Positions 1 to 64,000 of a stretch of 64,000 nucleotides of DNA are shown here, one piece after another. The position numbers were made by a program, and so were the translations under genes. Source of the DNA: Candidatus Bacteroides intestinavium (lineage in GTDB: Bacteria; Bacteroidota; Bacteroidia; Bacteroidales; Bacteroidaceae); contig DWZE01000089.1 in the NCBI GenBank assembly GCA_019118325.1, positions 1,197 to 65,196 of the forward strand, given 5' to 3'. Position 1 is the first letter of the stretch. The number at the start of each line of letters is the position of its first letter. The notes beneath the pieces are model-generated. The model did no database searches. It saw only the letters and a list, made by a program, of their open reading frames with translations, and had not been told where the DNA came from.

Positions 1-447
1 GCTCCCGGGACATTCGGTCCTGTCTTCATCCATCGCGTGCTCTATGCACTTTCATCGGGCACGGGGCATTCCGCCCAATATGCCTTGGCGGCGATGATGC
101 GCGCAGCTTCGGACGGTACCTACCGCTTCCGCGACGAGGTAAGCGTCTATGGCGAGCGGGCGCGCAGGCTGAAGGAAATTTTTCTGCGCCACGGCTTCTA
201 CTTGGTGTATGACACCGATGTAGATGAGCCTGTGGCTGACGGCTTCTACTTCACCATCGGCTATCCCAACCTGACAGGTGGCGAGTTGGCGCATGAACTG
301 ATGTACTATGGTGTCAGTGCTTTGCCCTTGGATACTACAGGCAGTCTGCGCCAGGGGCTTCGTGCCTGCACCTCTTTTATTCAGGACCATCAGTACGACC
401 TGTTGGAGGAGCGGATGGAAAGATTTGAGCGGGAGCACAGAAAATGA
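1..447 (+). CDS. PLP-dependent aminotransferase class I/II, 3' part (5' end lies outside the window)
   Basis: Frame is open from base 1. C-terminal DGFYFTIG...GLRAC pattern is typical of Bacteroides class I/II aminotransferases. Confidence 0.7.
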   Translation, partial: APGTFGPVFIHRVLYALSSGTGHSAQYALAAMMRAASDGTYRFRDEVSVYGERARRLKEIFLRHGFYLVYDTDVDEPVADGFYFTIGYPNLTGGELAHELMYYGVSALPLDTTGSLRQGLRACTSFIQDHQYDLLEERMERFEREHRK

Positions 448-753
448 AAAAAATGAGAATTGAAAATTCGTAATTGGAAGATTTTTTTAAGTCTTTCAAT
501 CGCTCAACTTATCAGCTGACAAGGATACAAGTTAAAAATGCCTTGCTTGACGAATATCTTGTATGAAGTAGCCCGCAACAGACGCCTTGTAAATTTGTCA
601 ACTACACCGGAGTTTGGAAAGTTGAATTGGATTTTTAATCCTTTGCTTCTTGTTCTTTGACCAGGGATACCTCCTTTCGGGGGTATTCCGTCTTTGTGTC
701 ATCTTTGTGTTATCGTTGTTTGGCTAATTTCCAATTCTCAATTCTCAATCCAA

Positions 754-1338
754 ATGGATACAGACATTTACCGCATAGAATATAACCACGTGGAACCATG
801 CCGGGGCTGCGTGCTGATAGCTGAACCTTTCCTACGCGACCAATTCTTCGGGCGCTCAGTCATCTTTGTGGTTGAACATTCGGTCGAAAGTGGTACCATG
901 GGACTGGTATTGAACAAACCTTTGCCGGTCATGCTGGCCGACATCATGTGTGATTGCCAATCTACGGAAGATATCCCTGTCTATCGGGGTGGCCCTTTGG
1001 CTATGGATACCCTGTTCTATCTGCACACCTTGGCCGATGTACAAGACTCTCTGCCTGTGACTGATGGCATTTATCTGAACGGAGATTTCGAGGCTATCCG
1101 GCGGTATATCCTTCAAGGCAACCCCGTGCGAGGACACCTGCGCTTCTTTCTGGGTTATGCGGGATGGGAAGACGGGCAATTGCATGAAGAATGCGAGGCG
1201 GACACCTGGATGGTGAGTCGTGACGGGCGTCCTTGCCTGCGCGACGATACGGACCGACAATGGGAAAATGCCTTATCCAGCTTGGGAGACAAGTATCGGA
1301 TTTGGGCAGGTTTCCCGCAGATCCCGGAACTGAATTGA
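754..1338 (+). CDS. YqgE/AlgH (DUF179) family protein
   Basis: Motifs LIAEPFL, GLVLNKP, GGP, RFFLGYAGWxxGQL and terminal P-LN. ATG 754 preferred over the upstream TTG. Confidence 0.9.
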   Translation: MDTDIYRIEYNHVEPCRGCVLIAEPFLRDQFFGRSVIFVVEHSVESGTMGLVLNKPLPVMLADIMCDCQSTEDIPVYRGGPLAMDTLFYLHTLADVQDSLPVTDGIYLNGDFEAIRRYILQGNPVRGHLRFFLGYAGWEDGQLHEECEADTWMVSRDGRPCLRDDTDRQWENALSSLGDKYRIWAGFPQIPELN

Positions 1339-1369
1339 ATGAGATAAAGACTTGATATCTCCGTGTCTG

Positions 1370-2275
1370 TCATTGAGCGCTGACCAGTTTTTTGAATTCT
1401 GCCGGATAGGGTGTTTCAAAATGCATATCCATGCCCGTTACGGGGTAGTGGAAGCAGAGTTTGAAGGCATGAAGGGCCAAGCGTCCAAGGGGATTGACGT
1501 CCTCCAAGCCATAGCGTCCGTCACCAACAACGGGGTGCCCCAAGTCCTGCATATGTACGCGAATCTGGTTCTTGCGTCCTGTTTCGAGGTTCAGTTCCAT
1601 CAGAGAATAGCCGTTAGCGCGTCTGATGGTGCGATAGTGCGTGATGGATTCTTTACCTCCATCATCCACGGGGCTTGAATGTACGTAGAGTGTGCGGTCG
1701 GTGAGCCACGAACGGACGGTTCCTTGATCGCGCTCCATATTGCCTGCTACTACGGCCACATAGCGCCGGTCGAAAACCAATTCGTGCCAATTGTCGCGCA
1801 AGGTGTGTTGTGTCTTTTCGTCCTTGGCGAACATCATCAGGCCGGAAGTATCCCTGTCCAATCTATGTACTATGTAGACGCGATTCCGTCGGTCCTTGCG
1901 ACGCAGGTATTCATTGAGAATGGTGCAGGCAGTGCGCTCTTTCTGGCGTTCAGTGCTGACCGAGAGGAGCCCCGGACGCTTATCGATAACGATGAGGTAA
2001 GCATCTTCGTAGACGATTTTCAGCAGATTGGAATGAAACTCGTGCGTGTGCTTGTCTCGACTGATTTGTACCTTCATCCCCGGTTGGAGGGGGAAGTTGT
2101 ATTGGGTGGTGATGACATTATCCACAAAGACCACGCGCTTCGTCAGAAGAGACTTGAGCTTTGTCCGGCTGGCTTGGGGCATCACGCTGGCCAGGAAGGC
2201 CATCAGTTCCATCGGCTTGCGGACGAGGTAGTCCGTGTATTGGTTTTGGGCTTTGGCGTAGGTTTTCTGTTTCAT
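1370..2275 (-). CDS. RluA-family RNA pseudouridine synthase
   Basis: Catalytic VHRLDRDTSG motif, TGRKNQIRVH, LHA. Confidence 0.95.
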   Translation of the reverse strand: MKQKTYAKAQNQYTDYLVRKPMELMAFLASVMPQASRTKLKSLLTKRVVFVDNVITTQYNFPLQPGMKVQISRDKHTHEFHSNLLKIVYEDAYLIVIDKRPGLLSVSTERQKERTACTILNEYLRRKDRRNRVYIVHRLDRDTSGLMMFAKDEKTQHTLRDNWHELVFDRRYVAVVAGNMERDQGTVRSWLTDRTLYVHSSPVDDGGKESITHYRTIRRANGYSLMELNLETGRKNQIRVHMQDLGHPVVGDGRYGLEDVNPLGRLALHAFKLCFHYPVTGMDMHFETPYPAEFKKLVSAQ

Positions 2276-2414
2276 AAATGTTTTTTTATTTTAGAGGAAT
2301 GGGTGGTAACCGGAAGGAGTTATAGGCCGGTGTCAAAGGAATTGGCTTTTGACTCCTGAGCGAAGCGATAACTCCTTCTGACTCCTGCGGACTCCGCTCC
2401 GCCTCCCATTTCCC

Positions 2415-3839
2415 TCAGCTCATCTTTTTTTCCAGTCTTACAACGTTCTCCACGTGATACGTATGTGGAAACATGTCCACCGGCTGGACGTGGGTGACAC
2501 GGTATTTCGTGTCCAGCAACTGGAGGTCGCGCGCCTGGGTGGCCGGATTGCAGCTGACGTAGACGATGCGCTCCGGCTCTGCCTGGAGGATGACGTCCAC
2601 CACGTCCGGATGCATGCCGGCGCGGGGAGGGTCGGTGATGATGACGTCGGGACGTCCATGTTCGCGGATGAAGTCCCGGGTGAGGATGTCCTTCATGTCA
2701 CCGGCGAAGAACAGGGTATTGCCGATGCCATTGATTTCCGAGTTGACACGCGCGTCCTCGATAGCTTCGGGTACATATTCGATGCCTATCACCTGGCGTG
2801 CCTGGCGTGAAACGAAATTCGCGATGGTACCTGTGCCCGTATAGAGGTCGTACACCAGTTCCTTGCCTGTCAGGCCTGCAAACTCGCGTGCGGCCTGGTA
2901 GAGCCGGTAGGCTTGGCGCGAATTGGTCTGATAGAAGGATTTGGGACCTACCTTGAAGCGCAGGCCTTCCATTTCTTCGAAAATATGGTCCTCGCCCCGG
3001 AAGGTATGTACCTCCAAGTCGCCAATAGAGTCGTTCACCTTGTTGTTGACGACGTAGAGCAGGGAGGTGATTTCGGGGAAGGTGTCTCCCACGTAGGCCA
3101 GGATTTCATGGAATTTCTCCATCTCCGCGTCTCCATGCACCTGCGCCACGAGGATAATCATCAGCTGCCCCGTGGTGGAGGTGCGCACGATGATGTTACG
3201 CAGCATCCCCTCGTGTGTGCGGAGGTTGATGAAGGTATATCCGTGCTCGTAGGCATAGTCGCGCACGGCGTTGCGGATGCGGTTGGAGATGTCGTCCTGA
3301 AGCCAGCACTTATCAATGGCCAGCACTTTGTCGAAGGCGCCGGGGATGTGGAAGCCCACGGCATTCATCTGTTCGTAGACAACGTTCTGAGCCACTTCCT
3401 CGCGCGTCAGCCAACGCTTGTTGGAGAAAGTGTATTCCAGCTTGTTGCGATAGCCTTCGGTCAGTTCGGAGCCCAGGATGGGAGAGATTTCGGGCAATTC
3501 CACCTTGCCGATGCGGGTGAGGTTGTCCACGACTTGCTTTTGCTTGTATCTCAGTTGTTCGGGGTAAGCCAGGCATTGCCATTGGCAGCCGCCACACACG
3601 CCATAATGCGTGCAGAAGGGAGTGGCCCGCTTGTCCGAATATTGGTGGATGCGCACGGCCTCGGCCTCGGCATAGTTATGTTTCTTCCGCTTCACCTGGA
3701 GGTCCACCACGTCGCCCGGCACCACATAGGGTACAAACACCACGAGGTTGTCCACGCGGGCGATGGCTTTTCCTTCGGCGGCCACATCCGTTATTGTGAT
3801 GTTTTCCAGCAGGGGGAGTTCTTTCTTTTTTCTTGCCAC
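2415..3839 (-). CDS. rlmD: 23S rRNA (uracil-1939-C5)-methyltransferase RlmD
   Basis: TRAM domain, Fe-S motif CxHYGVCGGC, SFYQTN, DLYTGTGTI, DPPRAG, YVSCNPAT, DMFPHTxHVE. Confidence 0.93.
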   Translation of the reverse strand: MARKKKELPLLENITITDVAAEGKAIARVDNLVVFVPYVVPGDVVDLQVKRKKHNYAEAEAVRIHQYSDKRATPFCTHYGVCGGCQWQCLAYPEQLRYKQKQVVDNLTRIGKVELPEISPILGSELTEGYRNKLEYTFSNKRWLTREEVAQNVVYEQMNAVGFHIPGAFDKVLAIDKCWLQDDISNRIRNAVRDYAYEHGYTFINLRTHEGMLRNIIVRTSTTGQLMIILVAQVHGDAEMEKFHEILAYVGDTFPEITSLLYVVNNKVNDSIGDLEVHTFRGEDHIFEEMEGLRFKVGPKSFYQTNSRQAYRLYQAAREFAGLTGKELVYDLYTGTGTIANFVSRQARQVIGIEYVPEAIEDARVNSEINGIGNTLFFAGDMKDILTRDFIREHGRPDVIITDPPRAGMHPDVVDVILQAEPERIVYVSCNPATQARDLQLLDTKYRVTHVQPVDMFPHTYHVENVVRLEKKMS

Positions 3840-3866
3840 GATTTTTTCTACCTTGAAAATGTATGC

Positions 3867-5183
3867 TTATTTTTCTTTCTTTTCTTTGTTGTCTTCCTCC
3901 TCGTCGTGCTTTACCACGAGAAGTTTGTCCACACGTCCTCTGTCCATGTCTACTACCTCAAAATCCAGATTCTTGTAGGAGAAGAGGTCACCGGCCTTGG
4001 GTACCCGCCCGATGAGGAACATGGCCAGGCCGCTCAGGGTGGTGAAGTCTTCTTCTTTCAGGTCGTCATAGTTCAGGATTCCCATGGCCTCCATGAAGTC
4101 GTCCAGGTTCATCGAACCCTCCACCAGCAGGGAGCCGTCCTGGCGTGCCACGATGTCTTCCTCCTCAATCTCGTTTTCCTCGAGGATGTCTCCGAAGATG
4201 CTTTCCGTCAGGTCGTGCAGGGTGATAATGCCTTGCGTGCTGCCGTATTCGTCCACCACGACGCCGAACTTGTTCTTGTTTTTCTTGAATAGCTCCAGTA
4301 CCTTCTTGGCATAGAGGCTTTCGGGGATGAACAGGGGCGGGCGGGCGATGGCGCGCAGGTCGAATGGCTGGTCGCTGCCCAGCATCACGATGATGTCCTT
4401 GACTGACACCACGCCGATGACTTCGTCCTTGCCGCTCTCCACCAGGAGGTATTTGCTGAAGTGCTGTTCGCGGATGATGCGGAGCACGTCCTCACGGGTG
4501 TCGTCAGGGTGCATCACCACGATATCCCTCCGATAGGTCATCAGGTCATTGGCGCGTTTGTCCGAGAAGCGGAAGACGTCGCGGAGCATTTCTGTCTCGT
4601 CCTTGTCGATGACTCCTTGCTCGGAACTTTGGTGCAGGATCATTTTCAGTTCTTCCTGGGTCATCTGGCGCTCTTCGCCTTCTTCCAGTCCTATCAGCTT
4701 GTTCACCAGCTTGGTGGAGGCACTGAGCAGGAGGACGAAGGGGTAGGAGATGTTCTTCACCGCCACCATCAGGGGACTGAGCCGCGTGGCCCATTTCTCG
4801 GGATCGCTCAGGGCGATGGACTTGGGCACCAGCTCGCCCACGATGAGAGAGAGATAAGTGATAATCACTACCACCGTGGCCACCGCCAGCGTGTGGGCAT
4901 AGGGCTCGGCACCGGGGATGAGCAGGAAGAGGGGTTCAATCTCGTCGGAAATGGTGGCGCCGCCATAGGCACCCGATACGATACCGATGAGTGTGATGCC
5001 AATCTGGATGGTAGAGAGAAATTTCTCGGGTTCTTCCAATTGTTTCAGCACGTCCTTGGCCCGTTTGTTACCCTTTCCGGCCATCGTTTCCAAGCGTGCT
5101 TTGCTGGCGGATACCAGCGCTAATTCGTACATGGCGAAGACGCCATTCATAAGTAATAAAAGCAGGATGATGAAAAATTCCAT
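3867..5183 (-). CDS. Hemolysin-family / CNNM-CBS-CorC membrane protein
   Basis: NGVFAMYELALVS, QIGIT and GELVPKSIA (DUF21), CBS pair (VVDEYG), CorC-type C-terminus. Confidence 0.92.
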   Translation of the reverse strand: MEFFIILLLLLMNGVFAMYELALVSASKARLETMAGKGNKRAKDVLKQLEEPEKFLSTIQIGITLIGIVSGAYGGATISDEIEPLFLLIPGAEPYAHTLAVATVVVIITYLSLIVGELVPKSIALSDPEKWATRLSPLMVAVKNISYPFVLLLSASTKLVNKLIGLEEGEERQMTQEELKMILHQSSEQGVIDKDETEMLRDVFRFSDKRANDLMTYRRDIVVMHPDDTREDVLRIIREQHFSKYLLVESGKDEVIGVVSVKDIIVMLGSDQPFDLRAIARPPLFIPESLYAKKVLELFKKNKNKFGVVVDEYGSTQGIITLHDLTESIFGDILEENEIEEEDIVARQDGSLLVEGSMNLDDFMEAMGILNYDDLKEEDFTTLSGLAMFLIGRVPKAGDLFSYKNLDFEVVDMDRGRVDKLLVVKHDEEEDNKEKKEK

Positions 5184-5284
5184 ATAAGTCTTTACTGTTT
5201 TTCAGGCGCAAACATACGAATTATTTTCCGATTATGGAAACAGAACCCCCATAAAGTACCCCGGACGGTAGCTTGGCCGTGCCT

Positions 5285-5965
5285 TCAGCCTTGCCTGCCA
5301 TAATCCCGCTCTCCGAAGATTTTGGTACCCACCCGGACCAGCGTGCTGCCCGCCCGGACGGCCAGGGGATAGTCGTGGGACATCCCCATGGACAACTCGC
5401 TGAACGTGGTGTCGCCTGCGAAGAAGGCGTCCCGCAGTTCCACGAACAGGGCGTGCAGGCCCTCGAACTCGCGGCTTACCCGGGCGGCATCGTCTGTGTT
5501 GGAGGCCATGCCCATCAATCCGCGGATGCGGACATGGGAAAGGCTCTTCCACGCATCCCCGGCCAGCAGTTCGCGACATTCGTCGGGGGTGAAGCCGAAT
5601 TTGGTCTCTTCGCGGGCGATGTGGATTTGCAGGAGGACATCGATCGTGCGCCCCGCCTTGGCACCTTGCTTGTCCACCTCGGCCAGGAGGCGGAAGGAGT
5701 CGATGCCGTGGATGAGGGCGACGTAGGGAGCGATGTACTTCACCTTGTTGGTCTGCAGGTGTCCGATGAAGTGCCACCGGATATCTTTGGGCAAGGCTTC
5801 GTGTTTGAGGCACATTTCCTGCACCTTGCTCTCGCCGAAGATGCGCTGGCCTGCCCCGTAGGCCTCCAGGATGGCTTCATCGGGATGAAACTTGCTGACG
5901 GCCACCAGCTGCACACCCTCCGGCAGGTCGGCCAGGACTTGCTGCAGATTGTCTGCCACGCTCAT
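5285..5965 (-). CDS. yggS: YggS family PLP-binding protein
   Basis: VAVSK, FGESKVQE, WHFIGHLQTNK, LSMGMSxD, VRVGTKIFG. Start ATG 5965 overlaps the upstream stop (ATGA). Confidence 0.93.
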   Translation of the reverse strand: MSVADNLQQVLADLPEGVQLVAVSKFHPDEAILEAYGAGQRIFGESKVQEMCLKHEALPKDIRWHFIGHLQTNKVKYIAPYVALIHGIDSFRLLAEVDKQGAKAGRTIDVLLQIHIAREETKFGFTPDECRELLAGDAWKSLSHVRIRGLMGMASNTDDAARVSREFEGLHALFVELRDAFFAGDTTFSELSMGMSHDYPLAVRAGSTLVRVGTKIFGERDYGRQG

Positions 5966-6432
5966 CCCTGCACCTCCGGTTTGTCGTCGGGCCCGGCGTG
6001 GTAGGGGTAGACGTCCATGATGGCGGTCTCGGCCACGGAGGCGATTTGGTAGTCGGCCATCGTGCCCTTCATGCCTTCGTCCAGCTTCTTGACGGCGTCG
6101 CGCAGGTCGGCAGCCTGTACCAGCACCTGTGTGGAGGTCTTCTTCTCGGCGCCGCTTTTCTCGTCGAGGGTGATGAAGACCAGCTTGCACTTGAACCAGC
6201 GGTCGGCGGCTTCCTCCTCCGAGGGGAAGAGCTCGCTGTAGTTGGCGCGCTTGATGTCGGACACGATGAACTCGCCCGTGATGAAGGGGGTCATCTCCTC
6301 GATGATGCGGGCCTCGGCCTCGGTGAAACTCAAGGCGTCCACCAGGTAGGGCTCAGTGACCTTCTTGTTCATGCCGTTCTCCATTGTCTTTTCGTATCGA
6401 ATCTTGCATTCGAACCAGGTATGCATTGCCAT
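5962..6432 (-). CDS. DUF4494 domain protein
   Basis: WFECKIRYEK...EPYLVDALSFTEAEARIIEE is characteristic of this Bacteroidetes family (from recall). Confidence 0.85.
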   Translation of the reverse strand: MAMHTWFECKIRYEKTMENGMNKKVTEPYLVDALSFTEAEARIIEEMTPFITGEFIVSDIKRANYSELFPSEEEAADRWFKCKLVFITLDEKSGAEKKTSTQVLVQAADLRDAVKKLDEGMKGTMADYQIASVAETAIMDVYPYHAGPDDKPEVQG

Positions 6433-6490
6433 AGTCTTTTCGTATTAAGTGAAGATATGATTGGGTTAGTACTTTCCGTCTTGCGGGCGG

Positions 6491-6567
6491 CAAAGATAGG
6501 CAATCCCGCGCAATCGGCGAACTATTTGGCCGATTTTTGTGTGTTTCACGCGAAGCCTGTATCTTTG
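6491..6567. promoter_or_regulatory. Divergent Bacteroidetes sigma-70 promoters
   Basis: TATCTTTG -7 box on the minus strand (6491-6498) and on the plus strand (6560-6567). The plus-strand box has TTTG at 6536-6539, a 20 bp spacer. Confidence 0.7.
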
Positions 6568-6600
6568 CGCCCCGAAATGAACCTCTAATTGATACGTTTT

Positions 6601-8076
6601 ATGACAGAACAGACCTATACCATCCGCCTTGCTGGCGCCGTGGCCCGCAACCCGCAGGTGCGGCTGGCCGCTCCGGTGGATTTGGAACTGAAGCCGTCGG
6701 AGCACGTGGCCATTGCCGGCGACAACGGGGCGGGGAAGTCCCTCCTCGTGGACCTGATGACCGGACGTGCGCCCCTGCTGGGCGGGAGCGTGGCTTATGA
6801 CTTCCGCCCGGCGGCGGACGATGCCCTATATAATAATGTGAAGTACATCGCCTTCCGCGATACCTACGGGAGCGCCGACGCCAACTATTACTACCAGCAA
6901 CGCTGGAATGCGCACGACCAGGACGAGGTCCCCCCGGTGCGCGACCTCTTGCCGCCGCCCGCCGACCCGGACCTCGCCACCTGCCTGGCCGAACTGTTCC
7001 GCCTGGACGAGCTGATGGACAAGCGCATCCTCCTGCTCTCCAGCGGCGAAATGCGCCGTTTCCAGCTGTACAAGGCCCTGGCGGGCGCGCCGCGGGTGCT
7101 CATCGTGGACAATCCGTTCATCGGGCTGGACGCCCCGACGCGCGAGATGCTGTCCGAACTGCTGGGCGAACTGGCGCGGACGGGCATGATACAGATGGTC
7201 CTCGTGGTGTCGCGTCCGGAGGACATCCCTCCGTTCGTCACGCACGTCGTCCCCGTGGCGGACAAGACCGTCCTGCCCAAGGTCGCTCTGGCGGACTACC
7301 TGGCGGCGCGCCGCCCGCTGCCGACCGGCGCGGACGGGGATGCGGAGCGGCGCATCGCGAGCCTGCCGGCCGGGCAGGCGGACTACGGGCCGGACGAGGT
7401 GGTGCGCCTCAGCGGGGTCAGCATCCGCTACGGCGGCCGCACCATCCTGGACCGTCTGGACTGGGTGGTGCGCCGGGGCGAGTGCTGGGCCCTGTCCGGC
7501 GAGAACGGGGCAGGGAAGTCTACGCTCCTCAGCCTGGTCTGTGCCGACAACCCCCAGTCCTACGCCTGCGACATCTCCCTCTTCGGGCGGAAGCGGGGCA
7601 CGGGCGAGAGCATCTGGGACATCAAGCGGCACATCGGCTACGTCAGCCCCGAGATGCACCGCGCCTACCTGAAGAACCTCCCCGCGCTGGACATCGTGGC
7701 CAGCGGCCTGCACGACAGCATCGGGCTCTACCGCCGTCCGAAGGCGGAGGAGCTGGAGGCGTGCCGCTGGTGGATGGACACGTTTGGCATCGGCCCCCTC
7801 CACGAGCGTCCGTTCCTCACCCTCTCCAGCGGCGAGCAACGCCTGTGCCTCCTGGCCCGCGCCTTCGTCAAGGACCCCGCGCTGCTGGTCCTGGACGAGC
7901 CGCTGCACGGGCTGGACACGCGCCGCCGCGCCCTCGTGCGACGCATCATCGAGGCCTTCTGCCGCCGGCCGGGGAAAACGCTGCTGATGGTGACCCACTA
8001 CGAGGAGGAGCTGCCGGCGTGCATCGACCACCGGCTGCGCCTGTCGCGGCGCGGAGGCGGCGTCCTCCGGGACTGA
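6601..8076 (+). CDS. ModF-like duplicated ABC ATP-binding protein
   Basis: Two Walker A motifs (GDNGAGKS, GENGAGKS), LSSGE signatures, ESIWDIKRHIGYVSPE. Confidence 0.88.
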   Translation: MTEQTYTIRLAGAVARNPQVRLAAPVDLELKPSEHVAIAGDNGAGKSLLVDLMTGRAPLLGGSVAYDFRPAADDALYNNVKYIAFRDTYGSADANYYYQQRWNAHDQDEVPPVRDLLPPPADPDLATCLAELFRLDELMDKRILLLSSGEMRRFQLYKALAGAPRVLIVDNPFIGLDAPTREMLSELLGELARTGMIQMVLVVSRPEDIPPFVTHVVPVADKTVLPKVALADYLAARRPLPTGADGDAERRIASLPAGQADYGPDEVVRLSGVSIRYGGRTILDRLDWVVRRGECWALSGENGAGKSTLLSLVCADNPQSYACDISLFGRKRGTGESIWDIKRHIGYVSPEMHRAYLKNLPALDIVASGLHDSIGLYRRPKAEELEACRWWMDTFGIGPLHERPFLTLSSGEQRLCLLARAFVKDPALLVLDEPLHGLDTRRRALVRRIIEAFCRRPGKTLLMVTHYEEELPACIDHRLRLSRRGGGVLRD

Positions 8077-8144
8077 GCCGGGGGCACTTCGGGACTGAAC
8101 CGGGGGTACTTCGGGACCGGGGCGCGCCTGGTCCCGAAGTAGGA

Positions 8145-8213
8145 GGGAAATCAGTGCCACTGGTTTATAGAATCAGTGCCACTGATTATAGGAATCAGTG
8201 CCACTGATTTCCC
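8145..8213. repeat. Three tandem palindromes AATCAGTG-C-CACTGATT with 22 bp period
   Basis: Copies start at 8149 (one mismatch), 8171 and 8193. An 11 bp-stem hairpin precedes them at 8108-8140. Confidence 0.9.
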
Positions 8214-8428
8214 GTCCGGTCCCGAAGGCGCCGCGTCCCGTCCCGGAACCCGGACAGAGCCACTCCGCAACCCGGTCGGGTCCGCCACGGAATCCGTCCG
8301 GAGGCCCTCCGCGGGCTGGGGTTTTATGCTTTTTTAAGGAAACGGGACAACTCCCGGCCGCGCCGTCTTGCGGATTGGATGAAAAAGCGTACATTTGCGG
8401 CAGATTACACAGACAAACAGAAAACGAG

Positions 8429-10297
8429 ATGAAAGAAAGATTGCTGGCCTTCGTCAAGACCTACGGGCTGCTGGTGCTGCTGTTCGTGGCGCAGAAGCCC
8501 TTGTTCATGCTATTCCATGTGGAGATGTACGCTGACTGCCCGGCGGCGGAGTGGGGGCGTGTCGTGTGGCACGGCCTGCCGCTGGACCTGAGCGTGGCGG
8601 GCTACCTGACGGCCCTTCCGGCCCTGCTGCTGGCCGCCTCGGCGTGGTCGTGGGGGCGGTGGCTGACGTGGGCCCTGCGCGTGTGGTTCGGGGTGGTGTC
8701 GCTGCTGCTGAGCGTGGTCTTCATCCTCGACCTCGTGCTCTACGAATACTGGGGGTTCCGGCTGGACACCACGCCGTTCTTCTACTTCTTCTCCTCGCCG
8801 GGCGACACGCTGGCCAGCGCCTCGGGCGGCACGGCCGTGCTGGGCTTCCTGATGATGGCCGTATGCACCGTGCTGGTCTATGCCCTGTTCCACTACTGCG
8901 TCCTGCGGGCCGTGGAGCGCTTCCGCCGTCCTGCGCGCCGGGCGGCCGCGTGCGGGGTGCTGGCGCTGCTGGCGGGCGCGCTGTTCATCCCCATACGCGG
9001 GGGCTTCACCGTCTCGACCATGAACACGGGCAAAGCCTATTTCTCGTCCAACCAGCGGCTGAACCACGCCGCCATCAATCCCGCCTTCAGCCTGCTGGAG
9101 TCCGCCTTCAAGGAGAGCGACTTCGCCTCGCAATACCGTTTCCTCCAGGCCGATGACGCCGACAAGCTCTTTGCCGACATGCTCGACCCCCAGGTGCGGT
9201 CCCTCCGGGCCCCGGCGCAGCCGCGCGACAGCCTGCACAGCCTGCTGCGCACGCCGCGACCGGACGTGCTCGTGGTCATCCTGGAGAGCTTCTCGTCACA
9301 CCTGATGGGCACGCTGGGGGGCGACTCCACCGTGGCGCCCTGTCTGGACTCCATCGCCGCGGGCGGCGTGCTCTTCACGCGGATGCACGCCAACAGCTTC
9401 CGCACGGACCGGGGCCTGGTGTCCATCCTCAGCGGCTATCCCGCCCAGCCCTCGACCAGCATCATGAAGTATCCCCGCAAGTCGCAGTCCCTGCCCTCCA
9501 TCGCCGGGACACTCCGCCGCGAGGGCTACCGGACGCGCTACTACTACGGGGGCGACGCTGATTTCACGAACATGCGCTCCTACCTGATGTCTTCGGGCTT
9601 CGAGGACATCGTGTGCGACCGCGACTTCCCCGTGCAGGACCGCCTGAGCAAGTGGGGCGTGCACGACCACCTCGTCTTCCGCCGCCTGCTCGACGACCTC
9701 CGCGCCGACACCCTCACCGAGGGCCGCGCCCCCCGCTACCGCGTCGTCCAGACCTCCAGCAGCCACGAGCCCTTCGAGGTGCCCTATCGCCGCCTGGCGG
9801 ACGACCGCATGAATGCCTTCGCCTACACGGACAGTTGCGTGGGCGATTTCGTGCGGCGGCTGCGCCGGCTGCCGCAGTGGGAGAACACGCTGCTCGTCCT
9901 CGTGCCCGACCACCAGGGAGCCTGGCCCGAGGCCCTCAACAACCTCTCGCCCGAACGCTACGAGATACCCCTCATCCTCGCCGGAGGCGCCGTGCGCCGC
10001 CCGCGCCGCATCGACACCGTGGGCTCGCAACAGGACATCGCCGCCACGCTGCTGGCCCAGCTGGGACTGCCGCACGGGGACTTCACCTTCAGCAAGGACC
10101 TGCTGGACTCCCGGTCGCCCCACTTCGCCTTCATCACCTTCCCCGGCGCGCTGGGCCTGGTGACGGACGAGAACCGCATCTTCTATGACATCAATGCCGA
10201 ACAGGCCGTCACCATGCTGGGCCCCCATCCGGAGAACGCCCTGGTCCATGCCATGGCCTACCTGCAAAAATTATATGACGACTTAGCTTCCCGATAG
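8429..10297 (+). CDS. LTA synthase family / sulfatase-like membrane protein
   Basis: Five N-terminal TM segments, ILESFS, catalytic Thr in SFRTDRG, SSHEPF, PDH. TACATTTG promoter box at 8390-8397. Confidence 0.9.
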   Translation: MKERLLAFVKTYGLLVLLFVAQKPLFMLFHVEMYADCPAAEWGRVVWHGLPLDLSVAGYLTALPALLLAASAWSWGRWLTWALRVWFGVVSLLLSVVFILDLVLYEYWGFRLDTTPFFYFFSSPGDTLASASGGTAVLGFLMMAVCTVLVYALFHYCVLRAVERFRRPARRAAACGVLALLAGALFIPIRGGFTVSTMNTGKAYFSSNQRLNHAAINPAFSLLESAFKESDFASQYRFLQADDADKLFADMLDPQVRSLRAPAQPRDSLHSLLRTPRPDVLVVILESFSSHLMGTLGGDSTVAPCLDSIAAGGVLFTRMHANSFRTDRGLVSILSGYPAQPSTSIMKYPRKSQSLPSIAGTLRREGYRTRYYYGGDADFTNMRSYLMSSGFEDIVCDRDFPVQDRLSKWGVHDHLVFRRLLDDLRADTLTEGRAPRYRVVQTSSSHEPFEVPYRRLADDRMNAFAYTDSCVGDFVRRLRRLPQWENTLLVLVPDHQGAWPEALNNLSPERYEIPLILAGGAVRRPRRIDTVGSQQDIAATLLAQLGLPHGDFTFSKDLLDSRSPHFAFITFPGALGLVTDENRIFYDINAEQAVTMLGPHPENALVHAMAYLQKLYDDLASR

Positions 10298-10299
10298 AC

Positions 10300-10956
10300 A
10301 TGACCGACCTCTTGCAACTCCTCAACCAATGGGACACAGACCTGCTGCTCGCCATCAACGGCTGGCACAACGGGTATTGGGACACTTTCATGTATGCCTT
10401 CAGCGGCAAGTGGGTGTGGGTGCCGATGTATGCCGCCCTGGTGTACCTGCTGGCCCGCAACCTGCCCTGGCGCACCACCCTGTGGTGCCTCGTGGGCGTG
10501 GCCCTGTGCATCACGTTTGCCGACCAGGTGGGCGCGTCCCTCATCCGCCCCTGGGCCGAACGCCTCCGTCCGGCCAACCCGGAGAACCCCATCTCGGACC
10601 TGGTGCACATCGTCAACGGCTACCGGGGCGGGCGCTACGGCTTCCCTTCGTGCCACGCGGCCAATACCTTCGGGCTGGCCTTCTACCTGATGCTCGTCGT
10701 CCGCCGCAAGGCGTTGACAGGGCTGCTCGTGGCCTGGGCGTTGGTGACGTGTTACTCACGGGCCTACCTCGGCGTGCACTATCCCGGCGACCTGCTGGCG
10801 GGAGCCTTGCTGGGACTGGCGGGGGCGGCCCTCTGCTACACGCTGTTCCGCCTGGTGGCACGCTACGAACGGCCCCGCCGCTTCCGGCAACTCTGGGTGC
10901 CCGCGCTGGTGTGCGGACTGACCGTGGCCGCGATGCTGGTGTACGCTTGTTTCTGA
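10300..10956 (+). CDS. lpxF: PAP2 phosphatase, probable lipid A 4'-phosphatase LpxF
   Basis: PAP2 motifs RLRP, FPSCHA, SRAYLGVHYPGD. Resembles B. thetaiotaomicron LpxF in sequence and in lying next to a sulfatase-like gene (from recall). Confidence 0.7.
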   Translation: MTDLLQLLNQWDTDLLLAINGWHNGYWDTFMYAFSGKWVWVPMYAALVYLLARNLPWRTTLWCLVGVALCITFADQVGASLIRPWAERLRPANPENPISDLVHIVNGYRGGRYGFPSCHAANTFGLAFYLMLVVRRKALTGLLVAWALVTCYSRAYLGVHYPGDLLAGALLGLAGAALCYTLFRLVARYERPRRFRQLWVPALVCGLTVAAMLVYACF

Positions 10957-10971
10957 CAAATACCTATATAT

Positions 10972-12150
10972 ATGGAGAAGATAGAGAATATGAGAACGCT
11001 GGGCGGGTGGATGAACGACCAGCTCACGTCGTGGGGACTTCCCTCCCGTTACGCCGACAGTATCGACGAAGTGTTGGTGGCCGTGCTTATCATCCTGCTG
11101 GCCATCGGGTTGAATTATTTCTTCCAGGCCGTGGTGGCCGGAGGCATCAAGCGGTATGCACGCCGCTCGGCGCGGATGTGGAGCACGCTGCTGGTGGAAC
11201 GCAAGGCGGTGCACCACCTCTTGCACGTGGTGCCGGGCATCCTGATTTACCTTCTCCTGCCCCTGGCCTTTGTCAAAGGCGACGGGATGCTGGACTTCTC
11301 GCGCCGGGTGTGCATGATTTACATCATCGTGGCCATCCTGCTGTCCGTCAACGCCCTGCTGCTGGTGATGCTCGATATCTACAACTCCAAGGAGGTGCGC
11401 AAGAACCATCCCATCCGGGGCTTCGTGCAGGTGCTCCAGGTAGTGCTGTTCTTCGTGGGCGGCATCCTGGCCGTGTCGGTGCTGATAGACAAATCGCCTG
11501 TTTACCTTTTCACCGGCCTGGGCGCGTCGGCTGCCGTGCTGATGTTGGTCTTCAAGGACAGCATCCTGGGCTTTGTGGCAGGCATCCAGCTGTCGGCCAA
11601 CGACATGCTGCGCATCGGCGACTGGGTGACCCTGCCCAATGGCTCGGCCGACGGCGTGGTGCAGGAGATTACCCTCAACACGGTGAAGATACAGAACTGG
11701 GACAATACCATCACCACCATCCCTCCCTACACGATGGTCAACAGTACCTTCCAGAACTGGCGGGGCATGCAGGAGAGCGGGGGACGCCGCGTGGACAAAC
11801 GCATCTGGCTCGACCTGGACACCGTGCGCTTCTGCCCGGCTGACGAGGTGGAGCGCCTCAAGCAGGACTTTCCCCTCTTGGCGGATTATGCTCCCGAGTC
11901 CCAACCTACCAACTCCCAACTCTACCGTACCTACATCGAGCGCTACCTGATGAGCCTCCCTGTGGTCAACCAGGACCTGGACCTCATCATCGCCCAAAAG
12001 GAGCCGACAGAGCATGGCCTGCCCATCCGCGTTTACTTCTTCTCCCGCGTCAAAGCCTGGCGGGAGTACGAACGCATCCAGTCTGACATTTTTGACCACC
12101 TGTTGGCCGTGGCGCCCCGTTTCGGACTGAAGCTTTACCAGGGGATATAA
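10972..12150 (+). CDS. Mechanosensitive ion channel, MscS family (YbdG/MscM-like)
   Basis: GLGASAAVLMLVFKDSILG, NDMLRIGDW, NWDNTITTIP, NWRGMQESGGRR. Confidence 0.93.
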   Translation: MEKIENMRTLGGWMNDQLTSWGLPSRYADSIDEVLVAVLIILLAIGLNYFFQAVVAGGIKRYARRSARMWSTLLVERKAVHHLLHVVPGILIYLLLPLAFVKGDGMLDFSRRVCMIYIIVAILLSVNALLLVMLDIYNSKEVRKNHPIRGFVQVLQVVLFFVGGILAVSVLIDKSPVYLFTGLGASAAVLMLVFKDSILGFVAGIQLSANDMLRIGDWVTLPNGSADGVVQEITLNTVKIQNWDNTITTIPPYTMVNSTFQNWRGMQESGGRRVDKRIWLDLDTVRFCPADEVERLKQDFPLLADYAPESQPTNSQLYRTYIERYLMSLPVVNQDLDLIIAQKEPTEHGLPIRVYFFSRVKAWREYERIQSDIFDHLLAVAPRFGLKLYQGI

Positions 12151-12239
12151 GGCACTTTGCCATTTTTCACATCGAAAAGGGTGGAATATCTGGGAGAAAA
12201 GCTATCTTTGTGGCTGTTTATCGAAAGAAATCAGGAGTT

Positions 12240-12515
12240 ATGGAACAATTGTGCGACATCAGACGACTTATCCATGAAGGGCAGGTAGCCGAAGCCATCC
12301 GTGCGCTGGACAGCCTGTTGGACACGGACTTCCCCGCACGGGACGAGGCTTACTACCTGCGTGGCAATGCCTACCGCAAGCAGGCCGACTGGCAACAGGC
12401 CCTGAACGACTACCAGCGTGCCGCCGACCTCAATCCGGACAGCCCCGCTGTTTCCGCCCGGCGCGCCCTTCTGGATATCCTGGAGTTTTACAACAAGGAC
12501 ATGTATAATCATTAA
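12240..12515 (+). CDS. Small tetratricopeptide-repeat protein
   Basis: AYYLRGNAYRK...ALNDYQRAADLNP TPR. TATCTTTG promoter box at 12203-12210. Confidence 0.85.
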   Translation: MEQLCDIRRLIHEGQVAEAIRALDSLLDTDFPARDEAYYLRGNAYRKQADWQQALNDYQRAADLNPDSPAVSARRALLDILEFYNKDMYNH

Positions 12516-12536
12516 CCCAAATAAACAACAGTAATT

Positions 12537-12764
12537 ATGGCTAAGATAAAAGGAGCAATCGTGGTGGACACAGAGCGTTGCAAGGGATGCAACCTGTGCG
12601 CCGTAGCGTGTCCGCTGCATGTGATAGCCCTCGCAAAGGAGGTGAACTTAAAGGGGTACAACTATGCCCGACAGGTGTTGGAAGATACGTGCAACGGCTG
12701 TGCATCATGTGCCACGGTATGTCCGGACGGTTGCATCTCGGTATATAAAGTGAAAGTAGAATAA
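12537..12764 (+). CDS. 2x[4Fe-4S] ferredoxin, 2-oxoacid oxidoreductase delta subunit
   Basis: Two CxxCxxCxxxCP motifs. First oxidoreductase subunit gene of the operon. Confidence 0.93.
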   Translation: MAKIKGAIVVDTERCKGCNLCAVACPLHVIALAKEVNLKGYNYARQVLEDTCNGCASCATVCPDGCISVYKVKVE

Positions 12765-12780
12765 CATAAGGATGAAAGAT

Positions 12781-13863
12781 ATGGCAGAAGAAGTAGTATT
12801 GATGAAAGGGAATGAAGCCATTGCCCGTGCCGCCATCCGTTGTGGAGCCGACGGCTATTTTGGCTATCCCATTACTCCTCAGTCGGAGGTATTGGAAACC
12901 CTCGCTGAATTGAAGCCTTGGGAAACGACCGGCATGGTCGTGCTGCAGGCCGAGAGCGAGGTGGCTTCCATCAACATGGTATATGGCGGTGCCGGTGCCG
13001 GCAAGATGGTGATGACCTCCTCCTCTAGTCCCGGCGTCAGCCTGATGCAGGAAGGCGTGTCCTATCTGGCCGGAGCCGAATTGCCTTGCCTGATTGTCAA
13101 TGTGATGCGTGGCGGACCAGGATTGGGTACCATCCAGCCCAGCCAGGCGGATTATTTCCAAACCACGAAAGGCGGAGGACATGGTGACTATCGTCTGATA
13201 ACCCTGGCGCCTGCCTCGGTGCAGGAGATGGCCGACTTCGTGGGGCTGGCTTTCGACTTGGCTTTCAAGTATCGCAACCCCGCCGTTATCTTGGCTGACG
13301 GTGTCATCGGACAGATGATGGAGAAGGTAGTCCTGCCTCCGCAGAAGCCCCGTCGCACGGATGAAGAGATTATAGCCCAATGTCCCTGGGCCACTACTGG
13401 GCGTACCAAGGGCCGCAAGCCCAACATCATCACCTCGCTGGAGCTGAAGCCCGAAGCCATGGAAGTAAATAACCTGCGTTTCCAGGCCAAATACAAGAAG
13501 ATAGAAGAGAATGAGGTGCGTTTTGAGAAGATACAGTGCGACGATGCCGACTATCTCATCGTGGCCTTCGGCTCCATGGCACGCATCGGACAAAAAGCGA
13601 TGGAGTTGGCCCGCGAAGAAGGCATCCGCGTAGGAATCTTACGGCCTATTACGCTTTGGCCATTTCCCACGCAAGCCATTGCCGAAATGGCCGGACAAGT
13701 GAAAGGAATGCTGGTGACGGAGTTGAATGCCGGACAAATGGTGGAAGACGTTCGTTTGGCCGTCAACGGACAAGTCAAGGTAGAACATTTCGGACGCTTG
13801 GGCGGCATCGTCCCCGATCCCGATGAAATTGTCGAAGCCTTGAAGGCGATGATAGACCAATAA
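12781..13863 (+). CDS. vorB: 2-oxoacid:ferredoxin oxidoreductase alpha subunit (VorB-type, 3-methyl-2-oxobutanoate dehydrogenase)
   Basis: GNEAIA, GYPITPQSE, QAESEVA, MRGGPGLG. Confidence 0.9.
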   Translation: MAEEVVLMKGNEAIARAAIRCGADGYFGYPITPQSEVLETLAELKPWETTGMVVLQAESEVASINMVYGGAGAGKMVMTSSSSPGVSLMQEGVSYLAGAELPCLIVNVMRGGPGLGTIQPSQADYFQTTKGGGHGDYRLITLAPASVQEMADFVGLAFDLAFKYRNPAVILADGVIGQMMEKVVLPPQKPRRTDEEIIAQCPWATTGRTKGRKPNIITSLELKPEAMEVNNLRFQAKYKKIEENEVRFEKIQCDDADYLIVAFGSMARIGQKAMELAREEGIRVGILRPITLWPFPTQAIAEMAGQVKGMLVTELNAGQMVEDVRLAVNGQVKVEHFGRLGGIVPDPDEIVEALKAMIDQ

Positions 13864-13874
13864 CAGTTACGGCT

Positions 13875-14096
13875 ATGGACACCGACAAGATACGAAACAT
13901 CCTGAACCTCGCCTTCATGTTGCTGGCCCTGCTGGCTGTCATCTTCTATTTCGCGATGGCCCACGACCAACGCTTCTTCCTCTACACGTGCGGAGCGGCG
14001 ATAGTTGTCAAGATGGCGGAGAGCTTCATACGTTTCACCAAGATTACCAAACCTAAAGAAAGGAACCACGATTATGACGAAAGAAGATATCATTAA
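13875..14096 (+). CDS. Small two-TM hypothetical protein
   Basis: Fills the gap between the alpha and beta subunit genes. Has two hydrophobic segments and overlaps the beta start. Confidence 0.6.
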   Translation: MDTDKIRNILNLAFMLLALLAVIFYFAMAHDQRFFLYTCGAAIVVKMAESFIRFTKITKPKERNHDYDERRYH

Positions 14097-14835
14097 ACCG
14101 GAGAATCTGGTTTACCGCAAACCGACGCTGATGAACGACAACCCCATGCACTACTGTCCGGGATGCAGCCACGGCGTCGTGCACAAGCTCATTGCCGAAG
14201 TCATCGAGGAAATGGGCATGGAGGAGAAGGCCATCGGCATTTCCCCTGTGGGCTGTGCCGTGTTCATCTACAACTACCTGGACATTGACTGGCAGGAAGC
14301 CGCCCACGGACGTGCACCCGCCTTGGCTACGGCCATCAAACGCCTTTGGCCGGACCGCCTGGTATTCACCTATCAAGGCGACGGCGACCTGGCCTGCATT
14401 GGTACGGCAGAAACCATCCATGCCTTGAACCGCGGCGAGAACATCACGATCATTTTCATAAACAATGCTATCTATGGCATGACGGGAGGACAAATGGCTC
14501 CCACCACCCTTGTGGGACAAAAGACCTCTACCTGTCCTTACGGCCGCGACGTGCACCTGCATGGCTATCCCTTGAAGATTGCCGACATCGCCGCCCAATT
14601 GGAGGGTACAGCCTATGTCACACGTCAAAGCGTACAGTCCGTTCCGGCCATCCGTCGGGCAAAGAAGGCCATTCGCAAGGCTTTCGAAAATTCAATGACC
14701 GGCAAGGGTAGCAACTTGGTAGAGATAGTATCTACATGCAACTCTGGCTGGAAAATGTCACCCGAAAAGGCCAACAAGTGGATGGAGGAGCATATGTTTC
14801 CTTTCTACCCGCTGGGAGATTTGAAAGATAAATAA
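14074..14835 (+). CDS. 2-oxoacid:ferredoxin oxidoreductase beta subunit (TPP-binding)
   Basis: YCPGCSH, HGRAPA, TPP-binding GDGD...NN motif, YGMTGGQMAPTT. Confidence 0.92.
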   Translation: MTKEDIIKPENLVYRKPTLMNDNPMHYCPGCSHGVVHKLIAEVIEEMGMEEKAIGISPVGCAVFIYNYLDIDWQEAAHGRAPALATAIKRLWPDRLVFTYQGDGDLACIGTAETIHALNRGENITIIFINNAIYGMTGGQMAPTTLVGQKTSTCPYGRDVHLHGYPLKIADIAAQLEGTAYVTRQSVQSVPAIRRAKKAIRKAFENSMTGKGSNLVEIVSTCNSGWKMSPEKANKWMEEHMFPFYPLGDLKDK

Positions 14836-14853
14836 CTAATGAATGAAGGAGCA

Positions 14854-15396
14854 ATGAAAGAAGAAATCATCATAGCAGGCTTCGGCGGACAGGGTGTTCT
14901 GTCAATGGGCAAGATTCTGGCTTACTCCGGCTTGATGGAAGGCAAGGAAGTAACGTGGATGCCCGCCTATGGTCCGGAGCAACGTGGCGGCACGGCCAAC
15001 GTGACCGTCATCATCAGTGACGAGAAAATATCGTCGCCCATTTTGAGTAAATATGACGCGGCCATCATCCTCAACCAGCCTTCGCTGGAGAAATTCGAGA
15101 GCAAGGTGAAACCCGGGGGCGTTCTTATTTACGATGGCTACGGCATTATCAACCCGCCCACACGTAAGGACATACATGTCTATCGCATTGATGCCATGGA
15201 TGCAGCCAATGAGATGAATAATACCAAGGCCTTTAATATGATTGTGTTGGGAGGTCTGTTGAAAATTAAACCGATGGTTACGCTGGAAAACGTGATCAAA
15301 GGCTTAAAGAAAACCTTGCCCGAACGCCATCATCACCTGATTCCCATGAATGAAGAGGCCATCCGCCGAGGAATGGAATTAATCCGCGAGGTATGA
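14854..15396 (+). CDS. 2-oxoacid:ferredoxin oxidoreductase gamma subunit
   Basis: AGFGGQGV, YGPEQRGG, NMIVLG. Confidence 0.92.
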   Translation: MKEEIIIAGFGGQGVLSMGKILAYSGLMEGKEVTWMPAYGPEQRGGTANVTVIISDEKISSPILSKYDAAIILNQPSLEKFESKVKPGGVLIYDGYGIINPPTRKDIHVYRIDAMDAANEMNNTKAFNMIVLGGLLKIKPMVTLENVIKGLKKTLPERHHHLIPMNEEAIRRGMELIREV

Positions 15397-15501
15397 AATC
15401 CTATTGACGCGGACAAAACATAGGAAGCCCTCTATTTCTATCCGTGAAGTCTGCGGAACTTGTGTCTTTGGGATGCCTCAAGGAATTCCTTGAAAAAGCA
15501 C

Positions 15502-15546
15502 AATGGCATGTGTGAATGAAAAATCGTAATCATTCCACATGCCATT
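15502..15546. terminator. Hairpin between convergent genes
   Basis: AATGGCATGTG...CACATGCCATT inverted repeat. Confidence 0.55.
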
Positions 15547-15571
15547 CTTATATGCTCTCTGTTACGTTCCT

Positions 15572-15763
15572 TTATACGAAAGGGCGATTGTTCCCTATCC
15601 GTTTATTGATGACAATATAGGCGAGCAGTCCGCCAATGATCAGCATCAGCGAACTGCCCAGCACCTTGTTATTAACATACCCGATGAGCAGGCAAAATCC
15701 AAACAGAAAGATGCCTATGCCGATAAGAATAAGTCCCAGGTTTTTTATTAGTCCTTTTTTCAT
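15572..15763 (-). CDS. Small two-TM hypothetical protein
   Basis: 63 aa with two hydrophobic helices, co-oriented with the upstream gene. Confidence 0.6.
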   Translation of the reverse strand: MKKGLIKNLGLILIGIGIFLFGFCLLIGYVNNKVLGSSLMLIIGGLLAYIVINKRIGNNRPFV

Positions 15764-15786
15764 TTAGTTGTATATGAGGTCTCATT

Positions 15787-18765
15787 TTAACCCAATGGAT
15801 TTTCCGGCAACATCACCACACTCTCTTTCTTTTTACCATCCATTTTCACCACTGCAGGGTGTTCGAAGCGAACGTGACGCAGATAGTCTGTTTCACGTAC
15901 GGCAGGCAGGGCGTTAAGATAATCCTGGTTGTAAAGCCCGTCGTTCATATAAGCATTGATGGTGAAATAACCAACGCCAAAAGAGGTCAGGTTCTGGAAG
16001 AAGTGTGTGCCTTGGCTGGGGTCTACGCGGTAGTTCGTCAGACCGGCTTCGACAATGACACGCGCGGCGGAAATGTGCGGCCATTTCACGGGGATTCCCA
16101 ACCAAGGGTCACTGCTGCCCCAACGTCCCGGACCGATGAGGATGTAATGGAGTTTCATATCCAGAAATTGCTGGTTCCACCTTTCAATCTCGCGGGCTAT
16201 CTCGGGATTGCGTGAAGCGCTGTAGTTCTGCGTCTTGACGTAGACTACATCCCGGATATCGTCCTGAATGCCGTGTCCCAAGGAATTATTGGAGCGCAAT
16301 AACAGGCGTTCGTCGGGAATAAGACTGAGGTCTTCGTCCAACATCTCCTTGCTGTCCACGATGGGGCGTATTTGCAAGAGGTAGAAGGTTCCGGTCTTGT
16401 CATTTTCGCGGCTCATGTTGGCTGCAAACTCTATTTCCACAGGACGGCGCATCTCTTCTTGTCCGTATTTTAAAGCCAACTGGAGAATACGTGCCAGGGG
16501 GAAGACATCGTGTTGAAGGATATTGGCAAAGGTGATGACCTTGCGCCCGCCCGGATAAAGGCCGTCACGGATGATTTGGTCATAAGGATCATAGGTGGAA
16601 GCAATGTAGTTCAGCGAACCGTCTTTTTCTGCTTCCTTGACGGGAAGTTTCAGCAGATTGAAGCCATCGTCGATGGAAAAGTTCTGTCCGCCATTGCTCA
16701 AGTCGAGGGCATAGAAGCGGGTCTGCGTTTCGCGCAAAGCCATTTCCAATTCACTGGTTTGAAGCACTTGATTGGGATGATAGGGGGAGAAACGCAAGGT
16801 CATGCCTCCGTCTACGATATATTTGCCTAAGCCTAATGCCAGATTAACGATACCTTCCTCGGCTTTCTCATCACCGATGGGGTAGTAGTTAAGGGAACGT
16901 GCCACACCCGACATGGAAGGATAGTAACGGTCTCTGTACTGATTGCCGACCACCTGCTGGAGTATGACAGCCATCTTTTCCTGGTCAATGACATTGCTGG
17001 TGGCCTGCATGTAGGCCTTCGAATCGCGGAAAAATACTGAGGCATATACGCCCTTGATGGCATCGGACAGCATACGCAGCATCTCGTACTTGTCATCTAG
17101 GTAGGGAATCATATACGTATTGTAGATGCCGGCAAAAGGCTGGTAGTGGGAGTCTTCCAACAGTGAGGAGGAGCGGATGGCAATAGGCGACTTCACTACA
17201 TCGAAGAAGGTGAAGAAGTCCTCCACCAGCCGGTCGGGCAATTTAGCCTTCAGGAAGTAGCGCAGGATGAGGTCATCGTCCGCATCGCTCAGGGCCACTT
17301 GATAGAGGTTATTCGTATCCATGAATTCATCAAAGACGTCCGTACAGAGCACTACGGTCTTGGGAATGGCCACCCGCGCATTCTCAAACTCTTCAAAGTC
17401 CGGATGATGCTTCACCAGGTTGTCTATGAAAGCCAGGCCGCGCCCTTTGCCGCCCAATGAACCGTCTCCAATCCGTGCAAAATTGGAGTAGAGGTCAAAG
17501 CGGTCACGCTTGAAGACGGCCACTACACCCTGGTTTTTCATCTTGCGGTATTTCACAATGGCTTCGAAGATGAGACGCCGGTGGGCATCCACATCCTGAA
17601 GGCTGTTCCAGGTGATGGGCTTCAAGAATTCGGCTATGGGGAACATGGCGCGCGAATAAAGCCAACGGCTGACATGGTTATGGCTGATATGGTAAAGGAA
17701 CGACTCTGCGGGCACGGCAAAAAGGATGTTCTGCAATTCCTTCAAGTTCTTAACCCGTGCGATTTCCTCACCCGTTTCCGGATTGCGGAAAATGAAATCC
17801 CCGAAGCCGAAATTCTGTACCACCGTACGCCGTAAATCAACATCCATTTTCTTTGAATTCTTGTCGATAAAGGCGGCCCCATACTTGGCGGCGTATGCGG
17901 AATTCTCCGATTCGCTTGACTGGATGATGAGGGGAACAAAGGGGTCTTCCTTGCGGATGGCGGCGCAAAGCTTGATGCCGCTCAACCCGTCTTTCGATCC
18001 GCCCTCCGTCTTTGGAAAGCGCACGTCGGTGATGACTCCCAGCAAATTGTTCTTGTATTTTTCGTAAATACCATAGGCTTCGTCGTAGGTACGGGCCAGG
18101 ATAATTTTGGGACGGCCTCGCATGCGCAAGGTACGCTGGTGGGCATTCAGAGCCTCGGTGCTGAATTCCTGACTCTGCTGAAGAACAAATTTATAGAGGT
18201 TGGGCAGGACAGAGGAGTAGAAACGTACCTCGTCCTCCACCAACAGGATGACCTGCACACCCACCTGATTGACGTCATGCTCCAGGTTCATCTTATCCTC
18301 AATCAGCTTGATGATAGACACCAACAAATCCGTATTGCCCAGCCAACAGAAAACGTATTCGAAGGCACTGAGGTCCTCGTTGGCCATCCGTTCACTCACT
18401 CCATGGCTGAAAGGAGTCAGAATGACGATGGGGATTTGGGGATAGTCCTGCTTGATGCGCCGGGCCGTGTCGAATATTTCCGTTTCGCCTGTACCGGGCA
18501 TACAGATGACCAAGTCATAGGTGAGCGAAGCCAGTTGCTCCAAAGCTTCATTACATGTGGTAGCCTGCGTGAAGCGGGGAGGGGAGCTGAGGGAAAGGGA
18601 AGCGTATTCATTGAAAATCTTTTCGTCAATGCGTCCGTCGTCCTCCAACATGAAGGCGTCATAAGGGTTGGCCACCAACAGCACATTGAAGATGCGTCGC
18701 TTCATCAGGTCGGCAAACTGGGTGTCCTTGAAATAGAGTTGATTGAGTTTGAATTTGCTTAGCAT
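15787..18765 (-). CDS. Receiver-like + PEP/pyruvate-binding (PPDK_N) domain protein
   Basis: ILLVEDE receiver-like segments, GGKGRGL, AIRSSSLLEDS, FAGIYNT, PVEIEFA, LLQIRPI. Confidence 0.88.
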   Translation of the reverse strand: MLSKFKLNQLYFKDTQFADLMKRRIFNVLLVANPYDAFMLEDDGRIDEKIFNEYASLSLSSPPRFTQATTCNEALEQLASLTYDLVICMPGTGETEIFDTARRIKQDYPQIPIVILTPFSHGVSERMANEDLSAFEYVFCWLGNTDLLVSIIKLIEDKMNLEHDVNQVGVQVILLVEDEVRFYSSVLPNLYKFVLQQSQEFSTEALNAHQRTLRMRGRPKIILARTYDEAYGIYEKYKNNLLGVITDVRFPKTEGGSKDGLSGIKLCAAIRKEDPFVPLIIQSSESENSAYAAKYGAAFIDKNSKKMDVDLRRTVVQNFGFGDFIFRNPETGEEIARVKNLKELQNILFAVPAESFLYHISHNHVSRWLYSRAMFPIAEFLKPITWNSLQDVDAHRRLIFEAIVKYRKMKNQGVVAVFKRDRFDLYSNFARIGDGSLGGKGRGLAFIDNLVKHHPDFEEFENARVAIPKTVVLCTDVFDEFMDTNNLYQVALSDADDDLILRYFLKAKLPDRLVEDFFTFFDVVKSPIAIRSSSLLEDSHYQPFAGIYNTYMIPYLDDKYEMLRMLSDAIKGVYASVFFRDSKAYMQATSNVIDQEKMAVILQQVVGNQYRDRYYPSMSGVARSLNYYPIGDEKAEEGIVNLALGLGKYIVDGGMTLRFSPYHPNQVLQTSELEMALRETQTRFYALDLSNGGQNFSIDDGFNLLKLPVKEAEKDGSLNYIASTYDPYDQIIRDGLYPGGRKVITFANILQHDVFPLARILQLALKYGQEEMRRPVEIEFAANMSRENDKTGTFYLLQIRPIVDSKEMLDEDLSLIPDERLLLRSNNSLGHGIQDDIRDVVYVKTQNYSASRNPEIAREIERWNQQFLDMKLHYILIGPGRWGSSDPWLGIPVKWPHISAARVIVEAGLTNYRVDPSQGTHFFQNLTSFGVGYFTINAYMNDGLYNQDYLNALPAVRETDYLRHVRFEHPAVVKMDGKKKESVVMLPENPLG

Positions 18766-18777
18766 ACGGATGGGGAT

Positions 18778-20835
18778 TTAAACTTTTGTTTTCAGTAATT
18801 CTTCCAGTCGCAGGACCTCATCGCGCCATTGGGCAGCTTCGATGAAGTTTAGTTTGCGAGCGGCCTCTTGCATCAGTTTGCGGGTGCGTGCGATGCTTTT
18901 TTCCAGTTGTTCGCGGTTCATGTATTGCATGATGGGATCTGCTGCCACTTGGGCGGTCGAGTCCTGCTCCACGTAAGGGCGTGGCACTTTCTCTGTGGCT
19001 GGCGAAGTGCCTTTGGCAGTTTCCTGAACCGGCGCGACTTGGGCAAACGGACTGATGCCCTTGCCTTTTTCGATGGGGCGGGGGGTGATATGATGCTCGT
19101 CATTGTAGCGCAACTGCTTCTCACGCCGGCGGTTGGTCTCCTCGATAGTCTGACGCATGCTTTCTGTGATGCGGTCCGCATACATAATGACACGTCCGTT
19201 TACGTTACGGGCTGCACGACCGGCTGTCTGCGTCAGAGAACGGTGTGAGCGCAGGAAACCTTCCTTGTCCGCATCCAATATGGCCACGAGGGATACTTCC
19301 GGGAGGTCCAATCCCTCACGAAGCAGGTTGACGCCTACCAACACATCATAGTTTCCCTCGCGCAGGTCGGCCATGATTTGTATCCGTTCCATGGTTTCTA
19401 CATCGCTATGGATATAATTGCACTTCACGTTGTTATTCAGCAGGTATTCGGTCAGTTCTTCAGCCATGCGTTTGGTCAGGGTCGTCACGAGGGTACGTTC
19501 ACCCCGCTCGATGCGCAACTGTATTTCCTCCATCAGGTCGTCTATCTGATTCAGACTGGGTCGTACCTCGATAACGGGGTCCAACAGACCTGTAGGGCGG
19601 ATGACCTGCTCGACGATGATACCCTCGGATTTCTTTAACTCATAATCCGCAGGAGTGGCGCTCACGTAGATGACCTGCTTCACCATTTGCTCGAACTCCT
19701 CGAACTTAAGGGGGCGGTTGTCAAAGGCTGCGGGCAGGCGGAATCCATAATCCACGAGGTTGGCCTTGCGGGCGCGGTCGCCTCCATACATGGCCCGGAT
19801 CTGGGGAATGCTGACGTGACTTTCGTCTATGATAGTCAGGAAATCGTCGGGAAAGAAATCCAGCAGGCAATAAGGACGTGTGCCTGGGGCGCGGTTGTCG
19901 AAATAGCGCGAATAGTTCTCAATGCCCGCGCAATGTCCCAATTCGCGCAGCATTTCCATGTCATAAGTCACCCGCTCCTGCAGGCGTTTGGCTTCCAGCA
20001 TCTGTCCTTGCTGCTCGAACCATTCCACCCGCTCCCGGAGGTCGTCTTCTATCTGATGGATGGCGTGCAGGGTGCTTTCCTTGGTGGTCATGAAAAGGTT
20101 GGCGGGATATATCTTATACTCCTCCACTTGCGAGGTGGTCACACCTGTTATCGGGTCTACCTCTTCGATAGAGTCCACCTCGTCTCCCCAAAATATGACC
20201 CGCAGGACAGTGTCGGCATAGGCCAGCCAGATATCCACGGTGTCACCCTTTACGCGGAAACAACCCCGGTTCAGCTCCACGTCATTGCGAACATACAGGC
20301 TTTCCACCAGATGCCTTAGAAAGACGTTGCGGACAAGGCTCTTTCCCCGCTTCACCTCGATGACATTATTATAGAAGTCCGAAGGATTGCCCATACCATA
20401 GATACACGACACGGAAGAAACCACCACCACATCATTCCGTCCGGACAACAAGGCCGATAGGGCCGCCAGCCGAAGCTTGTCTATCTCGTCGTTGATGGCC
20501 AGGTCTTTCTCGATGTAGGTATCCGTGGAGGGCAGGTAGGCTTCCGGCTGATAGTAATCATAATAGGAAACATAATATTCCACGGCATTGTGCGGAAAGA
20601 ACCCCTTGAACTCGCTGTAGAGTTGGGCAGCCAAAGTCTTGTTGTGGCTCAGGATGAGTGTGGGTTTGTTGAGATTGGCCACCACGTTGGCCATGGTGAA
20701 AGTCTTTCCGGAGCCGGTCACACCCAACAGAGTCTGTGCGGGTATTCCTTCACGAAGTCCTTCTGTCAGTTGGGCAATGGCTTCAGGCTGGTCGCCAGTA
20801 GGCTTATAATCAGAGGTCAATTCAAACTTATTCAT
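18778..20835 (-). CDS. uvrB: Excinuclease ABC subunit B
   Basis: PTGDQPEAI, GVTGSGKT, YYDYYQPEAY, DESH, C-terminal UVR motif. Confidence 0.97.
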   Translation of the reverse strand: MNKFELTSDYKPTGDQPEAIAQLTEGLREGIPAQTLLGVTGSGKTFTMANVVANLNKPTLILSHNKTLAAQLYSEFKGFFPHNAVEYYVSYYDYYQPEAYLPSTDTYIEKDLAINDEIDKLRLAALSALLSGRNDVVVVSSVSCIYGMGNPSDFYNNVIEVKRGKSLVRNVFLRHLVESLYVRNDVELNRGCFRVKGDTVDIWLAYADTVLRVIFWGDEVDSIEEVDPITGVTTSQVEEYKIYPANLFMTTKESTLHAIHQIEDDLRERVEWFEQQGQMLEAKRLQERVTYDMEMLRELGHCAGIENYSRYFDNRAPGTRPYCLLDFFPDDFLTIIDESHVSIPQIRAMYGGDRARKANLVDYGFRLPAAFDNRPLKFEEFEQMVKQVIYVSATPADYELKKSEGIIVEQVIRPTGLLDPVIEVRPSLNQIDDLMEEIQLRIERGERTLVTTLTKRMAEELTEYLLNNNVKCNYIHSDVETMERIQIMADLREGNYDVLVGVNLLREGLDLPEVSLVAILDADKEGFLRSHRSLTQTAGRAARNVNGRVIMYADRITESMRQTIEETNRRREKQLRYNDEHHITPRPIEKGKGISPFAQVAPVQETAKGTSPATEKVPRPYVEQDSTAQVAADPIMQYMNREQLEKSIARTRKLMQEAARKLNFIEAAQWRDEVLRLEELLKTKV

Positions 20836-20949
20836 AAATTCACGTAAAACCACGGCAATATTCGGCAAAATCTTTGATATAAACAAAAAAATCACTTACT
20901 TTGCGGTGATACTTTTATTATAAACCCATTTATCAATACAACGAAAGAC

Positions 20950-22251
20950 ATGATTTGGAATGAAAGCATTGAGTGCATGGATCGCGAAAGTCTTCGTAAG
21001 ATTCAGAGCATCCGCCTCAAGAAGACCGTGGAGCGTGTCTATCACGACACACCTTTCTATCGGAAGAAGATGCAAGAGCTGGGAATCACTCCGGATGACA
21101 TCAACAGTATCGATGACATCGTCAAACTTCCCTTTACCACTAAATATGACTTGCGAGACAATTATCCGTTTGGCCTTTGTGCCGTGCCGATGAGCCAGAT
21201 TGTCCGTATCCATGCCTCGTCCGGGACAACGGGCAAGCCTACCGTGGTGGGGTATACCCGTAAGGACCTTTCGGTATGGGCCGAGTGCCTTTCGCGTGCC
21301 TTCACTGCCTACGGTGCGGGCAAGACAGACATTTTCCAGGTGTCTTACGGTTATGGCTTGTTTACCGGAGGCCTGGGTGCCCATGCCGGAGCTGAGAATA
21401 TCGGCGCTTCAGTCATCCCCATGTCCAGCGGAAATACGGCCAAACAAATCACCTTGATGCACGACTTCGGGGCCACTGTGTTGTGCTGTACGCCTTCCTA
21501 TGCGCTCTATCTGGCCGATGCCATTGCAGATTCCGGACTTCCACGTGACGAATTCAAATTGAAAATCGGTGCCTTCGGAGCGGAACCTTGGACGGAGAGC
21601 ATGCGTCGTGACCTCGAATCCAAACTGGGCATCAAGGCTTACGACATCTATGGATTGAGTGAGGTGGCCGGTCCCGGCGTAGGCTACGAATGTGAGTGTC
21701 AGCATGGCACCCATCTGAATGAGGACCATTATTTCCCTGAAATCGTGGATCCTGTTACCTTAGAACCGGTGGCACCGGGCGAGACGGGCGAATTGGTATT
21801 CACCCACCTGACCAAGGAAGGCATGCCCTTGTTGCGTTATCGCACCAAGGACCTGACAGCCTTGCATTATGACCAATGTCCCTGCGGCCGCACCTTGGTA
21901 CGCATGGACCGCATATTGGGCCGAAGCGATGACATGCTCATCATCCGTGGTGTCAACGTATTCCCCACTCAGATAGAATCCGTCATCTTGGAAATGCCCG
22001 AGTTCGAACCCCATTATCTTCTCTTGGTAGACCGTGTGAACAATACGGACACGATGGAGCTGCAGGTGGAAGTCCGGCCGGAATATTACTCGGATGAAAT
22101 CAACAAGATGCTGGCCATGAAGGCCAGACTCACTGCCCGACTGCAAAGTGTGCTGGGTCTTAGCGTCAATGTCCGCCTGGTTGAGCCCCGCACCATTGAG
22201 CGCAGCACAGGCAAGGCTAAACGCGTCATTGATAACCGTAAACTGAAATAA
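20950..22251 (+). CDS. paaK: Phenylacetate-CoA ligase family
   Basis: HASSGTTGKP, YGLFTGGLG, YGLSE, GRSDDMLIIRGVNVFP. Confidence 0.9.
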   Translation: MIWNESIECMDRESLRKIQSIRLKKTVERVYHDTPFYRKKMQELGITPDDINSIDDIVKLPFTTKYDLRDNYPFGLCAVPMSQIVRIHASSGTTGKPTVVGYTRKDLSVWAECLSRAFTAYGAGKTDIFQVSYGYGLFTGGLGAHAGAENIGASVIPMSSGNTAKQITLMHDFGATVLCCTPSYALYLADAIADSGLPRDEFKLKIGAFGAEPWTESMRRDLESKLGIKAYDIYGLSEVAGPGVGYECECQHGTHLNEDHYFPEIVDPVTLEPVAPGETGELVFTHLTKEGMPLLRYRTKDLTALHYDQCPCGRTLVRMDRILGRSDDMLIIRGVNVFPTQIESVILEMPEFEPHYLLLVDRVNNTDTMELQVEVRPEYYSDEINKMLAMKARLTARLQSVLGLSVNVRLVEPRTIERSTGKAKRVIDNRKLK

Positions 22252-22255
22252 TAGT

Positions 22256-22681
22256 ATGGTAGCGAAACAACTTTCTATTTTCCTGGAGAACAAGTCCGGC
22301 CGCCTCACGGAGGTGACCGAAGTGCTGGCCGAAGAAGGCATCAACCTCTCGGCGCTCAGCATCGCGGAGAATGCGGATTTCGGCATTCTCCGGGGCATTG
22401 TATCCGAACCCGACAAAGCCTATCAGGCCTTGAAGGACAGGCATTTTGCCGTAAATGTCACCGATGTGATAGGCATCAGTTGTCCCAATGTACCCGGAGC
22501 ATTGGCTCGGGTGCTCCGTTTCCTGTCGGATGAAGGGGTATTCATTGAATATATGTATTCCTTTGCCAACGGAGAAACCGCTAACGTCATCATCCGCCCC
22601 AACAATATGGACGAATGCATCCGCATCCTGACCGAAAAGAAGGTGGACCTGCTGGCAGCAAGCGATTTGTACAAATTGTAG
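22256..22681 (+). CDS. ACT domain protein
   Basis: QLSIFLENKSGRL. This is the usual paaK neighbour. Confidence 0.9.
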   Translation: MVAKQLSIFLENKSGRLTEVTEVLAEEGINLSALSIAENADFGILRGIVSEPDKAYQALKDRHFAVNVTDVIGISCPNVPGALARVLRFLSDEGVFIEYMYSFANGETANVIIRPNNMDECIRILTEKKVDLLAASDLYKL

Positions 22682-22695
22682 TTTTTGAAAAATTA

Positions 22696-22738
22696 AGGTT
22701 CGCATCGTTGGCTAATTCGATGCGAACCTCTATCTTTG
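22696..22738 (+). promoter_or_regulatory. 12 bp-stem hairpin abutting the bamD -7 promoter box
   Basis: AGGTTCGCATCG/CGATGCGAACCT inverted repeat at 22696-22729, then TATCTTTG at 22731-22738. Confidence 0.6.
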
Positions 22739-22759
22739 CACAATATTTGTGTGAATGTG

Positions 22760-23581
22760 ATGAAAAGAAACATACTTATAGGCGCTCTCGCCGCTTGTAT
22801 GCTCTCTTCGTGTGGAGAATACAACAAGCTTTTGAAAAGCAGCGATTATGAATACAAATACGAAGCGGCAAAAGCCAGTTTCGCTAAAGGTCAGTACAAT
22901 CGCTCCATCACTTTGTTGAACGAGTTGATAACCATCCTCAAAGGAACTCCTAATGCGGAGGAATCCTTGTATATGTTAGCCATGAGCTACTATAATATGG
23001 AGGATTATCAGACAGCCGCCCAGACTTTCATTCAGTATTATAATGTCTATCCCCGCGGCGTTTATACCGAACTTGCCCGTTTTTATGCAGGTAAGGCTTT
23101 GTTTTTAGATACCCCTGAACCACGCCTTGACCAATCGGGAACGTACAGTGCCATTCAGCAATTGCAGATGTTCCTGGAATATTTCCCCGAAAGTTCTCGC
23201 AGGGAGGAAGCCCAGAATATGGTGTTTGCCTTGCAGGACAAGCTGGTGATGAAGGAATATCTTTCTGCAAAGTTGTACTACAACCTGGGCAATTATCTGG
23301 GAAATAACTATCAGGCTTGTGTAATAACTGCTCAGAATGCCCTGAAGGATTATCCTTATACTAATCTGCGGGAAGACTTGTCCATCCTCATATTACAGGC
23401 AAAATATGAATTGGCCGTGTATAGCGTGGAGGAAAAAAAGGAAGAACGCTACCGGGAAGCCGTGGATGAGTATTATGCTTTCAAGAATGAATTCCCGGAA
23501 AGCAAGTACACGAAGGAAGCTGACCGTATTTTTAAGGAATCCCAAAAGGTCTTGAAAGACGAGCCTCAGACAATAGATTGA
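22760..23581 (+). CDS. bamD: Outer membrane protein assembly factor BamD
   Basis: Lipobox LSSC, TPR-like helices, PRLDQ motif, upstream of rpoZ as in Bacteroidetes. Confidence 0.92.
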   Translation: MKRNILIGALAACMLSSCGEYNKLLKSSDYEYKYEAAKASFAKGQYNRSITLLNELITILKGTPNAEESLYMLAMSYYNMEDYQTAAQTFIQYYNVYPRGVYTELARFYAGKALFLDTPEPRLDQSGTYSAIQQLQMFLEYFPESSRREEAQNMVFALQDKLVMKEYLSAKLYYNLGNYLGNNYQACVITAQNALKDYPYTNLREDLSILILQAKYELAVYSVEEKKEERYREAVDEYYAFKNEFPESKYTKEADRIFKESQKVLKDEPQTID

Positions 23582-23614
23582 TTATTAGAATTCTAAATAG
23601 AGATAAATTGACGT

Positions 23615-23950
23615 ATGGATTACAGAAAGACCAATGCTCCTACCACAACGGTAACTCGTGACATGATGGATTTGTGCAAGGATACCGGTAATGTTTATGA
23701 GACGGTAGCCATTATTGCAAAGCGTGCCAACCAGATTAGCGTTGAGATCAAGAACGACTTGTCCAAGAAATTGGCGGAATTTGCCTCTTACAATGACAAT
23801 TTGGAGGAAGTATTTGAGAATCGTGAGCAAATCGAGATTTCCCGTTACTATGAGAAATTGCCCAAGCCCACATTGATTGCCACGCAGGAATATATCGAAG
23901 GAAAGGTATATTATCGCAATCCTGCCAAGGAAAAAGAAAAACTGCAGTAA
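23615..23950 (+). CDS. rpoZ: RNA polymerase omega subunit
   Basis: GNVYETVAIIAKRANQI, ENREQIEISRYYEKLPKP. Confidence 0.92.
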   Translation: MDYRKTNAPTTTVTRDMMDLCKDTGNVYETVAIIAKRANQISVEIKNDLSKKLAEFASYNDNLEEVFENREQIEISRYYEKLPKPTLIATQEYIEGKVYYRNPAKEKEKLQ

Positions 23951-24408
23951 TGATACAACGCATCCAATCCGTTTATTTATTGCTGGCAACGATAGCTCTC
24001 GTTATTGCCCTATGTATGCCTGCGGGGTATTTTGTAGGCGGCAGTGAGGCGGAGGTATATCCGTTCAGACCGTTGGGAGTGATGTTGGCAGAGGGAAGCG
24101 TTCAGTCCACATGGGGACTGTTCGGCATATTGCTGTTGAGCGCCCTCATTGCATGCTGCACCATATTCTTGTTCCGTAACCGGCAATTGCAGATGAGAAT
24201 GACAGTCTTCAATGGTCTGTTGCTGATAGGATACTATGTGGCATTCAGCGTGTTTGTCTATGTATTGAAGGGGGAATCCTCCTTTACATTTCAGATAGGC
24301 TGGGCTTTGTGTTTGCCGTTGGCGTCCATCATCCTGAATTATCTGGCTTTCTGCGCTATCCGCAAGGACGATAAGATGGTGAGGGATGCATACAGATTAA
24401 GAAAATAA
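23950..24408 (+). CDS. DUF4293 membrane protein
   Basis: MIQRIQSVYLLL, FRNRQLQMR, AIRKDDKMVR. TAATG coupling to rpoZ. Confidence 0.88.
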   Translation: MIQRIQSVYLLLATIALVIALCMPAGYFVGGSEAEVYPFRPLGVMLAEGSVQSTWGLFGILLLSALIACCTIFLFRNRQLQMRMTVFNGLLLIGYYVAFSVFVYVLKGESSFTFQIGWALCLPLASIILNYLAFCAIRKDDKMVRDAYRLRK

Positions 24409-24418
24409 GGCTGCCCTT

Positions 24419-24490
24419 AAAAAGGGACTTGGCTTTGACAAAGAGGCACTTTAGCTTCCTGAAGAGGGACTTTAGCGTTCCAAAGAGGGA
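24419..24490. repeat. Degenerate tandem array with 21 bp period (AAGAGGGACTTTAGC core)
   Basis: Units begin near 24419, 24440, 24461 and 24482. Confidence 0.65.
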
Positions 24491-24544
24491 TATAAAAAAC
24501 ACGCTGTTACCTGTGTCAATCGGGTAACAGCGTGTTTTTTATAT
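24490..24544. terminator. Bidirectional rho-independent terminator
   Basis: Perfect 22 bp stem ATATAAAAAACACGCTGTTACC / GGTAACAGCGTGTTTTTTATAT between convergent genes. Confidence 0.85.
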
Positions 24545-24580
24545 GAATATCCGCAGATTGCCTAAGCAGAGAGAGGCATC

Positions 24581-24670
24581 ATATAGGAGCAAGGATAAAT
24601 GACCAAGTATTATTGGATACTTGGCCATTTATCCTTGCTTCCATGTCGGTTGAAGCATAGCATACTTGCA
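24581..24670 (+). repeat. Dispersed palindromic element (GCAAGGATAAATG family), copy 1
   Basis: Internal hairpin GCAAGGATAAATG...CATTTATCCTTGC. Inverted copy at 55841-55930 and partial copy near 51866-51915. Confidence 0.85.
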
Positions 24671-24736
24671 AAAGCATCATTGGGGGAAAGGCGGACATTC
24701 TCATTTCCTTATGGCATCAATGCTTGTCTGGAAGTA

Positions 24737-26437
24737 TCAGGGAAGCATTATTTTCAGCAACTTTCCCCCATAGCCTCCTATGGAAATTTCTGAGGGACGG
24801 TAGGGAACAAAACTCAAGTTGGAAACTTCGCCAGTCAGCAGGTCGGTAGCTCTGCATTCCTCCATGGGAGGTATCTGCAGGCAGTCGAAAGCGTGCGAAG
24901 GCAGGTTGACGGCAATATCCACCGCTTGCGGGTCAAAGTTGACAGCACATAGCAGAACCTCCTTGCCCCACTTCCGCAAGAATACGTATTGACGATGTTC
25001 ATTGAAGCGCCAACCGTTGATATTGGCGTACATCAAGTCGAAGAAACTTCCTTGACGGATGGCAGCCTCCGTGTTGCACAAGGTGAGAATGCGGCGGTAA
25101 AGGGACTGCAGATTCTTCTCACCGTCTGTCAGCATACGTCCGTCGAACTTGCCGCCATCACGCCAGCGACGGATGGTGTCTACACTCCAATAGTCGAAGA
25201 TCGTGGTGCGTCCGTCACATCCGCTGAAACCTTCTGCATCCATGCCACGTTCGCCAAATTCCTGGCCGAAATATATCATCAGGGGATTGGTGTTCATGCA
25301 GGCGGAAACTATCAGTGCAGGCACAGCTTTCCATGGGTCACCGGCGAAGAAGTCGGAGGCTATGCGTTGTTCGTCGTGGTTCTCCAGGAAGTTGAGCATA
25401 TGGTCCTGAATGGTGTCCAGTTCCTGCCAGCGATAGGTGATGGCAGTCGCCGACTCCCGGCAGCAGACAATGGCGCGCAGCGTGTCGTACAGTCCCACCT
25501 TATCATACAGGTAGTCGAAGCGGCCCCGATAGAGATACTCCCGATACAGGCCGGGATTGTAGACCTCCGCAATGAACAGCAAGTCCGGATATTGTTCCTT
25601 GACTTGGGGGATGGCCCAGGCCCAGAATTCGACAGGTACCATTTCGGCCATATCGCACCGGAAGCCATCAATGCCCTTGGATGCCCAGAAGAGCAGGATG
25701 TCAAGCATCTTGTGCCAAGTGTCCGGGATGGGAGTGAAGTGGCACGTATGCCCGTTCACATAGTCCACGCCATAATTCAGCTTAACCGTTTCATACCAAT
25801 CGTTGATACCTGGACAGGCATCGAAGCGGTCATTGCCGGTAGCTTTGGCGGGGAACTCTTCGTAAGGTTCAGAAACAGTGTCTTGTTTGTTAAACTCGCC
25901 TTGTAGCGGTGTTCCCGGAATGTAATAGAAATTGTTGTCGGCATCGAATGCACAGTCTGTCCGGTCATGGGCGCCTAACTGAACGGTGCCTTCGGGTTGG
26001 GCATCAGAGTAATATTGCCGGGCTACATGATTGGGCACAAAGTCCATGATGAAGCCTAATCCGCTGCGATGAGTACGTTGAATCAGATTCTCGAACTCTT
26101 TCATACGCCCCGGCACATCTTTGGCAAGGTCCGGGTCTATGTCGTAATAATCCTTGATGGCGTAAGGAGATCCAGCCTTTCCCTTCACCACAGCCGGATG
26201 GTCGGGCCGGATATTGTAACGTCGGTAGTCGGTCTGAGTGGCATGTTCGATAAGTCCGGTGTACCAAATATGCGTGGCGCCCAGGTTTCGTATTTCTCCT
26301 AAGGCCTTGGCGGTGAAGTCAGCCATCTTGCCGCAACCGTTGGTACGCAAGTCGCCATGTGCTTCGCATCGGTTGTTGGCATTGCCAAACAGGCGGGTAA
26401 ATACTTGATAAATGATTATCTTTTTGTTAGCTTCCAT
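24737..26437 (-). CDS. Alpha-amylase family (GH13) glycoside hydrolase
   Basis: GSPYAIKDYY, DFVPNH, GFRCDMAE, IAEVY, FLENHDE. Confidence 0.93.
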   Translation of the reverse strand: MEANKKIIIYQVFTRLFGNANNRCEAHGDLRTNGCGKMADFTAKALGEIRNLGATHIWYTGLIEHATQTDYRRYNIRPDHPAVVKGKAGSPYAIKDYYDIDPDLAKDVPGRMKEFENLIQRTHRSGLGFIMDFVPNHVARQYYSDAQPEGTVQLGAHDRTDCAFDADNNFYYIPGTPLQGEFNKQDTVSEPYEEFPAKATGNDRFDACPGINDWYETVKLNYGVDYVNGHTCHFTPIPDTWHKMLDILLFWASKGIDGFRCDMAEMVPVEFWAWAIPQVKEQYPDLLFIAEVYNPGLYREYLYRGRFDYLYDKVGLYDTLRAIVCCRESATAITYRWQELDTIQDHMLNFLENHDEQRIASDFFAGDPWKAVPALIVSACMNTNPLMIYFGQEFGERGMDAEGFSGCDGRTTIFDYWSVDTIRRWRDGGKFDGRMLTDGEKNLQSLYRRILTLCNTEAAIRQGSFFDLMYANINGWRFNEHRQYVFLRKWGKEVLLCAVNFDPQAVDIAVNLPSHAFDCLQIPPMEECRATDLLTGEVSNLSFVPYRPSEISIGGYGGKLLKIMLP

Positions 26438-26531
26438 AATTGTGTACTGCATTAGGTGGTTTATATTCGTAAGGAACGCCCGTCGGCCTGTCCGGTGAGG
26501 AACTGACGGGGTTCGGAAAGAAAAGGCTTGT

Positions 26532-27041
26532 TTAAAGTCTGTTCAGGGCTTTCAGCACAGCATAGCCGCCGAACAGTTGCAACAACATACCGGGGATGCC
26601 CATGCGGAAATCTTGTGCAGCCAGCATGAAATCACCGCAAATGATCCACTCGCAGGCTGTACCAATGACCTGATAGGTCAGAATGGCTACCAACAGAGCA
26701 GCGAGGGATACCCGTTGTGTGCGATGTGCCACCCATGCAGCGGCACCGGCCAGCAAACCTGATTTCACCAGTATGGCAGGCAAGACCGCCAGGGCCGGCA
26801 TGCCGAACAACCAATGATTGAACAGCGGGGAAAGCAATGCTGTCAGCAGTCCCACACGCAAACCAAACTTGTAAGATGCTATTAAGGTGAAAAAATAGAT
26901 GGGCAGCCATGTCGGTCCGCCGGCAGGTACCAGGTGGAACAACTGGGGCAATGCGATGTTGCCTACAATGAACAGGAAAGCAAAGACATAGGTCTTCACG
27001 CTCCGGAAGGGCAGGGAATAAAGTCTTACTGATGCATTCAT
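26532..27041 (-). CDS. ECF transporter S-component-like membrane protein
   Basis: LPQLFHLVPAGGPTWLPIYFF...LSPL...GMP with about five TM segments. Confidence 0.75.
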   Translation of the reverse strand: MNASVRLYSLPFRSVKTYVFAFLFIVGNIALPQLFHLVPAGGPTWLPIYFFTLIASYKFGLRVGLLTALLSPLFNHWLFGMPALAVLPAILVKSGLLAGAAAWVAHRTQRVSLAALLVAILTYQVIGTACEWIICGDFMLAAQDFRMGIPGMLLQLFGGYAVLKALNRL

Positions 27042-27066
27042 ATTATTATCGTTTTTACAGGGATTG

Positions 27067-28191
27067 TCATACGTGAATGAGTTCATACTGCATCGTGCCG
27101 ATGCCTATTTTCTCAGCGTGGCGCAGTCCTGCCATCCAGTCCGTATCAGGATGTATCATATGGAACTTGTCACAGCCACACAAATTATCGTGCTGATGTT
27201 TAGCGCCCAATACATTGTCCGTATGCAGGATGGGAGCTTTCATGACTAAATCGGCACAAGCCATGTCCAAGGCAACGGGATCGGCAGAAGCCAGCATCCC
27301 CAAGTCGGGAACGATGGCGGCATCGTTATGGTTCCAGCAGTCGCATTCAGGAGATACATTCATGATGAAACTGATGTGGAAGTGGGGCTTGTCCTGCAGC
27401 ACGGCCTTTGTATATTCGGCAATTTTGTAATTAAGGCGTTCAGAAGTATCCCAATCGCTGATGACGGCGGCATCGTGTTGACATAAGGCCACACATTGTC
27501 CGCAACCGACGCACTTCGCATAATCAATCTCAGCCTTGCGTTGTTCGTTCAGATGAATGGCGTCATGGGCACAATGCTTGACACAGATGTTGCAGCCGAT
27601 GCAGTGTTCTTGTTGGATTTTAGGTTGCGAAGAAGCATGCAGTTCCAATTTGCCTCCCACGCTGGCACAACCCATGCCCAGGTTCTTCAGGGCACCTCCG
27701 AAACCTGCCTGCTCATGGCCCTTGAAGTGGTTCATGCTGATGATGACGTCAGCGTCGGCTATAGCGGTACCAATCTTGGGAGTGGGGCAATACGCTGCGC
27801 CTTCGATGGGGATCTCACGATAGTCCGTCCCTTTCAGCCCATCTCCAATAATCACCTGACATTGTGCGGAGATGGGGTTAAACCCGTTCTCCATGGCGCT
27901 TTGCAGGTGGTCAACGGCATTAGACCGACGACCCGAATAGAGCGTGTTGCAATCTGTCAGGAATGGCTTGGCGCCATAGGAACGCAACAGATTTGCCAGG
28001 CGGGCCGCATAGTTGGGGCGGATATAAGCCAGGTTGCCGGGCTCACCGAAATGTATCTTGATAGCGGCAAAGCTGTCCTGCAAAGGAAGTTTGCCAATGC
28101 CGGCACGCTTCAGCAGCCGCTCCATCTTGTCCAAAAGGTTGGACGTAGGAGAGGTGCGTAAATCCGAGAAATAAACTTTTGACTTTTCCAT
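27067..28191 (-). CDS. DUF362 domain protein with 2x[4Fe-4S] ferredoxin domain
   Basis: IKIHFGEPGN, HFKGHEQAGFGGALKNLGMG, two CxxCxxC motifs, SPECDC. Confidence 0.9.
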   Translation of the reverse strand: MEKSKVYFSDLRTSPTSNLLDKMERLLKRAGIGKLPLQDSFAAIKIHFGEPGNLAYIRPNYAARLANLLRSYGAKPFLTDCNTLYSGRRSNAVDHLQSAMENGFNPISAQCQVIIGDGLKGTDYREIPIEGAAYCPTPKIGTAIADADVIISMNHFKGHEQAGFGGALKNLGMGCASVGGKLELHASSQPKIQQEHCIGCNICVKHCAHDAIHLNEQRKAEIDYAKCVGCGQCVALCQHDAAVISDWDTSERLNYKIAEYTKAVLQDKPHFHISFIMNVSPECDCWNHNDAAIVPDLGMLASADPVALDMACADLVMKAPILHTDNVLGAKHQHDNLCGCDKFHMIHPDTDWMAGLRHAEKIGIGTMQYELIHV

Positions 28192-29639
28192 TAGATAATC
28201 AATATATCATCTTCTTTATAGTCCTGCAAAGTTAATGGTTTCCTCCAAATAAGGTCGTTATCTAAGGAGAAAAAGTGCCACAAAGGACCATTTCCATGCC
28301 CGAAACGCAAGTCCCGGCCTGCCAGGATGGCTGCGCGGGTGAAGTCTTCGCCATGCGTGATGGCTTCACACGTGCTGAACCCTGCGGCCAGGTAGGCGGC
28401 GATGGCGGAAGAGAGGGTACAGCCTGTCCCGTGCAGGTTGCTGCTGGTTATCTTGTCGAAATGAAAGTCATCCGTCCATGTATCTCCTCCCAAAACATCT
28501 ACGAGTTCGTTTCCCGGAAGATGTCCCCCCTTCAGTAAAACACGGGTGCCATATTGCGAGGCCAGACGCATGGCTGCCTCTTTCATCGCTTCCACATCGT
28601 CGATGGAATGCCCCAGCAGCAGCGAGGCCTCGGGCAGGTTGGGAGTAAGAAGGGTGCAGCGGGGAAATACGCTTTCTTCCATCGCCCGGATTGTTTCAGG
28701 CTCCATCAGGGAACGTCCGCTGGTGGAAACCATTACCGGATCGCAGACGACGGGAAGGTGTGGATAGGCAGAAAGTACCTCGGCCAGCGTCTGTGCCACG
28801 GAGGCATTGGGCACCATGCCGATCTTGATGGCCGCCACAGGCAGGTCCACCAGTACGGATTCCAGTTGTTGTCTTACCACCGGGGCCGGCACGGGAAATA
28901 CGTCTTGTACGCCCAGGGTATTCTGGGCCGTGACGGCCGTAATGACCGATGCGGCATAGGCACTCAAGCCCGACAGGGTCTTGATGTCAGCCTGTATGCC
29001 GGCACCACCGGAGGAGTCGGAACCGGCAACGGTCAATACCACGGGAGGCGTGTTCGTGGCCCGCAGCAATTGCCGGAAATGTTCCAGGAAATCAGGCTGG
29101 CCGAAGTGGTCCCATACATCTCCCAGTACAGCCACACCGCCGAAGCCCAGCATACGGAGCATGCCCACACGGTCTGCCGTCACGCCTCCGAGGGCGATGA
29201 TGCCGTAGTCGAGGACGAAATGCTCACGCGCTTGTCGCAGCTGGCCGGGAGTGAAGGCCGAGTGGTAGCCCGTTTTGGAGATGCTGTCAAAGACTGGGCT
29301 GAGGAACAGATATTCATAACTTCCTTTCTTCTTCTTCAGTTCCTCCAGCGAATGGACCGAGGTGCTGACTTCCCACTTGTAGTACGGCACGTGTTCCGTA
29401 GTGCGGCGGTTGACATGAAAGCCCCGCAGCTCGTACCGTAAGGCCAGGTCAACATGCTCGTGCAGGACAATGCGGTTGTAGTATTTCCCCGGTATCTGCT
29501 TCAGCAGTTGTTCCACCTGTTCCGGGGTACTGCCCGGCTTGCGGATATGAAGGAATTCCAGGCCTTCGTCCAGCAGCATCCGGATGGCCTCGCTTTCTCC
29601 CTCGAAAAAGTCGGGCCGGGTGATTACCATCAGTTCCAT
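28191..29639 (-). CDS. thiD: Fusion of a thiamine-phosphate-synthase-like (ThiE/TenI) domain and HMP/HMP-P kinase ThiD
   Basis: N-terminal LHIRKP, LSPVFDSISK, ALGG. C-terminal AGSDSSGGAGIQADIKT, TAQNT, DPVMV, HGTGCTLSSA. Confidence 0.9.
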   Translation of the reverse strand: MELMVITRPDFFEGESEAIRMLLDEGLEFLHIRKPGSTPEQVEQLLKQIPGKYYNRIVLHEHVDLALRYELRGFHVNRRTTEHVPYYKWEVSTSVHSLEELKKKKGSYEYLFLSPVFDSISKTGYHSAFTPGQLRQAREHFVLDYGIIALGGVTADRVGMLRMLGFGGVAVLGDVWDHFGQPDFLEHFRQLLRATNTPPVVLTVAGSDSSGGAGIQADIKTLSGLSAYAASVITAVTAQNTLGVQDVFPVPAPVVRQQLESVLVDLPVAAIKIGMVPNASVAQTLAEVLSAYPHLPVVCDPVMVSTSGRSLMEPETIRAMEESVFPRCTLLTPNLPEASLLLGHSIDDVEAMKEAAMRLASQYGTRVLLKGGHLPGNELVDVLGGDTWTDDFHFDKITSSNLHGTGCTLSSAIAAYLAAGFSTCEAITHGEDFTRAAILAGRDLRFGHGNGPLWHFFSLDNDLIWRKPLTLQDYKEDDILII

Positions 29640-29645
29640 ATAGAT

Positions 29646-30347
29646 TCAGAATGAGAGGATGTGGGTATTCAGGGTGCGCAAGTCTATCGTCCATAGCCGG
29701 CCATAGAGTGGCTCGCCATAGCCGGCCAGTATCTTGAGGGCTTCGTTGGCTTGCACGGCACCCACCACGGCCGGAGTCACTCCCACCACGTGTGGGTCCG
29801 GAGGCAAGGCGCACATGGCTTCCTCGTCGGGATAGAGGTCGCGATAGGTGCGGGGAGCGGGGCCTGCATGGAGCACAGCCACCTGTCCTTCCAGTCCGCG
29901 GACGGCACCATATATATAAGGTATATGCATACGTGCGCAAGCGTTGTCCAGGATGTAGCGTGTGGCAAAGTTGTCGGTACCGTCCAGCACCAGGTCGCAA
30001 CCTTCCATCAATGCGGCCACGTTCCGCCCTGACAGCCGGCAGGGATTGATTTCGATGCGTATCTGGCTGTTGAGCTGGCGCAGGCGCTGGGCGGCACAGA
30101 GCACCTTCGGTTTCCCTTGGTCGGCTTCCGTGTAGAGCACCTGCCGTTGCAGGTTCGTGAGGCTGACCATGTCGTCGTCCACCAGGACCAGCGTGCCTAT
30201 GCCGGCTGCGGCCAAATAGAGGGCGACGGGGCATCCCAGCCCCCCGACTCCTACGATGAGTACACGGGCGCGCGCCAGACGCTCCTGTCCTTCCGGCCCA
30301 ATCTCGGGGAGGGCCGTCTGGCGTTCATATCGATTGTTTATGTTCAT
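29646..30347 (-). CDS. thiF: ThiF/MoeB adenylyltransferase
   Basis: RYERQ, GVGGLG, NLQRQ, DGTDNFATR, inside the thi operon. Confidence 0.9.
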   Translation of the reverse strand: MNINNRYERQTALPEIGPEGQERLARARVLIVGVGGLGCPVALYLAAAGIGTLVLVDDDMVSLTNLQRQVLYTEADQGKPKVLCAAQRLRQLNSQIRIEINPCRLSGRNVAALMEGCDLVLDGTDNFATRYILDNACARMHIPYIYGAVRGLEGQVAVLHAGPAPRTYRDLYPDEEAMCALPPDPHVVGVTPAVVGAVQANEALKILAGYGEPLYGRLWTIDLRTLNTHILSF

Positions 30348-30459
30348 TACTATATATCTAAAATTATGATTAACGGTGAATGAGACGCCCGTCAGCGTCC
30401 TTTGTCCCTCCACCCCCGCTGCAGATACTTGTGGAGGGGGGGAGGAAATGTCTGATGGA

Positions 30460-30530
30460 GAGATACGTATGTCACCATCATCGACATACGTATGTCACCA
30501 CTACCGACGAGCGTATGTCTCCGACGGTGA
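30460..30530. repeat. Three degenerate tandem units with 23 bp period (CGTATGTC core)
   Basis: Core at 30466, 30489 and 30512. Confidence 0.75.
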
Positions 30531-30551
30531 AGAATGTATAATGATGGTTTA

Positions 30552-31691
30552 CTATACCGCTGCTGTCAGCTTCGGGTGGTCAAACGAGGCATCCCAGTCC
30601 TTCCAGACCGGCTCGCGTCCCATGCGGCGCAGGGCGGCGTCCACCTCGTGTGCGGTACGCTCGTCGCTGACGTGGAATTGCTCCAATGCCTGCGGATAGG
30701 TGTAGTAGCCGCCCGGTTCAGTCTTGCTCTCGGCGCTCATCGTGGTGACTCCCAGCGTGGCCATGTGGTCGCGGATGGAGGCCGGCTCGCGGGTGGAGTA
30801 GGAGATGTCCACGTCGTGGTCGAAGATGCGCATGGCAAAGGTGGCCTGCGCCAGCTCCCGGTCGGTCATGACCACGTTCGGTTGGAATCCTCCGTTCTCC
30901 GAGGGGCGCATACGGGGGAAGTTGACGCTGTACTTCGTCCGCCAATAATGCTTCTGTAGGTAGCGCAGGTGATGGGCCATCATGGTGATGTCCGTACGCC
31001 ATTCCCGCTCCAGGCCGATGAGGACGCCCATGCCGATGCTGTGGACGCCGGCCTGGCCCATGCGGTCGAAGCCGTTCAGTCGCCATTCGAACTTGGACTT
31101 CATGCCCCGTGGATGATAGATGTTGTAGTGGGCGCGGTTGTACGTCTCCTGGAAGCAGATGACGCCGTTCATGCCGTGGTGGGTCAACTCTTCGTATTCC
31201 TCGGTCTTGAGAGGCATGACTTCAATCTTCAGGTTGGAGAAGTAGGGCTTGGCCAAGTCGAGGGCGCGGGCAATGTAGGGCACGCCGGCCTTGGCCGGGT
31301 TCTCACCCGTGACAATCAGCAGGTTCTCGAACGGGGCCAGGCGTTTGATGGCCTTGTATTCATTGACAATTTCCTCCTCGGTGAGGATGGTGCGCTTCAT
31401 GGGATTGGAGATATGGAATCCGCAGTACACGCACGAGTTGGTGCAGGAATTGGTGAGGTAGAGGGGCACGAACATGGATATGGTCCGCCCGAAGCGTTCC
31501 TCGGTATATTTCTTGCTGAGCCTTGCCATCTGCTCCAAGTAAGGCTCGGCGGCCGGCGAGATGAGGGCCATGAAGTCCTCCACGTCGCAGCGGTCCTTGC
31601 TGAGGGCACGACGCACGTCGGCATCGGTCTTCGAGGCGATGCGGGCGGTGGTGTCGTCCCACGATATTTGGTCTAATACTTCGCTAAACAT
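30552..31691 (-). CDS. thiH: 2-iminoacetate synthase ThiH (radical SAM)
   Basis: CTNSCVYC motif, FQETY, YSTRE, QFHVSDER. Confidence 0.95.
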   Translation of the reverse strand: MFSEVLDQISWDDTTARIASKTDADVRRALSKDRCDVEDFMALISPAAEPYLEQMARLSKKYTEERFGRTISMFVPLYLTNSCTNSCVYCGFHISNPMKRTILTEEEIVNEYKAIKRLAPFENLLIVTGENPAKAGVPYIARALDLAKPYFSNLKIEVMPLKTEEYEELTHHGMNGVICFQETYNRAHYNIYHPRGMKSKFEWRLNGFDRMGQAGVHSIGMGVLIGLEREWRTDITMMAHHLRYLQKHYWRTKYSVNFPRMRPSENGGFQPNVVMTDRELAQATFAMRIFDHDVDISYSTREPASIRDHMATLGVTTMSAESKTEPGGYYTYPQALEQFHVSDERTAHEVDAALRRMGREPVWKDWDASFDHPKLTAAV

Positions 31692-31731
31692 GGTTGTTAT
31701 GATTGGTTATTGGTTCTGTAGGCTATCCGAT

Positions 31732-31828
31732 GGCACACAGATGACGCAGATGAAATAGATGACCACAGATTATTATATTGTATGAATAAATCTGCGAGAA
31801 TCTGTTTCATCTGTGTCATCTGCGTGCC
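31732..31828. repeat. Palindromic 9 bp-periodic (CAGAT) element, copy 1
   Basis: GGCACACAGATGACGCAGATGAAATAGAT pairs with ATCTGTTTCATCTGTGTCATCTGCGTGCC. Confidence 0.85.
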
Positions 31829-31846
31829 CATACGGCCCCACGGGGG

Positions 31847-34335
<2,489 letters not shown>

Positions 34336-34379
34336 ATTCCTTGTATATTATAGCATTCAATGTATCTTTAATCCGTTTG

Positions 34380-34994
34380 TCAGAGGGTCAATATCTCGCG
34401 CATCTCCTGCACGGGATCATCGGCACGGAGCATGGTGCCGGACAGGGCAATGCCGCGCACTCCCGTCTCCATGATGGCGGGGATGTCCGCACGGGTAATG
34501 CCTCCGATGGCCACCACGGGCAGGGGAATGCCGGCCTCCTGCATCTGCTTCATCAGCCGGGCATAACCTTCCAGCCCCAGGAGGGGGCTGAGGTTCTTCT
34601 TCGTATCTGTATGCCGGAAGGGACCGCAGCCGATGTAGTCCGCCCCGCCTTGCCAATGGCGCACGATGTCTTCGAAGGTATTGGCCGTACCGCCGATGAG
34701 AAACTCTTCGCCCAGCACCTGCCGGGCTTCGGCCACGGGCATGTCCTTCAGCCCCAGGTGTACGCCGTCGGCATGGAGTTTTTGAGCCAGTTCCACGTGG
34801 TCGTCGATGATGAAGATGGCTCCGTAATGTTTGCACAAGGCCTGCACTTCGCGCCCTATTGCCTCCACTTCGTCCAAGGGGTGATCCTTCATGCGCAGTT
34901 GTATCCAGCGGCAACCGCCTTCCAAAGCCAGACGGGCACTGTCCAAGTAGGAGTACCGGTCGGTGTAGTGGGTAATGAATTGTACGGGTATCAT
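34380..34994 (-). CDS. thiE: Thiamine phosphate synthase ThiE
   Basis: QLRMK, IIDD, GVHLG, GPFRHTDTK, VAIGGI. Confidence 0.93.
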   Translation of the reverse strand: MIPVQFITHYTDRYSYLDSARLALEGGCRWIQLRMKDHPLDEVEAIGREVQALCKHYGAIFIIDDHVELAQKLHADGVHLGLKDMPVAEARQVLGEEFLIGGTANTFEDIVRHWQGGADYIGCGPFRHTDTKKNLSPLLGLEGYARLMKQMQEAGIPLPVVAIGGITRADIPAIMETGVRGIALSGTMLRADDPVQEMREILTL

Positions 34995-34998
34995 AGGC

Positions 34999-35196
34999 TT
35001 ATCCTCCACAAGCTGCTTTGATGATGACGATGGATGCGCCTTCCTCCAGGGGAGTGTCGCCCCAGTCAGCGCGGGGTATCATACGGTTGTTGAGGGCCAT
35101 GGCCACGCCGGAAGCAGGCAGGGCCAGTTCTCCGGCAAGCTGGAGTAGCGTGGAGGACGTGGTGAACATCTCCTTGTTGTTGATTGTAATCTTCAT
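34999..35196 (-). CDS. thiS: Sulfur carrier protein ThiS
   Basis: 65 aa ubiquitin-like protein ending in GG. First gene of the operon. Confidence 0.93.
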   Translation of the reverse strand: MKITINNKEMFTTSSTLLQLAGELALPASGVAMALNNRMIPRADWGDTPLEEGASIVIIKAACGG

Positions 35197-35280
35197 CTTC
35201 TGTGCGTCTATATAATATTATAATGTGTAGAAGACAAAGCGGATACCACGGAGCGTGTGGCGGGTGGGAGTGTGAATATC

Positions 35281-35355
35281 CAATTCCTACGGCAGCATTA
35301 CCTGCATCAGGTTCGAGGGTATGATCTCAGCCCGCGTACGGGGCACCCCTTTGAC
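35281..35355 (-). ncRNA. TPP riboswitch
   Basis: Minus strand reads GGGGTGC...GCTGAGA TCATACCC TC GAACCTGAT GCAGGTAATGCTGCCGTAGGAA (THI-box consensus), upstream of thiS. Confidence 0.93.
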
Positions 35356-35364
35356 TTCAAGGGG

Positions 35365-35435
35365 CAAAGATAGGAGAAATAAATGTAAATATGTGCTTTG
35401 TTGAGGAAGATTTTATGCTTAAATATCTATCTTTG
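35365..35435. promoter_or_regulatory. Divergent -7 promoter boxes for the thi operon and purF
   Basis: TATCTTTG on the minus strand at 35365-35372 and on the plus strand at 35428-35435. Confidence 0.7.
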
Positions 35436-35495
35436 CATCCGGAAAAGTCTTCGGACTCTATTCAGGATACGTTATTAGACCACATATTATATAGT

Positions 35496-37379
35496 ATGGA
35501 ACAACTGAAACACGAATGCGGCGTGGCCATGATCCGCCTGCTAAAACCTTTGGAGTACTACGAACAGAAGTACGGCACTTGGATGTATGGCCTGAACAAG
35601 CTATACCTCCTTATGGAGAAGCAACACAACCGGGGGCAGGAAGGCGCAGGTCTGGCCTGTGTGAAGCTGGAGGCCAATCCCGGCGAGGAATACATGTTTC
35701 GCGAACGCGCCTTGGGTTCGGGAGCCATCACTGAGATATTTGACACCGTGCACACCAATTTCCGTGACCTGACCTCGGAGCAGCTGCACGATGCAGACTA
35801 TGCCAAGAAATGCCTCCCCTTTGCTGGCGAGGTCTACATGGGGCACCTGCGCTACAGCACAACGGGCAAGTCCGGACTAAGCTATGTGCACCCCTTCCTG
35901 CGGCGCAACAACTGGCGGGCAAAGAATTTGGCTCTCTGCGGCAACTTCAACCTGACCAATGTGGACGAGATATTCGCCCGTATCACCGCCATGGGCCAAC
36001 ATCCGCGCAAGTACTCCGACACCTACATCATGCTGGAGCAGGTGGGGCATCGGCTGGACCGTGAGGTGGAGCGCCTCTTCGGCATTGCAGAATCCGAAGG
36101 ACTGACAGGCACGGACATCACCCGGTACATCGAGGACCACATCGAACTGGCCAACGTCCTGCGCACATCAAGCAAAGAATGGGACGGAGGCTATGTCATC
36201 TGCGGCCTGACCGGAAGCGGAGAGTCCTTTGCCATCCGCGACCCGTGGGGTATCCGCACCGCCTTTTGGTATCAGGACGACGAGGTGGCCGTGCTGGCCA
36301 GTGAACGCCCGGTCATCCAGACGGTGTTCAATGTTCCCATGGAGTCCATCAAGGAGATGCAACCCGGACAAGCCGTCATCTTCACCAAGGCCGGACGGAT
36401 GCGCACCATCCAGATTAACAAACCACGTGGTTTCAAGCCCTGCTCCTTCGAGCGCATCTACTTCAGCCGGGGCAGTGACACGGACATCTACCGGGAACGC
36501 AAGCAGTTGGGCCGCGAACTGGTGCCCAGCATTCTCCGCGCCATCGACTACGATATTGACCATACCGTTTTCTCCTTCATCCCCAATACGGCCGAAGTGG
36601 CTTTCTACGGAATGTTGCAGGGGCTGGACGAGTACCTCAACCAGGAGAAGGTCTTCCAGATAGACGCCTTGGAGCATACCCCCACGCACGAGCAGCTGGA
36701 GCGCATCCTCTCCCGCCGCATCCGAAGCGAGAAGGTAGCCATCAAGGACATCAAGCTGCGCACCTTCATCGCCGAGGGCAACACACGCAATGACCTGGCT
36801 GCCCACGTCTACGACATCACTTACGGCAGCCTGGTACCGGGCGAGGACAATCTGGTCATCATCGACGACAGTATCGTGCGTGGCACGACCCTCAGGCAGA
36901 GCATCATCGGCATATTGGACCGGCTGGGACCGAAGAAGATAGTCATCGTGTCCAGCTCGCCCCAAGTGCGCTATCCCGACTACTACGGCATTGACATGTC
37001 CCGCATGAGCGAATTCATCGCCTTCAAGGCTGCCATCGAATTGCTGAAGGAGCGGGAGATGCGTAACATCATCGCCTCCGCCTACCGGAAGTCCAAGGAG
37101 CAGGCCGACCTGCCCAAGGAGCAGATGGTGAACTATGTGAAAGACATCTACGCCCCCTTCACCGACGAGGAAATCTCGGCGAAGATGGTGGAGCTGCTCA
37201 CCCCGGCGGGAACGAAGGCCAAAGTCCAGATTGTCTACCAACCCTTGGAGGGACTTCACCAGGCCTGTCCCAACCATCCGGGCGACTGGTACTTCAGCGG
37301 TGATTATCCCACGCCGGGCGGGGTGAAGATGCTGAACAAGGCGTTCATTGACTACATCGAGCAGGTCTATCAGTTCTAA
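35496..37379 (+). CDS. purF: Amidophosphoribosyltransferase
   Basis: N-terminal HECG nucleophile, QHNRGQE, HLRYST, PRPP motif IIDDSIVRGTT, YYGIDM. Confidence 0.93.
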   Translation: MEQLKHECGVAMIRLLKPLEYYEQKYGTWMYGLNKLYLLMEKQHNRGQEGAGLACVKLEANPGEEYMFRERALGSGAITEIFDTVHTNFRDLTSEQLHDADYAKKCLPFAGEVYMGHLRYSTTGKSGLSYVHPFLRRNNWRAKNLALCGNFNLTNVDEIFARITAMGQHPRKYSDTYIMLEQVGHRLDREVERLFGIAESEGLTGTDITRYIEDHIELANVLRTSSKEWDGGYVICGLTGSGESFAIRDPWGIRTAFWYQDDEVAVLASERPVIQTVFNVPMESIKEMQPGQAVIFTKAGRMRTIQINKPRGFKPCSFERIYFSRGSDTDIYRERKQLGRELVPSILRAIDYDIDHTVFSFIPNTAEVAFYGMLQGLDEYLNQEKVFQIDALEHTPTHEQLERILSRRIRSEKVAIKDIKLRTFIAEGNTRNDLAAHVYDITYGSLVPGEDNLVIIDDSIVRGTTLRQSIIGILDRLGPKKIVIVSSSPQVRYPDYYGIDMSRMSEFIAFKAAIELLKEREMRNIIASAYRKSKEQADLPKEQMVNYVKDIYAPFTDEEISAKMVELLTPAGTKAKVQIVYQPLEGLHQACPNHPGDWYFSGDYPTPGGVKMLNKAFIDYIEQVYQF

Positions 37380-37416
37380 ATGAAGAATGAAGAACGAAGA
37401 ATGATGAATTAGGATT

Positions 37417-37623
37417 ATGGACGAAGGACAAAAGAAGAAATCAGCTATCGCAGGCGAATGGCTGGCCATGGGCATCGCCCTCGGTGTGGCGTTCGGCATC
37501 ATATTCGACAACCTGGGTTTGTGGCTACCCATTGGCGTGTGCATCGGGTTGGTGGGGCCTGCGATGAAGAGTATGAAGAAGAATAACAAAGACAACAATA
37601 CTAACGAACCAGATAAAGAATGA
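37417..37623 (+). CDS. Small Gly-rich two-TM hypothetical protein
   Basis: GIALGVAFG...DNLGLWLPIGVCIG. ATGA overlap with carA. Confidence 0.65.
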   Translation: MDEGQKKKSAIAGEWLAMGIALGVAFGIIFDNLGLWLPIGVCIGLVGPAMKSMKKNNKDNNTNEPDKE

Positions 37624-38693
37624 GAAACGTGACACTTATCCTCGATGACGGCACCCGCCTGCACGGGCAGTCGTTCGGCTATGAGAAGCCCGTGGCGGGC
37701 GAGGTAGTCTTCAACACGGCCATGACGGGATACCCCGAGAGCCTGACCGACCCCAGCTACGCCGGGCAGCTGATGACATTGACCTATCCCCTGGTGGGCA
37801 ACTATGGGGTGCCGCCCTTCACCTTCGCTGAGAACGGGTTGCCCCGCTTCATGGAAAGCGAGAAGATTCATGCCGAGGCCATCATCGTTAGCGACTACAG
37901 CGAGAACTACAGCCATTGGAACGCCGTGGAGAGCCTGGGCGACTGGCTCAAACGCGAACAGGTACCGGGCATTACGGGCATCGACACGCGGGCACTGACC
38001 AAAGCCCTGCGCGAGCATGGCGTGATGATGGGCAAGATTGTCTTTGACGATGAACCGGACAACATCCCCACCGCGCAATATGCCGGGGTAAACTATGTGG
38101 ACCGCGTGTCGTGCAAGGAGGTCATCCGCTACAATGAGGGAGCAGGCAAGAAGGTAGTATTAGTCGATTGCGGCGTCAAGGCCAACATCCTTAGATGTCT
38201 GATAAACAGAGGTGTGGAGGTCATTCGCGTGCCTTGGGACTATGACTTCAACGGCTTGGAGTATGACGGGCTGTTCATCTCCAACGGCCCCGGAGACCCC
38301 GACACGTGCGATGCCGCGGTGCAGAACATCCGCCGGGCGATGCAGGACGAGAAGCTCCCCATCTTCGGCATCTGCATGGGCAACCAGCTCCTCAGCAAGG
38401 CCGGAGGGGCGAAAATCTACAAGCTGAAATACGGACACCGCAGCCACAACCAGCCTGTACGCATGGTGGGCACCGAGCGCTGCTTCATCACCAGCCAGAA
38501 CCACGGCTATGCGGTGGATAACAATACGTTGGGCGCCGATTGGGAACCGCTCTTTGTGAACATGAACGACGGCTCGAACGAGGGCATCCGCCACAAGACG
38601 AATCCCTGGTTCTCCGCCCAGTTCCATCCCGAAGCGTGCAGCGGGCCGACGGACACGGAGTTCCTCTTCGATGAGTTCGTCAAGCTGCTCTGA
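37620..38693 (+). CDS. carA: Carbamoyl-phosphate synthase small subunit
   Basis: GEVVFNTAMTGY, SNGPGDP, GICMGNQ, QFHPEA. Confidence 0.97.
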   Translation: MRNVTLILDDGTRLHGQSFGYEKPVAGEVVFNTAMTGYPESLTDPSYAGQLMTLTYPLVGNYGVPPFTFAENGLPRFMESEKIHAEAIIVSDYSENYSHWNAVESLGDWLKREQVPGITGIDTRALTKALREHGVMMGKIVFDDEPDNIPTAQYAGVNYVDRVSCKEVIRYNEGAGKKVVLVDCGVKANILRCLINRGVEVIRVPWDYDFNGLEYDGLFISNGPGDPDTCDAAVQNIRRAMQDEKLPIFGICMGNQLLSKAGGAKIYKLKYGHRSHNQPVRMVGTERCFITSQNHGYAVDNNTLGADWEPLFVNMNDGSNEGIRHKTNPWFSAQFHPEACSGPTDTEFLFDEFVKLL

Positions 38694-38766
38694 TGTAAAC
38701 TATTCGGAATAGTGTCCCCTCTCTTCTAACGTATTGCTTATGAACGCATTGCGATTGATATGCCTT

Positions 38767-38854
38767 CGGACGGCGTTTGATGTAGGATCAGCCGCCGTTT
38801 GATGTAGGATCGGACGGCGTTTGATGTAGGATGAAACGCCGTCTGATGTAGGAG
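38767..38854. repeat. Four tandem 22 bp units (CGGACGGCGTTTGATGTAGGAT consensus)
   Basis: Units at 38767, 38789, 38811 and 38833. Units 1 and 3 are identical. Confidence 0.9.
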
Positions 38855-38907
38855 GGAATGGGGTGTAAAAGATAATTATCATTCAACGAATCATCAAACT
38901 ATCAGAT

Positions 38908-41900
38908 ATGAAACCAACAGACATAAAGAAGGTGCTCCTGCTCGGCTCGGGCGCACTGAAGATTGGCGAGGCGGGCGAGTTCGACTACTCCGGTTCGCAG
39001 GCCCTCAAAGCCCTGAAGGAAGAGGGCATCCAGACCGTCCTCATCAATCCCAACATCGCCACCGTGCAGACCTCGGAAGGCGTGGCCGACCAAATCTATT
39101 TCCTCCCCGTGACGCCTTACTTCGTGGAGAAGGTCATCGCAAAGGAACGTCCGGACGGCATCATGCTGGCCTTCGGCGGACAGACAGCCCTGAACTGTGG
39201 CGTCGCCCTCTATCAGGCAGGCGTGTTCGAGAAATACAACGTGCAGGTGCTCGGCACCCCCGTGCAGGCCATCATCGACACGGAAGACCGCGAACTCTTC
39301 GTGGAAAGATTGAATGAAATCGACGTGAAGACCATCAAGAGCGAGGCCGTGGAGTGTGCCGAAGACGCCCGCCGCGCCGCCCGCGAGCTGGGCTATCCCG
39401 TCATAGTCCGCGCCGCCTACGCCCTCGGGGGGTTGGGCAGCGGCTTCTGCGACAACGAAGAGGAACTGAACGTGCTGGTAGAGAAGGCTTTCTCCTTCTC
39501 TCCGCAAGTGCTGGTGGAGAAGAGCCTCCGCGGCTGGAAGGAAGTGGAATACGAGGTAGTGCGCGACCGGTATGACAACTGCATCACCGTCTGCAACATG
39601 GAGAATTTCGACCCGCTGGGCATCCATACGGGCGAGTCCATCGTCATCGCGCCGAGCCAGACGCTCAGCAACACCGACTATCACAAGCTGCGCGAACTGG
39701 CCATCCGCATCATCCGTCACATCGGTATCGTGGGCGAGTGCAACGTGCAGTATGCCTATGACCCGCAGAGCGAGGATTATCGTGTCATCGAGGTCAATGC
39801 ACGCCTCTCGCGTTCGTCGGCTTTGGCCAGCAAGGCGACGGGCTATCCGTTGGCTTTCGTGGCCGCCAAGTTGGGCTTGGGCTATGGCCTTTTTGAGCTG
39901 AAGAATTCCGTCACCAAGACCACCAGTGCCTTCTTCGAGCCGGCATTGGACTACGTGGTTTGCAAAATACCCCGCTGGGACCTGGGTAAATTCCATGGGG
40001 TAGACAAGGAACTCGGCTCTTCGATGAAGTCCGTGGGCGAGGTGATGGCCATCGGCCGCACCTTCGAGGAAGCCATCCAGAAGGGTCTCCGCATGATAGG
40101 CCAGGGCATGCACGGCTTCGTGGAGAACAAGGAGCTGGTCATCCCCGACCTCGACAAGGCGCTGCGCGAGCCGACGGACAAGCGCATCTTCGTCATCTCC
40201 AAGGCCTTCCGTGCGGGCTATACCGTAGACCAGGTGCACGAACTCACCAAGATAGACCGCTGGTTTCTGGAGAAACTGATGAACATCATGCAGACCTCCA
40301 AGGAACTCCACGCCTGGGGGGCCAACCACAAGCAATTGATGGACCTGCCGGACACCTTATTATATAGGGCCAAACGCCAGGGATTTACCGACTTCCAGAT
40401 AGCCCGCGCCATCGGCATGGAGCAGGACGAGGACATCGAACAGGCCAGCCTGGAGATACGTCGCCACCGTAAGAGCCGCGGCATCCTGCCCGTGGTGAAG
40501 CAGATAGATACCTTGGCCGCCGAGTATCCCGCGCAGACCAACTACCTCTACCTGACCTATAGCGGGACGGAAAACGACGTGCATTATCTGGGCGACCGCA
40601 AGAGCATCGTCGTGCTCGGCTCGGGCGCCTACCGCATAGGCTCGTCCGTCGAATTCGACTGGTGCGGCGTGCAGGCATTGAACACCATCCGCAAGGAGGG
40701 TTATCGCAGCGTGATGATCAACTACAATCCAGAGACTGTCTCCACCGACTACGATATGTGTGACCGCCTCTACTTCGACGAGTTGACTTTTGAGCGCGTG
40801 ATGGATATCCTCGAACTGGAGAACCCGCACGGCGTCATCGTGTCCACGGGCGGCCAGATACCCAACAACTTGGCCATGCGTCTGGATGCCCAACGCGTCC
40901 CCATCCTGGGCACCTCGGCGCGGAGCATCGACAATGCCGAGGACCGCGACAAGTTCTCCGCCATGCTGGACCGCATCGGTGTGGACCAGCCCGAATGGAG
41001 TGCCTTGACTTCTATGGAAGACATCAATGCCTTTGTGGAAAAAGTGGGTTTCCCCGTCCTGGTACGTCCCAGCTACGTGCTGTCCGGTGCAGCTATGAAT
41101 GTCTGCTCCAACCAAGAAGAACTGGAGCGCTTCCTACAACTCGCGGCCAATGTCAGCCAGAAGCACCCCGTGGTGGTAAGCCAGTTCATCGAGCACGCCA
41201 AGGAGGTGGAAATGGATGCCGTGGCAAAGGATGGAGAAATCATTGCCTACGCCATCTCCGAGCATATTGAGTTTGCCGGAGTACATTCGGGCGACGCTAC
41301 CATCCAATTCCCGCCACAGAAGCTGTATGTGGAGACCGTACGTCGCATCAAGCGTATCAGCCGTGAGATAGCAAGAGAGCTGAAGATTTCTGGCCCGTTC
41401 AACATCCAGTTCCTGGCCAGGGATAACGATATCAAGGTCATCGAGTGCAACCTGCGCGCCTCCCGTTCATTCCCCTTCGTGAGCAAGGTACTGAAAATCA
41501 ACCTTATCGAGCTGGCCACTCAGGTAATGCTGGGTATCCCCGTGGAGAAGCCGGACAAGAACCTGTTCGACCTCGACTATGTAGGCATCAAGGCTTCGCA
41601 ATTCTCCTTCAACCGCCTTCAGAAGGCCGACCCTGTGCTTGGCGTGGATATGGCTTCCACTGGCGAGGTGGGTTGCCTGGGCGATGACACCAATTGCGCC
41701 ATCCTCAAGGCAATGCTCTCCGTGGGCTATCGCATCCCGGAGAAGAGTGTCCTCCTCTCTACGGGTGGGCCCAAGCAGAAAGTGGAAATGCTTCAGGCGG
41801 CACGTCAGCTTCAGAAGAAGGGGTATAAGATTTATGCTACGGGCGGTTCGTCCAAATTCCTCACGGAGAACGGTGTAGAGAACACCCGCGTCTATTGGCC

Positions 41901-42144
41901 GAGCGAGGAGGGCCAGCCTCAAGCACTCGACATGCTTCACCGCAAGGAGATAGACATGGTGGTGAACATCCCCAAGAACCTCACCTCGGGCGAGCTGACC
42001 AATGGCTACAAGATACGTCGTGCGGCCATCGACCTGAACATCCCATTGATTACTAATGCACGCCTGGCCAGTGCCTTCATCAATGCCTTCTGCACGATGT
42101 CTGTCGACGACCTGCAAATCAAGTCTTGGGCGGAATACAAATAG
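38908..42144 (+). CDS. carB: Carbamoyl-phosphate synthase large subunit
   Basis: GEAGEFDYSG, duplicated ATP-grasp domains, MGS domain. Confidence 0.97.
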   Translation: MKPTDIKKVLLLGSGALKIGEAGEFDYSGSQALKALKEEGIQTVLINPNIATVQTSEGVADQIYFLPVTPYFVEKVIAKERPDGIMLAFGGQTALNCGVALYQAGVFEKYNVQVLGTPVQAIIDTEDRELFVERLNEIDVKTIKSEAVECAEDARRAARELGYPVIVRAAYALGGLGSGFCDNEEELNVLVEKAFSFSPQVLVEKSLRGWKEVEYEVVRDRYDNCITVCNMENFDPLGIHTGESIVIAPSQTLSNTDYHKLRELAIRIIRHIGIVGECNVQYAYDPQSEDYRVIEVNARLSRSSALASKATGYPLAFVAAKLGLGYGLFELKNSVTKTTSAFFEPALDYVVCKIPRWDLGKFHGVDKELGSSMKSVGEVMAIGRTFEEAIQKGLRMIGQGMHGFVENKELVIPDLDKALREPTDKRIFVISKAFRAGYTVDQVHELTKIDRWFLEKLMNIMQTSKELHAWGANHKQLMDLPDTLLYRAKRQGFTDFQIARAIGMEQDEDIEQASLEIRRHRKSRGILPVVKQIDTLAAEYPAQTNYLYLTYSGTENDVHYLGDRKSIVVLGSGAYRIGSSVEFDWCGVQALNTIRKEGYRSVMINYNPETVSTDYDMCDRLYFDELTFERVMDILELENPHGVIVSTGGQIPNNLAMRLDAQRVPILGTSARSIDNAEDRDKFSAMLDRIGVDQPEWSALTSMEDINAFVEKVGFPVLVRPSYVLSGAAMNVCSNQEELERFLQLAANVSQKHPVVVSQFIEHAKEVEMDAVAKDGEIIAYAISEHIEFAGVHSGDATIQFPPQKLYVETVRRIKRISREIARELKISGPFNIQFLARDNDIKVIECNLRASRSFPFVSKVLKINLIELATQVMLGIPVEKPDKNLFDLDYVGIKASQFSFNRLQKADPVLGVDMASTGEVGCLGDDTNCAILKAMLSVGYRIPEKSVLLSTGGPKQKVEMLQAARQLQKKGYKIYATGGSSKFLTENGVENTRVYWPSEEGQPQALDMLHRKEIDMVVNIPKNLTSGELTNGYKIRRAAIDLNIPLITNARLASAFINAFCTMSVDDLQIKSWAEYK

Positions 42145-42152
42145 GAATTTAA

Positions 42153-42263
42153 TTCTTTAGACGCAGATGACGCAGATGCCGCTGATCTATAATCTTTGAT
42201 AACGGATAATCAGTCAATAAAGAAAATGAATCTGTGTCATCCGCGTCATCAGCGTCTAAAGAA
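42153..42263. repeat. Palindromic CAGAT-family element, copy 2
   Basis: TTCTTTAGACGCAGATGACGCAGATG pairs with CATCCGCGTCATCAGCGTCTAAAGAA. Confidence 0.85.
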
Positions 42264-42277
42264 TCACCCCGCTAACT

Positions 42278-42304
42278 TATCATTTAATTCTTGCGACTTA
42301 CTTA
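42278..42304. repeat. 27 bp sequence exactly inverted at 52171-52197
   Basis: TATCATTTAATTCTTGCGACTTACTTA is the reverse complement of TAAGTAAGTCGCAAGAATTAAATGATA. Confidence 0.9.
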
Positions 42305-42422
42305 ACTCCTTTAACTTCTCCAACTCCCCTAACTTCCTCCCCAAAAAATCATTTAATCCTGATTGCCTACAGAAAATCTCGCAGTTTTTACCTATTTTTG
42401 CACCCAACTAATCAAGAACCTT

Positions 42423-43142
42423 ATGACAACGATACTCTACAGAATCTATCAAGTTTGCATTGCGTTGCCCATTTTCGTAGTGCTGACCCTGCTGACTGCC
42501 TTCACCACCATCATCGGTTCGCTAATAGGCGGTGCGCACGTATGGGGGTATTATCCCGGCAAAATCTGGTCACAACTGACCTGCTACCTGCTGCTCTTGC
42601 CCGTCAAAGTGGAAGGACGGGAGAAACTGGACAAACATACTTCCTATGTGTTCGCCCCCAATCACCAGGGCATCTTCGATATCTTCCTGATATATGGTTT
42701 CCTGGGCCGCAATTTCAAATGGATGATGAAAAAGAGCCTGCGCAAAATACCCTTCGTAGGCAAAGCCTGTGAGAGTGCCGGACATATCTTCGTGGACCGT
42801 GCCAATGCCAAAGGTATGCTTTCCACCATCCGGCAGGCCGAACGGTCGTTGAAGAACGGAGTGTCCCTGGTGGTCTTTCCGGAAGGTTCACGTACCCAGG
42901 ACGGCACATTGGGTTCCTTCAAGCGGGGAGCCTTCCAGTTGGCCGATGACTTGCAATTGCCCGTGGTACCCGTCACCATCACCGGTTCGTTTGATGTATT
43001 GTCCCGCAGTGCCAAATGGGTACATCGTCATCGTCTGGTACTGACCATCCACCAACCTATCCCTCCCCAAGGCAAAGGTCCGGAAAACGTAAAGATGCTG
43101 ATGACTGAAACGTACGAGGCGGTGGCAAGCGGGTTAAAATGA
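42423..43142 (+). CDS. 1-acyl-sn-glycerol-3-phosphate acyltransferase (PlsC family)
   Basis: NHQGIFD (HxxxxD), FVDR, FPEGSR, PVVPV. TATTTTTG promoter box at 42393-42400. Confidence 0.92.
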   Translation: MTTILYRIYQVCIALPIFVVLTLLTAFTTIIGSLIGGAHVWGYYPGKIWSQLTCYLLLLPVKVEGREKLDKHTSYVFAPNHQGIFDIFLIYGFLGRNFKWMMKKSLRKIPFVGKACESAGHIFVDRANAKGMLSTIRQAERSLKNGVSLVVFPEGSRTQDGTLGSFKRGAFQLADDLQLPVVPVTITGSFDVLSRSAKWVHRHRLVLTIHQPIPPQGKGPENVKMLMTETYEAVASGLK

Positions 43143-43155
43143 TAATTTATCGGTG

Positions 43156-43353
43156 ATGGCACGCAGATGACACGGATGAAGCAGATTTACGCAGATTCAT
43201 TAATCATGGATGCACTCTGTATCTGTCATGTCGAGCTTGTCGAGACATCTCACGTGGCGCATGAAAAGGTCTTATGTGAGACCCCTCGACTTACGCTCGG
43301 GGTGACAGATACATCTGTGGACATCTGTCATATCAGCGTCATCTGCGTGCCAT
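43156..43353. repeat. Palindromic CAGAT-family element, copy 3, with nested REP-like insert (43218-43313)
   Basis: Outer ATGGCACGCAGATGAC/GTCATCTGCGTGCCAT. Inner TGTATCTGTCA...TGACAGATACA. Confidence 0.85.
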
Positions 43354-43389
43354 AAATTCCTATTTGTATAACGAACTATACCTGAAGCT

Positions 43390-44496
43390 ATGGGCTTATT
43401 AGAATTCAATAAACTCCCCATCAACACCTTGGTGGGGGCCGACTGGAAAACCTTCAAGGCGGTGACCGCCGGACGACAGATTGACCCGGCCTACCGCAAC
43501 AAGTATCGGTTGACCAAGGCTGTCTGCCGTTTGCTTTCTACGCTGACTTCCCTGCAGGACAAGCGCTACGAAAAACTCCTGGCCGACCAACCCTTGGAGC
43601 ACGACCCGCTCTTCATTCTCGGTCATTGGCGCAGCGGTACGACTTTCGTGCACAATGTCTTCTCGTGTGACAGCCATTTCGGCTACAACACCACTTATCA
43701 GACCGTCTTCCCGCATCTGATGATGTGGGGACAACCGTTCTTCAAGAAAAACATGAGCTGGCTGATGCCCGACAAGCGTCCGACGGACAACATGGAACTG
43801 GCCGTGGACCTGCCCCAGGAAGAGGAGTTCGCCTTGGCCAACATGATGCCCTATACCTATTATAATTTCTGGTTCTTCCCGAAATATCAGCAGGAGTATG
43901 CCGAGAAGTACTTGCTGTTCAATAACATCACGCCGGAGGAACTGAAGCTGTTCGAGGAGACCTTCATCAAGCTCATCAAGATATCTTTGTGGAATACGCA
44001 CGGCACCCAGTTCCTCAGCAAGAACCCGCCGCATACCGGGCGTGTCCGTGAACTGGTCAAGATGTTCCCCAATGCCAAGTTCATCTATCTGGTGCGCAAT
44101 CCCTACACCGTCTTCGAGAGCACGCGCAGCTTCTTCACCAACACCATCCAGCCGTTGAAGTTGGAAGATATCGCACCGGAAGAACTGGAGCAGAACATTC
44201 TGTCCGTCTACGCGAAACTTTACCACAAGTACGAAGCCGACAAGTCGTGCATCCCTGCGGGCAATCTCATCGAGGTGAAGTTCGAGGATTTCGAGGCCGA
44301 TGCCATGGGTATGACCGAGCATATCTACCAGGCCCTCTCTCTGCCCGGATATCCCGAATCGCGCGCCGCCATCGAGAAGTACGTGGGCGGCAAGAAGGGC
44401 TATAAGAAAAACAAGTACAAGTACGACGACCGTACCGTGCGCCTCGTCCAGGAGAACTGGGGCTTTGCACTGGAACAGTGGAAGTATGAAATCTGA
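43390..44496 (+). CDS. PAPS-dependent sulfotransferase, probable BT_0416-like sterol/cholesterol sulfotransferase
   Basis: 5'-PSB motif GHWRSGTT, KNPPH, 3'-PB motif RNPYTVFES. Recalled similarity and downstream synteny (PCMD...OmpA-ruvX-def) match B. thetaiotaomicron BT_0416. Confidence 0.85.
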   Translation: MGLLEFNKLPINTLVGADWKTFKAVTAGRQIDPAYRNKYRLTKAVCRLLSTLTSLQDKRYEKLLADQPLEHDPLFILGHWRSGTTFVHNVFSCDSHFGYNTTYQTVFPHLMMWGQPFFKKNMSWLMPDKRPTDNMELAVDLPQEEEFALANMMPYTYYNFWFFPKYQQEYAEKYLLFNNITPEELKLFEETFIKLIKISLWNTHGTQFLSKNPPHTGRVRELVKMFPNAKFIYLVRNPYTVFESTRSFFTNTIQPLKLEDIAPEELEQNILSVYAKLYHKYEADKSCIPAGNLIEVKFEDFEADAMGMTEHIYQALSLPGYPESRAAIEKYVGGKKGYKKNKYKYDDRTVRLVQENWGFALEQWKYEI

Positions 44497-44498
44497 TC

Positions 44499-44586
44499 AA
44501 TGAAGAATGAAGGGTGAATAATGAAGAATTTGCCGGATGCTCATTCTTCATCATCATTCTTAGTTCTTCATTCTTAATTCTTCATT
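44499..44586. repeat. Palindromic 7 bp-periodic (AATGAAG) element
   Basis: AATGAAGAATGAAG... left arm and ...TTCTTCATTCTTAATTCTTCATT right arm. A left arm alone occurs at about 37379-37410. Confidence 0.75.
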
Positions 44587-44592
44587 AAAACG

Positions 44593-45558
44593 ATGAAACT
44601 AAAGTCTTATTTAGTATGCCTTGTCCTCACCCTCCTGGCTTGTACCCCTCTGACGGCCCAGGAAGAGCGGGTGGAGGAAATCCCTTTCGGGAATATGGAC
44701 CAGTGGATTGACCGGCAAATCAAGGAGTCCGCCATCATTGGCGGAGACACGAAGCATGTCTATGCCATAGGCCCCACGCAGACTATCACCAACAGTGAAG
44801 CCTATCGGAATCTGGGCGGCTCGCCCTGGGCATCGTCCAATGTGATGGCCCGTGTGGCCGGTGTCACCAAGACGAACACCTCGGTTTTCCCGGAGAAGCG
44901 TGGGAACGGCTATTGCGCACGGATGGATACGCGGATGGAGAGCGTGAAGGTGCTGGGACTGGTCAATATTACGGTACTGGCCGCCGGTTCTGTTTTCTTG
45001 GGAGAGATGCACGAGCCTATCACCAGCACCAAAGACCCGATGCGCAAACTGGATACCGGCATTCCTTTCAGCAAGAAGCCCAAGGCCATCCGCTTCGACT
45101 ATAAAATCCGGATGTCCGACCGTCCCAACCGCATTCGTGCCACCGGCTTCAGCCGCATCAAGGACGTGGAGGGACGTGACTTTCCCGAGGTCAACCTGTA
45201 TCTCCAGAAACGTTGGGAGGACAAGGATGGCAACATCTATGCCAAGCGCGTCGGCACCATGGTGGTACGTTATGACAAAACCACGCCAGACTGGCAGAAC
45301 AATGCCACGTACACCATCCTTTACGGCGACATCACGAATCACCCGGACTATAATCCCGACATGATGCGTCTGCAGGTGCAGGAGCGCTTTGCCGTCAACA
45401 GTAAGGGCGAGAGTGTGCCCATCCAGGAAGTGGGGTGGGGAACGAAAGACGATGTGCCTACACACTTGCAGTTGCAGTTCACCTCCAGTCATGGCGGCGC
45501 TTATATCGGCTCGCCCGGCAATACGTTCTGGGTGGATAACGTGCGGATGGTATATTGA
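44593..45558 (+). CDS. PCMD (putative carbohydrate metabolism domain) secreted protein
   Basis: Signal peptide, SPWASSN, LAAGSVFLG, PTHLQLQFTSS, GSPGNTFWVDNV. Confidence 0.8.
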   Translation: MKLKSYLVCLVLTLLACTPLTAQEERVEEIPFGNMDQWIDRQIKESAIIGGDTKHVYAIGPTQTITNSEAYRNLGGSPWASSNVMARVAGVTKTNTSVFPEKRGNGYCARMDTRMESVKVLGLVNITVLAAGSVFLGEMHEPITSTKDPMRKLDTGIPFSKKPKAIRFDYKIRMSDRPNRIRATGFSRIKDVEGRDFPEVNLYLQKRWEDKDGNIYAKRVGTMVVRYDKTTPDWQNNATYTILYGDITNHPDYNPDMMRLQVQERFAVNSKGESVPIQEVGWGTKDDVPTHLQLQFTSSHGGAYIGSPGNTFWVDNVRMVY

Positions 45559-45654
45559 TGCTTGACTATTAACGATTTGTACGCTCATGATGCAGGCCCA
45601 TGCATACGCCGCAGACATCGAACGTCAATATCCTTCCTATGTGTCGTAGGGGGG

Positions 45655-45738
45655 GATATCTCCGTCCGTGTCCGGTGATATCCCCGCCCGTGTCCGGAGA
45701 TATCCCCGCCCGCGCCCGGAGATATTCCCGTCCGTGCC
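45655..45738. repeat. Four tandem 22 bp units (GATATCCCCGCCCGTGTCCGGA consensus)
   Basis: Units at 45655, 45677, 45699 and 45721. Confidence 0.9.
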
Positions 45739-45920
45739 TCTTGTAAGCCAACAATTTTCATGGATGTGAGTTGGAGTGTTTAGGAGGCTTGTGGTGGGCG
45801 AAGCCAAGAAAATGTAAGAATAGGTCGCTGACTTTCTGCCGGAATGGCGGAAAAATGTTCAATCCGCTGACATCTTATTAAAAATAGGGAAAAGCCGACG
45901 TTATTTTTTTCGTATATTTC

Positions 45921-45951
45921 TTTGGTGTAATGAAAAAAGTACCTACATTTG
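45921..45951 (+). promoter_or_regulatory. Consensus Bacteroidetes promoter for the outer-membrane operon
   Basis: TTTG (45921-45924), 19 bp spacer, TACATTTG (45944-45951). Confidence 0.75.
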
Positions 45952-46018
45952 CAACGTGTTTTGTATCGCTTAGATGCAAAAAGAAATGAAAAAAATGAGG
46001 TGTAACAGATACTCGGAC

Positions 46019-47248
46019 ATGAGAAAGTGCCTGACTACTAAAACAATAATACGGCTTGTGGCGTTCTTTTTATGTGGCTTGACAACCCTGAATGGAGTTG
46101 CCCAGACAGGCGAGCAGACCGTAGATGCATTGGTGGAGATGGGCTTTGAGAATGTTGGGTGGACGGAAGACGGCGATGAGCGTGTGTATGTCCTGCAGAA
46201 TTCGGCATACCGTTTGCAGGGGGTAGGCGTCGGGAAGGCTGTCGATATTATTCAGGAAATGGGCTTGCCGGAGGACAAACCGTGCCGCATCATTGTCTTG
46301 GATAACAACGTGCCTCAGGTTTCTCTTTACTATCACCCGATAAAGGGTGATACCGTTTCACTGGCCGAACGGCGGGATTGGAACGTCAGTTATGATCTCG
46401 GCGGTTCCTGGCAGAAGGTGCGGAAGGTAAAGAAGAAAAATAGTTCTTTGTTTAAGGTTGATATCGTGGTGTATCCGGATTTGTCGTTGCAAAATCTGGT
46501 GCTTACGCAAATATATACCGTGTTGTTTAATTTGGATCCGACTATTGAGGTGTCCTTGTGGAAGGGAGCGAAATTAAATGCGCAGGTAATCATACCTATT
46601 TATAACGAATATGGTGATTCGTATGGCCAGATACGGCAGGGATATATCGGACTTTCCCAACAGGTGCGATTGCCTTACAATACGTTTGTAACGGCGGCAA
46701 TCGGGACATTTACAAATAATCGTTGGGGAGGCGACTTGAGCGCGATACACTATTTTAAGGATGAGCGTTTTTCCGTAGAGGGACGAATCGGTTATACCGG
46801 TCGGTCTCGCTTCGTGAATTGGCGATGGAAAGTAAGTCCGTTGAAGCGGTTGACGTGGACGTTGGGAGGTGGCTTTTATTGGCCTAAATATAATACGCAG
46901 TTCAAACTGAAAGTAGAACAGTATTTGTTGAGCGAGAAAGGCATCCGCTTCGAAATGACGCGAAACTTCCGTTATACGTCTATCGGTTTCTATGCCATGA
47001 AAGTGCAGCATGCAGGTAATAATGGGTATAATGGCGGTTTCCGTTTTCAGGTGAACTTGCCTCCGTATAAGTACAAACGGAAAGGGTATATTCCGCGAGT
47101 TTTGCCATCCCGCTCGTTCGGATTGGCATATAATGCCGGAAATGAACGTTATTATGGGAAAAGCTATAGTGCGACATTGGGTAATACCATCGCGCAGGAA
47201 AATAGCTTGAATCCCTATTTTATAAAGAGTGAATTGTTGAATTTTTAA
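46019..47248 (+). CDS. YjbH/GfcD-like outer-membrane protein (middle domain plus C-terminal barrel half)
   Basis: Signal peptide, GFENV...NSAYR alpha/beta domain, amphipathic aromatic beta strands, terminal Phe. Family from recall and start codon uncertain. Confidence 0.65.
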   Translation: MRKCLTTKTIIRLVAFFLCGLTTLNGVAQTGEQTVDALVEMGFENVGWTEDGDERVYVLQNSAYRLQGVGVGKAVDIIQEMGLPEDKPCRIIVLDNNVPQVSLYYHPIKGDTVSLAERRDWNVSYDLGGSWQKVRKVKKKNSSLFKVDIVVYPDLSLQNLVLTQIYTVLFNLDPTIEVSLWKGAKLNAQVIIPIYNEYGDSYGQIRQGYIGLSQQVRLPYNTFVTAAIGTFTNNRWGGDLSAIHYFKDERFSVEGRIGYTGRSRFVNWRWKVSPLKRLTWTLGGGFYWPKYNTQFKLKVEQYLLSEKGIRFEMTRNFRYTSIGFYAMKVQHAGNNGYNGGFRFQVNLPPYKYKRKGYIPRVLPSRSFGLAYNAGNERYYGKSYSATLGNTIAQENSLNPYFIKSELLNF

Positions 47249-47259
47249 TTTATATTGAG

Positions 47260-48177
47260 ATGAACATGAAAAGTAAATTCTTCGGGCTTAATGCCAAGTT
47301 GGCATTAGCTGTGTTGGCAGTTGGTACGATGTTTACAGGCTGCTATGATTCTGAGAACGGTGACGTGGTTAAGCCGTATGAACCGCTTCCCGCAACGTAC
47401 TATGTAATGGGTACTATTACGGATGCTACAACTGGTGATGTGTTGCCAAAAGCAAACGTGACAGTTAATGGTGCATCGGTTGAGTTGAATAGTGACGCTA
47501 GTTATTCTGTAGAGGGACAAAGTGGTCCTAACACTGTGGCTGTACGGTTGGATGGTTATAAGGAAGTAAGTCGGACCGTTGATATTCCTACTTTGAGCGA
47601 TGGTCAGTCTTATACGGCTGTTGTGAATGTGGCATTGACTCCCAATGCTGTTGCGCCTGAATTGGAGGTAGAAGTCGAAGTTGTGACGACTGTAAATCGT
47701 GAAGAAATCAAATTGGACAAGGATGGCAAATATGGTCAAGAGCCTGCTCCCGGATTGGATTTGATGGCTGAGGAAGAAGCTGCTGTCTTTACCAGAAACT
47801 TTGATGTTGAAGCCGGTTATGACTTTGTGATGAATCCTGAGAATCCTTCTGAAGAGATGCTTGCTTATGTTCAGAACTACTTGGGTGAGAACTATGGTCA
47901 GAGTGAGGTAGAAACAATCACTGTGCCCTACACCTTCCAAATTCCTTCTTGGAACGCATTGGATTATGTAAGCATTACTTATATGTACGTGACTACTACT
48001 TACACTTTCACTTCTTCTGAAAATGAGACGTGTGTGGTGAATGTCAACGGCATTACAGGCTATGCATTCGGTACGGCATTTATTCCTAACCACAATTATT
48101 CTCACAGCCACGGTCATGGCCATGGTCACGGTGATAATATCAACGCTGGTGGTGGTATCTTGACTCCTGAAATGTAA
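47260..48177 (+). CDS. DUF3869-like surface lipoprotein with His/Gly-rich C-terminal tail
   Basis: Lipobox MFTG-C then acidic YDSENGD, Ig/CarboxypepD_reg-like domain (GTITDATTG), tail HNYSHSHGHGHGHGDNINAGGG. Confidence 0.8.
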   Translation: MNMKSKFFGLNAKLALAVLAVGTMFTGCYDSENGDVVKPYEPLPATYYVMGTITDATTGDVLPKANVTVNGASVELNSDASYSVEGQSGPNTVAVRLDGYKEVSRTVDIPTLSDGQSYTAVVNVALTPNAVAPELEVEVEVVTTVNREEIKLDKDGKYGQEPAPGLDLMAEEEAAVFTRNFDVEAGYDFVMNPENPSEEMLAYVQNYLGENYGQSEVETITVPYTFQIPSWNALDYVSITYMYVTTTYTFTSSENETCVVNVNGITGYAFGTAFIPNHNYSHSHGHGHGHGDNINAGGGILTPEM

Positions 48178-48217
48178 TTTGGAGAGTTAAGAACGCTTGG
48201 AGAAAGCAATGGAGGAT

Positions 48218-48973
48218 ATGATAATGTTGAGGAAGATTTGTTTAATAGGCTTGGCTTTATGTTTCCCTCTCTTGCTTTCTGCTCAATTGACGTATGGAAC
48301 CACCGGTCTTCTCCATGCTCCTTCGGCAGAAATGCAGCGGGATAAGACAGTGTTGATCGGTGGTAACTTTTTAAACAAGGAGATTACTCCTCCTACGTGG
48401 TACTATCATACGTACAATTACTTTCTGAATGTGACCATATTCCCGTGGTTGGAGGTGGCATATACATGTACACTTTTCCAAGCGGAGGCTTTAGGGTTAA
48501 AACCTTATGGTTATAGCGGATTTACCAATCAAGATCGGTATTTTTCTTTCCGGTTGAGATTGTTGAAAGAAGGTCAGTTTTGGAAATACATGCCAGCGGT
48601 TGTAGTGGGAACTTCGGATCCTTATACAGAGTCTGGCGACGGACAGATTTCGTCCACAGATGGCAATGGTTATTTTTGTCGCTTTTATGTGGCTGCTACC
48701 AAGTTCATCCCTGTGGGGAAAAAGGAAGAGATAGGTGTTCACCTCTCTTGGCTTTTTAACCATCGAAACGATTATCCGTTGAACGGTCCGGCTGTAGGAC
48801 TGACTTGGAATCCTTCCTTTCATCCGCAGTTGAGGTTAATTGCAGAGTATGATGCCAAAGATTTTGCTTTGGGTGCCACCTATTTGCTTTTCAACCATTT
48901 GCATGCGCAGGTAGAATTGCAAAGAATGAAGTACTTTACCGGCGGTCTCACTTTTGTGCTACATCTGAAGTGA
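48218..48973 (+). CDS. YjbH domain protein (N-terminal barrel half)
   Basis: Signal peptide then YGTTGLLHAPSAEM (YjbH N-terminal GxxGLLxxPxA motif), DRYFSFRLRLLKE, IAEYD. Confidence 0.75.
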   Translation: MIMLRKICLIGLALCFPLLLSAQLTYGTTGLLHAPSAEMQRDKTVLIGGNFLNKEITPPTWYYHTYNYFLNVTIFPWLEVAYTCTLFQAEALGLKPYGYSGFTNQDRYFSFRLRLLKEGQFWKYMPAVVVGTSDPYTESGDGQISSTDGNGYFCRFYVAATKFIPVGKKEEIGVHLSWLFNHRNDYPLNGPAVGLTWNPSFHPQLRLIAEYDAKDFALGATYLLFNHLHAQVELQRMKYFTGGLTFVLHLK

Positions 48974-49027
48974 AAAATGGTCGGGGCAAATAAAATAAAG
49001 AGTTGAATATTTAAAAACAAAAAAACG

Positions 49028-50215
49028 ATGAAAAGTAAATTAGTTATATTTTCTTTACTGTTAGCAGGTACAGCAATGACTGTAAATGCTCAGACAAAAG
49101 AGAAATACGTCAGCGAGAAAGCCACAGACAATATCTTTGTGAGCGTGACTGGCGGCATTTCTATGGTGAATTCCGGTAAGAGCGAAGGCAAGTTTGGCAA
49201 GCCCGCTCCTCACATCACAGTTTCTCTGGGTAAGTGGTTTACTCCGGTTTGGGGAGTTCGTGCACAGGGCGGCTTGTGGAGAGCTAACTTTGATACGGAA
49301 CATTCTCTCGGTACATTTGATACCAATGGGTTGCCAGTAGGTCAATCTGCAGATTATGACAAGAATGTGGGTCAGATTCGTTTGGATGCTATGTACAACC
49401 TTTCCAATGCTATTTGGGGGTACAATCCTGACCGTATCTTCAATCTGTCTGTCTTTGCAGGTCCGGGCTTGACGATTGCCAAGACGGCTAACGGTATGGT
49501 TCAGTATGCCGAGGACGGTAAGTCCTGGGCACGAGTTCCCGCCGGTGATCAAAAGGGACGTGTATATGTGAACGGTTCCGTAGGTCTGCAGGGTAAATTC
49601 AACGTCAGCGACTATTGGGATATCGATATTGAAGCTCGTGGTGAGTTGGCTCCTTCTTACTTGGGTCACTTGTCTACGGCCAAGACCGTGGGTGGTATCT
49701 ATGTAGGTGCTGGTGCTACGTATACTTTCGGCGGCAAGAAGTTTGTTCCCTATGTGTCCAAGGTTGATGTCGATGCTTTGAATGACGAAATCAATAAGTA
49801 TAGAAGTGAATTGGAGCAAGCTCAGACGGATTTGGCTAATGCCAAGAACGCTGTTGCTACTGCACAACCCGAGATTAAGGAAGTTGTGAAGGAAGTTCAG
49901 ACTGCAGGTCCGCGTGCTATCTTCTTCAAGATTGGTAGCGCTCGTTTGGATGACTACGGCAAGGTTAATATTCAGTTGGCTGCCAAGGTGCTGAAGGCAA
50001 ATCCGGACAAGAAGTACAGAGTGGCCGGTTATGCTGATAAGGCTACGGGTAGTGCTCCTTTCAACCAAAAGTTGTCTGAAAAGCGTGCTCAGGTGGTTTA
50101 CGATGCCTTGATTGCTGAGGGCGTTAACAAAGACCAACTCGAACTCGTCGGCTTTGGTGGAACGGAGAACATGTTCGGCAAGAATTTCTTGAACCGTTGT
50201 GTAATTCTTGAGTAA
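49028..50215 (+). CDS. OmpA family protein (beta-barrel, coiled coil, peptidoglycan-binding domain)
   Basis: GKWFTPVWGVR barrel, IFFKIGSA, GYADKATG, NQKLSEKRA, NRCV. Confidence 0.93.
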   Translation: MKSKLVIFSLLLAGTAMTVNAQTKEKYVSEKATDNIFVSVTGGISMVNSGKSEGKFGKPAPHITVSLGKWFTPVWGVRAQGGLWRANFDTEHSLGTFDTNGLPVGQSADYDKNVGQIRLDAMYNLSNAIWGYNPDRIFNLSVFAGPGLTIAKTANGMVQYAEDGKSWARVPAGDQKGRVYVNGSVGLQGKFNVSDYWDIDIEARGELAPSYLGHLSTAKTVGGIYVGAGATYTFGGKKFVPYVSKVDVDALNDEINKYRSELEQAQTDLANAKNAVATAQPEIKEVVKEVQTAGPRAIFFKIGSARLDDYGKVNIQLAAKVLKANPDKKYRVAGYADKATGSAPFNQKLSEKRAQVVYDALIAEGVNKDQLELVGFGGTENMFGKNFLNRCVILE

Positions 50216-50248
50216 TCCTTCCGTAGTATTGGTATAATAATAGAAGAG

Positions 50249-50283
50249 AGCGGGGCATCCGGAATGGGATGCCCCGCTTTTTT
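50249..50283 (+). terminator. Rho-independent terminator closing the outer-membrane operon
   Basis: AGCGGGGCATCC/GGATGCCCCGCT stem followed by a T run. Confidence 0.88.
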
Positions 50284-50293
50284 ATGTTCTTGC

Positions 50294-50324
50294 TTTGCCA
50301 TGTCACATATATATTATACCTTTG
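50294..50324 (+). promoter_or_regulatory. Consensus promoter upstream of ruvX
   Basis: TTTG (50294-50297), 19 bp spacer, TACCTTTG (50317-50324). Confidence 0.7.
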
Positions 50325-50345
50325 TATGATTAAAAACATATTTTC

Positions 50346-50456
50346 ATGGGAACTACAGGATTAAAACCTGCTGTCAGACGGAAATTCATAGACATACCGG
50401 CGGACATTTTTCGTATGTGGTCCAAACGTATTGTTTTATGCTCATGCAGTAGATGA
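50346..50456 (+). pseudogene. Possible truncated ribbon-helix-helix antitoxin-like remnant (36 codons)
   Basis: MGTTGLKPAVRRKFIDIPADIFRMWS... resembles N-termini of small Bacteroides RHH proteins (recall only). Confidence 0.3.
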
Positions 50457-50535
50457 TGCGGTGAGGTTTGAATATTTGTTCTCGCGGGGAATGGCTTACA
50501 TAATAAAGTTTTATCAGATTTAGAAAAAGGGATAA

Positions 50536-50958
50536 ATGAGAATCATAGCCATAGATTATGGTCGTAAACGTTCCGGCGTTGCAGTGACGGATGTCCTGCA
50601 GTTGATAGCCAATGGACTGGCAACGGTGCCCACGCATCAGTTGTTGCAGTTCATCATGGATTATGCACAGAAGGAGCCGGTGGAGCGCATTTTGGTGGGA
50701 CTGCCCAAGCAGATGAATAATGAACCTTCGGAGAACATGAAGTATATCGAGCCTTTTGTCCGTTCGTTGCGTAAGAAATTGCCTGATATCCCCGTGGAGT
50801 ATGTAGACGAACGGTTCACTTCGGTCCTGGCGCATCAGGCGATGCGGGAGGGTGGACTGAAAAAGAAAGCCCGGCAGGACAAGGCACTGGTAGACGAAAT
50901 CAGCGCGACAATTATCCTACAGTCCTATTTGGAGAACAAAGGACGGTCTTTTGTATGA
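50536..50958 (+). CDS. ruvX: YqgF/RuvX family nuclease
   Basis: IAIDYGRKRSGVAVTD, VGLP, VDERFTS, VDEISATIILQSYL. Confidence 0.95.
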   Translation: MRIIAIDYGRKRSGVAVTDVLQLIANGLATVPTHQLLQFIMDYAQKEPVERILVGLPKQMNNEPSENMKYIEPFVRSLRKKLPDIPVEYVDERFTSVLAHQAMREGGLKKKARQDKALVDEISATIILQSYLENKGRSFV

Positions 50959-50973
50959 AATAAATAAGTATAA

Positions 50974-51114
50974 GGGCCTGTTTGAAAATCGCATGCTGTC
51001 ATGTGGAGCGGGAGTGAAGTCAAAACATCTTCCTGATACTTCTCATGCGCATAGCGGAATCTCTCGACTGCGCTCGGGATGACACAAGAGGTAATGTGAA
51101 TTTTAAACAGATAC
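50974..51114. mobile_element. Probable non-autonomous MITE with IS5-type ends and an internal REP-like palindrome
   Basis: Imperfect terminal IRs CTGTTTGAAAATCGCAT / ATGTGAATTTTAAACAG, flanked by TAA on both sides. Inner TGTCAT...ATGACA at 50997-51084. Confidence 0.55.
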
Positions 51115-51220
51115 TAAGCGAATGAGTTTATTTGTTTGTAAGTTCTTTAGTTTTTAAGTTGATATAAAAGCGCTTATGAACTTACAAACTGAAAAGCCAA
51201 GGAACTAAACACTTAAGAAT

Positions 51221-51778
51221 ATGATTTTACCAATTTATGTGTACGGTCAGCCCGTACTGCGAAAGGTTGCAGAGGATATTCCTGTGGATTATCCGAATTT
51301 GAAAGAACTGATAGCCAATATGTTTGAGACAATGGACAAGGCAGAAGGCGTGGGATTGGCTGCACCGCAAATCGGATTGCCTATCCGTGTGGTCGTAGTG
51401 GATCTGGATGTTTTGTCCGAGGATTTTCCTGAGTATAAAGGATTCCGCAAGGCTTATATCAATGCGCATATCCTGGAAGTAGGCGGTGATGAAGTGGCGA
51501 TGGAGGAAGGTTGTCTGAGCCTGCCCGGCATTCATGAGAGCGTGAAGCGTGGCAACAGAATACGGGTGAGATACCTGGACGAGAACCTGGAGGAGCATGA
51601 CGAAGTGGTGGAGGGATACCTGGCACGTGTGATGCAGCATGAGTTTGACCACTTGGAAGGGAAAATGTTCATTGACCATTTGTCCCCCTTGCGTCGTCAA
51701 ATGCTGAGAGGCAAGTTGAACGCCATGCTGCAAGGGAAGGCGCATTGTACCTACAAGGTGAAGACTTTGCGGAAGTAA
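51221..51778 (+). CDS. def: Peptide deformylase
   Basis: [21 protein letters not shown]. Confidence 0.97.
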
Positions 51779-51973
51779 GGGCGTGTTTGTTGCAGTTTCG
51801 CAAGTTGCGAGATTTGCAGCACTTAAAGGAGCCGTGAATATCCGCATTCTATCCAATGATGTTTTCGCAAATGCAACTGTGCTTCAACCGCCATAGGAGC
51901 AAGGATAAATGGTCGGGGAAGCTTACTTCATTTGTTTTTTCATCTGTTTGGCAAATTGCGGGCATTCATGAAC

Positions 51974-52348
51974 GAAGTTAGAGAAGTTATCTATCGCCCG
52001 GTCCGATTTAGGAGTTAAAGTCGATGGGCGGCATATCGGTCATAGGGGTATTGGTTTTAACTTCTCTAACTTCTCGAAAGTGTAAAAGGCACAAAAAATA
52101 TAAAAAGTAGTCCGATTGCCCTGCCAACTGACCGAAAAGCATTACTTTTGTCCTGTTTACAAGCACTTAATAAGTAAGTCGCAAGAATTAAATGATATTA
52201 TCTTTTGAGGAGTTAAGGAGTTAAGAAGTTAAGTAGTTAAGTAGTTAAGCCAATACCTCTGTGTATACGGTTCTCATTGACTTACTATCGGCTTAACTCC
52301 TGACGGGAGCGTAGCGGAGTGATAACTCCTTAACTTCTTAACTCCTTA
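51974..52348. repeat. Cluster of GAGTTAAG-family palindromic elements
   Basis: Perfect 16 bp IR at 51974-51989 / 52058-52073. An 8 bp-periodic AGTTAAG tract at about 52208-52249 pairs with a CTTAACT tract at about 52292-52348. Confidence 0.8.
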
Positions 52349-52364
52349 ATATAAACATCTGCTT

Positions 52365-52410
52365 AAATAGAAATGCTGCAAATCTGAAATCTGCAGCATT
52401 TCTATTTTTT
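52365..52410. terminator. Bidirectional terminator
   Basis: AAATAGAAATGCTGCA/TGCAGCATTTCTATTT stem plus a T run, between convergent genes. Confidence 0.8.
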
Positions 52411-52489
52411 CCTCATAAAGTTATAACGTTGGTTTTAAAGGTGCCAAAGCATCGCTAGATGTGACGAAGGCGGTAACCGGCTACTCTTC

Positions 52490-54556
52490 TTATTCCTTCC
52501 CCTTCTCGATGCGTATGCGGGCATCTACGGCTATGACATTCTTCTCCGTGGCCAGCAGGGGATTGATATCCATCTCCTTTATCTCCGTCGCGAAACGAAG
52601 CAGGGTAGAGAGACGGACTATAATCTCGGCAAACTTATCCTCATTGACGCCCTTCTGTCCGCGCGTACCCTTAATAATCTTATAGGCACGCAGGGAACGG
52701 ATCATGGAGTAAGCCTCTTCGTAGCTCAGCGGGGCAAGACCGGACGACACGTCCTTCAGCACCTCCACGAAGATGCCGCCCAGCCCGCAGAGCACCACGT
52801 GACCAAATCTCTCCTCGTACTTGGCACCAATGAACAACTCCGTGCCCTTCAGCATGGGCTGCACCATGACGGCCGTCGCACCGGGGATCTGCATCATACG
52901 GTCAAACTCCAGGGCCAGATGTTGCTCGGTCTTGATGTTCAGCACCACGCCGCCCACGTCCGACTTGTGCACAGGGCCTACCACCTTGGCCACAACGGGA
53001 AAGCCCGTGCGACGCGCAAAAGCCAACACTTCGTCTTTCTTGACCGACACGAACTCCTCCACCACCGGAATGCCGGCCGAACGCAACAAGGCCTGCACCT
53101 GATAGGGCGGGATGTAACCGTCCTCCTGAATGGAGTCGATGATACGCCGGATGCGCGGTACGTCCACACCGAACAACTCAATCTCGTTATTGGCCGGCCG
53201 CGGGGCATTGAGCACCCGGCTCAAGGCTGTACCCAAGGTCACCTCGTCGGCAAAGTTCACGTGGCCTTTGGCCAGGAAGTCGGCCACTTCTGCTCCTGCC
53301 GTATTGACCGAAGGCAAGATGGGAAATATCGGCTTGCGGCAATGCTGCATCTTCTCGTGCAGGACGTCGTACATCTTGTACATGGTCACCAGCCCCGGCG
53401 TGCCAAAGATGGCCAGCACGGCATCGATGTTATCCAACTTCTCTTCGCAATAATCCAGACAAAGAGCCAGATGTTCGGGTGTACCCGTAGCCAGGATGTC
53501 GATGGGATTGCCCACAGCGGCCCCTGGATAAAGTTTCGCCTTCAGTTCGTCCACCAACGGGCCTTCCAGTTTGGGGACGTTCAACCCGCCTTTACTCAGG
53601 GCGTCGGTCAGCATCACACCGGGACCTCCGGCATGGGTGACGATAGCAAAGTTGCGCCCCTTTAGTTCAGGCAGGGTGAAGATGCAGCCCACGGTGGTCA
53701 GTTCCTCACGGGAAAAGCAACGCACGATGCCCGCCTTACGGAATAAGGCCTCCACTGCTGAATCGCTGCTGGCAATGGCTCCTGTGTGCGACGAGGCCGC
53801 CCGGCTGCCGCTCTCGCTGCTGCCGGCCTTGATGGCGGCGATGCGGCATCCCTTGCGGATGAGTGACGAGGCATGGAACAACAAGCGGTCTGGGTCACCG
53901 ATGCTCTCGATGTACAACAGTTTGATGCGCGAGTCTCGTTCCGGATCAAAGTGCTCGTCCAGGTACTGCAGCACATCTTCTACGCCGATTTGCGTGGCGT
54001 TTCCCACGGACCAGACGGAGTTGAACTGCAGCCCCTTGGTGACGGCGCTCTCCAGAATAAACACCGCCGTAGCCCCCGAACTGGAAATAAGATCCACACC
54101 CTGCGGATGCAGTTGCGGAATGGGTTGCGAGAATACGCTGTGGTGGGACGTGGTGAGCAAACCTATGCAATTGGGACCTATGAGGGCTGCCTCATGCTCG
54201 TTGACCGTGTGGAGGATACGTTCCTCCAGCAGAGCGCCCTCGTGCGTCTCTTCGCCAAAGCCGGCTGAGAGGATAATAAAGGCTTTGACACCTTTCCCGG
54301 CAAGCACGTCCACGGCGTCGGGACAGGCGGCAGCGGGAATGGCCAATACAGCCAGGTCGGCCGTCGGCACTTCCTGCACCGAGGGATAGGCATGCACGCC
54401 CTGCACCTCGGTTTCCTTGGGATTGACGGCATAGAGCATACCGGCATATTTACCATTCAAGAGGTTGCGCAGCAAGGCACCCCCGGGTTTGTGGACGTTG
54501 TTCGACGCGCCCACAACAATGATACTATCGGGATGGAGGAGTTGTTGGTTGATCAT
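52490..54556 (-). CDS. ADP-forming acetate/acyl-CoA ligase family (fused alpha-beta)
   Basis: VVGAS, SAGFGE, IGPNCIG, phospho-His motif SHTGA, ATP-grasp HKSDVGGV, EMDINPL. Confidence 0.92.
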   Translation of the reverse strand: MINQQLLHPDSIIVVGASNNVHKPGGALLRNLLNGKYAGMLYAVNPKETEVQGVHAYPSVQEVPTADLAVLAIPAAACPDAVDVLAGKGVKAFIILSAGFGEETHEGALLEERILHTVNEHEAALIGPNCIGLLTTSHHSVFSQPIPQLHPQGVDLISSSGATAVFILESAVTKGLQFNSVWSVGNATQIGVEDVLQYLDEHFDPERDSRIKLLYIESIGDPDRLLFHASSLIRKGCRIAAIKAGSSESGSRAASSHTGAIASSDSAVEALFRKAGIVRCFSREELTTVGCIFTLPELKGRNFAIVTHAGGPGVMLTDALSKGGLNVPKLEGPLVDELKAKLYPGAAVGNPIDILATGTPEHLALCLDYCEEKLDNIDAVLAIFGTPGLVTMYKMYDVLHEKMQHCRKPIFPILPSVNTAGAEVADFLAKGHVNFADEVTLGTALSRVLNAPRPANNEIELFGVDVPRIRRIIDSIQEDGYIPPYQVQALLRSAGIPVVEEFVSVKKDEVLAFARRTGFPVVAKVVGPVHKSDVGGVVLNIKTEQHLALEFDRMMQIPGATAVMVQPMLKGTELFIGAKYEERFGHVVLCGLGGIFVEVLKDVSSGLAPLSYEEAYSMIRSLRAYKIIKGTRGQKGVNEDKFAEIIVRLSTLLRFATEIKEMDINPLLATEKNVIAVDARIRIEKGKE

Positions 54557-54660
54557 AGCAGTTGCATAATTATTCGGGTGTAAAGATAAAAACTAAAAAA
54601 GAAAAGTCCCGCCCTCAACTGAGTTTTCGGAATCATCCGATATTCTCCCAACTGAGGACT

Positions 54661-55707
54661 TCAGTTCAAGCTGTTAATTTCCTGAACGGAAAGGCCGGTA
54701 ATTTCCGCAATCAAATCTACAGGGATTCCTTTGGCTTTCATGCTACGGGCATTCTGCCGATTGGCCTGTTCAATACCTTCTGCCAAGCCCTCCGTACGAC
54801 CTTTCGCCAAGCCTTCTGCATGACCTTCTGCCAAGCCTTCCGTACGACCTTTCGCCAAACCTTCTGCACGACCTTCCGCCAAACCTTCTGCACGACCTTC
54901 CGCCAAGCCCTCCGCACGACCTTTTGCCAAGCCTTCCGCATGACCTTCCGCACGACCTTCTGCCAGGCCTTCCGCACGACCTTCCGCACGTTCTGTGAAG
55001 ATGTTGTCACGCAATATCACAATATTGTCCAAATGACGATAATAAGCATTCAGTTCGTTCTTGGTCATACGATCCAACTTCAGACGCTCCTTCACGTCTT
55101 CCAAGCCGGGAGCTGATGCTCCTTCCGGTACGTCACCCGTATTGAGATAATAAATCCATTCTTCCAACGGGGTTTTGGCCACCTGATTGAAGTCGTTTAC
55201 CTTTAATATATAGTATTCGGGATAGAGCTGGCTGACTGCATCCACCTTGAAGGTTTGCTTCTGGAAAGGACTCAGTTCCAACAGTTCGCCGTTGTGGATG
55301 CCACGGAATTCCGTTTTCCCGTGGTAGACAATATCAGTACCGTGTCCCAACGAGAAATAGACGATGTTCACGCTGTAGACTTTGCGCACCTTATCGTAAC
55401 CCTCCCCCCGGTTGATGTACTCGGTCACAAGCTTGGATGCACCGAACAACATACGCTGGAAATAGGCGTACTCATTGTTGTTCTGCACTTCTATCAGGAT
55501 CAGTTCGCCTTTACTGTTTTCGGCCAAGATATCCACTCGGTTATACTTGTCGAATTCATCTGCCTGATTGCTTTCGCTTTCCAGCAGCTTACGGATAACG
55601 ATGCGTTCGCCCAGCAAGGTCGTAAGCAAGCCTTCCAGCACGCCAAAATTTACCTTGTTGCGAAGCAGACGTTTCATCGCCCAATCAAAACGGATGTAAT
55701 TGCCCAT
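54661..55707 (-). CDS. Rpn family recombination-promoting nuclease / PD-(D/E)XK putative transposase
   Basis: IRFDWAMKRLL, RVDILAEN...LIEVQN, EEWIYYL, xAEG repeats, IAEITGLS tail. TACTTTTG promoter box at 55738-55745 (minus). Confidence 0.92.
   Translation of the reverse strand: MGNYIRFDWAMKRLLRNKVNFGVLEGLLTTLLGERIVIRKLLESESNQADEFDKYNRVDILAENSKGELILIEVQNNNEYAYFQRMLFGASKLVTEYINRGEGYDKVRKVYSVNIVYFSLGHGTDIVYHGKTEFRGIHNGELLELSPFQKQTFKVDAVSQLYPEYYILKVNDFNQVAKTPLEEWIYYLNTGDVPEGASAPGLEDVKERLKLDRMTKNELNAYYRHLDNIVILRDNIFTERAEGRAEGLAEGRAEGHAEGLAKGRAEGLAEGRAEGLAEGRAEGLAKGRTEGLAEGHAEGLAKGRTEGLAEGIEQANRQNARSMKAKGIPVDLIAEITGLSVQEINSLN
54775..54990 (-). repeat. 18 x 12 bp coding tandem repeat ([RLH][AT][EK]G) inside rpn
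   Basis: Counted from the translation: RAEG RAEG LAEG ... LAEG. Confidence 0.9.
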
Positions 55708-55840
55708 AGTGTCCTCTTCCTTTTATGATTCTTCAGACAAAAGTAGCAGAATTTTGCCGAGTTTGCAAACGTTGACCCATTATTATTCCAACCAGGCAAG
55801 CAAAAAAAATGAATGTCAGCATTCTTCCCAATTCGGCTTA

Positions 55841-55930
55841 CGCAAGGATGCTATGCTTCAACCGACACAGAAGCAAGGATAAATGCTCAAGTATCCAATA
55901 ATACTCGGCCATAAGAGCTTGCTCATATAG
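55841..55930 (-). repeat. Dispersed palindromic element (GCAAGGATAAATG family), inverted copy of 24581-24670
   Basis: GCTATGCTTCAACCGACA..AAGCAAGGATAAATG..CAAGTATCCAATAATACT matches the reverse complement of copy 1. Confidence 0.85.
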
Positions 55931-56128
55931 GTTTCTCATTCTCTGTTTAGAAAACCTAAAGGATAGTCATACAAAAAAATCCCCCATCGCCTCACGGAGA
56001 CAGGGGAAATCTTGATCCAAATGCTGGAAAAGCAGCGTTTATGAATCTACATGAATACAGCTATTAACCGTAATATATATATAAATAAATCCATGCTTTC
56101 ACTTATAAAACTAATAAGCATTTATCCT

Positions 56129-58144
56129 TTATCGTTCTGCCGGCATAGAAGATTGCGTTGGCCATCCCCATGTCTGATAGAGCACAGAGTTATCCACACT
56201 TTCATCCAGTGACAACAATTGAATCTCACGGATAGGAAGCGGTGAATTATAGTGTGCATTCATCCATGTGTAACCATCGAATACACTGTTACCGGAATTA
56301 ATACGATACGGACGGACATATACACTTTCCTCGCTAGAAGAAATGTTGGCATCCGGATTCGTTGGACCTTCAACATAAGTGATTACTGCATGCATCTCGT
56401 TATAGATAGCAGTCTCATACATGCTCGTCCAGAAATTAACGCCTTCCGGCATATACGGATTATTAATCAACTGATCCATAGCGCACCAGCGCACCAAGTC
56501 GTCCCAACGCATACCTTCGCCCACAAATTCGCAACGACGTTCACGGCGGATGTTATACAGAGTTCTGTCGGACAGAAGATTTCCACTGGAATAAGCACCC
56601 CAGTCGCCTGCGGCTTCTTGGCTTATATCCGTTGCATTGATAGTAGCTTGGAAATCCGTGCTTACGCCTGCACGTGAACGGATAGCTCTCCAGTAATTCT
56701 GGGAAGAAGCGTCCAAACTTCCATCGCGCATATATTGAGCTTCCATATAGTTCAACAGGGCTTCCGTACCACGGAATACAATTTGTGCAGTCTCACTATA
56801 GCCATCACCGAAGCTGTTCTGTTCCCAGTCAAAGCTTTCACCCTTACGGATACGGTAACCTGTCACGTCGCCCATCTGGTCGGTACGTGCCGGTGCCAAT
56901 ACCGGAGTGAAATGGTAGACCGTCTCACGATTGTTGGTCGTAAAAGGCAAGTAGTTGCTTTCGCCGAACACAAAAAGCTGCAAACGACCGTCGCGGTCAG
57001 CCTTTACATTGTCCAACGTTTCATCACCATGATAGCCCGAACCTGCTGCATAGATAGGCAGACCGTTTGCCATCAAGAAGCTTTCTACGTAACCCTTCAA
57101 CAAACCGATACCACCGCTACTAGAGATATAGGCAGGCACACCATGCTGTACGGTAGAAGTACCAATAGTGCCATAATCTCTCCACATCAGGACTTCATCA
57201 ACGCCGGACAAGTCCATGCTGGCATACATTTCAAAATAAGGATTCCAGCCTGTGCCCGGGCTTGCCGGATCTTGATCCAATACCATCGTGTTTTGAGTCA
57301 ACTCGATATTGTCCGCCACCTGTTTGGCAGCATCCATGGCTTGTGTCAGCAAATCGGAAACGTGTGCATCAACATCAAACGAATATCCGGGATGTACGCT
57401 GAAACCAGGCCAGCCTTCATCACCCGGCACACGACCCGTCCCGCGGTGGTAACGTTCATAAGATGCTTCGTACAAGGCCACGCGCGACTTCACCAACAAA
57501 GCCACTTGTTTGTTGATACGGTTATTGGCCATAAAGCCCTTATCGTTCAGCAGTTCGATAGCTCTGTCCAAATCGGCCAGAATGAAATCGGCCACTTCGT
57601 TGCGCGGCATGCGGGTACCATGTGCTATCAGGTCGTCTTTGTTGTCTTCCACCAACTCGGACACAATAGGATAGTCACCGTAGGTTCTCAGACGGGAATA
57701 ATACACCCATGCCCGAAGGAAATACATCTCACCAATGTAGTGACCTGCGTCAGGATAAGAATTATAGAATCCGGACTCATAGCGGGGTAACACCTGTTCG
57801 AAAAAGTAGTTGCAATAACGAATATCTCCGAAGCCCAAATCGCCACTATGCGGCACCAACCAAAGATCTTTGGTGAAGCGGCTCGCGTTAGGACTGGTAG
57901 CGGCCATATTGTCCGTAGCGGCATCGCCATTGATGATATTACCCTGCCCCCATCCTGACGGAGTGGTGAAGAGTGAAGTGTAACGGGCGATACTATAAGC
58001 ACCCAGCTGTTCATCGTTCTGGAAGTATGCTTCCGGAGTCACATTCGAGGGCGGCTCCAAATCAAGGAAGTCATTACAAGCGGTGAAAGTCAACAGGGAG
58101 GTTGCCACCACACCTGTTACAAATAGTTTATTATGTAGTTTCAT
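56129..58144 (-). CDS. RagB/SusD family lipoprotein
   Basis: Lipobox FTAC, GEMYFLRAWVY, FRGTEALLNYMEA, IRRERRCEFVGEGMRWDDL. Confidence 0.95.
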   Translation of the reverse strand: MKLHNKLFVTGVVATSLLTFTACNDFLDLEPPSNVTPEAYFQNDEQLGAYSIARYTSLFTTPSGWGQGNIINGDAATDNMAATSPNASRFTKDLWLVPHSGDLGFGDIRYCNYFFEQVLPRYESGFYNSYPDAGHYIGEMYFLRAWVYYSRLRTYGDYPIVSELVEDNKDDLIAHGTRMPRNEVADFILADLDRAIELLNDKGFMANNRINKQVALLVKSRVALYEASYERYHRGTGRVPGDEGWPGFSVHPGYSFDVDAHVSDLLTQAMDAAKQVADNIELTQNTMVLDQDPASPGTGWNPYFEMYASMDLSGVDEVLMWRDYGTIGTSTVQHGVPAYISSSGGIGLLKGYVESFLMANGLPIYAAGSGYHGDETLDNVKADRDGRLQLFVFGESNYLPFTTNNRETVYHFTPVLAPARTDQMGDVTGYRIRKGESFDWEQNSFGDGYSETAQIVFRGTEALLNYMEAQYMRDGSLDASSQNYWRAIRSRAGVSTDFQATINATDISQEAAGDWGAYSSGNLLSDRTLYNIRRERRCEFVGEGMRWDDLVRWCAMDQLINNPYMPEGVNFWTSMYETAIYNEMHAVITYVEGPTNPDANISSSEESVYVRPYRINSGNSVFDGYTWMNAHYNSPLPIREIQLLSLDESVDNSVLYQTWGWPTQSSMPAER

Positions 58145-58158
58145 TGTCTTATCAGAAT

Positions 58159-61100
58159 TTAGAAGTTAATGTTAACACCTACGGAAAGTACGCGCTGCAA
58201 AGGATATACCTTACCTACATAGCTATTGGCATTGCCGTTATAGGCATCGCCGTTGGATTCCGGGTCGAAAGCATCGCTCAACGAAGTGAACGTCAGCAAG
58301 TTGTCTGCAGAGAAATAGAGACGGAGACGCTCGATGCCAGCTTTCTGTGTCCAAACCTTCGGGAACGTGTAACCCACCGTCAAGTTCTTCAGACGACAAT
58401 AAGCACCATTCTGCAAATAACCAGTCTGCACCTGCTTGTTGCGGCTGGTAAACGAAGGACGCGGCAGATAAGCATCGGTATTTTCCGGTGTCCAGTAATC
58501 CAGAGCTTCATCGAACATACTGGACTGCCATTCATTACCACCGTCCGGACCCCAGAAGTAAGTACCTGTTGTCCACAAGTCGCGTTTGCCCACACCTTGG
58601 AAGAAGAGACGGAGGTCAAAGCCTTTCCAAGCGGCATCCAGCGTCACACCATAGTTGAAACGCGGAGTGCTGTTACCGATGATGCGACGGTCACCCGGAT
58701 CGTCCACGGTGTTAGCGCCAGTATTGACACGACCGTCACCGTTAAGGTCAGCATACATGATGTCACCGGCTCCCCAGTTACTACCAAAGGCATCCTGGTT
58801 AGCATTGGCCAAATGATTTGCCATTTCCTCGTCGCTTTGAGCGATGCCGACGGTGGTGTAACCCCAAATCTCACCCAGCTTCATACCATCGTAATAAGAG
58901 CTGCCGAGACTCTTGGAAGGATTCGGATAGCTGGTCACTTCCTGCTGTGCGTCAGACAGGTTGAACTTCACGCCATAAGAGAAGTCGCCGATGTCATCGC
59001 GCCAGCCCAATTCCAATTCAAAACCATAGGACTTCAAGTCACAGTTGTTCACACTCGGCACACTGGTACCCAGCAAGCTGGACAACTCGGGAGCAGGACC
59101 TACCATGTCGAGAGTCTTGCGGACGAAGTAGCCAATGCTACCGTTCAAACGGCCATTCAGCAAACCGAAATCAAGGCCGATATCCCAAGACTGGATGGTT
59201 TCCCACGTCAAGGACGAGCTAACCAAGCCCGGCATATTGGCATAAGCCAAAGAACTGCCGTTAACAAACCAACCATAGTTGTTGCCCGTAGGCATAGTCA
59301 GGTAGAAGGGATACCAGTTGTTGGTAGCCGTGTTACCCAGTTCACCCCACGAACCTCTCAGCTTCAAGGTCGTGATGGTCGTCTTTTGAGACAAATCCTC
59401 GAAGAACGGTTCACGGGCAATATTCCAACCGGCAGAGAACGATGGGAAAAGTCCCCAACGCTTGTCACCTACGAAACGAGAAGAACCGTCGTAGCGGAGG
59501 TTTACCTCGGCCATATAGCGGTCTTTGTATGCGTAGTTAACACGACCAAAGAAACCGGCTACAGCGTAGTGCTGATATTCGCCAGAAGCCGAATAAGCAC
59601 CCGTAGCTGTATTGATAGTAGGCACATTCGGAGTAATAAGACCATCACGAGTAGCATCTATCTGACGGGTGGTATACTTTTCTGCATTGAAACCGAGCAA
59701 TACTTTAAAGTAATGTCCGCTATCAAACGTCTTGGAATAGTCTGTATAGAGGTTGGTTGCATAATAGTTCTCGCGGTATGTATATTCTTCCACACGGCTA
59801 TCACCTGCGGGAAGACCACCGCCACCAACCAGCCAAGACATTTCCACCGGATTTCCGTTAATGTCCCAATAGTAAACAGGCAAAATCTCGGAGTGTGTGT
59901 ACTGAGTGTTCGTGCGAATGCTACCTTCCAAGTTGATATGCCAATCCTTGATAGGTTCAATGACGATGGCCAATTGGTTAGTATAGACATCTGTCTGCCG
60001 ACGCGTAACACCACCGTCCTCCATCTGCTGGATACCGCTCTCGTTCATAGGATGTCCCAGAGGGTCGTAAGCAGCATGGATAGGCCATTCACGTGCCACA
60101 TTGTGGAAGAATGAACCTTGCAGGTACGTCGGGCGTTCGAAGTCAGTACGCGTCCACTTGGTAGAATAGGTGAGCTTAATCCACTCAGCCAGGTCTGCCG
60201 TAAACTTACCGTTCAACGTGTAGCGTTTCCGGGTATCTTCGCCGTGGCGAATCAAACCTTTCTGGTCCAGGAAACTACCGCTGAAGTAGTACTGCATCTT
60301 ATCACTACCGCCGCTCACACTGATGTTATGCTCCTGCGATGGTGCCCAACGTCCATAAAACTCATCAATCCAGTTTATGTTGTCGTTAGAACCTTCGTTC
60401 CATTTCGCCCAGTTGGTTCCGTTCGGAATGGTCGTGTCCGTAATTCTACCGGCCATAAAATCCTGGATGCGCTGCATATACTCATCATTGAACATGATAC
60501 CTGCACCATCATTGATCTTAGCTTGGTTGAACGCCGTAGCAAAATCATAGGAATTAGACACGGTCGGAAGCCCAATTGGGTCATTAAAACGAACATTACC
60601 CGAATAGTTCACTTTCGCCTTTCCGCTTTGACCGCTCTTGGTGGTAATCAAGATCACACCGAAGGCAGCACGCGCTCCGTAAATAGAAGAGGAGGAAGCG
60701 TCCTTCAACACAGAGATATTCTCAATGTCATCGGGGTTCAATGCGTTCATGTCGCCTTCCAAACCGTCAATCAATACCAACGGGGAAGCTGTAGAACCGG
60801 TACTGATAGTACCCGCACCACGGATATTGATACTCATGGTTCCGTCCAACGAACCACCGCCTGTACCTACGCTCAGGTTCAAGCCCGGAATCTGGCCTTG
60901 CAAGGCCTGGGAAACATTGGCAACAGGACGGGATTCCAATACATCGGATTCAACCATCGAAACGGCACCCGTCACATTTACCTTCTTCTGAACGCCATAA
61001 CCTACAACAACTACTTCATCCAGCAATTCGGCGTCTTCCTTCAACGTGATGTTGAGCGGTTGCCCGTTCCACTTCACCTCTACGGGACTGTAGCCCACGT

Positions 61101-61371
61101 AGGTGACCTGAATGACATCGCCAGGCTTGACATTCTTAATAACGAACTTACCATCAAGGTCCGTAATGGCCCCGTTGGTCGTTCCTTTTACAACTACGGA
61201 TGCACCGATGATTGTCATACCGGTCTCATCCACTACTACACCCGTGCAAGAACCATCCTGCTGTTGGCTGGCTTGGGAAACCTGTCTCTCACTGGGCGCT
61301 GCATACACCGCCCCGCCAGAAATGGCACAGCATAGGAGCAATGCGCTGATAGATTTAAGTCCTTTTCGCAT
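58159..61371 (-). CDS. SusC/RagA TonB-dependent transporter
   Basis: LDEVVVVGYG, VLKDASSSSIYGARAAFGVILITTK, RYDGSSRF, LTWET, terminal GVNINF. Confidence 0.96.
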   Translation of the reverse strand: MRKGLKSISALLLCCAISGGAVYAAPSERQVSQASQQQDGSCTGVVVDETGMTIIGASVVVKGTTNGAITDLDGKFVIKNVKPGDVIQVTYVGYSPVEVKWNGQPLNITLKEDAELLDEVVVVGYGVQKKVNVTGAVSMVESDVLESRPVANVSQALQGQIPGLNLSVGTGGGSLDGTMSINIRGAGTISTGSTASPLVLIDGLEGDMNALNPDDIENISVLKDASSSSIYGARAAFGVILITTKSGQSGKAKVNYSGNVRFNDPIGLPTVSNSYDFATAFNQAKINDGAGIMFNDEYMQRIQDFMAGRITDTTIPNGTNWAKWNEGSNDNINWIDEFYGRWAPSQEHNISVSGGSDKMQYYFSGSFLDQKGLIRHGEDTRKRYTLNGKFTADLAEWIKLTYSTKWTRTDFERPTYLQGSFFHNVAREWPIHAAYDPLGHPMNESGIQQMEDGGVTRRQTDVYTNQLAIVIEPIKDWHINLEGSIRTNTQYTHSEILPVYYWDINGNPVEMSWLVGGGGLPAGDSRVEEYTYRENYYATNLYTDYSKTFDSGHYFKVLLGFNAEKYTTRQIDATRDGLITPNVPTINTATGAYSASGEYQHYAVAGFFGRVNYAYKDRYMAEVNLRYDGSSRFVGDKRWGLFPSFSAGWNIAREPFFEDLSQKTTITTLKLRGSWGELGNTATNNWYPFYLTMPTGNNYGWFVNGSSLAYANMPGLVSSSLTWETIQSWDIGLDFGLLNGRLNGSIGYFVRKTLDMVGPAPELSSLLGTSVPSVNNCDLKSYGFELELGWRDDIGDFSYGVKFNLSDAQQEVTSYPNPSKSLGSSYYDGMKLGEIWGYTTVGIAQSDEEMANHLANANQDAFGSNWGAGDIMYADLNGDGRVNTGANTVDDPGDRRIIGNSTPRFNYGVTLDAAWKGFDLRLFFQGVGKRDLWTTGTYFWGPDGGNEWQSSMFDEALDYWTPENTDAYLPRPSFTSRNKQVQTGYLQNGAYCRLKNLTVGYTFPKVWTQKAGIERLRLYFSADNLLTFTSLSDAFDPESNGDAYNGNANSYVGKVYPLQRVLSVGVNINF

Positions 61372-61612
61372 AATGTGATGTTTTAGTTTAACAATGCATA
61401 TTGCAAGTGGCCGTAAAGATAAGCAAATAATTCTATAAAAAGTATAGGATTGCTAAAAAAATTCCATCACAAGCGGATTTCTATGAATATTCAACCAAGA
61501 GAGGACAAAATATCGCGTATTTACTAAACAGGATTTGCCCTTAGAAGCGTTTTTTCAGAAAAGGGCAGAACCGGAGAGAATAAAGAGAAGAGGAGAGAAA
61601 AAAATGTAAGAA

Positions 61613-61652
61613 GAAGAGGATGCGCCGCCATTGACATCGGCACATCCTCTTC
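61613..61652 (-). terminator. Hairpin downstream of hppA
   Basis: GAAGAGGATGCGCCG/CGGCACATCCTCTTC stem followed by a pyrimidine-rich tract on the minus strand. Confidence 0.6.
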
Positions 61653-61662
61653 CCCACTGTCG

Positions 61663-63864
61663 TCAGAAGAGGCTCCACGCCACCGTCAGACCGGCCATCA
61701 CGATGGCCACCATGCTCATCAGCTTGACCAGGATGTTCAGGCTGGGACCGGAAGTGTCCTTGAAAGGATCGCCCACGGTGTCGCCCACCACGGTTGCCTT
61801 GTGCACTTCGCTGCCTTTGCCGCCGAAGTTGCCTTCTTCAACGTATTTCTTGGCATTGTCCCAGGCACCGCCGGCATTGGCCATGAAGATGGCCAGCACA
61901 AATCCTGCACTCAGGCCGCCGACCAGCAGTCCCATCACACCCGGTATGCCGAAGATGAGGCCCGTAGCCACAGGGGCGATGATGGCCAACAGCGAGGGCA
62001 CGACCATCTCGCGCTGTGCCCCTTTGGTGGAGATGGCCACGCAACGCTCATAATCCGGCTCGGCACGACCGTCGAGGATGCCCTTGATTTCGTTGAACTG
62101 GCGGCGCACCTCGGCCACCATGCGCGAGGCCGCACGCCCCACGGCGTTCATCGTCAGTCCGCAGAACAGGAAGGCCATCATGGCGCCGATGAACATGCCC
62201 GAGAGGACCTTGGGATTCATCAGGGTGACATCATAGTAGTGCATGAAGTCGAAGAACGAGGCATCCTGCAGCGGCACTTGCTCGCCGCCCACGGTCAGTG
62301 TGGTGGTGCCCAGACGGTCCAGGCCGATACGGATTTCCTCCACGTAGGAAGCCAACAGGGAAAGTCCCGTCAGCGCGGCTGAGCCGATGGCAAAGCCCTT
62401 GCCCGTGGCGGCAGTGGTGTTGCCCAATGAATCGAGAGCATCCGTACGGCGGCGCACTTCCTCGCCCAGGCCGGACATCTCGGCGTTGCCGCCGGCATTG
62501 TCGGCGATGGGGCCGTAAGCATCCGTGGCCAGCGTGATGCCCAGGGTGGACAGCATGCCGACGGAAGCAATGCCGATGCCGTAAAGGCCCATGGCCACAT
62601 TGTTAAAGTCGAAGCCCGACGCGAAGAGGTAGGAGGCGATGATGCCCACCACCACCGCTATGACGGGAATGGCCGTAGAGAGCATCCCCAGCCCGATGCC
62701 GGAGATGATGACCGTGGCCGGGCCCGTCTTGCCGCTTTCGCTGAGGCGTTTGGTGGGCTTGTAGGACTGGGAGGTGTAGTACTCCGTGGAGCGTCCGATG
62801 ACGATGCCTACCAGCAGGCCCACCACCACGGAGCAGGACAGCCACAGCCAGTTGTCGATGCCCAATGCCCATAATATAAAGAAGGTGGCGGCCACGATGA
62901 GCACCGAACTGAGGTTGGTGCCCAGCGACAGGGCCCCCAGCAGATCCTTCATCCGGGCATTTTCCTTGGTGCGCACGGCGAAGATGCCCACGAGGGAAAG
63001 CAGGATGCCCACGGCGGCAATCAGCATGGGGGCAATGACGGCCTTGACCTGCATCAGCGTGTCGTCGGCATGGAGGAAAGCGGCAGCGCCCAACGCAGCC
63101 GTGGCGAGGATGGAGCCGCAATAGCTCTCGTAGAGGTCGGCTCCCATGCCGGCCACGTCGCCCACATTGTCGCCCACGTTGTCGGCAATGGTGGCGGGGT
63201 TGCGGGGATCGTCTTCCGGGATGCCCGCCTCGACCTTGCCCACCAGGTCGGCGCCCACGTCGGCTGCCTTGGTGTAGATGCCGCCTCCCACACGGGCGAA
63301 GAGGGCCTGGGTGGAGGCACCCATGCCGAAGGTCAACATGGTGGTGGTGATGACGCAGAGTTTATGGCCGGGCGTCAGCGCGTCGGCGGGAATGACAGCC
63401 TGCAGCAAGAGATACCAGAAGGAAATGTCCAGCAAACCCAGCCCCACGACCACCAGGCCCATCACCGCGCCACTGCGGAAGGCGATGCGCAGGCCGGAGT
63501 TGAGCGAGCGGCGGGCGGCGTGTGCCGTGCGGGCGGAAGCATAGGTGGCTGTCTTCATGCCCAGAAAGCCGGACAGGCCGGAGAAGAAGCCGCCGGTCAG
63601 GAAGGCGATGGGCACCCACGAGTTCTGCACGTGGAAGCCGTAGGCCATGACGGCAAACACGAGGGCCAGGCACACAAACACGAGGGCCACGACCTTGTAC
63701 TGTTGTTTGAGGTAAGACATCGCCCCCTTGCGGACAGCGGCGGCGATTTTCATCATCTGAGGGGTACCCTCACTTTCTTTCATCATTTGCCGGTGGAAAT
63801 ACCAAGCGAACGCCAGTGCCAGGACTGAAGATGCCGGCACCAGCCAAAATAGAGATTGCTCCAT
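61663..63864 (-). CDS. hppA: Membrane-integral pyrophosphatase, K+-dependent, Na+,H+-PPase type
   Basis: [27 protein letters not shown] (K+-dependent), [10 protein letters not shown], and T90/F94/D146/M176 signature. Confidence 0.95.
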
Positions 63865-64000
63865 GGCAGGTCTGTTTTTTAAAAGGTTTATCAGGTTGTT
63901 TAATTCGCTGTCCGAATGTAGTATTTTTGCAGGAGATGTGCAAGGAGAGGCCGAAAACTTTAAGGCTTTATAGCGTTTATTGGTAGAATGCAGGAGGGAA

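Follow-up and report, generated by a model that had tools for sequence, protein, structure and literature searches.

The Escherichia coli proteins YjbH and GfcD (PF06082), encoded in the yjbEFGH and gfcABCDE-etp-etk operons, have relatives that are often found in polysaccharide loci. For GfcD a double barrel has been predicted (PMC8346858, PMC8592465), with an AlphaFold layout of a 12-strand barrel, an alpha/beta domain and a 13-strand barrel (PMC8592465), and the accessible text of the latter paper presents the transport substrate of GfcD/YjbH as an open question. In Bacteroides, SusC/SusD shufflons and BT1927-type S-layer/OmpA loci switch surface proteins by means of tyrosine recombinases and bring together lipoproteins and OmpA proteins. 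Slam (type XI) systems, which have a TPR domain and a 14-stranded barrel, move a cognate lipoprotein to the surface, whereas in Bacteroidota little has, to our knowledge, been established about dedicated routes that bring lipoproteins to the surface.

The Bacteroides thetaiotaomicron locus BT0292-94 is phase-variable and, in acapsular cells exposed to phage in mice, increases 79-156-fold; in the accessible part of that report it is described as a phase-variable lipoprotein locus only, without a mechanism (bioRxiv 10.1101/521070, Porter et al.); elsewhere, BT0292 and BT0293 are labelled 'YjbH domain-containing' (PMC10434189). For the structures 3G3L (BF1687) and 3KOG (BVU_4064), adhesion or lipid binding has been proposed in a paper whose accessible portion mentions neither barrels nor an operon nor inversion (PMC4387736). 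Here we describe a four-gene operon within a 64,000-nucleotide stretch of Candidatus Bacteroides intestinavium DNA (contig DWZE01000089.1; the window), in which putative parts of a YjbH/GfcD-type protein accompany a tailed lipoprotein.

Organization of the operon

The operon is confirmed, and as originally predicted it contains four co-oriented open reading frames whose products all carry export signals (Table 1), these being, as read from the sequence, type I signal peptides ending before Gln in genes 1, 3 and 4 and a lipobox in gene 2. The predicted promoter and terminator are also present, the former matching the Bacteroides promoter consensus, a pattern found 6 times in the window against a chance expectation of 0.51. 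No inverted repeats were found flanking this promoter, so it does not appear to be invertible here, and the window yielded no invertible promoter elsewhere either. The operon is covered by RNA-library contigs of three studies, which show neither transcription level nor strand. The GC content of the operon (0.447; genome 0.546) is below that of the upstream 4 kb (0.512), as had been claimed for both flanks, but the 2 kb downstream are just as poor in GC (0.438).

Gene 4 has a C-terminal OmpA domain of the peptidoglycan-binding type (PF00691, residues 299-385, Pfam E 1.2e-17), preceded by an N-terminal barrel and linker read from the sequence and from relatives. The inclusion of OmpA in the module holds for this operon but is not constant, with the gene present in 102 of 131 well-flanked copies.

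Table 1. Features of the operon, with positions counted from the first base of the window
Feature	Position	Strand	Remarks
Bacteroides-type promoter	45921-45951	+	TTTG-N19-TAnnTTTG (-33 TTTG, -7 TAnnTTTG)
Gene 1	45974-47248	+	Start possibly ATG at 45995, because relatives begin there
Crossover position inferred from relatives	46268-46284	+	Codon 99, P-x-x-K-P-C; 5/17 bases differ from commonest site
Gene 2, DUF3869 lipoprotein	47260-48177	+	Lipobox Cys28
Tail of gene 2	48103-48156	+	His-Gly repeats and Asn-Ala-Gly-Gly-Gly, residues 282-299; six residues before stop
Gene 3	48224-48973	+	GxxGLLxxPxA start
Gene 4, OmpA family	49028-50215	+	
Intrinsic-terminator-like hairpin	50244-50283	+	17 pairs and T run

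Genes 1 and 3 as putative parts of YjbH/GfcD

Gene 3 matches positions 3-101 of Pfam YjbH (PF06082, E 1.5e-12), and its profile aligns to YjbH residues 30-227 (E 1.9e-22). Gene 1 by itself has no significant Pfam match; the profile of its family can be aligned with YjbH 314-657 (prob 97.7) and GfcD 310-653 (prob 97.4), and PF06082 is matched by 91 of 118 family members. On the basis of these alignments we assign gene 3 to the N-terminal part of YjbH/GfcD and gene 1 to the middle and C-terminal part, in keeping with the complementary, order-swapped parts originally proposed. The gene-3 model is a closed, FapF-like 12-stranded barrel (pLDDT 86) and the gene-1 model a periplasmic alpha/beta domain with 13 barrel strands, also closed (pLDDT 92; strands of both counted from DSSP), each protein being predicted to form a complete barrel in the outer membrane; together they match the AlphaFold GfcD layout, with homology to the E. 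coli proteins over both halves. The barrels do not share one polypeptide here, being encoded by two open reading frames with separate signal peptides and the lipoprotein gene between them. Compared with the E. coli operons, the module devotes two genes to this family, in variable order and sometimes unlinked, and it is without GfcA/B/C-like genes, its partner being a large, variable lipoprotein with a conserved tail; unlike YjbH/GfcD, the split module appears to be phase-variable in relatives.

The best fold match of gene 3 is the protein exporter FapF (Foldseek, E 6e-6, TM about 0.42-0.47). No solved homologue of the gene-1 model was found, Foldseek returning generic porins alone (TM about 0.3), and in VIA-align no fold stood out, the matches being OmpG, CymA and PelB at Z 12.5-13.6; PelB (Z 12.5, rmsd 4.2, 204 aligned) and PgaA (Z 11.1, rmsd 4.3, 194 aligned) rank below or beside unrelated porins. 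The periplasmic domain is absent from some gene-1 relatives (L161-L165), and Pfam identified no TPR domain in the operon genes or the gene-1 family. Four candidate fused double barrels of 603-686 aa among the best 150 representatives are, by eye, LysM/coiled-coil fusions, and no link could be made to BT2437/BT2438, considered as candidate relatives (BT_2438 is annotated as an OMP barrel).

The two barrel families are present in an identical set of 93 of the 138 genomes in the genus, even where unlinked, which bears out the predicted co-occurrence. Of 131 well-flanked gene-1 copies, 25 have no gene 3 next to them, which had suggested that gene 3 is dispensable; this idea was dropped, because 17 of the 19 gene-1 genomes with no nearby gene 3 carry it elsewhere or farther off and 0 of 31 gene-1-negative genomes have it.

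Gene 2 and its conserved tail

Gene 2 belongs to DUF3869 (PF12985, Pfam E 1.2e-13, above cut-off), has acidic residues after the lipobox Cys and a His-rich C-terminus, and is related to 3G3L (E 5.5e-13) and 3KOG (E 1.8e-8), which have the same His-rich tail. The three Gly of the tail are invariant in 55 aligned relatives, and a tailed lipoprotein lies within 2.7 kb of 164 of 183 gene-1 copies, a set in which some genomes are counted twice (35 of 41 clusters at 50% identity). The tail pattern, a motif defined post hoc from the tails, occurs in 9 of 1956 background open reading frames. At least six well-flanked gene-1 copies are without a tailed lipoprotein (L039, L044, L046, L047, L048, L121). 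The lipoproteins adjacent to gene 1 range from 108 to 1051 aa, and 36 tailed ones fall into 10 groups unlinked by BLAST, yet with a common His/Asn-x-Gly-Gly end. Bacteroides tails often contain His-Gly and His-Asp-Ser repeats, whereas tails from outside Bacteroides mostly contain one His. Acidic residues after the Cys, the pattern of the general Bacteroidota surface-export signal, are present in 110 of 119 Bacteroides-type cargo lipoproteins.

A family-level profile search with the lipoprotein was swamped by weak matches to long proteins, and full-length matches alone were used. In a strain variant, dense changes all fall within the lipoprotein N-domain. BLAST self-comparison of 7 long cargo proteins revealed no internal repeats, leaving an elongated repeat structure unsupported. 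The tail is unlikely to be a genome-wide sorting signal, since 27 of 4654 open reading frames in the genome of the window match a loose tail pattern, with a lipobox, by eye, in gene 2 alone. The basis for a possible toxin function of gene 2 is the fold likeness described in PMC4387736, where the accessible text has a helix in place of the membrane-insertion hairpin. By eye the tail resembles the Gly-rich ends of YjbE/GfcA, a likeness that we do not count as evidence. Both the conservation of the tail and the phase variation of relatives were overlooked in the original prediction.

Inverted cassettes and BT0292-94

Inverted alternative cassettes occupy the same chromosomal site in 18 genomes. 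At 10 mapped loci the cassettes are arranged around an integrase-like gene and the crossover point, which lies within gene 1, is fixed; every one of the 13 silent copies starts at codon 84-91; the three recombinases scanned are all of the integrase family, and the contigs of two genomes (G816 and G932) begin at the crossover site. One cassette (97% identical) is silent in L173 and promoter-joined in L174. It is likely that relatives switch lipoprotein versions by DNA inversion, and whereas SusC/SusD shufflons and BT1927-type loci employ other barrel families, these relatives join whole operons to one promoter via crossover in the YjbH-type gene. The genome of the window (G000, 82% complete) has a single gene-1 match, no recombinase open reading frame is present upstream of the operon in the window, and one fixed cassette is kept, not a shufflon.

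Locus L170 comprises an integrase-like gene, a promoter region between 23-nt inverted repeats, genes 3 and 1 (33% and 29% identity, respectively) and a tailed lipoprotein, and the printed N-terminus of this lipoprotein equals the published BT_0294 signal sequence. B. thetaiotaomicron BT0292-94 is the same module as the window operon, and it is through L170 that it is linked to the YjbH-type family. BT0292-94 is without an OmpA gene, and the window copy has a fixed promoter and is of a different subtype.

A tentative model of lipoprotein export and display

With slightly less than even confidence, we interpret the barrel pair as a dedicated export-and-display system that places the co-encoded tailed lipoprotein on the cell surface. 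Directly observed are the sequence homology, the joint occurrence in genomes, the shared tail of otherwise unrelated lipoproteins and how the cassettes are arranged in relatives; the steps that follow are inferred. The lipoprotein would reach the inner face of the outer membrane, and the 13-stranded barrel of gene 1 would recognise its His/Asn-x-Gly-Gly tail and thread the chain out C-terminus first; the seam expected of such an odd-stranded barrel would offer the lipid anchor a way into the outer leaflet. The 12-stranded barrel of gene 3 would be a required partner, and OmpA, where present, would tie the assembly to the wall. A likely role of the displayed lipoprotein is that of a shield or antigen that varies under pressure from phage and host, probably switched by DNA inversion in relatives and kept in one fixed version in the genome of the window. 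In favour of this reading we count the strand layout of the models, the match of gene 3 to the exporter FapF, the pairing of the barrel families and the tailed cargo, and, for selection at the surface, the invertible cassettes, the strain variant with its changes confined to the lipoprotein N-domain, and the phase variation and increase under phage of BT0292-94. Such a system would work like Slam in pairing a barrel with an adjacent cognate lipoprotein and a C-terminal signal, but gene 1 has no TPR and 13 rather than 14 strands, there is a second barrel, and the signal would be a short tail, not a domain.

Complex prediction gave an ipSAE of 0.60 against 0.00 for the best control, as scores without an interface, and 0.00 when gene 1 was replaced but gene 3 was left in place; at least 40% of contacts recur between runs, and partner pLDDT is at least 71. 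Among 157 solved pairs 116 reach this mark for complex support, as do 2 of 215 mismatched pairs; 18 of those solved pairs and both mismatches do so at an ipSAE of 0.60 or under. These values weakly support binding of the lipoprotein in a manner that depends on gene 1. The link between barrels and lipoprotein in the original prediction is likely, given the conserved tail and, weakly, the complex prediction, while its surface-export part stays as tentative as above.

We count against export the acidic residues after the Cys in most Bacteroides-type cargo, the polysaccharide genes around many copies, the gene-1 copies with no tailed lipoprotein, and L161-L165 with no periplasmic domain. A dedicated exporter may be unneeded, because the BT_0294 signal peptide alone leads to efficient release of fused luciferase, according to the accessible text of PMC11554821. 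The literature searched yielded no transport or localisation experiments on these proteins.

Polysaccharide coupling and other alternatives

The main rival, which we rate as less likely, is a coupling of surface polysaccharide to protein by the barrel pair, in line with a proposal made for GfcD; the 12-stranded barrel would then handle capsule or exopolysaccharide, and the 13-stranded barrel would hold the tailed lipoprotein as carrier or anchor, the role suggested for GfcA. The neighbours of all 8 unlinked gene-3 copies that were examined are wza, wzc, capD-like, sugar-dehydrogenase or glycosyltransferase genes; full modules from several lineages are in or at the end of polysaccharide loci (L140, L146, L147, L150, L161-L165, L181, L182, L184, L185, L187-L189), and in L044-L047 gene 1 occurs alone, after wza-wzc(-phosphatase) genes. 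According to the accessible text of PMC8592465, no gfc gene can be lost without disrupting the capsule phenotype, and the cargo proposed there is O-antigen-modified GfcA; the polysaccharide channels PelB and PgaA are among the gene-1 fold matches, though with the modest ranks given above. However, the window locus and the invertible cassettes are without polysaccharide genes. As the original prediction held, none was found here in the 3 upstream genes (Pfam scan) or the downstream open reading frames (read by eye), and Pfam detected no homologues of GfcA/B/C or wza-wzb-wzc in the 4 operon and 3 upstream genes. Moreover, BT0292-94 rose in a capsule-less strain (bioRxiv 10.1101/521070), and the freely varying cargo body points to the protein itself as the selected surface feature. 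The description of the module as something 'rather than a capsule exporter' agrees with the gene content of this locus but is too strong in view of the many relatives in capsule loci.

There is a small chance that the lipoprotein reaches the surface via the general acidic-signal route and docks on the barrels by its tail, as a lid on a channel for uptake of, for example, metal ions. The acidic residues and the His repeats of Bacteroides tails are in keeping with this, metal binding by the His-rich tail region having been speculated in the accessible text of PMC4387736, and the complex prediction fits docking as well as export. Most non-Bacteroides tails, however, have a single His; cargo of up to 1051 aa would be awkward as a fixed lid, and the range of 108-1051 aa would better suit a transient export signal. 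Changes of BT0292 and BT0293 under iron limitation are opposite and non-significant in the available data of PMC10434189, and nutrient need alone leaves the phase variation of whole cassettes unexplained.

The original proposal that genes 1 and 3 each contribute part of one shared heterodimeric barrel is very improbable because each chain is predicted to form its own closed barrel, folding confidently alone with full-barrel strand counts of 13 and 12, and the two genes divide GfcD at the boundary between its predicted barrels, even though they correspond to complementary stretches of a single E. coli protein and co-occur closely, and GfcD was earlier predicted to be a single 26-stranded barrel (as related in the accessible text of PMC8592465).

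It is plausible, though less likely than not, that the YjbH/GfcD double barrel is a protein translocon and not a sugar pore, serving in Bacteroidota as a dedicated lipoprotein secretion system with a short C-terminal His/Asn-x-Gly-Gly signal, its own antigenic-variation shufflon and a role in phage escape; in enterobacteria the corresponding cargo would be GfcA/YjbE, which might tie capsule to the surface. Because the two barrels are separate genes in the split form, they can be told apart genetically, and the form suggests both a candidate cargo and a short candidate signal; a model organism already holds a switchable copy, BT0292-94, selected under phage pressure. A likely phase-variation system is thereby added for common gut bacteria. 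The structural-genomics orphans 3G3L and 3KOG also gain a context; the lipoprotein of the promoter-joined cassette at L198 matches 3G3L at E 2e-211.

Complementary parts of YjbH/GfcD in two genes

The original prediction read genes 1 and 3 of the operon as complementary parts of the YjbH/GfcD polypeptide, and profile alignments bear this out. The gene 3 sequence hits the beginning of the Pfam YjbH model, and its family profile can be aligned with the N-terminal part of the E. coli proteins (YjbH 30-227, GfcD 31-237); the gene 1 sequence itself has no Pfam match, and a profile of 118 family sequences, 91 of which match PF06082, aligns to the middle and C-terminal part (YjbH 314-657, GfcD 310-653, probability >97). 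AlphaFold2 models gene 1 as an alpha/beta domain with 13 barrel strands (pLDDT 92) and gene 3 as 12 strands (pLDDT 86), the best fold match of the latter being FapF; structure searches found no solved homologue of gene 1. Excerpts of three papers present GfcD as a predicted 12-strand barrel, alpha/beta domain and 13-strand barrel (PMC8592465, PMC8346858, PMC9603273). Both barrels of GfcD lie in one chain, whereas the operon divides the same predicted layout between two genes, and this layout together with the models places the split between two whole predicted barrels.

Relatives of gene 1 occur in 93 of 138 genomes of the genus, 20 of 121 of the family, 25 of 301 of the order (counted with a narrower gene-1 profile) and 14 of 401 of the phylum. 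The gene-3 family is found in the same 93 genus genomes; where gene 3 was not seen near gene 1 (19 genomes), 17 carry it elsewhere or farther away, and it is present in 0 of 31 gene-1-negative genomes, 20 of them defined with the narrower profile. The two barrels stay together across many families, in genomes that as kin are not independent. One relative of gene 3 (locus L049, 4684-6147; 487 aa; gene-3 profile E 4.7e-29) has a C-terminal end that by eye is OmpA-like, possibly a natural fusion of genes 3 and 4. Four gene-1 family barrels (P0311, P0322, P0335 and P0355) are fused to N-terminal regions, by eye LysM-like and coiled-coil, that may form a built-in wall tether. Insertion-sequence-like ORFs, also recognized by eye, break up gene 1 in two genomes, and in a third they lie at the expected place of gene 3 (L051:7754-9130, L199:3704-5132, L167:3195-5276).

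A variable lipoprotein with a conserved tail

Gene 2 encodes a lipoprotein of the DUF3869 family, with PDB 3G3L and 3KOG as relatives; excerpts of the structure paper (PMC4387736) describe a transthyretin-like domain, a His-rich end and, between known folds, a toxin-like beta domain whose insertion loop is replaced by a helix. Across 55 aligned relatives, invariance is limited to Cys28, Gly115 and three glycines of the tail. A lipoprotein with a His/Asn-x-Gly-Gly-type tail lies within 2.7 kb of 164 of 183 gene-1 copies, a count that leaves out three loci (a fragment, one without a barrel and a 200-base piece), includes some genomes fetched twice, and uses a motif written after the tails had been seen; its background rate is 9 of 1956 ORFs. 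Of the other 19 copies, thirteen have a locus end at most ~2.6 kb away in one direction; six are well flanked. Clustering at 50% barrel identity gives a tailed lipoprotein in 35 of 41 clusters. These lipoproteins span 108-1051 aa, 36 sampled ones fall into 10 BLAST-unlinked groups, and of the 12 genomes in the genus sample, the 6 with the barrel, and no others, contain full-length lipoprotein matches. Genome-wide use of the tail was not found in G000, the genome containing the window. At locus L040 (5641-7385) one barrel is followed by two different lipoproteins, of 108 and 424 aa, both with the tail H-D-Q-G-G-G-K.

Probable cassette switching in relatives

By hand count, 18 of 138 genomes combine a full gene 1 with inverted copies, one or two per genome, that are truncated at the 5' end and lie no more than 15 kb away; 4 further genomes among the 138 are broken at the same point of gene 1. 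In the ten of these 18 that were mapped, two or three cassettes surround an integrase-like gene and the 5' end of gene 1. Every cassette supplies the 3' part of the barrel gene together with gene 3, OmpA and its own tailed lipoprotein; three of the recombinases are confirmed by Pfam. The match of silent to full copy starts at codon 84-91 in 13 of 13 cases, a shared putative crossover site at which contigs of two genomes (G816 and G932) begin. A cassette with a 503-aa lipoprotein (97% identical) is silent at locus L173 and promoter-joined at L174, a comparison between loci rather than within one culture; the lipoprotein of the promoter-joined cassette at L198 matches 3G3L (E 2e-211). From these sequences, the relatives' cassettes likely switch by DNA inversion. 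The original B. fragilis genome papers reportedly describe inversions and may list the cassette region. In the window the cassette is single, the crossover site has drifted and no recombinase ORF is present; some strain contigs have dense changes in the lipoprotein N-domain (47438-47565) and nearly unchanged neighbours.

Excerpts of PMC10434189 label BT0292 and BT0293 as YjbH-domain proteins, and those of Porter et al. (bioRxiv 10.1101/521070) give BT0292-94 as phase-variable and 79-156-fold up in acapsular cells that had long been exposed to phage in mice, and report no test of a BT0292-94 mutant. Locus L170 combines an integrase-like gene and 23-nt inverted repeats with relatives of gene 3 (33% identity) and gene 1 (29%); the N-terminus printed for its tailed lipoprotein is identical to the BT_0294 signal sequence in an excerpt of the PMC11554821 supplement. 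The components come from known families, and phase variation has already been published for one member locus; neither the split YjbH form with tailed cargo nor its cassette switch was described in the literature searched, which included few subscription papers.

Function of the barrel pair

The joint prediction of gene 1, gene 3 and the lipoprotein reached an ipSAE of 0.60 (runs 0.60, 0.61 and 0.47), with at least 40% of contacts in common and partner pLDDT of at least 71, versus 0.00 in each of three control complexes, including one with gene 1 replaced and gene 3 kept. The score is graded weak: the mark is met by 116 of 157 solved versus 2 of 215 mismatched pairs, and only 18 solved pairs and both mismatched pairs meet it at an ipSAE of 0.60 or below. 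The prediction suggests gene 1 as the lipoprotein's partner, and gave no interface.

We tentatively favour the reading that the barrel pair is dedicated to exporting the tailed lipoprotein and displaying it: the cargo proteins are unrelated and vary freely except for a short motif at their end, they are accompanied by the 13-strand barrel, and without this barrel the predicted contact is lost. The barrel would recognize the tail, the lipoprotein would be threaded in a set direction with its lipid passing through the barrel seam, and once displayed it might act as a shield. According to an excerpt of PMC11554821, the BT_0294 signal peptide alone releases fused luciferase, which weighs against the need for a dedicated exporter.

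The original prediction that this is not a capsule exporter holds insofar as the operon and its scanned neighbours in the window include no polysaccharide genes, but relatives count against it: polysaccharide loci contain 8 of 8 examined gene-3 copies that are unlinked to gene 1, along with many complete modules and some gene-1 copies standing alone, so the lack of such genes here does not sever the family from capsule biology. These copies and modules favour a coupling of polysaccharide and protein by the barrel pair, which we consider somewhat unlikely. Seven polysaccharide loci (L161-L165, L188 and L189) hold a ~300-aa gene-1 subtype without the periplasmic domain, in most cases with lipoproteins that end H-[TN]-G-G. 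At L181 (9678-13287) GldL- and GldM-like motor genes and a gene for an OmpA-domain protein come after a module that closes a capsule locus, an unexpected arrangement in that the genus is not known to glide.

Beside dedicated export, an independently exported lipoprotein that docks on the barrels as a lid or metal-binding receptor seems quite improbable to us. One barrel shared by genes 1 and 3 is scarcely credible given a split between whole predicted barrels of 13 and 12 strands.

Site of the operon

The four ORFs with export signals, the promoter and the terminator expected from the original prediction are present, the promoter being of Bacteroides type (6 matches in the window versus 0.51 by chance) and the terminator having 17 pairs. 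The low GC of the operon is borne out in part: the operon (0.447) is below upstream sequence (0.512) and the genome (0.546), but not below the next 2 kb (0.438). Its closest named relatives are Bacteroides, and chicken-gut and faecal runs contain the operon stretch. Many relatives share its flanks: sulfotransferase and PCMD genes border the operon at one end, and genes that by eye are resolvase-like and deformylase-like border it at the other. Judged by this recurrence, the site is an old one and not a recent island. The 22-nt repeat array could be a REP-like element or a terminator remnant.

Features of the window in and around the operon
Feature	Position	Remark
GC-rich stretch	7001-11000	
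Sulfotransferase and PCMD-domain genes	43390-45558	directly upstream of operon; conserved neighbours in many relatives
Four head-to-tail copies of a GC-rich 22-nt unit	45652-45739	partly self-complementary; between PCMD gene and operon promoter
Promoter	45921-45951	
Gene 1	45974-47248 (+)	
Gene 2	47260-48177 (+)	
Gene 3	48224-48973 (+)	
Gene 4	49028-50215 (+)	OmpA family
ORF with terminal repeats	54661-55707 (-)	

Elsewhere in the window, the GC-rich stretch has 64-70% GC, far above the window mean of 53.5%, and the ORF with terminal repeats ends in tandem AEG(R/L/H) units and presumably resembles Rpn/PD-(D/E)XK-type proteins.
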